A DNA stretch of 7,328 nt, taken from IMG/VR virus record IMGVR_UViG_2660238209_000013, positions 1-7,328 of that record. The stretch is one strand, 5' to 3'. Position numbers and translations under genes: made by a program. Source of the stretch: a virus. Lineage: Duplodnaviria > Heunggongvirae > Uroviricota > Caudoviricetes. Numbering within the stretch: position 1 is the first letter of the stretch; the number at the start of each line of letters is the position of its first letter. Below the pieces are notes generated by a model. That model saw nothing but the letters and a program-made list of their open reading frames with translations. It did no database searches and was not told the origin of the DNA. Shown piece after piece: positions 1 through 7,328 of this stretch.

Positions 1-1341
1 CTGACCCTTTGCAGGGAAGCTGGGATACGTAACAGGATGATCCTGAAATCCCGCCAGATTGGGGCGACCTGGTATTGTGCACAGGAAGCTCTGCTGATGG
101 CGCTGCGTGACGATGTGGCGCAACCTTACCAGCGTAACCAGATTTTTTTGTCTGCGTCGCGTCGTCAGGCGTTCCAGTTTAAAAGCATTATTCAGAAGGC
201 TGCGGCTGAAGTTGATGTGGAGCTGAAAGGGGGCGATAAAATCATCCTCTCCAATGGCGCAGAGCTGCATTTTCTCGGCACTTCTGCTGCGTCGGCGCAG
301 TCCTATACGGGCAATTTTTATTTTGATGAATTTTTCTGGGTCAGTCGCTTTGCTGAACTGCGCAAGGTGGCTGGCGCTATGGCAACCCTCAGCGGACTGC
401 GGCGCACCTACTTCTCCACGCCATCCACCGAAACGCACGAAGCATACGCCTACTGGAACGGCGACCGCTGGAACGAGAAAAAGGCCACGCATAAACGCCG
501 GCGTTTTTCTGTGGACTGGAATACGCTGCATAACGGGCTTATCTGCCCTGACCGGACGTGGCGGCAAATTGTCACGCTGGAAGATGTGGTTAATCACGGC
601 TGGAAACACACCGATATCGACGAAATTCGTGATGAAAACACCGAAGACGAGTTCCTCAATCTCTATATGTGTGAGTTTGTCCGCGAAGGGGAATCGGCAT
701 TTAACCTGAATATCCTGATTGGCTGCGGTGTTGACGGATACGACGACTGGAAAGACTGGAAACCTTTTGCTCCCCGCCCGATGGGGAATCGTCCGGTATG
801 GATTGGGTATGACGCAAACGGCAGCAGTGGCAACGGCGACAGCGGCGCTGTGTCTGTGGTGGTTCCTCCGGCTGTTCCTGGTGGCCGTTTTCGAACGGTG
901 GAGACGCGACGCGTTCAGGGGCTGGAGTTTGAAGAACAGGCCAGAGTCATTGAAGAGTTCACGTGTCGCTACAACGTGGAACACATCGGCATTGATGTGA
1001 CGGGCGGGAACGGGGAGGCTGTTTATCAGATAGTGAAACGGTTTTTCCCTGCTGCTATTCCGTACACCTTCACGCTGTCATCAAAACGGTCGCTGGTACT
1101 GAAAATGCTGCAAATAATGCGTGCCGGGCGGTGGGAATACGATCGCGCCGAACGCGAGCTGGTCGCGGCCTTTAACGCCGTGCGTAAGGTGAAAACACCG
1201 GGCGGTTTTATCACTTACGAAACGGACCGCGCGAGGGGGATCAGCCACGGCGACCTTGCGTGGGCAACCATGCTTGCTGTCATTAACGAACCAATTGGCG
1301 GCGAAGGAGAAAACGAGCGTTTCACGGTTATGGAGTTCTGA
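1..1341 (+). CDS. P: Phage terminase large (ATPase/endonuclease) subunit, gpP-like; 5'-partial, the reading frame is open from base 1 so the gene starts upstream of the window
   Basis: Frame 1 has no stop from position 1 to the TGA at 1339-1341 (447 codons in window). The 434-aa ORF-track translation resembles the C-terminal nuclease region of P2-family terminase large subunits. Its stop overlaps the start of the next gene (ATGA at 1339-1343), as in the P2 PQ operon. Synteny is P-Q then accessory region then A. Identity from recall and synteny, not from a search. Confidence 0.8.
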   Translation: MTLCREAGIRNRMILKSRQIGATWYCAQEALLMALRDDVAQPYQRNQIFLSASRRQAFQFKSIIQKAAAEVDVELKGGDKIILSNGAELHFLGTSAASAQSYTGNFYFDEFFWVSRFAELRKVAGAMATLSGLRRTYFSTPSTETHEAYAYWNGDRWNEKKATHKRRRFSVDWNTLHNGLICPDRTWRQIVTLEDVVNHGWKHTDIDEIRDENTEDEFLNLYMCEFVREGESAFNLNILIGCGVDGYDDWKDWKPFAPRPMGNRPVWIGYDANGSSGNGDSGAVSVVVPPAVPGGRFRTVETRRVQGLEFEEQARVIEEFTCRYNVEHIGIDVTGGNGEAVYQIVKRFFPAAIPYTFTLSSKRSLVLKMLQIMRAGRWEYDRAERELVAAFNAVRKVKTPGGFITYETDRARGISHGDLAWATMLAVINEPIGGEGENERFTVMEF

Positions 1342-2387
1342 TGAGCAGAAAAAATAAAAAAGTGCGCATGAGTTCACGCATTGATCTCGCTGATGCGCTC
1401 AGGAAAGAATCGTCGCTCAGTGCATTCACTTTTGATGGTCCTTATCGCCTGACCGGGCATGATTTGCTGGACAATATGTACTGTGCTGATAACGGGCGGT
1501 GGTATGAAACCCCGGTGGACTGGTACGGTCTGGCAAGAGCCGCCCGGCAAACGTCCTGGCATCAGTCTGCGCTTTACTTTAAGCGCAATGTATTGCTCGG
1601 CTGCTATATTCCGCACCCGCTGCTTTCCCGGCAGGATTTCTCGGCGCTGGCGCTGGACTGGTTTGTGTTCGGTAACGCATACCTTGAGCTTCGAAGCAAT
1701 ATGCTCGGCGAACCGCTTAAATTACGGCACGCACTGGCGAAATACATGCGACGCGGAAGCGATCTTGAATCATGGTGGTATGTGCAGGATGGCAAGGACG
1801 CGTTTCAGTTTCGCCCTGGCAAAGTGTGCCACCTGATGAATCCGGATATTAACCAGGAAATCTACGGCATGCCGGAATATCTCGGCGCATTACTCTCGGC
1901 CAGCCTGTCTCATTCGGCGGACATGTTCAGAAAACTGTATTACGACAACGGATCCCACGCCGGGTGCATCATCTACATCGGTGCAGCGCAGGTAAACCGC
2001 GAAAGCATGGACTCCCTGAAAGAAACATTACAGGGTGCACGTGGTAGTGGTGCATTTAAAAACGTGCTCATTCATGCGCCCAACGGGGGCAAAGAGGGGG
2101 TGCAAATTTTGCCGTTCCAGCAGATCACCGCAAAAGATGAGTTCATGAATGTTAAGGCGGCATCCCGTGATGATGTGCTGGCTGCGCACCGTGTTCCGCC
2201 GCAACTGATGGGGGCGATGCCGGGCGAAAAAAGTGCGTTTGGTGATGTGGAGAAGGCCGCGCGGGTTTATGCAATTAACGAGCTGATGCCCGTTATGGAG
2301 GCCATGAAGCACATCAATGACTGGCTTGGCGAAGAGGTGATCCGTTTTAATTCTTATGCTCTTCTTGATGAAAAAACAGCCCCGTGA
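1341..2387 (+). CDS. Q: Phage portal (capsid portal) protein, gpQ-like
   Basis: 348-aa ORF, about the size of P2 gpQ (~344 aa). ATG at 1341 overlaps the terminase stop (ATGA). GGAG Shine-Dalgarno at 1332-1335, 5 nt upstream. Followed by a hairpin plus T-tract terminator overlapping its TGA stop. Identity from recall and synteny. Confidence 0.8.
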   Translation: MSRKNKKVRMSSRIDLADALRKESSLSAFTFDGPYRLTGHDLLDNMYCADNGRWYETPVDWYGLARAARQTSWHQSALYFKRNVLLGCYIPHPLLSRQDFSALALDWFVFGNAYLELRSNMLGEPLKLRHALAKYMRRGSDLESWWYVQDGKDAFQFRPGKVCHLMNPDINQEIYGMPEYLGALLSASLSHSADMFRKLYYDNGSHAGCIIYIGAAQVNRESMDSLKETLQGARGSGAFKNVLIHAPNGGKEGVQILPFQQITAKDEFMNVKAASRDDVLAAHRVPPQLMGAMPGEKSAFGDVEKAARVYAINELMPVMEAMKHINDWLGEEVIRFNSYALLDEKTAP

Positions 2388-2406
2388 TGGGGCTGTCCTT
2401 TTTACC
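2376..2406. terminator. Bidirectional rho-independent terminator between the convergent portal gene and the 174-aa gene
   Basis: Stem cagcccc (2377-2383) / ggggctg (2389-2395) with loop gtgat. It is flanked by an A-run upstream (aaaaaa, 2371-2376) and a T-run downstream (ccttttta, 2397-2404), so either strand gives hairpin plus U-tract. It overlaps the Q stop (2385-2387) and the TAA stop of the minus-strand gene (2402-2404). Confidence 0.6.
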
Positions 2407-2926
2407 AGAGTTGAACCATTTTCTGGGTGCCGTCAGGCTTGAGATTATCAATTTCAGAGAGAACGTAATATTGAATGGCTTCACAAACGGTGGTGTAGGG
2501 TGAATTACCTTCTTTAAGTGGCACGATATTATTATTAACGCGAACCTGTATTTCATCGTTATACATTGCGATCGAAAGAGGAGTATGCACGAAGGCGACT
2601 TCGCCAGGTGTGTCGTCAACCACTGTCTCAATGCTGAAAATCAGTTTTCGCTCATCATTGCCGCCCCTTGCTTTGGGGGTAGAGGCAGGAATCTGAGATA
2701 AAGGCATTCTGCGAAACCCTTCAGTTGTTTCCAGTCCGCATGAAACGTAATGCTGGCGATTACCGTCGCTATCAGTCCATGTCTGTGATGGCAGCTCCAG
2801 AGAGATTTCATAAGCATCTACAATTCCCTGAGCAAGGTGTACAAGCGGGGTCAGATCTTCATTGCGGCGAAAACTTTCCTTTACCTGCTCTCGTTTTTCT
2901 CGTAACTGCTTGTAATTAATGACCAT
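2402..2926 (-). CDS. Hypothetical protein, 174 aa, no family recognised; cargo gene in the Q-A accessory region
   Basis: ORF track gives 2402..2965 from a GTG. I prefer the internal ATG at 2924-2926 (protein begins MVINYKQLREK) because a GGAGG Shine-Dalgarno lies 8 nt upstream on the minus strand (AATGGAGGCTGTTTTATG). Ends with TAA at 2402-2404 inside the bidirectional terminator. Mixed-charge, globular-looking composition with no obvious transmembrane segment. Confidence 0.6.
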   Translation of the reverse strand: MVINYKQLREKREQVKESFRRNEDLTPLVHLAQGIVDAYEISLELPSQTWTDSDGNRQHYVSCGLETTEGFRRMPLSQIPASTPKARGGNDERKLIFSIETVVDDTPGEVAFVHTPLSIAMYNDEIQVRVNNNIVPLKEGNSPYTTVCEAIQYYVLSEIDNLKPDGTQKMVQLW

Positions 2927-3025
2927 AAAACAGCCTCCATTGATTTCTTTGCTCGTATTTTGCACTTATGAAGTGTGGTCGGCAAGGTGCCGCATCACTG
3001 ACGCGCTTCGCTTGTCTGCTGCTTC

Positions 3026-3054
3026 GCCGGGGCATAAAAAATTTATGCCCCGGC
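3026..3054. repeat. Perfect 13-bp inverted repeat with 3-nt spacer (gccggggcataaa aaa tttatgccccggc)
   Basis: Read directly: 3026-3038 is the exact reverse complement of 3042-3054. No U-tract follows on either strand, so this is not a classical intrinsic terminator. Candidate protein-binding palindrome or RNA hairpin. Confidence 0.85.
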
Positions 3055-3343
3055 TCTCCAGCTCCTGTATCAATCAGATAATTTCACGACGCCTTCCAGT
3101 TTATCGCCACCATCGACGGTCAGACTCTTACGCAATCCCACCGCGTTGACTGTATGTTCTCGCTGCCTCAGTGCGATTTTGACGGCCTTACCTTTCACCC
3201 CATCAAATCAAAAGCCCTCACGCCTTTTTCATGCTCAGCGTGAGAAATATGGCCATTCTGTTGTGTCTCTGCGACATCGTTCAGGGAATGCTGTTTACCC
3301 CCCTGAAACGCGGGCTGTTCCCCCGTCACCTGCGCGTAGAAAA

Positions 3344-3390
3344 AACGCGTTTTTTGTGCACGTACGGATCCTTGACGGATCCAGCCGCCA
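3344..3390. repeat. Cluster of short palindromes and a direct repeat (aaaaaacgcgtttttt; gtgcac; cgtacg; acggatcc ttg acggatcc)
   Basis: Read directly: aaaaaacgcgtttttt (3344-3359) is self-complementary. acggatcc occurs twice, 3 bp apart (3363-3370 and 3374-3381), each containing the palindrome ggatcc. Confidence 0.7.
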
Positions 3391-3425
3391 CGCGGGCCGG
3401 AAGTACAAAAAGTCGTTCAAAAAAA

Positions 3426-3455
3426 TTGTGCAAACTTGTGCACTATCGTGCAAAC
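3426..3455. repeat. Three GTGCA(A/C) repeats phased ~10 bp apart (ttgtgcaaac / ttgtgcac / cgtgcaaac); candidate iterons or operator
   Basis: GTGCAAAC at 3428-3435, GTGCAC at 3438-3443, GTGCAAAC at 3448-3455. The ~10-bp (one helical turn) spacing is typical of protein-binding iterons. A further GTGCAC is at 3355-3360. Confidence 0.5.
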
Positions 3456-3480
3456 AAAAAAAAGCGCCTTATCGGCGCTT
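3456..3480 (-). terminator. Rho-independent terminator of the 89-aa ORF transcript
   Basis: On the minus strand: stem aagcgcc / ggcgctt (plus-strand 3462-3468 and 3474-3480), 5-nt loop, followed by an 8-nt U-run (plus-strand A-run 3456-3463). It starts 9 bp downstream of the ORF stop (TGA, plus-strand 3489-3491). Confidence 0.65.
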
Positions 3481-3488
3481 CAAAAATA

Positions 3489-3758
3489 TCAATTGTTGCT
3501 GTGTATTAATCGCCAACCACGAACATATGCTTCATAAGCATCTCTGTGCCTTACAGTTCCAGCCTGGCTAAACGGAATGTTAGCTAAAACTAAATCATTC
3601 TGAGCCATAGCGCGTCCTTCAAGCGCATCTTTTATGCCTAGCTCAAAAGCACAGGCAGCGCATTTGTGCCGACCTTCTTGTCCTTGATATTCAGGGAGAG
3701 ACAGAAATGTTGGGTTATAACGATGAGGGTTCTTGCAAATACCTGTTTTAGCCCGCAC
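3489..3758 (-). CDS. Hypothetical small protein, 89 aa, GTG start; contains Cys8 and a CxxC at residues 33-36
   Basis: ORF with GTG start (plus-strand 3756-3758) preceded by a GAGGT Shine-Dalgarno 6 nt upstream (ATGAGGTAAATAAGTG) and an in-frame TAA immediately before the GTG. Followed by an intrinsic terminator. Preceded by a structured, terminator-like leader. No family recognised; coding status not certain. Confidence 0.4.
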   Translation of the reverse strand: MRAKTGICKNPHRYNPTFLSLPEYQGQEGRHKCAACAFELGIKDALEGRAMAQNDLVLANIPFSQAGTVRHRDAYEAYVRGWRLIHSNN

Positions 3759-3775
3759 TTTATTTACCTCATAGG

Positions 3776-3959
3776 AAAAATATGCGTGCCTTTACAGAGG
3801 TGCGTGTAAGCAATAAAATATACGACGCACATTTTGATTTACTTCGGAAGGCACGCATATCAGGTTAAGTGAGTCCGACCGAGTTCTACGCCCCAATAGT
3901 TGCTGCTATTGGGGCGTTTTGCATGGACAATGCCGCGCAATTATCTTGTCGCTCACAAT
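3776..3959 (-). ncRNA. Candidate structured 5' leader or small RNA upstream of the 89-aa ORF, ending in a terminator-like hairpin
   Basis: Minus-strand transcript predicted from the promoter at 3967-3994. It contains the antisense of a perfect 12-bp hairpin (3888-3917), then a 13-bp long-range stem (3780-3792 pairing 3848-3860) enclosing a 55-nt loop with its own 6-bp inner stem (gtgcgt 3800-3805 / acgcac 3825-3830). A run of 4 U follows (plus-strand A-run 3776-3779), then the SD and GTG of the 89-aa ORF. Read from sequence; no covariance or expression support. Confidence 0.3.
3888..3921 (+). terminator. Hairpin plus short T-run; possible plus-strand intrinsic terminator (or just a stable hairpin in the minus-strand leader)
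   Basis: Perfect 12-bp stem acgccccaatag (3888-3899) / ctattggggcgt (3906-3917), 6-nt loop, followed by ttt g (3918-3921). No convincing plus-strand promoter found upstream, so function on the plus strand is uncertain. Confidence 0.35.
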
Positions 3960-3966
3960 GCGAACG

Positions 3967-3994
3967 ATCTTACAAAAAGGCACATTACTGTCAA
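3967..3994 (-). promoter_or_regulatory. Strong sigma70-like promoter on the minus strand (TTGACA - 16 nt - TAAGAT) with AT-rich upstream region
   Basis: Minus-strand sequence attatcTTGACAgtaatgtgcctttttgTAAGATcgttcg. The -35 is a perfect TTGACA (plus-strand 3989-3994), spacer 16 nt, -10 TAAGAT (plus-strand 3967-3972). The upstream 60 bp is AT-rich (UP-element-like). A GATC (3966-3969) overlaps the -10. Confidence 0.5.
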
Positions 3995-4122
3995 GATAAT
4001 TGATCGTTTTAATCGATAGATAATAGACAATCTATTTGTTTAACAGATCGATTATTGAAGTAAGTGCGCCAAATGGAATGATACTGTTTCTATAAATGTG
4101 AGCATTTTTCGCGCAGATGCTT

Positions 4123-4434
4123 TTACTCAGGAAATAACGCCCGGATATTCCCAGCCATCTGGCTGGTTATCTTAGCCACTGGTGCAGACTGTGCTTCAAA
4201 CTTTTTTGAGCTGATTTGTGTCACAGGTAACATCTCATCATCAGCCCATGCGGCCAGTCGGTAAGCCTCTGCCGGATTCGTCTTCAGAAGTGCCAGCCCG
4301 GCCAGAAAAGCCACGCGTTGGCCGCTTTTGCGGGCTTCTGGTGTAAGGCTGTCCAGCCAGGCGCATGCTTCTCCTTCGTTCTTGACGGCAGCTGGCTTCA
4401 GATAGAAACTTATTCTTCTGGTTGGTGTCGTCAT
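4123..4434 (-). CDS. parR: ParR/StbB-like small DNA-binding protein (putative centromere-binding adaptor), 103 aa
   Basis: Immediately downstream of the ParM-like gene (4-nt gap). Strong AAGGAG Shine-Dalgarno 7 nt upstream of the ATG, inside the end of the upstream gene. Size and motifs (N-terminal RRISFYLKP, AGLAL, C-terminal LFPE) resemble plasmid R1 ParR as I recall it. Gene order repeats-parM-parR matches R1 parC-parM-parR. Confidence 0.7.
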   Translation of the reverse strand: MTTPTRRISFYLKPAAVKNEGEACAWLDSLTPEARKSGQRVAFLAGLALLKTNPAEAYRLAAWADDEMLPVTQISSKKFEAQSAPVAKITSQMAGNIRALFPE

Positions 4435-4438
4435 TGGT

Positions 4439-5398
4439 TTACTCCTTGTTCATTGCGTACAGCCCATTAACCAGAGCAAAATGTGGCACCCCGTCCGTGA
4501 TGAAAGTCGCATTAACTCCGCAGGCTTCGCGGATAGCGGGTGCCACAATCTCCGCCCCTCCACCGACAACCATCACCCGCCCGTAACCGGAAAAACCCGC
4601 CAGCGCGCGGATCACTCGTTGTTTCAGTGTCTCCTCCTTTTCACGAATAACCGCCATCAGGCTGTTGTAATGCGCGTCATTGTGAATGTGCTGGCGCAGC
4701 CAGGCTTCATCGTGACGGTGCTCAATAATGGTATTGGCGATGTGGTGACTGGTACGCATACCGTTAGTGGCCATCACCGACAGCACGGCATCAGCCATCA
4801 GGGAAACGCCTACGTGTGGATCGCAAAACACCTGGCTGATACCTGCCAGCTGCCCCTGAACCTTTGCCACATCCAGCGTGGTTCCGCCCAAATCCACAAT
4901 CAGCAGGGATTCAAACGGACTCATGTCAGCCAGTGCCTTAAAGCCAGCCGGAATGGATTCAGGCATAACCCGCACGTTACGGATAGTGAATGCTTCGCCG
5001 TTCTGGTACTCCACCGGGCGCATAACGTTCGCTTTTTTGCGGTTGATGTTGGCTATGTCCGGCTGTGCGTTTGTGTCGAAATACTCGCTCAGTGGCAGGG
5101 TGACAACCACATCCACCTCCTGTGGCGTGATGCCTGATTTGACCAGCGCGTGATGAATGGCAATGACATTCACATCACTGTATTGGTATTGCGTGTCGGT
5201 CGTCTGGACAAAGCGATCGCTGACCGGATCAAAACCATAGCGCACGCCATCAAGCATGTAGTTCGCGGGCTGCGTGCCACCGAACGGCGCAGACCATTCC
5301 GACTTGAAGCTGTTCGGGCTGATGGCGTTGCGGCGTTCGCCGTTCTCAGTCCATGCCAGCTTGATGTTGGTGGAGCCGTCGTCGATACAAATTTTCAT
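4439..5398 (-). CDS. parM: ParM/StbA-family actin-like segregation ATPase, 319 aa
   Basis: ATG at plus-strand 5396-5398 with an AAGGA Shine-Dalgarno ~8 nt upstream. The translation carries the ParM/actin-fold signatures throughout: N-terminal DDGSTNIKL (phosphate-1), SPNSF, YSDVNVIAIHHAL, VMPESIPAG, IVDLGGTTLD (phosphate-2), GGGAE (adenosine motif) and C-terminal LVNG. It appears collinear with plasmid R1 ParM over the full length (from memory). Confidence 0.88.
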   Translation of the reverse strand: MKICIDDGSTNIKLAWTENGERRNAISPNSFKSEWSAPFGGTQPANYMLDGVRYGFDPVSDRFVQTTDTQYQYSDVNVIAIHHALVKSGITPQEVDVVVTLPLSEYFDTNAQPDIANINRKKANVMRPVEYQNGEAFTIRNVRVMPESIPAGFKALADMSPFESLLIVDLGGTTLDVAKVQGQLAGISQVFCDPHVGVSLMADAVLSVMATNGMRTSHHIANTIIEHRHDEAWLRQHIHNDAHYNSLMAVIREKEETLKQRVIRALAGFSGYGRVMVVGGGAEIVAPAIREACGVNATFITDGVPHFALVNGLYAMNKE

Positions 5399-5427
5399 GT
5401 CGCTTTTCCTTATGTTGATTAATTAAT

Positions 5428-5541
5428 CGTTTACGGGATTCTGAAATCCCGTTTTTGCCTGTTTTGTGCGCGCTTCATATATCGCTGCGCGTTTTTTGCT
5501 CATTTACGGGATTCGTGAGTCCCGTTTCTGTCTGTTTTTTG
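5428..5541. repeat. Two ~40-bp direct repeats, each containing an 8-bp-arm palindrome (acgggatt ... aatcccgt) followed by a T-rich tract; candidate parC-like centromere or operator
   Basis: Copy 1 tttacgggattctgaaatcccgtttttgcctgttttgtg (5430-5468) and copy 2 tttacgggattcgtgagtcccgtttctgtctgttttttg (5503-5541) are ~80% identical, 73 bp apart. Copy 1 lies between the A stop and the parM start; copy 2 lies inside the last ~25 codons of the A reading frame. Confidence 0.5.
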
Positions 5542-6916
5542 TTTCCACTGGTCAGGCCACCCTGCAGCAGGTCTGCTTTGCGGCTGGCGCGTTCAGTGGT
5601 TTCACTGATTCTCTGTGCGTGCTCTGCGTCGCGGATGGCGCGCAGCATGTCAGAAAGCACGGTAACGGGTGTTTTCATGGTGTTCTGATCCTGCTGAAGT
5701 GCGGATGCCAGGCGTGCGGCGGCTTCGGGGTCTGATGCCCCCAGCTGTGCCAGATAGCTGGCGACCGGGTTATGGCGGATCTCCGTGCTGCTTACGCCGT
5801 GATTACGGCTCAGGTGCTGCCAGAGCTGCGTGATTCGGCTGTCCGGGCGGGGATCCGGTTTGCGTACAATTTCATATCCCTGCGGTGCAATGATGCTGCC
5901 GTCAACGTACAGGCTGCCGCCCCGTAGCAGGTGCTGCATCTGCTGTTCACCGATATGCAGGCCGAGAGATTCGGCAGACTCCCGCCATTCTTTAGCGAGT
6001 AATTCGTGGTTATCAGGCAAAGGCCGCTGCTGTTTGCGGCTCTGTGTCCAGCTCTGCATTTCATCACTGCTGTTTTTTGCCTGTTTGTCACGAAGCGAAC
6101 GCATCAGCGCCCGGCGTTCGTGCCGTTTCAGTGAGCGCATCCATTCGTTCACTTCAACGCCGTCAGGGAGCTGCGGCCACGGTGCTGGCCGTTCTTCCGG
6201 CTGTTCTGCCCCGTTGTTGTCCGTTTCCTGTACACGGGGACAGTTATTGCCACGAGTCCAAGGGGCGGCAGGGCCGCCCTGAAGGTCAAAACCATTTTCG
6301 CGGGCGCTGTCTTCCGTTTCCGGTTTACGTCTTACCAGTTTCCAGTTATCCGGATGCGTGCACACACGGGAGGATTCCCCGATGAGTGGTGACCAGATCC
6401 CGTAAATCTGTACGCTCTGTTCGCCGTAATCATTCAGCTCATCTGCGAGGTCGTAGGCGGTGCGAATCAGGTAGTCTTTGCGTGGAACAAGTACGCCGCC
6501 CTGTTTTTCAATGTAGGTGGCAAAACACCCGGCATCGGCGGCAGCGAGTACCGCATCCATTGCATCATCTTTCAGCCGTTGCGGGCCTTCCGGATTGCGT
6601 GCCATCTGGCTGGCAAGGCGGCGCAGTTCACGCCACACCTGACGGGAGGGGATGCCAAAGAACTGGAACTGACGGACCCGGTGAAGGCGCGCCCAGCCGA
6701 TGGCGCGCTCCACGCTCTCGGCCATTGATTTTCCGGTTTCGTGGTCAACGCGTGGCTTGCCCGTTTTCGGGTCGATGCCATCCACGGCGCGGCTGTCCAG
6801 GTTCTTTCCGATGTAGGTGGCGATGTAGCTGGTTGGTGTGCCTTTTGAGCCGTCGACATACTCCGCCTTAAAACGCGGAGTTATGTCATCGCCCAGCTCG
6901 TGGCGGTCCTCCTGAA
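5475..6916 (-). pseudogene. A: 3' portion of a gpA-like rolling-circle replication initiator (phage replication endonuclease), N-terminal part removed by IS insertion
   Basis: The minus-strand frame is open from the IS boundary (~6917) to the stop at 5475-5477 (ORF track starts at GTG 6785 but no stop intervenes upstream). I translated the sequence just inside the boundary as ...GSKGTPTSYIATYIGKNLDSRAVDGIDPK..., which contains a Y-x-x-x-Y-x-x-K motif (codons at plus-strand 6813-6827) like the paired catalytic tyrosines of P2 A and phiX174 gene A proteins. The frame runs straight into the IS terminal repeat. Position opposite Q across the accessory region matches P2 gene order. Confidence 0.65.
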
Positions 6917-6970
6917 TGAACCGCCCCGGAAATCCTGGAGACTAAACTCCCTGAGAAAGAGGTAAACAGG

Positions 6971-7297
6971 ATGACTAAAAATACTCGTTTTTCCCCCGAA
7001 GTCCGTCAGCGGGCGATTCGTATGGTTCTGGAAAGTCAGGATGAATATGACTCACAGTGGGCGGCAATTTGTTCCATTGCCCCAAAGATTGGCTGTACGC
7101 CGGAGACTCTGCGTGTCTGGGTTCGCCAGCATGAGCGGGATACCGGGGGCGGTGATGGTGGGCTCACCAGCGCTGAACGTCAGCGTCTGAAAGAGCTGGA
7201 ACGTGAAAATCGTGAACTGCGCCGCAGTAACGATATCCTTCGCCAGGCTTCCGCTTATTTTGCGAAGGCGGAGTTCGACCGCCTCTGGAAAAAATGA
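6971..7297 (+). CDS. IS3-family transposase OrfA (helix-turn-helix / leucine-zipper subunit), 108 aa
   Basis: Complete ORF. Protein [23 protein letters not shown]...[36 protein letters not shown] has the typical IS3-family OrfA HTH plus coiled-coil and a C-terminus ending at the frameshift window. AGG Shine-Dalgarno-like GAGG at 6958-6961. Confidence 0.9.
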
Positions 7298-7328
7298 TGC
7301 CACTGCTGGATAAGCTGCGTGAGCAGTA
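7294..7328 (+). CDS. IS3-family transposase OrfB (DDE catalytic subunit), 5' end only; expressed by -1 frameshift from orfA
   Basis: ATGATGCCACTGCTGGATAAGCTGCGTGAGCAG (7294 onward) translates [11 protein letters not shown], which matches the IS629-type OrfB N-terminus as I recall it. It is in the -1 frame relative to orfA and overlaps its stop. Runs off the window. Confidence 0.7.

Follow-up and report, generated by a model that had tools for sequence, protein, structure and literature searches.

The interval between the portal gene Q and the replication gene A of P2-family phages, termed the gpA-gpQ hotspot, has been described from a survey of 18,150 such loci, in which the presence of a partition system was remarked on and Odegrip et al. 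2006 was cited for the hotspot (Rousset et al. 2022, PMC9122126). At this site phage P2 carries orf91, tin and old. The best comparison for the partition genes discussed below is the ParMRC system of plasmid R1 (stbA/stbB of NR1), the centromere of which consists of ten 11-bp iterons placed around the promoter.

Setting and gene content of the interval

The window examined here is the whole stretch of 7,328 nucleotides analysed, which chromosomes of E. coli O111 were found to match at 99.9-100% identity, and it belongs to a P2-type prophage adjoining btuC. The gene order across the whole prophage is of the P2 type, and the window represents a defective P88-like prophage (Xuanwuvirus, P2 family) of E. 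coli O111. The prophage is defective because gene A is cut by IS1203, the left end of which lies at about position 6917, making the cargo of the interval a passenger in this window; the early region of the O111 prophage has also been deleted. The A remnant, labelled in RefSeq as ‘incomplete, missing N-terminus’, is 98% identical to residues 461-940 of the P88 A protein.

Neither old nor tin was found between the end of Q (2387) and the A remnant (5475), as had been claimed in an earlier note made from the sequence alone, and no DNA similarity of P2 to the interval was detectable. The interval is the recognised, cos-proximal gpA-gpQ (tin/old) hotspot of P2-family phages; the hotspot reading is thus correct but already known from Rousset et al. 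2022 (PMC9122126), in which the exact gene arrangement of the window is tabulated by accession. The inventory given earlier also stands, namely parM, parR, a gene for a 174-aa protein, an 89-aa ORF and non-coding DNA between Q and A, with all four genes or ORFs lying on the minus strand. The features are as follows.

1341 to 2387, plus strand: portal gene Q, the left flank (PF04860 and phrog_68, E 1.7e-153)
2363 to 2989, minus strand: slot-1 cassette, one gene inserted after Q and before the conserved non-coding block (GC 45%)
2371 to 2401, no strand assigned: hairpin with A- and T-run flanks, the loop of which contains the stop codon of Q (terminator-like 2376-2396 followed by a T-run; inverted repeat I7)
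2402 to 2926, minus strand: 174-aa gene (phrog_5091; GGAGG ribosome-binding site; plausible promoter at 2927-2989)
2990 to 3465, no strand assigned: conserved non-coding backbone block of 476 bp, 91-96% identical in all P88-like phages
3454 to 3481, minus strand: intrinsic terminator past the 89-aa ORF, where slot 2 meets the conserved block (stem 3481-3461, then a T-run; fold z-score -4.6)
3489 to 3758, minus strand: 89-aa ORF (phrog_3941, E 6e-49; GTG start, GAGG ribosome-binding site, CxxC motif)
3759 to 4122, minus strand: promoter and leader of slot 2, AT-rich and structured (fold z-scores -3.9 to -6.4)
4123 to about 5560, minus strand: partition cassette, in the order two palindromes, parM and parR, directly downstream of A
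4123 to 4434, minus strand: parR, centromere-binding adaptor of a type II partition system (PF10784, E 9.8e-24; phrog_2515, E 2e-59)
4439 to 5398, minus strand: parM, actin-like segregation ATPase (PF06406, E 3.5e-82; PF21523, E 2.5e-67)
5427 to 5541, no strand assigned: a 42-nt repeat present twice, each time with the palindrome ACGGGATT-N4-AATCCCGT (palindromes at 5433-5452 and 5506-5525; repeats D1 and I1)
5475 to 6917, minus strand: remnant of the replication endonuclease gene A, the right flank (C-terminal residues 461-940 of 940)

Non-coding DNA makes up 1020 of the 3087 bp (33%) when the 89-aa ORF is counted as coding and 1290 bp (42%) otherwise, the earlier estimate of about 1.2 kb or 40% being of the right order and slightly high. 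Its description as structured reflects a real property, with twelve terminator-like hairpins identified compared to 4.1 +/- 2.4 in shuffled sequences and with fold z-scores of -4.6 to -6.4 for single hairpins.

Pairwise BLAST against seven P88-like phages placed block boundaries at 2362/2990, about 3453-3465 and 4123, while on the right side similarity to contigs lacking parMR was lost at 5349-5591. Four blocks are so delimited: slot 1, a conserved block, slot 2 (3466-4122) and the partition cassette. These blocks differ in GC content (slot 1, 45.1%; conserved non-coding block, 51.3%; slot 2, 41.7%; parRM, 53.6%; compared to 53.7% for P/Q and 58.3% for A), in the number of carriers among 5426 complete E. 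coli genomes (397, 1101, 166 and 1278, respectively) and in divergence from phage 520873 (0.4-1.7% for slot 2, 5% for the conserved block and about 4% for the parRM/A side). The content of the interval is a mosaic of modules unlike in GC, genome frequency and divergence, in agreement with the earlier impression of modules of different origin. Slot 1, slot 2 and the parMR position were seen to vary in content among the seven phages compared and among 41 IMG/VR contigs that share the backbone. This architecture, its boundaries and its population frequencies were directly observed and counted, and it is very probable that the four blocks, with the conserved one inferred to contain cos, recombine independently of each other within a P88-like version of the hotspot. 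The truly variable parts are the two small slots flanking the conserved block; parMR proved to be the default occupant of the lineage, with backbone-like GC and divergence.

Partition genes and a candidate centromere

From its sequence, parM appears to be intact. Residues 2-316 of its product align full-length to ParM of plasmid R1 (1mwk, E 3.5e-92), and the motifs IDDGSTNIKL, DLGGTTLD and GGGAE are kept, with the phosphate- and adenosine-binding motifs being conserved. The gene parR starts 4 bp past the parM stop codon; no solved structure was found to match ParR by sequence. The two palindromes lie upstream of parM, at 35 and 108 nt from its start, the second repeat copy being located inside the last codons of A, and the repeat occurs twice in the whole 34.5-kb phage genome and twice in a 47-kb locus. 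The two palindromes were present at fixed positions in all 42 contigs positive for parM and absent from 32 of 33 contigs negative for parM and positive for A, with conserved arms and a variable spacer; the similarity of contigs devoid of parMR ends at 5522-5591 on this side. Position and distribution make the palindromes a candidate parC centromere or ParR operator. No parM promoter was detected and, as neither a promoter nor a terminator is evident between A and parM, the cassette is probably read together with the early replication operon.

In the mechanism that these features would allow, ParR would bind the two palindromes and ParM filaments would push circular phage genomes apart, which would stabilise an extrachromosomal form of the phage before integration or after excision. 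A stable plasmid state is rare at best: of the 1451 places at which parRM was found in complete E. coli genomes, 1449 lie in chromosomes. One circular 34.5-kb ‘plasmid’ record was found to be a whole P88-like genome.

With respect to its status in the lineage, parMR was identified in 34 of the 41 same-backbone contigs and in about 24% of the complete E. coli genomes (1278/5426), as well as in every P88-like phage record examined. An alternative is that parMR is a lineage-defining backbone function required in the life cycle of P88-like phages, so that the difference to P2 is one of descent and not of hotspot replacement. The GC content of parRM, close to that of P/Q, and a divergence of about 4-5%, equal to that of the flanking A, are in keeping with this, as is the closest ParM on a typed plasmid backbone being only about 52% identical, which argues against recent acquisition from a plasmid. 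However, parMR is missing from the remaining seven contigs, in which Q is at least 98% and A 93-97% identical, and unrelated cargo is found in its place; a 50-nt remnant of the 5’ end of parM persists in one of them. Other P2-like lineages that possess the conserved block also lack parMR. This alternative is considered possible but rather unlikely, and parMR is better described as the default occupant of this position among P88-like phages, near-constant yet replaceable. The replacing sets include an ATPase with a methyltransferase-like gene and a three-gene set; on our own reading of the sequences, a P-loop NTPase-like protein and a pair of antitoxin-like and Fic/Doc-like proteins may be added to these. 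According to the earlier note, variable cargo would be contradicted if the gene set were a conserved core of most P2-like phages; this is not the case for the set as a whole and is so in part for parMR within one lineage.

The two slots and the conserved non-coding block

Similarity to P88-type phages without slot 1 ends at 2362, and the 3’ end of Q from 2363 (its last eight codons) is part of the slot-1 cassette. This cassette is present in PhiR44_2 and PV468777 and missing from P88, 520873, P88_4B11 and Shae_phiSM. The hairpin around the Q stop codon is probably a bidirectional terminator serving both Q and the 174-aa gene. The 174-aa protein had no Pfam match and its AF2 model (pLDDT 77) no confident fold match; its family is real, with 87 representatives at 50% identity and conserved motifs.

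Slot 2 would form a small self-contained cassette composed of a promoter in an inverted repeat, a structured leader of about 200 nt, the 89-aa ORF and a terminator. The promoter-like site (3994-3967) lies inside an 11-nt inverted repeat (3938-3948/3992-4002), and two hairpins are present in the leader, a long one (3780-3860) and one of 13 bp (3888-3917), the latter with TTTT after it when read on the plus strand. The coding status of the 89-aa ORF is weakly supported, as its five alleles (two synonymous changes, one non-synonymous and no indels) vary too little to show coding. The protein falls in just two clusters among 5.8 billion proteins, and its AF2 model is poor (pLDDT 44).

The 174-aa gene, the 89-aa cassette or both may have anti-phage or anti-defence roles that have not been described, in line with the typical content of the hotspot. 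Both cassettes are AT-rich, self-contained and patchy in distribution, and relatives of the 174-aa protein occupy accessory slots of other prophages, by gpA with HicB and Phd/Fic modules alongside and, in a lambdoid prophage, between NinG and holin. Against this, a defence-predictor search (PADLOC-DB v2, eight ORFs of the interval) gave no match at E <= 0.1, the models thus matching neither small protein. No family, fold or defence-model match was found for the two proteins, leaving no clue from fold or domain, and neither accession is in the table of tested systems of Rousset et al. (PMC9122126). Furthermore, one remote relative of the 174-aa protein lies within a baseplate gene cluster and others are in ordinary chromosomal settings. 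A role in defence is accordingly regarded as a doubtful proposition, although a conceivable one.

A functional RNA within the non-coding DNA appears less likely again, for example a plus-strand antisense RNA of about 97 nt (3826-3922), itself a possible transcript, that would control the 89-aa ORF in the manner of antisense immunity or a type I toxin-antitoxin system. A plus-strand promoter-like site (3791-3819) is followed by the 13-bp hairpin and T-run (3888-3922), this hairpin lacks a minus-strand T-run and, if a terminator, would be oriented to the plus strand, and the leader folds as strongly as its z-scores indicate. However, promoter-like sites are no more common than in shuffled sequences (3 versus 3.7), the hairpins fold about equally on both strands, and the 89-aa product is not hydrophobic, unlike type I toxins. 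In addition, no Rfam 15 family reached its gathering score within 2388-5474 (the sole match being sar, at 22 versus 43 bits, E 0.84), and the slot-2 module, 98.6-100% identical wherever present, varies too little for covariation to show.

The non-coding DNA had further been counted as cargo and as a hint of RNA function, which does not hold for about half of it: the block at 2990-3465, in which no Rfam family was found, is by its conservation to be read as backbone and not cargo, and is probably the cos packaging region with terminase-binding repeats, the exact position of cos being inferred. Where slot 1 is empty, the block directly follows the Q stop codon, and in many P2-like lineages its distance to Q is fixed. 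It contains a perfect 13-bp hairpin (3026-3054), an invariant 24-mer (3312-3335), a core similar to that of P2/186 cos at about 3389-3407 and three GTGCA repeats with 10-bp spacing (3425-3453). The 24-mer is found 245-330 bp past the end of Q even in lineages with a Q only 68-73% identical, and similarity across 45 non-redundant lineages ends after the third GTGCA repeat, at about 3453. Single-base indels between relatives make it unlikely that the block is coding. The P2/186/P4-type cos 19-mer GGCGAGGCGGGGAAAGCAC had no match with up to three mismatches, and local alignment of the block to the P2 cos region scored no better than shuffles; the assignment consequently draws on position, conservation, partial likeness of motif and the ends of one linear record, NC_049391, at 3406/3407.

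That the non-coding DNA represents the debris of decayed genes in a dying prophage, as the cut in A and the deleted early region might suggest, is very improbable, given that the same blocks are 91-100% identical in inducible or plaque-forming phages, P88 and PhiSM among them, as well as in hundreds of genomes, and that sub-motifs are invariant across genera.

Comparison with known systems

The region of P2 cos is likewise located downstream of Q, the intergenic stretches are alike in length (about 400 bp in P2) and both have a G-rich core similar to GGCG..GGAAAG.CA, the orientation of the similar motif here being ambiguous; the P2 region differs in that its 19-nt sequence is missing from the present block and no significant alignment was obtained.

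The partition cassette resembles R1 ParMRC in a ParM homologous over its full length, a ParR in PF10784, the parM-parR order and the presence of upstream repeats. The R1 system is plasmid-borne, whereas the present one is carried by an integrating phage with no parM promoter found, the identity of its ParM to plasmid proteins is only about 50%, and the candidate parC consists of two spaced palindromes, unlike the iteron layout of R1. While ParMRC systems belong to low-copy autonomous replicons, the genes described here are nearly always chromosomal and the replicon in this window is defective.

Phage P88 and Citrobacter phage PhiSM (Xuanwuvirus, Peduoviridae) share a backbone that is 95-98% identical (P, Q, the conserved block, parR, parM and A). 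In P88, slot 1 is empty and two different small genes occupy slot 2, while PhiSM has a single membrane-protein gene in slot 2; A is intact in both phages.

Finally, the gpA-gpQ (‘TO’) hotspot of P2-like coliphages is likewise bounded by Q and A and varies in content among near-identical backbones; it lies beside the packaging site, as the interval here probably does. No essential difference to it was identified; the published survey treats it as one locus, while here it is described as two slots, a conserved block and a semi-fixed parMR.

Gene order and block layout of the Q-A interval

All 7328 bases of the window were found to match E. coli O111 chromosomes at 99.9-100% identity (e.g. NC_013364.1, O111:H- 11128, in which btuC adjoins the P2-type prophage containing the sequence). 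The closest phage relatives are P88 and the phages related to it (genus Xuanwuvirus, family Peduoviridae) rather than P2. The following genes and elements were identified:

37 (first in-frame start) to 1341, plus strand, terminase P, 5'-truncated by the window edge
1341-2387, plus strand, portal Q
2402-2926, minus strand, 174-aa gene
3489-3758, minus strand, 89-aa ORF
4123-4434, minus strand, parR
4439-5398, minus strand, parM
5475-6917, minus strand, replication endonuclease A, C-terminal 480 residues
from about 6917, left end of IS1203, an IS3-family element inserted in gene A

The remnant of A is 98% identical to the corresponding part (residues 461-940) of phage P88 A, a protein of 940 aa; residues 1-460 have been removed by the IS1203 insertion, and the prophage is therefore incapable of replicating on its own. 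The ALIL frameshift pseudoknot of the IS1203 transposase was also identified (7252-7328, Rfam RF01497, 66.7 bits), cut by the window end. Elsewhere in the same prophage a serine O-acetyltransferase gene is situated between tail genes (7851-8423 of locus L001), a position that we take to be the second (Z/fun-type) accessory site of P2.

An earlier note had proposed hotspot-style cargo replacement between Q and A (2388-5474), with content unrelated to that of P2. In P2 the stretch from A to cos is occupied by orf91, tin and old, none of which was found in the window, and BLASTN of P2 against 2388-5474 showed no similarity; everything the note had listed in the interval is present. Its figure of about 40% non-coding DNA depends on how the 89-aa ORF is treated, the value being 33% (1020 of 3087 bp) if this ORF is coding and 42% if it is not. 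That this DNA is structured was supported by 12 terminator-like sites, against 4.1 +/- 2.4 in shuffled sequences, and by z-scores of -4.6 to -6.4 for individual hairpins. The hotspot reading holds in outline, but the conserved half of the non-coding DNA is backbone and parMR is the default content of the lineage.

Block boundaries were determined using BLASTN against seven P88-like phage records and then against at least 120 IMG/VR contigs, obtained with an exact-match scan for a conserved 24-mer (GGGCTGTTCCCCCGTCACCTGCGC, 3312-3335). Sharp junctions were found at 2362/2990, about 3453 and 4123, delimiting slot 1 (2363-2989), a conserved non-coding block (2990-3465), slot 2 (about 3454/3466-4122) and a parR-parM block (4123-5474), the latter being common to all compared P88-like phages with 93-97% identity. 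Slot 1 is filled in PhiR44_2 and PV468777 and empty in P88, P88_4B11, 520873 and PhiSM; in phages without it, the sequence starting at window position 2990 lies directly 3' of the Q stop codon. The slot-1 cassette takes the place of the final eight Q codons and supplies a hairpin with a new Q stop codon in its loop, along with the 174-aa gene and its GGAGG ribosome-binding site, and it is plausible that it brings its own promoter. The contents of slot 2 vary from phage to phage: P88 has two small genes, PhiR44_2 has four, PV468777 has DUF4760 and one other gene, and PhiSM has a membrane protein. The version in the window is also found in phage 520873.

Four lines of evidence show that these blocks are exchanged separately. 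Their frequencies among 5426 complete E. coli genomes differ (slot 1 in 397, the conserved block in 1101, slot 2 in 166 and parRM in 1278), as does their GC content (45.1%, 51.3%, 41.7% and 53.6%, respectively, with backbone values of 53.7% for P/Q and 58.3% for A). Divergence between the window and 520873 is 0.4-1.7% in slot 2, compared to 5% in the conserved block and about 4% on the parRM/A side, the pattern expected of a cassette recently moved between diverged backbones. Lastly, 41 IMG/VR contigs among the matches listed share the backbone (Q identity at least 84%, A identity at least 87%), and parM was present in 34 of them and absent from 7; parMR is replaceable, since those seven carry other cargo. 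This cargo comprises a large P-loop NTPase-like protein, an antitoxin-like and Fic/Doc-like pair, an ATPase with a methyltransferase-like gene (these labels being read from translated sequence) or a three-gene set. The right junctions of the parM-less contigs lie within the final codons of A (at 5522, 5575 or 5591), with the exception of one at 5349, where a 50-nt scar of the 5' end of parM remains.

The conserved non-coding block and the probable location of cos

The block at 2990-3465 is 91-96% identical across every P88-like phage, with its portion 3309-3458 being recognisable in Enterobacter phage phiT5282H, a phage of a different genus without parMR. The 24-mer is identical in P88-like phages and phages of other genera, and is situated 245-330 bp past the end of Q where Q is only 68-73% and A about 31% identical; with slot 1 filled, this distance is 927 bp. 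Three GTGCA repeats with an exact 10-bp spacing, preceded by an A-run, were identified at 3425-3453. These are nearly invariant in an alignment of 45 non-redundant P2-like lineages, in which homology reaches the third repeat and every lineage diverges beyond it. The terminase small subunit and a late-gene activator are guesses as to the protein that would bind them.

A perfect 13-bp hairpin was found at 3026-3054 (GCCGGGGCATAAA / TTTATGCCCCGGC; -24 kcal/mol, z -6.25), positioned directly 3' of the Q stop codon in phages without slot 1. It has a T-run on neither strand and is a candidate Q terminator or protein site. Long plus-strand ORFs in the block (e.g. 3146-3571) were considered as genes; family searches with them were empty, and they were ruled out due to single-base indels between close relatives.

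The cos site is likely, albeit unproven, to be located within 3312-3407. Several features favour this placement. The block follows Q, as cos does in P2 (186 bp beyond Q), different lineages conserve it at a constant distance from that gene, and its repeats have the 10-bp phasing that is typical of protein-binding sites. Related lineages also have a G-rich motif resembling the P2/186 cohesive end, and the linear record NC_049391 ends at window position 3406/3407. On the other side, the P2 cos 19-mer had no match anywhere in the window, and a Smith-Waterman alignment between the block and the P2 cos region (circularised) did not outscore shuffled sequences. The candidate motifs considered for the nick sites were 3312-3335, 3376-3394 and 3389-3407.

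Small genes of the two slots

The 174-aa protein was found to have close relatives in Escherichia, Salmonella and Trabulsiella, and a profile search yielded a family of 87 representatives at 50% identity with conserved positions Y, S-L, W, Y-V, T-V-x-D-D and C. No match was obtained for it in Pfam, NCBIfam, PADLOC or PDB sequences, and the family has no known fold. In a Trabulsiella P2-like prophage one relative adjoins gpA and is accompanied by HicB and Phd/Fic modules; another is located between NinG and holin in a lambdoid prophage, and further ones occur within a baseplate cluster or in ordinary chromosomal surroundings. Evidence from these relatives indicates that the gene belongs to a widespread uncharacterised family, apparently residing mostly in prophage accessory slots.

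The 89-aa ORF possesses a ribosome-binding site and matches phrog_3941, with only two clusters found among 5.8 billion proteins. Copies of its module are 98.6-100% identical; the ORF has only three variable sites, too few for a coding test, and the single-sequence model of the protein was unusable (pLDDT 44). Upstream, the arms of an 11-nt inverted repeat flank a promoter-like site, and there is a leader of roughly 200 nt with two long hairpins, one of which is followed 3' by a T-run on the opposite strand, making a short antisense RNA possible.

These two cassettes sit where many neighbouring cassettes proved to be anti-phage genes. Defence annotation of both proteins with PADLOC, Pfam and NCBIfam found nothing, and neither appears in the table of tested systems of Rousset et al. 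2022 (PMC9122126). No searchable paper mentions their accessions in its main text, and the main texts of the literature searched contained nothing on P88_4B11/LR595891.

The partition cassette and its possible role

ParM of the window aligns to plasmid R1 ParM (residues 2-316, E 3.5e-92) with the motifs IDDGSTNIKL, DLGGTTLD and GGGAE retained, and ParR matches PF10784. The closest ParM on a typed plasmid backbone is only about 52% identical, and this is therefore an old phage-borne lineage of the partition system. The stretch between A and parM showed neither a sigma-70-like promoter nor a minus-strand terminator, and parMR are probably distal genes of the early operon. A contig labelled Vagococcus sp., a Gram-positive (NZ_JBQPOM010000071.1), encodes a 97% identical ParM, which is probably assembly contamination.

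The sequence upstream of parM contains a 42-nt repeat in two copies, each including a palindrome (ACGGGATT-N4-AATCCCGT) whose arms are conserved and whose 4-nt spacer is variable. Only two such palindromes were found in one complete 34.5-kb phage genome, and only two in the 47-kb locus. Among the matches listed, they were located 35 and 108 nt upstream of the parM start in 42 of 42 parM-positive contigs and were absent from 32 of 33 parM-negative, A-positive contigs. The repeats are inferred to be a candidate ParR binding site, i.e. a centromere and/or operator. No similar palindromes were found upstream of parM in an IncF plasmid with a 52% identical ParM, and a scan of genome contigs for more distant phage-borne parMR returned only relatives 97-98% identical. 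On one IMG/VR contig (L097) of the same backbone without parMR, the first 50 nt of parM (homologous to 5349-5398) and both upstream palindromes are kept, adjoined by the antitoxin-like and Fic/Doc-like pair; given this parM remnant, parMR was replaced there.

Rousset et al. 2022 (PMC9122126) proposed that these prophages might be maintained as plasmids by means of the partition system. In complete E. coli genomes, 1449 of 1451 parRM copies were found to be chromosomal, and any plasmid state is therefore not the stable one; in a quarter of E. coli genomes, a plasmid-type partition system is kept intact within an integrated prophage. A circular 34.5-kb E. coli 'plasmid' (NZ_CP148288.1, 1-34461) consists of a whole P88-like phage genome with parMR, the integrase gene being terminal in this record; it may represent a genuine episome, or the assembler may have captured an excised circle. 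Mechanistically, a transient action would be the most economical: with the early operon switched on, ParMR would distribute circular phage genomes between daughter cells, either prior to integration or following excision. It is proposed, tentatively and with the odds against it, that a dedicated P88-like ParMR system with a minimal two-palindrome centromere segregates or positions circular genomes, for example carrying non-integrated phage through divisions, and/or that the 174-aa family is a new single-gene phage-exclusion or anti-defence factor. If ParMR-based carriage is true, a phage family considered to be strictly integrating would have a facultative plasmid-like state.

The interval is the same locus as the gpA-gpQ hotspot of P2-like phages, for which 18,150 E. 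coli loci with 1,650 arrangements have been analysed; a putative plasmid partitioning system was reported in about a fourth of P2-like phages, many variants having the same StbA/Plasmid_stab_B pair with different companions (Rousset et al. 2022, PMC9122126). The hotspot and its diversity have already been published, as have the frequent partition system and this very gene arrangement, and the discovery value is small. What is added here is a finer map with exact junctions, family evidence for the 174-aa gene and the candidate centromere. The practical yield is a precise modular layout, with two slots flanking a conserved, probable packaging block, and a putative centromere that can be tested, its two palindromes differing in layout from the iteron-array centromere of R1 ParMRC.

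What the first reader, a model, noticed from the sequence alone, without database searches (positions are those of the whole stretch)
3489..3758. Small Cys-containing 89-aa ORF with own SD and terminator, gated by the structured leader
The ORF has a plausible RBS (GAGGT), a clean intrinsic terminator 9 bp past its stop and a terminator-like leader, i.e. a self-contained and apparently tightly regulated small gene in a cargo hotspot. It contains Cys8, His12, His31 and Cys33-x-x-Cys36, which could form a metal-binding knuckle. Tightly controlled small proteins in such regions are often toxins, anti-defence factors or regulators. I do not recognise the family.
Basis: partly seen in the sequence, partly recalled or inferred. 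Interest (0 to 1): 0.4.

Follow-up and report, generated by a model that had tools for sequence, protein, structure and literature searches.

The report
Small zinc protein with antisense RNA
The 89-residue ORF is a real, strongly conserved gene for a small, probably zinc-binding protein of unknown function, carried as a self-contained cassette in a P2-like E. coli prophage; elsewhere its family sits inside GATC-type restriction-modification operons or is fused to nucleases, and in phages it is guarded by an antisense RNA that is absent from Rfam and by a GATC-rich promoter.

Summary
ORF 3489-3758 lies on the minus strand, with a GTG start, a GAGGT Shine-Dalgarno, its own promoter-like site and its own terminator. 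It is a genuine gene: full-length match to phrog_3941 (E 6e-49), over 1,600 homologue clusters, dN/dS 0.02-0.14. C8, H12, H31, C33 and C36 are invariant or nearly so.

The protein is an internal duplication of a ~35-residue motif (LPxxQGGxGRHKCxxCAYxxG). The AlphaFold2 model is confident (pLDDT 87). It has no Pfam family and no structural neighbour.

In cellular genomes the family sits in Dam-family methylase / DpnII-type operons. It is also fused to NOV_C, HNH and HEPN nucleases, DndB-like and WYL proteins.

The "structured leader" is partly reinterpreted. Its conserved content is a convergent sigma-70-type promoter (TTTACA-17-TAnnnT) and a two-hairpin antisense RNA (window ~3826-3920, + strand). 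The hairpins are supported by covariation and the RNA matches no Rfam family. GATC sites flank or overlap the sense promoter and are about 5.7-fold enriched.

Best reading: a stand-alone DNA-binding or regulatory module linked to GATC adenine methylation, expressed under antisense-RNA and probably Dam control. Its exact role is unproven: regulator, restriction alleviation or toxin.

The parts
3489..3758 (-). CDS, 89 aa, GTG start. Two-repeat Cys/His protein of family phrog_3941. Repeat 1 is about residues 15-47 with C8, H12, H31, C33 and C36. Repeat 2 is about residues 55-87 and lacks Cys.
3766..3770 (-). Shine-Dalgarno GAGGT, 7 nt upstream of the GTG.
   Evidence: GAGGT is conserved in the diverged relatives L126/L129/L130, where the start codon shifts out of register, which marks the true 5' end of the frame.
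3451..3481 (-). Intrinsic terminator of the cassette: stem 3481-3461, then a T run.
   Evidence: An equivalent terminator follows the homologue in phage BIS08P22.
3967..3994 (-). Sense promoter: TTGACA (3994-3989), 16 nt, TAAGAT (3972-3967). The -10 hexamer overlaps GATC 3966-3969. Predicted start of transcription is about 3960.
   Evidence: The same -35/-10 arrangement, often TAGGATC or TATGATC, is present in diverged phage homologues.
3966..4049 (.). GATC cluster at 3966-3969, 4002-4005 and 4046-4049. These are the only GATC sites between 3379 and 4609. One overlaps the -10 hexamer and one lies 7 nt upstream of the -35 hexamer.
3995..4065 (-). Conserved AT-rich block upstream of the -35 hexamer, with short palindromes (ATCTGTT/AACAAAT, ATAGAT/ATCTAT). 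It is an unassigned protein-binding candidate: an operator of the cassette, or a site belonging to the neighbouring ParM/StbB partition module.
   Evidence: about 75-90% identical in relatives whose protein is only about 60% identical
3759..3960 (-). 5' leader of the mRNA, about 200 nt and strongly structured.
3776..3860 (-). Long leader hairpin (arms 3860-3848 and 3792-3780) followed by TTTT. It is terminator-like on the sense strand. It is specific to this lineage and not conserved in diverged homologues.
3791..3819 (+). Antisense promoter: TTTACA (3791-3796), 17 nt, TAAAAT (3814-3819).
   Evidence: TTTAC(A/T)-17-TAnnnT is present in every one of the 24 phage upstream sequences in which the TTTAC(A/T) anchor was found.
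3826..3920 (+). Predicted cis-antisense sRNA, about 95 nt, complementary to leader positions about -68 to -162 relative to the GTG. It ends at GC hairpin 3888-3917 plus a T run.
   Evidence: (covariance-model hit 3869-3925 +, E 0.0023)

Best explanation
The ORF encodes a real small protein built from two copies of a ~35-residue motif. The first copy carries a Cys/His (C8, H12, C33, C36, possibly H31) zinc site.

The protein is the stand-alone form of a widespread, uncharacterised domain. In cellular genomes that domain is an accessory part of Dam-family methylase / DpnII-type (GATC) restriction-modification operons. It is also fused to several kinds of nuclease, to DndB-like proteins and to WYL proteins.

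The most likely activity is nucleic-acid (DNA) binding, used for regulation or targeting and tied to the adenine-methylation state of GATC DNA.

In temperate enterobacterial phages the gene travels as an autonomous moron cassette: promoter, ~200-nt leader, ORF, terminator. Expression is gated in two ways. A constitutive-looking convergent promoter makes a ~70-95-nt two-hairpin antisense RNA against the leader. GATC sites next to the -35 hexamer and over the -10 hexamer of the sense promoter probably make transcription sensitive to host Dam methylation. The protein would then be made mainly when the phage DNA is un- or hemimethylated, that is on entry or during replication.

Shown here: gene reality, family, repeats, conserved ligands, genomic associations, the antisense promoter and hairpins, and GATC enrichment.
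Inferred: zinc binding, DNA binding, methylation sensing, Dam control, and the direction of antisense regulation.
For: Gene and family:
- phrog_3941 match at E 6e-49.
- 172 representatives and 1,601 homologue clusters.
- Invariant C8, H12, R30, G41, Q65, R70; near-invariant H31, C33, C36.
- dN/dS 0.017-0.14.
- The two halves are homologous: hhalign probability 96.8%, E 2.8e-10.
- AlphaFold2 model pLDDT 87.2, pTM 0.81.

Link to restriction-modification:
- Among 80 GTDB loci, a Dam-type D12 methylase lies within 4 genes in 35, an N6_N4 methylase in 20, DpnII in 13, and a DUF6996/6997/7226 protein in 12. Operon orders recur (also 28-31, 91).
- The methylase scores as TIGR00571 'dam'.

Fusions:
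- NOV_C proteins that match PADLOC candidate PDC-S36, plus HNH_2, HNH, HEPN (weak), DndB/DpdB-like and WYL.
- A DndB::domain fusion sits inside a D12-DpnII-N6_N4 operon.
- The same contextual logic was used to predict RAMA and HARE-HTH as m6A-discriminating domains (PMC4738411).

Cassette in unrelated phage positions:
- After cI in P22-like and other phages, between Q and the lysis genes, after a c4/ant region, and next to cos in P2-like phages.

Antisense RNA:
- TTTAC(A/T)-17-TAnnnT in all 24 phage upstream sequences in which the anchor was found.
- The covariance model finds the RNA in 26 phage or prophage loci and in the window at E <= 0.003, always antisense to the gene.
- 13 of 18 pairs show compensatory changes and 96% of cells are paired. 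The covariation score is 0.411 against 0.127 in shuffles and 0.02-0.08 in slid controls.
- G-U cells outnumber A-C cells 28 to 2, which places the selected helices on the antisense strand.

GATC:
- 62 sites observed against 10.9 expected in the 270 bp upstream, across 17 upstream-sequence clusters.
- Positions are conserved at the sense -35 and -10 hexamers.
Against: - There is no direct evidence for zinc or DNA binding.
- There is no HTH or other known DNA-binding fold. Foldseek finds nothing in the PDB or BFVD, so function rests on context alone.
- The window copy is not next to any methylase or nuclease, and the related phage NC_049344 has no methylase gene.
- GATC enrichment is not seen upstream of the R-M-linked homologues. 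The GATC sites are therefore not a family-wide operator, and they could reflect host Dam regulation unrelated to what the protein does.
- Net charge is only about +4.
- The window's antisense RNA matches the model weakly (23.9 bits), mainly through the terminator hairpin.
- The covariation alignment was fitted to the model.
- No expression data were examined.
Confidence: 0.5

Rival explanations
1. Type I toxin-antitoxin-like module. The small protein is harmful when made, for example by binding or damaging DNA. The antisense RNA is the antitoxin that keeps translation off by pairing about 70-160 nt upstream of the start codon, as IstR-1 does for tisB or RalA for ralR.
For: - The architecture is typical: an autonomous cassette, a long structured 5' UTR, a cis-antisense RNA with its own strong promoter, and its own terminator, in prophage cargo sites.
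- Precedent from my own knowledge: RalR/Lar is a small Zn-ribbon prophage protein, linked to restriction alleviation, that is controlled by an antisense RNA.
Against: - The protein is hydrophilic with no membrane segment, unlike most type I toxins.
- Most family members sit in R-M operons or pair with effectors in phyla where no antisense partner is evident. Enterobacterial chromosomal copies gave no covariance-model hit.
- No nuclease motif was found.
Confidence: 0.17
2. Restriction alleviation or anti-restriction by protein-protein action. The protein binds Dam-family methylases or their partner nucleases and boosts methylation or blocks cleavage, in the manner of lambda Ral or Rac Lar. A phage whose DNA is undermethylated at GATC would thereby be protected. 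The GATC-laden promoter gives negative feedback once the DNA is methylated.
For: - The constant partner across operons is the D12/Dam-family methylase, while the nuclease varies: DpnII, PDDEXK_11-like, or DUF6996/7.
- The phage copies occur in Dam+ enterobacteria and have GATC-rich control regions.
Against: - Fusion of the domain to nucleases, HEPN and WYL fits a nucleic-acid-binding or sensor module better than a methylase-binding peptide.
- The family is almost absent from plasmids, 12 of 72,556, where early anti-restriction genes usually ride.
- Location right after cI with its own promoter in several phages suggests a role in the lysogen.
Confidence: 0.15
3. Methylation-blind transcription factor. 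The protein is a zinc-based analogue of R-M controller (C) proteins or defence-island regulators. The phage copy is an orphan regulator that autoregulates, or that interferes with homologous regulators of incoming or resident systems.
For: - It is a small first or last gene of R-M operons.
- It is the first gene of two-gene units with variable effectors next to integrases in Enterobacteriaceae.
- It is fused to WYL and DndB-like regulators.
- There is a conserved palindromic block upstream of the promoter.
Against: - This does not explain the fusions to NOV_C, HNH and HEPN nucleases as well as a targeting domain does.
- It does not explain the specific tie to Dam-family methylases.
- No common operator motif was found upstream of the homologues: only three upstream regions were inspected by eye before the script failed, so this was barely tested.
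Confidence: 0.13
4. The RNA is the main product. The antisense sRNA acts in trans on host or phage targets, and the ORF is secondary or decaying.
For: The sRNA promoter and hairpins are at least as conserved in architecture as the rest of the leader.
Against: - The ORF is under strong purifying selection.
- The ORF is conserved far beyond the range of the sRNA, across many phyla.
- The sRNA always accompanies the ORF in the loci examined.
Confidence: 0.04

Closest known systems
PHROG family phrog_3941 (unknown function)
   Same: Full-length profile match, residues 4-89 to profile positions 1-86, E 6e-49. This is the family the ORF belongs to.
   Different: The catalogue gives no function, and nothing about R-M linkage, repeats, a metal site or an antisense RNA.
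Controller (C) proteins of type II restriction-modification systems
   Same: Small (80-100 aa) accessory genes placed at the edge of R-M operons, as many homologues of this ORF are.
   Different: C proteins are Xre-type helix-turn-helix proteins. This protein has no HTH hit and a Cys/His two-repeat architecture. The window copy is an orphan with no R-M genes nearby.
RAMA and HARE-HTH domains (predicted m6A-discriminating modules; PMC4738411)
   Same: The same contextual signature: association with N6-adenine methylases and fusion to an array of endonuclease domains.
   Different: No sequence or detectable structural relationship. This domain is much smaller and cysteine-based.
Lambda Ral and Rac prophage Lar/RalR-RalA
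   Same: Small prophage-encoded proteins connected with restriction-modification. RalR is a zinc-ribbon-like protein kept in check by a cis antisense RNA (my own knowledge).
   Different: No homology: no Pfam hit of any kind at E <= 0.1 apart from a spurious one. Ral and Lar act on type I EcoKI, whereas this family is tied to Dam/DpnII-type systems.
IS10 pIN/RNA-OUT and traJ/FinP control
   Same: A sense promoter whose -10 hexamer overlaps GATC, plus a convergent promoter making an antisense RNA against the 5' end of the mRNA. Known logic: expression bursts when DNA is hemimethylated (my own knowledge).
   Different: Unrelated sequences and a different cargo gene. The antisense RNA pairs well upstream of the SD rather than over the start codon. 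Dam sensitivity is untested here.
PADLOC candidate defence system PDC-S36 (NOV_C/DUF3883 nuclease proteins)
   Same: Proteins matching PDC-S36 (E 1e-48 to 7e-50) carry two N-terminal copies of the same Cys/His motif.
   Different: The window protein has no nuclease domain and gives no PADLOC hit.
P22 sar RNA and plasmid ctRNAs (Rfam RF00262, RF00236)
   Same: Short phage or plasmid cis-antisense RNAs ending in a GC hairpin. There are weak Rfam hits on hairpin 3888-3917.
   Different: Scores of 22 bits against gathering thresholds of 43-45 bits, covering the terminator hairpin only. The RNA is not a member. Diverged copies give no Rfam hit.

Membership tests
phrog_3941 | Full-length match to the family profile | tested here: met
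   E 6.3e-49, 165 bits, residues 4-89 to profile positions 1-86 of 86
Two-repeat Cys/His family (as defined here) | C-x3-H ... G-R-H-K-C-x2-C-A-[YF] core, plus a second Cys-less repeat S-Q-A-G-x-x-R-H-[KR] | tested here: met
   C8, H12, R30, G41, Q65 and R70 are invariant; H31, C33 and C36 are at least 90% conserved. The halves align at hhalign probability 96.8%.
Two-repeat Cys/His family (as defined here) | Zinc actually bound by C8/H12/C33/C36 | not testable with these tools
   Only ligand conservation and the AlphaFold2 secondary structure are available. No coordinates or metal analysis.
R-M controller (C) proteins | Xre-type helix-turn-helix domain | tested here: not met
   No HTH family among Pfam hits at E <= 0.1; none in NCBIfam
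R-M controller (C) proteins | Encoded within an R-M operon | tested here: not met
   Met by many homologues, but the window copy has no methylase or nuclease neighbour.
Lar/RalR or lambda Ral restriction-alleviation proteins | Sequence membership in the Lar or Ral families | tested here: not met
   No Pfam hit to such a family
Type I toxin-antitoxin systems | Cis-encoded antisense RNA against the toxin mRNA, with its own promoter and terminator | tested here: met
Type I toxin-antitoxin systems | Toxicity of the protein, typically a small hydrophobic peptide | not testable with these tools
   The sequence is hydrophilic. Toxicity needs an experiment.
P2 Ogr/Delta late-gene zinc-finger activators | Match to the Ogr_Delta family | tested here: not met
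   No such Pfam or PHROG hit
PADLOC PDC-S36 | NOV_C (restriction-endonuclease-like) effector domain | tested here: not met
   No PADLOC or NOV_C hit for the 89-aa protein. Only the N-terminal motif is shared.
Rfam sar (RF00262) / ctRNA_pGA1 (RF00236) | Score at or above the gathering threshold over the whole model | tested here: not met
   22 bits against 43-45 bits, hairpin only. No hit in diverged loci.
Dam-controlled promoters (IS10 pIN type) | GATC overlapping the -10 hexamer | tested here: met
   taaGATC at 3972-3966. TAGGATC or TATGATC in 9 of 17 diverged cassettes, read.
Dam-controlled promoters (IS10 pIN type) | Promoter activity changes with methylation state | not testable with these tools
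   Needs dam+/dam- reporter assays

The most novel reading that the evidence does not exclude
The two-repeat Cys/His module is a new class of zinc-binding reader of the GATC adenine-methylation state. In cells it couples Dam-family methylation to diverse nucleases: DpnII-type operons and NOV_C, HNH or HEPN fusions. Temperate phages of Dam+ enterobacteria have captured an orphan copy. They placed it under a methylation-sensing promoter plus an antisense RNA that Rfam does not hold. The result is a switch that fires only on un- or hemimethylated phage DNA, to alleviate restriction or to exclude unmethylated invaders.
Probability: 0.22. Interest if true: 0.8.

Novelty: new variant of a known kind. 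Interest (0 to 1): 0.6.

Why it matters
Four reasons if the reading is right.
- It would give a function, and a way to test it, to a protein family with more than a thousand sequence clusters across many bacterial phyla. That family is currently annotated only as 'hypothetical' and is often not called at all in identical E. coli sequences.
- It would add an accessory component to DpnII/Dam-type restriction-modification systems, which are textbook three-gene cassettes.
- It would add a small domain to the short list of candidate m6A-state readers.
- It would define a phage antisense RNA family with a Dam-linked control logic like that of IS10.

For prophage biology, it marks a portable cassette that inserts at the classic moron sites of unrelated temperate phages: after cI, between Q and the lysis genes, and next to cos.

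Tried and rejected
- The first word-indexed homologue search found only 2 near-identical proteins. The exhaustive representative search and a profile search were needed.
- Pfam, NCBIfam and PADLOC gave nothing for the protein itself. The single Pfam line, an O-methyltransferase dimerisation domain at E 0.06 and below cut-off, is noise.
- The PDB sequence search gave only a CxxC-level match to CRIPT at E 0.42. I reject it as low-complexity similarity.
- Foldseek against the PDB (best E 2.9) and BFVD (best E 0.75) gave no credible neighbour.
- Rfam hits to sar and ctRNA cover only a generic hairpin.
- The apparent frameshift of the ORF in phage 503458 is not evidence of decay. That record has its portal and ParM genes in pieces too.
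- A MAFFT alignment of the antisense RNAs put the stems out of register, and RNAalifold found nothing. A hand-specified structure on six co-linear sequences, followed by covariance-model realignment, resolved it.
- The first GATC statistic was contaminated by an indexing artefact at locus L146. I use instead.
- An eyeball search for a common operator upstream of R-M-linked homologues led nowhere.
- Literature searches for the motif GRHKC, for PDC-S36, for the DUFs of the partner genes, and for Dam/DpnII accessory zinc proteins found no description of this family.
Full report
**1. What the window is**

The window is part of a P2-like (Peduoviridae, Xuanwuvirus-like) prophage of E. coli.
- Large terminase lies at 37-1341 and portal at 1341-2387, both on the + strand.
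- ParM (4439-5398), a StbB-type partition protein (4123-4434) and the C-terminal half of the replication protein gpA (5475-6785) lie on the - strand.
- The stretch 3100-4100 is 97% identical to Escherichia phage 520873.
- The stretch 3400-4130 occurs at 95-100% identity in 166 of 5,426 complete E. coli genomes, always on the chromosome, including O111:H8 strains.
- The target lies between the partition genes and the cos region. The record ends of related phages place cos near 3385-3407.
- From my own knowledge, this is the right-end cargo region of P2-like genomes, where P2 carries tin and old.

**2. The observation**

The ORF is on the minus strand at 3758-3489: 89 aa, GTG start, GAGGT 7 nt upstream, TGA stop at 3491-3489. 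A terminator hairpin at 3481-3461 with a T run follows 7-8 nt after the stop.

A sigma-70-like promoter, TTGACA-16-TAAGAT at 3994-3967, gives a leader of about 200 nt. That leader folds much better than shuffles: -73.7 kcal/mol, z = -3.6.

**3. It is a real gene**

- The protein matches phrog_3941 over its whole length (E 6e-49, unknown function).
- An exhaustive HMMER search found 172 representatives at 50% clustering, mostly 80-100 aa. A profile search found 1,601 clusters at 90%.
- C8, H12, R30, G41, Q65 and R70 are invariant in a 50-sequence alignment of distant members. H31, C33, C36, S64 and H71 are at least 90% conserved.
- dN/dS is 0.017 (39 synonymous against 6 non-synonymous differences), 0.024, 0.05, 0.11 and 0.14 in the pairs where dS is not saturated.
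- All 31 near-identical IMG/VR copies are intact.
- The only 'frameshifted' copy is in a phage record whose portal and ParM genes are also fragmented.
- In relatives with about 60% protein identity, the SD is conserved but the start codon sits in a different register. This marks the true N-terminus.

All sources call the protein 'hypothetical'. In many records with 100% identical DNA no gene is annotated there.

**4. Anatomy of the protein**

The two halves are homologous (hhalign probability 96.8%, E 2.8e-10; residues 15-47 against about 55-87). The protein is therefore an internal duplication of the motif LPxxQ(G/A)GxxRHK-x3-A(Y/F)xxG(Y/W). Only the first copy, with the N-terminal C-x3-H, keeps the Cys/His set.

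AlphaFold2 with 56 homologues gives a confident model: pLDDT 87.2, pTM 0.81. Each repeat is a short helix, a knuckle-like loop and a long helix.

No relative was found:
- PDB sequences gave nothing credible.
- Foldseek against the PDB gave a best E of 2.9, and against BFVD a best E of 0.75.
- Pfam, NCBIfam and PADLOC have no model for it.

Zinc binding is inferred from ligand conservation only.

**5. Where the family lives**

I fetched 80 loci from one-genome-per-species GTDB contigs. They span Proteobacteria, Bacteroidota, Firmicutes, Actinobacteria, Chloroflexi, Myxococcota and Spirochaetes. I called ORFs and clustered the neighbours.

Families found within four genes of the small gene:

| Neighbour family | Loci |
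|---|---|
| D12-class adenine methylase | 35 |
| N6_N4 methylase | 20 |
| DpnII endonuclease | 13 |
| DUF6996/6997/7226 protein | 12 |
| PDDEXK_11-type nucleases | smaller numbers |
| DUF3644 HEPN protein | smaller numbers |

The D12 enzyme scores as TIGR00571 'dam family'.

Operon orders recur (pre-computed gene calls agree):
- D12 - DpnII - (178 aa) - N6_N4 - small
- small - D12 - DpnII - N6_N4
- D12 - DUF6996/7 - small, on Mob_Pre mobilisable elements
- small - D12 - PDDEXK_11

The same motif, often in tandem, is fused to:
- NOV_C nucleases, which match PADLOC candidate PDC-S36
- HNH_2 and HNH nucleases
- a HEPN-like domain
- DndB/DpdB-like proteins
- a WYL protein

These fusions are shown. 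One DndB::motif fusion sits inside a D12-DpnII-N6_N4 operon.

In Enterobacteriaceae chromosomes the small gene heads two-gene units with a DUF4062 protein or another partner, next to an integrase. It is rare on plasmids, 12 of 72,556.

The constant partner is thus the Dam-family methylase, while the nuclease varies. The same pattern, methylase association plus fusion to an array of endonucleases, led Iyer, Zhang and Aravind to predict RAMA and HARE-HTH as m6A-discriminating DNA-binding domains (PMC4738411). By that logic I infer a DNA-binding, methylation-related role. This is inference, not demonstration.

**6. The phage cassette and its control region**

Phage homologues with 41-63% protein identity occur at several classic moron positions:
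- directly after the cI repressor in P22-like and other lambdoid phages
- between the Q antiterminator and the lysis genes
- after a c4/isrK immunity region
- after the replication genes
- next to cos in P2-like phages

Most keep a 300-580-bp upstream spacer. The nucleotide sequence there is largely unalignable, yet the architecture is constant.

- (a) Sense promoter. A TTGA(A/C)(A/G)-type -35 hexamer is followed after 16-17 nt by a -10 hexamer. A GATC lies 6-7 nt upstream of the -35 hexamer in nearly all cassettes. The -10 hexamer overlaps GATC (TAGGATC, TATGATC, or TAAGATC in the window) in 9 of 17.
- (b) GC-rich hairpin. Its T-rich tail is on the strand opposite to the gene.
- (c) Antisense promoter. 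About 40-50 nt before the start codon lies a conserved TGTAAAG. On the opposite strand this reads as TTTACA, followed after exactly 17 nt by TAnnnT. This arrangement is present in all 24 upstream sequences in which the TTTAC(A/T) anchor was found.

The predicted antisense RNA is 68-97 nt: a 5' tail (GAGAUCUC in many), stem-loop 1, then a terminator stem-loop and a U-rich tail.

A covariance model built from six co-linear copies finds this RNA in 26 phage or prophage loci and in the window at E <= 0.003. It is always antisense to the gene and 75-150 nt upstream of the start. The window hit is 3869-3925 (+), E 0.0023.

On the resulting alignment:
- 13 of 18 pairs show compensatory changes and 96% of cells pair.
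- The covariation score is 0.411, against 0.127 for shuffles and 0.02-0.08 for slid partners.
- G-U cells outnumber A-C cells 28 to 2, as expected if the helices are selected on the antisense strand.
- Caveat: the alignment is fitted to the model.

The RNA is not in Rfam. There are only sub-threshold hairpin hits to sar and ctRNA in the window, and none in diverged loci.

GATC is 5.7-fold enriched in the 270 bp upstream of the gene: 62 sites against 10.9 expected from the same loci, across 17 upstream clusters. In the window, GATC 3966, 4002 and 4046 are the only sites between 3379 and 4609. This enrichment is not seen upstream of the R-M-linked homologues. I therefore read it as control by host Dam rather than as the protein's own operator.

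**7. What this means for the 'structured leader'**

The window's long sense-strand hairpin plus T run (3860-3780) is real, but it is not conserved in diverged cassettes. The conserved features are the antisense RNA gene and the promoter GATCs.

The antisense RNA does not cover the SD. It pairs about 68-162 nt upstream of the GTG. From my own knowledge, this recalls the standby-site or leader-remodelling mechanisms of type I toxin-antitoxin pairs such as tisB/IstR-1. The combination of GATC in the -10 hexamer with an antisense RNA recalls IS10 pIN/RNA-OUT and traJ/FinP. Which way the RNA regulates, and whether Dam matters, is inferred.

**8. Best explanation and rivals**

| Reading | Confidence |
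|---|---|
| Best: stand-alone copy of an R-M-associated, probably zinc- and DNA-binding module tied to GATC methylation, carried as an autonomous moron and expressed under antisense-RNA and probably Dam control | 0.5 |
| Rival: type I TA-like toxin | 0.17 |
| Rival: Ral/Lar-like modulator of Dam-family methylases or their nucleases | 0.15 |
| Rival: methylation-blind C-protein-like regulator | 0.13 |
| Rival: an sRNA-centred locus | 0.04 |

Confidence in the component claims is higher:

| Component claim | Confidence |
|---|---|
| Gene is real | about 0.97 |
| Family is linked to R-M | about 0.95 |
| Antisense RNA exists | about 0.85 |
| Metal site | about 0.8 |

**9. Novelty and score**

The family is catalogued only as an unknown PHROG. 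I found no paper describing it, its R-M linkage or the antisense RNA.

The control logic and the idea of small R-M accessory proteins are known kinds. The domain, its predicted fold and the RNA family appear undescribed. I rate it a new variant of a known kind, interest 0.6. There is a 0.22 chance that it is a truly new class of methylation-state reader with a phage-borne switch.

Noticed in passing
window 3791-3920 (+): Convergent sigma-70-type promoter and a ~95-nt two-hairpin antisense RNA opposite the leader. It is conserved in architecture across diverged phage cassettes and absent from Rfam. It became part of the main finding.
   Followed up: yes
window 5475-6916 (-) and 6916-7328 (+): The gpA replication gene matches only the C-terminal half of its PHROG profile (positions 434-855). 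It runs into the end of an IS3-family element: TGAACCGCCCCGG at about 6916, with orfA at 6971-7297, IS629-like from memory. The prophage is probably replication-defective.
   Followed up: partly
window 2402-2965 (-): A 187-aa ORF between the portal gene and cos matches phrog_5091 (unknown function, E 9e-67), with no Pfam, NCBIfam or PADLOC hit. It is a second uncharacterised cargo gene and is absent from the related phage 520873.
   Followed up: partly
window 4123-5398 (-): A ParM/StbB plasmid-type partition pair sits inside a chromosomally integrated P2-like prophage, directly upstream of the cassette. The conserved palindromic block at 3995-4065 could belong to it, as a centromere-like site, rather than to the cassette.
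   Followed up: no
window 3360-3456: Near the inferred cos site there are two direct copies of ACGGATCC (each containing GATC, at 3367 and 3378) and repeated GTGCAAAC/GTGCAC motifs at 3427-3456. These are possibly terminase or cos-binding repeats.
   Followed up: no
E. coli RefSeq records: In many complete genomes whose DNA is 100% identical to the window over 3400-4130, PGAP annotates no gene for the 89-aa ORF. Only the partition protein is listed. The family is therefore under-annotated.
   Followed up: partly
L022, L023, L030, L033, L039 (Citrobacter, Buttiauxella, Klebsiella, Dryocola chromosomes): Homologues head two-gene units with a DUF4062 protein or an unrelated ~400-aa protein, next to an integrase. 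No antisense-RNA hit was found. These are possibly small defence modules on integrative islands.
   Followed up: partly
L148 1259-1457 (+): A C4 antisense RNA with its a1/b1 targets and isrK (all above the Rfam gathering scores) lies about 1 kb upstream of the cassette in this prophage. The cassette is thus inserted after a P1-type immunity (c4/ant) region.
   Followed up: no
L026, L032, L051, L175 and others: DpnII-type operons carrying the small gene often also carry an extra ~178-aa protein. It shares a GSVDEKL motif with PDDEXK_11 nucleases. Some operons also carry a DndB-like protein. These are 'extended' GATC restriction-modification cassettes.
   Followed up: partly

Follow-up and report, generated by a model that had tools for sequence, protein, structure and literature searches.

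Among described systems, the closest to the locus reported here are type I toxin-antitoxin (TA) loci, such as hok/sok, symE/symR, tisB/istR-1, zorO/orzO, and ralR/ralA. In these loci, a small protein gene follows a long, structured 5' untranslated region (UTR) with a sequestered Shine-Dalgarno (SD) sequence, and a short antisense RNA transcribed from its own near-consensus promoter pairs with this 5' UTR, the whole forming a compact, horizontally mobile cassette on prophages and genomic islands. The target of the antisense RNA lies upstream of the ribosome-binding site in tisB/istR-1 and zorO/orzO. Classical type I toxins are short (<60 aa), hydrophobic, and membrane active, a feature that is not universal among type I toxins, as SymE and RalR show. 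In a second group of systems, IS10 RNA-IN/RNA-OUT and traJ/FinP of F-like plasmids, the promoters are convergent or overlapping, and a stem-loop antisense RNA of 70-100 nt is directed against the 5' end of the mRNA and covers the ribosome-binding site. Both IS10 pIN and the traJ/finP region of pSLT have GATC (Dam) sites within the sense promoter or adjoining it. Short phage RNAs with a terminator hairpin that act on a phage transcript (P22 sar, lambda OOP, P1/P7 C4, and P4 CI) control lysis-lysogeny or antirepressor genes. Finally, coliphage 186, a member of the P2 family, carries the face-to-face sigma70 promoters pR and pL, ~60-130 bp apart, which constitute a lysis-lysogeny switch and for which transcriptional interference is expected.

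The region described here belongs to a viral sequence of 7,328 nucleotides, denoted the window, by which we mean this whole stretch. We consider it probable that the region is part of a moron cassette with a type I TA-like layout, in which a sense mRNA is accompanied by a convergent cis-antisense small RNA (sRNA) of ~96 nt that most likely keeps an 89-aa protein at a low level. The cassette shares with type I TA loci the small protein gene, the long structured 5' UTR (here with SD-containing helices predicted in most families), the short antisense RNA (here predicted) with a near-consensus promoter of its own, which would pair with the 5' UTR, and the compact mobile format; it also adjoins a ParMR partition module, and its predicted antisense target, as in tisB/istR-1 and zorO/orzO, lies upstream of the ribosome-binding site. 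The expected antisense RNA is found in silico as units with 62-96 nt of perfect complementarity to the 5' UTR. The differences are that the protein, at 89 aa, is hydrophilic and basic rather than a membrane peptide, and that the antisense RNA would be cis-encoded, with perfect complementarity over ~96 nt. Because the 89-aa protein lacks the classical small, hydrophobic, membrane-active character and its toxicity is putative, membership in type I TA cannot be claimed; by sequence, the layout appears closest to the loci with an upstream target or a non-membrane toxin. Homology to known type I families was sought in Pfam, NCBIfam, PADLOC, and Rfam, with no match.

The placement of GATC sites in and next to the sense promoter resembles that at IS10 pIN and pSLT traJ/finP, with a putative Dam dependence of the cassette deduced from GATC enrichment. 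In contrast to the IS10 and FinP antisense RNAs, the predicted sRNA of the cassette does not cover the ribosome-binding site, and the genes regulated in those systems are unrelated to the 89-aa gene. Unlike the phage immunity RNAs, the predicted sRNA would control a mobile accessory gene found in several unrelated backbones, and, whereas the 186 promoter pair forms a lysis-lysogeny switch, the pair described here is cargo, one partner of which is predicted to produce a discrete, terminated sRNA. No description of this module was found in Rfam, protein family libraries, or the searchable literature.

Prophage context and cassette boundaries

The 801 bases around the region are 100% identical to the chromosome of Escherichia coli O111:H- 11128. 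This stretch was found in 167 of 5426 complete E. coli genomes, in every case on the chromosome, and the sequence family of the window is nearly invariant (at least 99% identity in 165 of the 167 genomes). The region is also present in the Xuanwuvirus (P2-like, Peduoviridae) phages 520873 and 503458; a search of a plasmid collection with the region gave no match. The minus strand of the window encodes, in order, a replication endonuclease (gene A), ParM, a ParR-like protein (Plasmid_stab_B), the region under study, the 89-aa open reading frame (ORF), and a 187-aa ORF, beyond which portal and terminase genes are located on the other strand. Gene A is split in the window by an IS3-family element. 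These annotations place the cassette in a P2-like prophage, with ParM/ParR to one side and the portal gene to the other. A search of the window for the P2 cos sequence did not find it.

Phage P88 and its relatives share the parR end, with homology breaking at the parR stop codon (4123) and returning at 3452, such that P88 lacks exactly the 670 bp listed in Table 1; P88 and other phages carry other content at this place. The region therefore lies inside a discrete cassette, the right boundary of which is ~3453. The AT-rich region upstream of the sense promoter is retained in a divergent E. coli cassette (L005/L042).

Table 1. Coordinates of the cassette and its control elements, numbered along the window
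Feature	Position	Strand	Details
Cassette, 670 bp	4122-3453	minus	Upstream region, promoter, leader, 89-aa ORF, and terminator; delimited by P88 homology
AT-rich upstream region	3995..4122	minus	Left cassette boundary ~4122, from P88 homology
First GATC	4005-4002		11 nt upstream of sense -35
Sense sigma70 promoter	3994-3967	minus	TTGACA-16-TAAGAT; -35 at 3994-3989, 16-nt spacer, -10 at 3972-3967; 10 of 12 consensus positions
Second GATC	3969-3966		Overlaps 3' end of sense -10
Structured 5' UTR of the 89-aa gene, ~200 nt	3759..3960	minus	Fold z-score; putative transcription start
12-bp GC-rich perfect hairpin	3917-3888	read on plus	ACGCCCCAATAG/CTATTGGGGCGT, loop CAGCAA (minus); candidate sRNA terminator
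U-tract of the 12-bp hairpin	3917-3920	plus	UUUUG
Predicted cis-antisense sRNA, ~96 nt	3825..3920	plus	Placed from promoter, hairpin, and UUUUG; both ends predicted
SD partner ACCU	3864-3861	minus	Pairs with AGGU of the SD in the minimum free energy structure
13-bp long-range helix	3860-3848 with 3792-3780	minus	ATATGCGTGCCTT with AAGGCACGCATAT; encloses structured 55-nt loop
Mini-ORF, 22 codons	ATG at 3832	minus	Lacks an SD
Antisense sigma70 promoter	3791..3819	plus	TTTACA-17-TAAAAT; unbiased scan; in 3' half of the long-range helix of the leader
U-run	3779-3776	minus	UUUU directly after the 13-bp helix
SD	3770-3767	minus	GAGG, upstream of the 89-aa ORF
GTG start and 89-aa ORF	GTG 3758-3756; ORF 3758-3489	minus	ORF list
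Intrinsic terminator closing the cassette	3461..3481	minus	GAAGCGCC-GATAA-GGCGCTT followed by T8; motif scan

The gpA-gpQ interval is a published hotspot for accessory and anti-phage genes in P2-like phages, about a quarter of which have a partition module there (PMC9122126). The cassette is located between the replication endonuclease and portal genes and is variable among related phages, as hotspot cargo is. These comparisons describe a self-contained moron (accessory) cassette, carried in the gpA-gpQ hotspot by a P2-like E. coli prophage of the Xuanwuvirus/P88-like kind. Homologous genes also occupy other accessory-gene positions: in a P22-like phage of Salmonella, the rex position directly downstream of cI, and in a Providencia phage, the interval separating Q from the lysis genes. 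As its distribution indicates, the cassette is mobile between unrelated phage backbones. Both the gpA-gpQ interval and the cI-proximal slot of lambdoid phages are rich in phage-defence and lysogenic-conversion genes, which are usually found through protein domains alone.

Our comparison drew on viral contigs (80 loci), species-representative genomes (80 loci), and the divergent E. coli cassette L005. Homologous cassettes are carried by prophages (P2-like, P22-like, and others) and by genomic islands of Enterobacterales and Orbales, the comparison covering ~60 distinct elements. The viral loci include 51 distinct upstream regions; these group into about five sequence families, between which alignment is largely impossible. 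Nevertheless, one layout is common to them: a sense promoter, a 5'-terminal hairpin, a GC-rich hairpin (with a stem sequence that differs between families), a third helix, an invariant TGTAAAG, and, in most families, an SD-bearing hairpin. By this comparison, the leader is long, structured, and conserved in architecture though not in sequence. Beyond Enterobacterales and Orbales, the search did not recover the architecture, possibly just because the promoter regular expression on which it relied does not hold there.

The sense promoter and leader

The near-consensus sigma70 promoter on the minus strand named in the first-pass annotation is one of only two promoter-like sites returned by a scan of positions 3300-4500, and every family has an equivalent promoter 166-238 nt before the start codon. 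GATC is enriched ten-fold around the sense promoter (30 observed against 3.0 expected): in 16 of 18 diverged representatives, a first site precedes the -35 by 10-11 nt, and in about half of the representatives, a second one overlaps the 3' end of the -10; the window has both (Table 1). This enrichment suggests that Dam methylation or SeqA might act on the sense promoter, as at IS10 pIN.

The structural elements described in that annotation, namely the 12-bp hairpin, the 13-bp helix with its 55-nt loop, the U-run, the SD, the GTG, and the 89-aa ORF, are all present as given, and its view of the leader as strongly structured is borne out by folding. The 212-nt leader folds at -71.4 kcal/mol against -54.2 +/- 4.2 in shuffled sequences (z = -4.13; none of 200 shuffles was equally stable), and both the 12-bp and the 13-bp helix occur in the minimum free energy (MFE) and centroid structures. 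The MFE structure also extends the 13-bp helix by pairing of an ACCU with the AGGU of the SD. Comparison across families identifies the 13-bp helix as the form that the common third helix takes in the window family.

RNA-based control of the small ORF remains the best reading of this locus, but not in the attenuator or riboswitch-like form originally proposed, in which the 13-bp helix and the U-run would stop most transcripts, with read-through depending on a ligand, on a protein, or on mini-ORF translation. We regard this mechanism as improbable. The UUUU lies ~18 nt before the GTG in a highly structured leader, as an attenuator would require, but the helix closes a 55-nt multibranch loop, and the terminator scan called neither leader helix as a minus-strand terminator. 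Furthermore, only the nearly invariant window family has the U-run; at its position, most other families have a short hairpin with the SD in its 3' arm and no consistent U-tract. Across families, these SD-containing hairpins have eight G·U pairs on the sense strand versus three on the antisense strand. The mini-ORF, previously considered as a leader peptide or type I toxin-like element, is likewise limited to the window family: it lacks an SD, no counterpart was found in the other families, and four representative leaders contain no ORF of 12 codons or more. An attenuator would also leave unexplained the conserved promoter on the opposite strand and the strand-specific wobble pairs described below.

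A search of Rfam at E values up to 1 with the window and nine related loci produced no relevant match, so that no known leader or riboswitch family covers the element. The suggested likeness to P4-type immunity RNAs did not hold up either: the C4 and CI immunity RNA families (RF01695 and RF03163) had no match in the window at E values up to 1, in a search that did detect families of this type at another locus (L064). The window did yield a sub-threshold match to sar (RF00262) on the plus strand (22 bits against a gathering score of 43, E = 0.84), restricted to model positions 34-63, which correspond to the terminator hairpin.

The opposite-strand promoter and the predicted antisense sRNA

In the window, the other promoter-like site returned by the scan, a sigma70 promoter on the plus strand, points at the 12-bp hairpin (Table 1). 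The corresponding motif, CTTTAC[AT]-17-TAnnnT, is present on the opposite strand, at the same place, in all 51 distinct viral upstream regions, with 11 different -10 hexamers among them. The motif also occurs in 13 genome loci (Gilliamella, Providencia, Proteus, Enterobacter, Yersinia, Rahnella, Pantoea, Citrobacter, and E. whittamii), and a TTTACA-17-CACAAT variant in six further loci (Klebsiella, Citrobacter, Buttiauxella, and Dryocola), the later genome loci having been selected with the promoter regular expression, which makes motif conservation among them partly circular. On the sense strand, the complement of CTTTACA appears as the TGTAAAG of the common layout, invariant at 28-41 nt before the start codon. 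Among 13 mutually diverged representatives, the only peaks of conservation are the -35 hexamer and the first, second, and sixth positions of the -10, a pattern that is the signature of a sigma70 promoter rather than of an RNA motif, and the exact 17-nt spacing to TAnnnT is kept in every family while the spacer sequence varies.

In most families, a GC-rich hairpin is located 62-75 nt past the predicted antisense start; in the window family, the distance is 92-96 nt. Among the 39 distinct versions of the hairpin, the distance to the predicted start is 62-99 nt at nearly all loci. At one locus, L067, the hairpin is found at 132 nt, owing to an insertion. As an element of the sense leader, to which it had been assigned, the 12-bp hairpin was rejected: its flanks on the minus strand are AAAA on the 5' side and AGAACU, not a U-tract, on the 3' side; its U-tract occurs on the plus strand only, and the wobble pairs are all on that strand (22-39 variants). 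In the strand-neutral scan of the 39 versions, the positions that are not Watson-Crick pairs were 13 G·U pairs when read on the antisense strand, no G·U pair when read on the sense strand, and 16 mismatches of other kinds.

The compensatory base changes to which the first-pass annotation looked for support of a leader RNA do exist, but the wobble pairs among them favor the opposite strand. In a register-fixed alignment of 22 hairpin versions, all 11 tested pairs were changed on both sides (68 cells); 0 of 500 shuffles attained this count, and the shuffle control likewise gave 0 of 500 for most measures, a significance that is overstated given that the sequences are related. Read on the plus strand, 95.4% of the cells are paired, with 11 G·U cells; read on the minus strand, 90.9% are paired, with no G·U cells. 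The register-fixed alignment was used in place of RNAalifold on a one-family MAFFT alignment, which recovered the hairpin only partly and with stems out of register.

Taken with the conserved promoter in front of the hairpin, the restriction of wobble pairs to the opposite strand leads us to read the 12-bp hairpin as most likely the terminator of a previously unannotated, convergent cis-antisense sRNA of ~95 nt. This reading is preferred over that of an sRNA sharing the sense promoter, as had been suggested. The least probable alternative, in our view, is that the hairpin and TGTAAAG are sense-strand or DNA-level elements (an RNA stabilizer, a protein-binding site, or a recombinogenic palindrome) and that the resemblance to a promoter is fortuitous. 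The hairpin does occur flipped between close relatives, as DNA palindromes do, sense-strand pairing also reaches 90.9%, and TGTAAAG adjoins the SD hairpin. However, a neutral or DNA-level palindrome would produce wobble-compatible changes equally on both strands, against which the 13 versus 0 argues (0 versus 11-13 over the two counts), and neither the exact spacing between the promoter hexamers across variable spacers nor the strong T-tracts after the hairpin on the antisense strand in one subgroup would be expected. This subgroup, from Klebsiella, Citrobacter, and Buttiauxella, has T6-7 after the hairpin on that strand, which makes an unambiguous intrinsic terminator.

Under the antisense reading, the predicted sRNA of the window is perfectly complementary to nt ~41-135 of the leader and folds into a 5' single-stranded tail, an internal stem-loop, and the terminator (z = -3.9). 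The equivalent units of other families are 62-75 nt long. In the P22-like family, the predicted antisense RNA is similarly built, with an internal stem-loop between its conserved 5' tail (CGAGAUCUCAAG) and its terminator, and A-to-G changes in internal stems yield G·U pairs on the antisense strand only (L063/L125 and L139). The U-tracts are weak in the window (UUUUG, with one U paired) and in several families (UUUCC or UUCCCUUAU), and the consensus terminator scan did not call the 12-bp hairpin as a terminator; with a U-tract that is short or weak, 3'-end formation and termination efficiency are uncertain.

On sequence grounds, the region is thus the control end of a prophage cassette that is mobile and that carries a conserved and hitherto unannotated cis-antisense sRNA (predicted), and the strand on which it is read must change. 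More generally, hairpins in apparent leaders may belong to the opposite strand. The antisense unit is a candidate new RNA family for Rfam.

Predicted regulation and the 89-aa protein

In the mechanism that we propose, the sense promoter would produce an mRNA consisting of the structured 5' UTR of ~200 nt, the 89-aa ORF, and the terminator of the cassette, and the convergent promoter within the 5' UTR would produce the ~96-nt sRNA ending at the 12-bp hairpin. By pairing with the leader, the sRNA would reduce output of the 89-aa protein. The 5' arm of the 13-bp helix is part of the antisense target, the SD and the start codon are not, and the 3' arm of this helix overlaps the antisense -35. In each family, the loop and the 3' arm of the third helix contain the antisense promoter, such that the predicted antisense RNA begins inside this helix and is complementary to its 5' arm; the sRNA would therefore compete with the 3' arm for the same partner. 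Repression could follow from cleavage or degradation of the long sRNA-leader duplex, from release of the 3' arm of the third helix, which would then trap the translation start region, or from collision of the convergent polymerases.

Transcriptional interference alone, as for 186 pR/pL, with a short antisense transcript that has no function of its own, is compatible with start sites that face each other at a distance of ~130 bp in the window and ~100 bp in other families; we nevertheless consider it quite unlikely, if slightly less so than attenuation. The compensatory changes in the hairpin and its antisense-only wobble pairs point to selection as RNA, and interference requires no defined unit of 62-96 nt with a conserved internal stem-loop.

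The repressive sign of the control is our best guess. When the antisense target was blocked in silico, SD and start codon accessibility was lower or unchanged in most families, so that the modeled effect is mostly repressive, but the picture is inconsistent. In the window, the partner of the SD in the MFE structure, ACCU, lies within the antisense target, so that pairing could open rather than close the SD, the accessibility of which increased slightly, from 0.32 to 0.41, when the target was blocked. An sRNA that acts as an activator, releasing the SD by pairing with the 5' arm of the long-range helix and thus switching translation on, is accordingly the alternative to which we give the most weight, although it too seems rather unlikely. 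In most other families, the SD hairpin is local and outside the target, and blocking does not increase accessibility; even in the window, a fold that includes more coding sequence gives the SD a different partner, a downstream CCCUCA. Moreover, long perfect RNA duplexes are usually RNase III substrates, which fits repression better than activation.

The 89-aa ORF is, as judged from its homologs, a real gene of a large family that has no named match. Its product matches PHROG 3941 (phrog_3941, for which no function is assigned; E = 6e-49), and searches of Pfam, NCBIfam, and PADLOC with the 89-aa and 187-aa proteins returned no family, with PHROGs of unknown function as the only matches. A single-sequence protein search retrieved two near-identical matches only, a full HMMER scan 172 cluster representatives, and a profile search 1784 proteins. 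Literature searches for the protein accessions and for accounts of the cassette as a type I TA or defence system returned nothing. The present analysis links a widespread small protein family (>1700 cluster representatives) to a conserved, unannotated RNA control module, which offers a concrete handle on the role of the 89-aa protein.

The AlphaFold (AF2) model of the protein (pLDDT of 86) shows a soluble helical fold with two similar helix-containing halves. Sequence and fold searches of the PDB found no match, and a Foldseek search of BFVD gave best E values of about 1, including non-significant matches resembling ribosome modulation factor; the fold is predicted to be new. Elsewhere, the 89-aa domain is fused in front of DUF3883/NOV_C nucleases (PD-T4-1, PDC-S36, and TmtA-like) and HNH nucleases, and also behind DpdB/DndB-like and WYL domains. 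These fusions with nuclease and defence domains suggest, short of proof, a nucleic-acid-binding or sensing role in defence-type proteins.

More speculatively, and with considerable doubt on our part, the cassette might represent a new type I TA or abortive-infection family, in which a nucleic-acid-binding effector with a possible metal site (the domain found elsewhere with PD-T4-1/DUF3883-type and HNH nucleases and DpdB/DndB) would be held in check by the ~96-nt antisense RNA as the antitoxin. The sense promoter would be gated by Dam methylation or SeqA through the invariant GATC sites, which would restrict synthesis of the protein to conditions that perturb transcription or methylation, such as infection by a phage, replication, or loss of the element. 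Should the protein turn out to be toxic or protective, the systems with RNA antitoxins would gain a class of non-membrane effectors. The residues invariant in the family are C8, H12, R13, L21, Q25, R30, H31, C36, A37, G41, S64, Q65, A66, G67, R70, H71, A77, and G81, and the hydrophilic, basic protein displays a conserved C-H...C-C pattern.

Sense promoter and predicted terminator hairpin

The surroundings of the sense promoter of the cassette are very rich in GATC, with 30 sites observed against 3.0 expected; the sites concerned are 4005-4002 and 3969-3966 of the window (minus strand) and the equivalent positions in the homologous loci L038-L139. Of 18 diverged cassettes, 16 have a GATC placed 10-11 nt before the -35 element, and about half have a GATC that overlaps the -10 element. 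This enrichment points to control of the sense promoter by Dam or SeqA. Close relatives carry the terminator hairpin (equivalent to window 3888-3917) in opposite orientations (L049 vs L051, L083 vs L080, and L066 vs L068), with the loop reading CGGCAA or TTGCCG, and CGTCAA or TTGACG, depending on orientation. The presence of both orientations among close relatives argues that the palindrome was flipped as one unit.

Domain fusions of the 89-aa protein

In proteins P0075, P0068, P0076, P0047, P0100, P0020, and P0003, the domain of the 89-aa protein was found to be fused to nucleases of the DUF3883/NOV_C (PD-T4-1, PDC-S36, TmtA-like) and HNH types and to DpdB/DndB-like and WYL domains, and tandem duplication of the 89-aa domain itself was also found. 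These fusions, together with the duplication, suggest a role of this domain in defence-type proteins.

Neighboring genes and the downstream region

The stretch that holds the repeats downstream of the cassette terminator (3452-3400) is common to many P2-like phages. A search of the window for the P2 cos sequence did not detect it.

Features of the window around the cassette
Feature	Position	Strand	Remarks
187-aa ORF, PHROG 5091 (function not known)	2402-2965	minus	adjoins portal gene
Terminator-like hairpin	3332-3350	plus	within 500-nt non-coding gap
GTTTGCAC repeats, three copies	3420-3455		directly downstream of ORF terminator
GATC sites	4005-4002 and 3969-3966	minus	around sense promoter
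ParM / ParR-like (Plasmid_stab_B) partition module	4123-5398	minus	inside integrated P2-like prophage
Replication endonuclease gene (A) with IS1203	5475-7328		gene truncated by this IS3-family element

The frameshift pseudoknot of IS1203 corresponds to the Rfam ALIL match at 7252-7328. Replication of this prophage is probably defective. Partition modules have already been described in roughly one in four P2-like phages (PMC9122126). The 187-aa ORF, which showed no match in Pfam or PADLOC, is missing from phage 520873 and is therefore a second, independent cargo gene.

Related phage loci carrying the cassette

The cassette is also present in a P22-like contig (L064). About 1 kb upstream of it, at 266-464, this contig holds a P1/P7-type immunity region made up of C4 antisense RNA together with the a1/b1 targets of C4 and an RNA resembling isrK. 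In Salmonella phage BIS08P22, the annotated "hypothetical protein" between cI and the homologous gene (L004, 2165-2401) spans the promoter and leader of the cassette and is probably a miscalled ORF.

Follow-up and report, generated by a model that had tools for sequence, protein, structure and literature searches.

An intact type II (ParMRC-like) segregation cassette follows replication gene A in P88-like phages of Escherichia coli

The ParMRC systems of plasmids R1 and R100 and of their IncI relatives are organized with parM preceding parR, a tiny gap between the two genes and repeats upstream of parM. In the R1 type, parC is built of two blocks of 11-bp iterons, the repeat arrays flank the promoter, and the C-terminal peptide of ParR docks onto ParM. 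A ParM homologue is also carried by phage D6, a P1-like phage-plasmid that lysogenises extrachromosomally; its 91-kb record is annotated with a "StbA type plasmid stability protein". In prophage CGP3 of C. glutamicum, the actin-like AlpC and its adaptor AlpA are induced early, act on the excised circular phage DNA and are required for it to replicate efficiently, and the adaptor binds upstream of its own operon (the AlpC/AlpA/alpS system; Donovan et al. 2015, PMC4446434). For the E. coli P2-like phages, the interval between gpA and gpQ was described as a defence hotspot, and a ParM/ParR cassette, reported from this interval in "around a fourth of P2-like phages", was proposed to serve plasmid maintenance (Rousset et al. 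2022). A gene of this cassette was furthermore listed as a fitness gene in phage phiSM (Magaziner et al. 2019). In the literature on P88, Xuanwuvirus, CP-933T and Peduoviridae phage-plasmids, no experimental work on the module was found.

The window analysed here, a stretch of 7,328 nt, matches the chromosome of E. coli O111:NM FWSEC0005 at 100% identity and other O111 strains at 99.9%. In the annotated chromosome its neighbourhood is a P2-family prophage adjoining btuC, in which the P2-type head, tail and lysis genes are all there; the prophage is defective, with replication gene A being a pseudogene interrupted by IS1203 and with a shortened integrase. The window is a piece of a decayed P88-like prophage (Xuanwuvirus, P2 family). 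It opens with terminase gene P (37-1341, plus strand), which runs off the window edge, and portal gene Q (1341-2387, plus strand). These are followed on the minus strand by two small open reading frames of unassigned function, by parR (4123-4434), by parM (4439-5398) and by the 3' part of the IS1203-cut gene A (5475-6917), the last assigned by RefSeq annotation and by matches to phrog_6857 and phrog_91 ("nicking at origin of replication"). IS1203 starts beyond this part of gene A, at the window end. Gene A lies upstream of parM on the same strand, separated from it by 76 nt, which makes parMR the presumptive tail of the early or replication operon. The P2 cos and ori nick sequences, used as queries, gave no match in the window at up to three mismatches. 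Since the prophage of the window is unable to replicate, the cassette at the O111 locus is probably an intact relic, a passenger with no replicon left to move.

The 319-aa product of parM was assigned by Pfam, PDB and PHROGs matches to the actin-fold partition ATPases of the R1 ParM/StbA family. It is covered from end to end by StbA_N (PF06406, E 3.5e-82) and the ParM C-terminal domain (PF21523, E 2.5e-67), its residues 2-316 align with plasmid R1 ParM (PDB 1mwk, E 3.5e-92), and it falls into the PHROGs "partition protein" family phrog_691 (E 1e-89). The nucleotide-binding motifs DDGSTNIK, MPESIPAG, DLGGTTLD and GGGAE are all intact, with the phosphate- and adenosine-binding positions conserved, and against the ParM proteins of R1 and the IncI plasmids the match is full-length at 46-52% identity, with every one of these motifs kept. 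The match to Pfam ALP_N (E 2.3e-5) stayed under the threshold, at 25.1 bits where 26.3 are required. Among related loci, parM was intact in all 12 sampled copies, which gave a median dN/dS of 0.074 at a median dS of 0.08; parM is therefore under strong purifying selection. Such selection in an integrating phage means that the cassette must do something for the phage.

The ATG of parR lies 4 nt past the parM stop. Its 103-aa product, an adaptor of the ParR/StbB type according to Pfam, PHROGs and alignments, matches Plasmid_stab_B (PF10784, the StbB/ParR family) over residues 6-71 (E 9.8e-24) and the PHROGs "partition protein" family phrog_2515 (E 2e-59), while a sequence search of the PDB returned no match. 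The protein was aligned with the ParRs of an R1-type IncF plasmid, two IncI plasmids, an integrative conjugative element and an integrated plasmid, and it divides into three parts, with conserved sequence at the N-terminal end, a hypervariable linker in between, and a motif at the C-terminus that is again conserved. The N-terminal RRISFYLKP strand and the helices next to it are common to the aligned set, with R6-P14 invariant in 18 homologues; this part appears to be DNA-binding and of the ribbon-helix-helix type. The resemblance of the protein to its R1 and IncI counterparts covers the R(R/K)xSFxLxP strand and the ER...RAA..AGLAL helices, and at the C-terminus (K/R)xNAxxL(F/I). Onto this last plasmid motif, which reads KKNAMKLIN in the R1-type ParR, aligns the C-terminal AGNIRALFPE of the phage protein (consensus (K/G)NI(R/Q)xxFPE; N96, I97, F101 and P102 invariant), making it a candidate ParM-docking peptide. 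At 103 aa against 116-140 in plasmid ParRs, the ParR of the E. coli phages is the shortest one aligned, and the TTxxDI..I.S..P segment of the plasmid and other phage-linked ParRs is missing from it. The lack of this helix-forming segment might alter the assembly of the ParR-DNA complex. An AF2 model of low confidence (mean pLDDT 57) placed helices at residues 20-29, 32-52, 54-61 and 86-100 and left residues 63-86 disordered, a predicted secondary structure compatible with the proposed architecture.

Upstream of parM, two 42-nt repeats were found, 81% identical and 73 nt apart. The proximal copy (5427-5468) lies in the gap between gene A and parM and holds the palindrome ACGGGATTCTGAAATCCCGT at 5433-5452; the distal copy (5500-5541) lies within the last codons of gene A, with its palindrome at 5506-5525. 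Each palindrome spans 20 bp and has the form ACGGGA-N8-TCCCGT, a pattern that occurs at these two sites only in the whole 35.8-kb genome of P88, against 0.07 occurrences expected. Across 13 related loci the palindrome arms are nearly invariant and substitutions fall mostly in the loop. Repeats at the equivalent spot recur in diverged relatives: the P2-like prophage of Plesiomonas has two 26-nt repeats of other sequence, 72 nt apart, the Plesiomonas and Hafnia versions have a counterpart of the proximal site, and those of Serratia and Enterobacter have a large inverted repeat. Both copies are candidate ParR sites, the proximal one as a possible parC or operator. Their layout differs from R1-type parC, for the two palindromes have no 11-bp periodicity; an iteron reading in the R1 style was rejected by an autocorrelation of 0.33 at lag 11 against 0.46 in the R1 type. 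No consensus promoter was found between the repeats either, in contrast to the promoter that the R1-type arrays flank, and a sigma-70 scan between and after the repeats, upstream of parM, likewise found none. The palindromes score as terminator-like hairpins when read on the opposite strand; on the minus strand from gene A to parM no terminator-like site was found. For these three reasons, the missing consensus promoter, the opposite-strand hairpins and the lack of R1-type iterons, we go no further than to infer that the two palindromic repeats form the ParR binding site. The parM translation start region (5407-5426, minus strand), as read from the sequence, contains a Shine-Dalgarno AAGGA at 5411-5407 and an AT-rich element, TTAATTAATCAA, at 5426-5415, whose counterpart in both Plesiomonas and Hafnia reads ATTAATCAA. 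A promoter role of this element is conjecture, since no sigma-70 consensus lies upstream of parM.

Taken together, the family matches, the gene order and the ParR alignment identify the locus, almost certainly, as an intact type II (ParMRC-like) segregation cassette. A first-pass annotation made from the letters of the window had read the 319-aa protein as carrying the full set of ParM and actin-fold motifs, the gene 4 bp downstream as ParR, and the arrangement as that of the R1 system, placed between genes A and Q of a P2-like prophage. All of this was borne out: the profile searches against the ParM/StbA and ParR/StbB families which it had called for were run and were significant for both proteins, and the repeats that it had placed at 5428-5541 proved real.

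Where this cassette departs from the ParMRC plasmids is in its carrier, an integrating P2-family phage in which it stands behind the replication gene. In phage P88, which is inducible and integrating (Xuanwuvirus, Peduoviridae), the order is A, parM, parR, a few small genes and Q. Fourteen phage records carry the cassette, and they are exactly the 14 with the P88-type 3' half of gene A; the isolated phages among its carriers include P88 and phiSM. Of 5426 complete E. coli genomes, 1303 (about 24%) have the cassette, and 1278 of these hold at least 80% of it; some copies elsewhere are fragmentary or frameshifted. Contig look-ups of ParR variants with 42-55% identity returned the same context each time, namely a 940-aa gene A product, a 76-nt gap, parM and parR, followed by differing genes and Q, which indicates that the variable hotspot begins only after parR. 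The cassette is thus a fixed backbone block right after gene A, and cargo genes vary in the stretch from parR to Q. It is tied strictly to the phage gene A rather than to host lineages, and the integration sites observed vary by strain, being adjacent to btuC in the genome of the window and to yecA in two others. A scan of genome contigs with a single ParM found three near-identical loci only.

These distributions overturned two further claims of the first-pass annotation. The module had been thought unexpected at this place in P2-like phages, and its possible functions new for them; it is an already known, published and widely annotated feature of common E. coli P2-family prophages, named in RefSeq as "plasmid segregation protein ParM" and "plasmid partitioning/stability family protein" in the genomes counted above, covered by PHROG families, present in P88 and phiSM and described in print (Rousset et al. 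2022), so that the sequence finding itself is not new. It had also been taken for accessory cargo at the position of old/tin. With old, tin and the other cargo of the P2 gpA-gpQ hotspot it does share the A-Q interval, but unlike them it is fixed beside gene A in 14 of 14 phage records and contains no recognised defence system. The suggested survey of P2-like prophages for the same cassette at this locus was answered by those 14 records and by four other genera.

In these genera, ParM homologues lie between gene A and Q of P2-like prophages at 63% identity in Plesiomonas, 61% in Hafnia, 58% in Serratia and 54% in Enterobacter. A search of 50,697 phage records gave one further ParM homologue, that of phage D6, full-length at 47% identity. 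A conjugative element and an integrated plasmid provide chromosomal homologues at about 50% identity. ParM homologues occur in more than 5000 plasmid records, all at 52% identity or less apart from six records above 95%, and the matching plasmid records that were inspected all proved to contain P88-like phage DNA, one being a mislabelled chromosome. In a neighbour-joining tree of ParM, two phage-linked clades were each recovered with 100% bootstrap, one uniting E. coli, Hafnia and Plesiomonas and the other Serratia and Enterobacter. A single origin of all phage-linked ParMs was unsupported, the union of both clades reaching 36% bootstrap. The association of ParM with P2-family phages is, by these sequence comparisons, an old one.

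Based on these findings, the explanation that we consider probable is that the cassette belongs to the P88-like backbone, is made together with the replication proteins and acts on free phage circles. Because it lies directly after gene A and no consensus promoter of its own was detected, it is most likely made with the replication proteins. In the proposed mechanism, dimers of ParR would occupy the pair of palindromic repeats lying on either side of the gene A terminus, ParR would capture ATP-ParM filaments at their ends through its conserved C-terminal peptide, and the growing filaments would push sister DNA molecules apart. Made along with the replication proteins once a cell is infected or a prophage induced, ParM and ParR would distribute free circular phage genomes over the cell, or to the two daughter cells, ahead of integration or packaging; permanent upkeep of the prophage as a plasmid would not be the role of the cassette. 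Replication by P2 gene A yields monomeric double-stranded circles, and by analogy such circles could be plasmid-like substrates for a ParMRC spindle. The sequence data show what the two proteins are, that synteny is conserved, that selection is purifying, that the repeats exist and that the location is chromosomal; that ParR binds these repeats, when the genes are expressed and what they do for the phage, we infer. The best functional analogue appears to be AlpAC of CGP3, where an actin-like filament protein and its adaptor are likewise encoded by an integrated prophage. The two differ in that the protein here belongs to the R1 ParM family and not to the Alp families, in host phylum and in phage type, and of the two it is AlpAC that has experimental support.

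The first-pass annotation had offered three functions, an extrachromosomal phage-plasmid state, the positioning of phage or host DNA during infection, and exclusion or defence; of these, positioning of phage DNA around infection or induction is the most plausible. That the cassette keeps P88-like phages as stably inherited extrachromosomal prophages, as was suggested in print (Rousset et al. 2022), would fit a partition system that is complete and of plasmid type, as well as the homologue in D6 and the record pZ1323PEC0009-2, a 34.5-kb circular "plasmid" that comprises an entire P88-like genome. Yet this record is the sole genuine circle found and could equally be an excised, replicating phage caught by the assembly. 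Other plasmid or free-standing records that were examined were rejected as free replicons: phage 520873 is a linear prophage excerpt with host yecA, a 26.7-kb Shigella "plasmid" is a linear, IS-ridden prophage piece, and a 439-kb "plasmid" carries the core chromosomal genes fliC, araFGH and otsAB. Of 1451 places of the cassette in E. coli, 1449 are chromosomal and 2 are on plasmids, and the DNA of the window is likewise part of a chromosomal prophage and not of an autonomously replicating plasmid. In contrast to D6, the P88 group, P88 itself and its relatives alike, has an integrase and is nearly always found in the chromosome. Its gene A codes for a nicking endonuclease of the P2 type, and the annotation of the P88 genome lists no replication initiator of the plasmid type. 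Neither extrachromosomal upkeep nor plasmid-type replication or copy control, the marks of a phage-plasmid, was thus found. With virtually all copies integrated and the integrase kept, stable plasmid maintenance becomes less likely, and we regard it as an improbable role of the cassette. A combined life cycle was also considered, in which P88-like phages integrate and in addition segregate the monomeric circles made by gene A with their own ParMRC spindle, so that a facultative, heritable plasmid or carrier state is reached or both daughters become lysogenic; this can be put forward only tentatively, as a possibility that we think unlikely.

The other readings are harder to sustain. A prophage-made ParM or ParR might hinder incoming phages or plasmids with a related ParMRC, by exclusion, defence or incompatibility, and it is true that the A-Q interval is a known defence hotspot in P2-like phages and that ParR is far more divergent among the related loci sampled (42-100% identity) than ParM (96.5-98.4%), as is sometimes the case in conflict systems. 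But the variation of ParR is mostly in the linker, its DNA-binding strand and C-terminal motif being invariant, and within the interval it is the cassette that stays invariant, with the variable cargo beyond parR. No PADLOC model matched ParM, ParR or the two downstream open reading frames at E up to 0.1, and as plasmid ParMs are at most 52% identical, cross-talk with them is unlikely. A defensive role, which had been raised from the letters of the window, thus found no support and is quite improbable. Similar doubt applies to a benefit for the host, in which a cassette expressed in the lysogen would act on a chromosomal copy of parC and aid segregation of that chromosome region. The listing as a "fitness factor" in phiSM (Magaziner et al. 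2019) would agree with it, and so would the intact cassette that was seen, among the matches listed, in the defective prophage across near-identical O111-lineage genomes. No promoter of its own was detected for the cassette, however, and it follows the phage gene A and not host lineages, at integration sites as different as btuC and yecA, which leaves this benefit very improbable. That the cassette is a decaying relic throughout the lineage, with no current function, is hardly credible: the prophage of the window is indeed defective, with A cut by IS1203 and int truncated, and broken copies exist elsewhere, but the low dN/dS, the 12 of 12 intact sampled copies, the near-complete cassette in nearly all of its E. 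coli carriers and the synteny kept across genera at 54-63% identity all speak against it.

If the cassette does segregate free phage circles, the precedent of CGP3 AlpAC would reach the best-studied family of enterobacterial temperate myoviruses, and this would matter for the way in which lysogeny is set up and passed on. Should the combined life cycle be true, a mitotic-like step would belong to an integrating phage found in roughly one in four complete E. coli genomes.

A further observation concerns the history of parR. Its alleles are far apart at synonymous sites too, with a dS of about 0.44 in the N-terminal part, and this strong synonymous divergence points to old alleles swapped by recombination. 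Such recombination would have had its breakpoints near window positions 4380 and 4289.

Among related prophages, the adaptor of the partition cassette, ParR, is far more variable than ParM. Compared with the cassette-carrying loci L002-L014, the ParR encoded at window 4123-4434 showed 42-100% identity, whereas ParM of the same prophages remained 96.5-98.4% identical. DNA similarity to these loci drops near window positions 4380 and 4289, both within parR. In its N-terminal part the gene exists as at least two old types of allele, and it also has a hypervariable linker. Additional or damaged copies of the cassette were also found. In three of the loci (L011, L012 and L013), a 42-aa ORF immediately follows parR, at 8309-8437 in L011, where a fragment of it is similar to ParM residues 87-111 (72% over 25 aa) and gives a weak StbA_N match; the ORF thus seems to be left over from a second copy of parM. 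A second parM-parR copy, frameshifted, was found at 14737-15831 of the 29-kb contig L014, about 7 kb away from its intact counterpart and amid rearranged tail genes and an IS. The parR beside the intact parM of L014 looks frameshifted as well.

The interval between parR and the portal gene Q contains a separate small transcription unit on the minus strand (window 3461-3994). The unit begins with a promoter-like site at 3994-3967 (TTGACA, 16 nt, TAAGAT; 10 of 12 positions match), continues through an 89-aa ORF at 3758-3489 that belongs to phrog_3941, annotated as of unknown function, and ends at 3481-3461 in a terminator-like hairpin and T-run. PADLOC returned no match for this unit, which constitutes the true variable cargo of the gpA-gpQ hotspot of P2-like phages. 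Next to the portal gene lies a minus-strand ORF of 187 aa (2402-2965; 174 aa according to RefSeq), for which Pfam, NCBIfam and PADLOC gave no match, and which was assigned in PHROGs to phrog_5091, a family annotated as of unknown function, with an E value of 9e-67.

Two records carrying related sequences have doubtful labels. In a Firmicute assembly labelled Vagococcus sp. WN89Y, one contig of 226 kb (L005, NZ_JBQPOM010000071.1) encodes a ParM 97% identical to that of the E. coli prophage, which probably reflects enterobacterial contamination or mislabelling of the assembly. The 439-kb record pNJS001-2 (L027, NZ_CP114132.1) is labelled 'plasmid', and core chromosomal genes, namely fliC, fliA, yecA, araFGH and otsAB, flank its P88-like prophage. 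Probably, part of a chromosome was mis-assigned here. Caution is due when 'plasmid-borne' prophages are counted.

Upstream of parM, the two palindromes at 5433-5452 and 5506-5525 are each followed on the plus strand by a T-rich run, and both score as intrinsic-terminator-like in the orientation antisense to A and parM. Within gene A, about 50-60 nt on the minus strand (window ~6220-6281) are conserved at 85-90% identity in P2-like phages of Klebsiella, Salmonella and Yersinia that have diverged elsewhere. This stretch contains a hairpin, GGGCGGCCCTGCCGCCC, followed by CTTGGACTCGTGGCAATAA, and may be the replication origin because of its likeness to the P2 ori nick region; a search of the window with a P2 nick-site sequence gave no match with up to 3 mismatches. 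Gene A itself is interrupted by the IS3-family element IS1203 (6918-7328), and since the integrase is also truncated, the prophage is defective. The orfA of IS1203 starts at 6971, and an ALIL frameshift pseudoknot was detected in the element from position 7252 (Rfam RF01497, 66.7 bits).

Follow-up and report, generated by a model that had tools for sequence, protein, structure and literature searches.

A probable IS1203-bounded deletion in replication gene A of a defective P88-like prophage of Escherichia coli O111

What has happened to a phage replication gene whose reading frame runs, without interruption, into the end of an insertion sequence? The window analysed here (the whole 7328-bp stretch of DNA) poses this question near its right-hand end, where gene A of a P2-type prophage, read on the minus strand, meets the terminal repeat of an IS3-family element. 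The original prediction read this junction as an insertion that had displaced the 5' part of gene A to the other side of the element. Extension past the end of the window, together with comparison of complete genomes, leads to a different answer: in a defective P88-like prophage, the window very probably holds one edge of a deletion bounded by IS1203, most likely produced by a single IS copy through adjacent deletions that extend outward from it.

Prophage and genomic context

The window matches E. coli O111:H- strain 11128 with 99.95% identity (4 mismatches over 7328 bp); position x of the window is position x + 5501 of the L001 sequence. The prophage is integrated in the chromosome between ihfA and btuC. 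It is a P2-type, P88-like element (Xuanwuvirus, Peduoviridae): a collinear genome of high identity, the P2-type morphogenesis genes, and the A-parM-parR arrangement are all present. The left part of the window carries structural and accessory genes.

Left part of window, plus strand: P2-type large terminase gene (3' part) and portal gene
Between the portal gene and parR: two small cargo ORFs, function unassigned

Neither cargo ORF has a PADLOC match, and their PHROGs matches are exclusively to families of unknown function.

Three relatives serve for comparison: phage P88, phage vB_EcoM-569R5, and a prophage of E. coli O104:H4 that occupies the same btuC site and retains all of its early genes. 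The O111 prophage shares gene order with this group; in terminase, portal, parMR, and the 3' part of A the nucleotide sequences are 96-98% identical. With the O104:H4 prophage it also shares the integration site. The A fragment, taken by itself, is likewise 96-98% identical to its closest sequenced relatives, which are P88-like phages. What sets the O111 copy apart from the group is loss: it is without the 5' part of A, the small early genes, the cox-like gene, the C-like repressor gene, and the beginning of int.

The structural genes look intact, as originally stated: morphogenesis and lysis genes are present, in the layout of the undeleted O104:H4 prophage. A tail gene D lesion accompanied by inversion of a tail block was considered, as RefSeq annotates an 801-nt D with a small pseudogene, and FI-U lie on the opposite strand. 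This candidate was rejected because the undeleted O104:H4 prophage has the identical arrangement and annotation.

The gene A fragment

The features that bear on the replication initiator are as follows.

5475..6916, minus strand: 3' fragment of gene A, a P2-type replication initiator (residues 467/468-946 of 946 aa, plus the stop)
6804..6827, minus strand: YIATYIGK (YxxxYxxK), the two-tyrosine motif 3 of an HUH rolling-circle initiator, read from the sequence
6240..6278, minus strand: block homologous to the P2 origin (nick-site) region, from DNA alignment around P2 nick site 29892

Translated on the minus strand from 6962 downward, the frame meets a stop inside the IS (6942-6944) and is then open from 6941 to the stop at 5475-5477. 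This bears out the original description of an A frame that runs open into the IS repeat at 6917, about 30 codons before YxxxYxxK; alignment with P2 gpA agrees. By comparison with the intact A of strain 8E, the junction between A and the IS falls at 6916/6917, with an ambiguity of 2 nt (TG), and lies 30 codons N-terminal of the first YIATYIGK tyrosine. The first in-frame ATG, GTG, or TTG is GTG 6785, past the tyrosine motif; between the in-frame IS stop and this codon there is no start codon in frame. As predicted, then, nothing can start translation ahead of the motif, and a product begun at GTG 6785 would be without the tyrosines. The predicted lack of a promoter also agrees with a scan of 5300-7328, which returned 0 sigma-70-like sites where 0.9 were expected by chance, a count that is weak evidence either way.

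Identity of the fragment is clear from several directions. It differs at 2 positions in 1442 nt from the intact A of O111 strain 95NR1, and RefSeq enters it as "replication endonuclease, incomplete, missing N-terminus". Its match to Pfam Phage_GPA (PF05840) is confined to positions 278-321 of 321, that is, 44/321 of the model; in PHROG 91 ("nicking at origin of replication") it matches profile positions 436-852 of 852. No NCBIfam model matches the A protein. Its alignment to P2 gpA and to intact P88-type A proteins covers the fragment from end to end and, in those proteins, the C-terminal half.

P2 gpA, a member of the HUH superfamily and a relative of phiX174 gpA, resembles the intact P88-type proteins in motif 1, the HUH motif, and YxxxYxxK, over all of which the two align; the nick-site region within the gene is conserved as well. 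The P88-type proteins are the longer (940-946 aa versus 761 aa), with N- and C-terminal extensions. In the alignment the YIATYIGK tyrosines share invariant columns with Y450 and Y454 of P2 gpA, reportedly the catalytic residues of that protein. Measured against gpA, the window copy consists of residues 467-946 only: it keeps the tyrosines and the origin-like block, and is without motif 1, the HUH motif, and a start codon.

The intact 946-aa A of 95NR1 shows what the break removed. In that protein motif 1 begins at residue 375, HUH occupies 443-449, and the tyrosines are Y497 and Y501. The window breaks off at residue 467 of this intact O111-lineage A, and hence between HUH and the tyrosines. 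Both motif 1 (FLTxT...) and the HUH metal-binding motif are absent from the fragment; both lie in the deleted part (residues 375-449).

With neither a start codon ahead of the tyrosine motif nor an HUH motif, the A fragment is a dead pseudogene, and the prophage cannot make a functional A protein. The predicted failure of A-dependent rolling-circle replication therefore holds, and more strongly than claimed; motif 1 and HUH, which the original prediction did not mention, are lost as well. The fragment has simply not had time to gather stop codons.

Block 6240-6278, kept within the fragment, is a putative origin region, its function suggested by homology to P2. The P2 origin region is also located inside gene A.

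The insertion sequence

Only the first part of the element lies within the window.

6917..7328, plus strand: IS1203, first 412 bp of a complete 1310 bp (898 bp more lie past the window end)
6917..6941, plus strand: left terminal inverted repeat (IRL), 25 nt, TGAACCGCCCCGGAAATCCTGGAGA
6971..7297, plus strand: IS1203 orfA, 108 aa, helix-turn-helix (Pfam HTH_Tnp_1)

The complete element spans L001 12418-13727, from window position 6917 onward. Its inverted repeats (TGAACCGCC.../...GGCGGTTCA) are 25 nt each and 88% complementary, with 1260 nt between the arms, which gives 1310 bp; the ends read 5'-TG...CA-3'. The orfA (108 aa) and orfB (296 aa) frames overlap at AAAAAATGATG, and a programmed frameshift is annotated in RefSeq. 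From about 7252 onward come the -1 frameshift region and the ALIL pseudoknot, which the end of the window truncates; the whole pseudoknot (L001 12753-12869) scores 121.5 bits in Rfam against a gathering score of 50. OrfB contains Pfam rve (9.3e-28; the DDE core) and HTH_21, and reaches 316 bits against a cut-off of 160 for NCBIfam NF033516, IS3 family transposase. Length, TG...CA repeats, the orfA/orfB frameshift, and the rve/DDE core are thus all those of the IS3 family, whose members measure about 1.2-1.55 kb.

In RefSeq the entry reads "IS3-like element IS1203 family transposase". The name IS1203 used here comes from this RefSeq/PGAP annotation and from PMC3271280 on the isoform: IS1203 is an isoform of IS629, first found in O111:H- (PMC3271280). 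The original call of an IS3-family, IS629-like element is thus upheld by the inverted repeats, NF033516, rve, and ALIL.

In the four O157:H7 genomes for which IS629 copies have been tallied, 62% of those copies are in prophages (PMC3271280). The O111 copy is like IS629 in its 1310 bp, TG...CA repeats, orfA and orfB, ALIL-associated -1 frameshift, and DDE (rve) core, and also in its prophage location.

Beyond the element

If IS1203 had simply inserted into an intact gene A, the rest of A would lie just past the other IS end, and a duplication of 3-4 bp would flank the element. The window alone is compatible with this reading, as the frame meets a clean IS end. Extension past the window end was the test that the original prediction itself named, and the rest of A is not beyond the IS. 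The sequence that follows the right repeat is ACAAGCCATGAG..., the remnant of a 114-nt ORF; then come, in order, the DUF4754 gene, a hypothetical gene, and a shortened DUF4761 gene. The neighbours of IS1203 are accordingly gene A codon 467 at IRL and, at IRR, the 114-nt ORF remnant beside the DUF4754 gene.

Nor do the IS flanks (...CCTGAA on the left, ACAAGCC... on the right) share a target-site duplication of 3-4 bp. IS629 normally generates such a duplication of 3-4 bp (PMC3271280), so this IS1203 copy is not a simple insertion. That is a property of the copy and not of the family. It is shared with other members: the duplication is missing at 26 of 47 O157 IS629 insertion sites (PMC3271280), and the O111 copy resembles these 26.

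DNA is missing as well. Relative to phage vB_EcoM-569R5, homology ends at L004 10944 and returns at 14698, with 3753 bp missing; relative to the O104:H4 prophage at the btuC site, it ends at L005 6783 and returns at 10419, with 3635 bp missing. The size of the deletion varies with the relative used as reference because the region upstream of A differs between phages. Within these 3.6-3.75 kb (approximately) were A codons 1-466, encoding motif 1 and HUH, and the small early genes upstream of A. A smaller figure of about 1.72 kb, measured against strain 8E, was dropped as an ancestral measure because 8E carries a deletion of its own.

The missing half of A has not been moved to another site. At 99.9% identity or above, none of the IS-bearing genomes contains the 5' half of A; matches to the 8E 5' half at that level (at least 99.9%) occur only in four O111 genomes, all with an intact A. 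Absent elsewhere in the IS-bearing genomes, the 5' half was deleted and not moved. In sum, a DUF4754 gene lies past IRR, no target duplication flanks the element, roughly 3.6 kb is missing relative to both O104:H4 and 569R5, and the 5' half of A is gone. Simple insertion thus retains virtually no credibility, and the notion that the 5' part of A was displaced falls with it.

Alleles in other O111 genomes

Complete genomes supply a series of alleles at this locus; roughly 47 of those from O111 contain the prophage. The junction between A and the IS occurs in 39 complete E. coli genomes, all O111 where a serotype is given; an arrangement shared by 39 genomes is not a chance pattern. The junction between the IS and the DUF4754 side occurs in 38 genomes, in every one of which A is truncated as well. 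In about 30 genomes these same junctions accompany a 332-bp in-frame deletion within the IS. In strain SF26 102-1 the full IS is kept and a further 706 bp adjoining IRR are gone. This strain is a direct example of this very IS copy making a one-sided adjacent deletion while staying put.

In three O111 genomes (UTAK-8, 110512, and SD134209) no IS separates the truncated A from the DUF4754 side. These genomes are what one would expect if an IS-independent deletion had fused the 3' part of A to the DUF4754 region before IS1203 inserted there by chance, the IS-less state being ancestral. The details of the three junctions argue otherwise. They are mutually different, reading CCTGAA/GCCATG in UTAK-8, CCTG/CCATG in 110512, and GGTCCT/GAAGCCATG in SD134209. 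Moreover, the native bases ACAA (compare CAGAACAAGCC in the O104:H4 prophage) are kept in the IS-bearing allele and are missing from every one of the three. Lost bases cannot be regained, so the IS-bearing allele is ancestral, and the three IS-less junctions are scars of imprecise excision. A chance insertion into the fused sequence should, in addition, have left a target duplication beside the IS, which has none. Deletion before insertion is therefore extremely improbable.

Two further alleles combine an intact A with clustered deletion endpoints. Strain 8E lacks the IS and retains A in full, with a junction, GGAGAA/GCCATG, that was found in 8E alone among 5426 genomes. The right endpoint of this junction is that of the UTAK-8 scar, 4 nt from the right end of the IS. 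Strains 95NR1, 95JB1, and 8B match the 5' half of A at 99.9%, and the 5' halves of 8E and 95NR1 differ by one base. The one of these three examined further, 95NR1, has an intact A and a larger deletion, whose left endpoint (GGAG/CACCAT) is 2 nt from that of 8E.

The 8E arrangement (A, a 351-nt ORF, DUF4754) might have been a phage variant of natural origin, from which the window allele descends directly. We rejected this on account of the junction, unique among 5426 genomes, and of the native bases that the IS allele keeps and 8E is missing, an argument that amounts to one informative base (C versus G) together with the clustering of endpoints.

The locus thus exists as a full IS, an internally deleted IS, an IS-adjacent deletion, three scars, and two alleles with intact A and clustered endpoints. 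At least six O111 alleles can be distinguished, and in them one small locus preserves a natural history of IS excision and of deletions beside the IS.

Several O111 strains contain a second P88-like prophage, with an intact A, about 245 kb away.

Origin of the structure

Endpoints cluster within 2-4 nt at each of two sites, and the best explanation is that a single IS copy formerly lay between the two. This suggests a model in which a single IS1203 copy inserted in the early region of the prophage. The ancestor would have read ...GGAGAA-IS-ACAAGCC..., that is, ...CCTTGGAGAA-IS1203-ACAAGCCATG..., with A intact. IS-adjacent deletions would then have extended outward from the IS ends, the last of them reaching into A. 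Excision of the IS would have given the 8E allele; excision with loss of flanking DNA, the 95NR1-type allele; and retention of the IS with deletion of the left-hand DNA as far as A codon 467, the allele of the window. The presumed ancestor, with the IS at GGAGAA/ACAAGCC and A intact, was not found in any complete genome.

The same end product could arise by recombination between two IS1203 copies in direct orientation, one at A codon 467 and the other in the 114-nt ORF, with loss of the interval and one IS left behind. That route would yield just what is observed, a complete IS between unrelated flanks that carry no duplication. Local hops of the element are plausible too, as O111 genomes contain 35-40 or more places that match the IS. 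Against it, no genome was seen with two copies at the locus; recombination alone leaves unexplained the 8E and 95NR1 endpoints, 2 nt apart in the ORF upstream of A; and SF26 102-1 documents a one-sided adjacent deletion by this same copy. On balance we regard recombination between two copies as rather unlikely, and a single IS1203 copy with outward deletions as the preferred account.

The behaviour proposed for this single copy has precedents. In EHEC, IEE-promoted excision of IS629, with deletion of flanking DNA, is credited to Kusumoto et al. (2011) and Ooka et al. (2009) in the accounts given by PMC9943667 and PMC9397093. The adjacent deletions may be as short as a few nt or may exceed 40 kb, with microhomology at the joins (PMC9943667); joining by microhomology is also described in bioRxiv 10.1101/2023.06.07.543989. 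In O111:H8, iee resides on SpLE1-like elements (PMC9397093). The O111 locus is like the IEE/IS629 system in its one-sided deletions from an IS end and its scars with microhomologies of 1-2 nt, and no mechanistic difference is seen. IEE may therefore have acted at this locus, with iee in the strain of the window presumed from the literature. The set of alleles might be used to mark lineages or, in O111, to test for IEE activity.

Decay of the prophage

Loss of A is accompanied by a second deletion. This one is 1077 bp long and IS-free, with a 3-nt overlap at its junction, and the junction is present in 43 genomes. It took the 5' end of the DUF4761 gene, the cox-like gene, the C-like repressor gene, and the first 183 nt of int; the int ORF that remains is without the N-terminal 74 aa.

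The consequences for the prophage are considerable. Having no functional A, it is unable to nick its origin. With int not intact and the cox-like gene gone, excision should fail; with no C-like repressor, there is no immunity control. The O111 prophage is replicated passively with the chromosome.

Domestication had been offered as one reading of intact structural genes beside a disabled A. The second deletion, in taking the cox-like gene, the C-like repressor gene, and the 5' end of int, gives the prophage instead the look of ordinary decay.

In the pools of defective prophages carried by EHEC, such as those of O157 Sakai, prophage genes are inactivated by IS elements and by deletions. The O111 prophage appears to be of this kind, with intact-looking morphogenesis genes and inactivated genes for replication, regulation, and integration; nothing notable sets it apart.

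Might the remnant itself still act? The retained 3' part of A, which keeps the C-terminal domain and the origin-like block, could be a decoy or dominant-negative factor against the A protein of superinfecting or co-resident P88-like phages, through the product of GTG 6785 or through its origin DNA. If so, the remnant would serve phage exclusion, or would be mobilised in trans. We consider this very unlikely.

The significance of the locus lies in little beyond correct annotation. That the prophage contains an IS and a truncated "replication endonuclease" pseudogene is already known from RefSeq. Prophage erosion driven by IS629/IS1203 is well documented in EHEC, and the locus adds no new kind of biology. 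The literature searched, which stopped short of the O111 genome paper of Ogura et al. (2009), yielded no description of this locus or its alleles.

The parMR module

Directly downstream of the A fragment lies a partition module.

4439..5398, minus strand: parM (Pfam StbA_N, 3.5e-82; ParM C-terminal domain, 2.5e-67)
4123..4434, minus strand: parR-like partner gene (Pfam Plasmid_stab_B, 9.8e-24; PHROG 2515, partition protein)

The pair combines an actin-like ParM with an adaptor ParR, as such a module should. It had been taken as a sign that another replicon maintains the element. This proposal is not sustained: in P88, vB_EcoM-569R5, and the O104:H4 prophage, parM and parR likewise follow immediately on A. 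The module is native to all P88-like phages examined, and the element is chromosomal.

In modules of this type a parC centromere, built of repeated ParR sites, is expected upstream of parM; a candidate for it is formed by two 42-nt direct repeats, with internal palindromes, at 5427-5468 and 5500-5541.

Gene A and its alleles

Within the surviving part of gene A, the P2-type replication initiator gene, a block with homology to the P2 origin and nick site is conserved.

Window 6240-6278, minus strand: putative P2 origin/nick-site block, GCCGCxCCTxGGAxTCxTGxCAATAACTGT

Strain 8E, whose gene A is intact, has an 18-nt patch (nt 1426-1443 of A, equivalent to window 6873-6890) with four substitutions. 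These match the allele of the P88-like phage vB_EcoM-569R5 (569R5); the other allele is common to the window and O111 strain 95NR1. The 8E patch may reflect a short gene conversion, and the 8E genome contains a second matching place for gene A.

Several O111 genomes with the truncated prophage also contain, about 245 kb distant, a sequence that matches the 5' half of A with 99.2% identity and is annotated as 'replication endonuclease'. This points to another P88-like prophage in these genomes, one whose gene A is intact. Strain 11128 had no such distant match among the top-ranked matches listed. Two examples are as follows.

NZ_CP027307.1, 1026179-1027569: distant match to A 5' half
NZ_CP169013.1, 2070853-2072243: distant match to A 5' half

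The IS1203 element adjoining truncated A has its own variant: in about 30 O111 genomes it bears a 332-bp internal deletion, which takes out the last part of orfA together with the frameshift region and the first part of orfB. What is left is an in-frame fusion ORF of 293 aa.

O111 strain E2863 region, 3918-4895: internally deleted IS (equivalent to about 12733-13064 in the strain 11128 source region)

Partition module and upstream repeats

ParM/ParR genes lie directly 3' of gene A in each P88-like phage that was compared: P88, 569R5, and the prophages of O104:H4 and O111. This plasmid-type segregation system is here carried by an integrating P2-like phage.

Window 4123-5398, minus strand: ParM/ParR actin-type partition module
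Window 5427-5468 and 5500-5541: two direct repeats, 42 nt each, just upstream of minus-strand parM

The repeats share 81% identity at a spacing of 73 nt, and the one at 5500-5541 falls within the 3' end of gene A. Each includes a palindrome with an 8-bp stem (ACGGGATT....AATCCCGT), and a T-rich run comes after it. The repeats could be either of two things: parC-like sites for ParR, or terminators.

Variable region and btuC side

Two cargo ORFs occupy the variable region that extends from the portal gene to parR.

Window 2402-2926, minus strand: cargo ORF
Window 3489-3758, minus strand: cargo ORF

The ORFs match phrog_5091 and phrog_3941, both families of unknown function; Pfam and PADLOC searches of the two returned no match. 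The stretch separating them is unlike that of 569R5 and the O104:H4 prophage.

Beyond the window, an IS-free deletion of 1077 bp has removed a cox-like gene, the C-like repressor gene, and the 5' end of int. Its junction, at 14480-14482 of the strain 11128 region, shows a 3-nt overlap. The deletion is common to 43 genomes, among them 8E with its intact A. Farther along lies a conserved ORF, identical in O111 and O104:H4.

Strain 11128 region 15282-15677: 131-aa ORF located between int and the prophage end on the btuC side (phrog_14142, unknown function)
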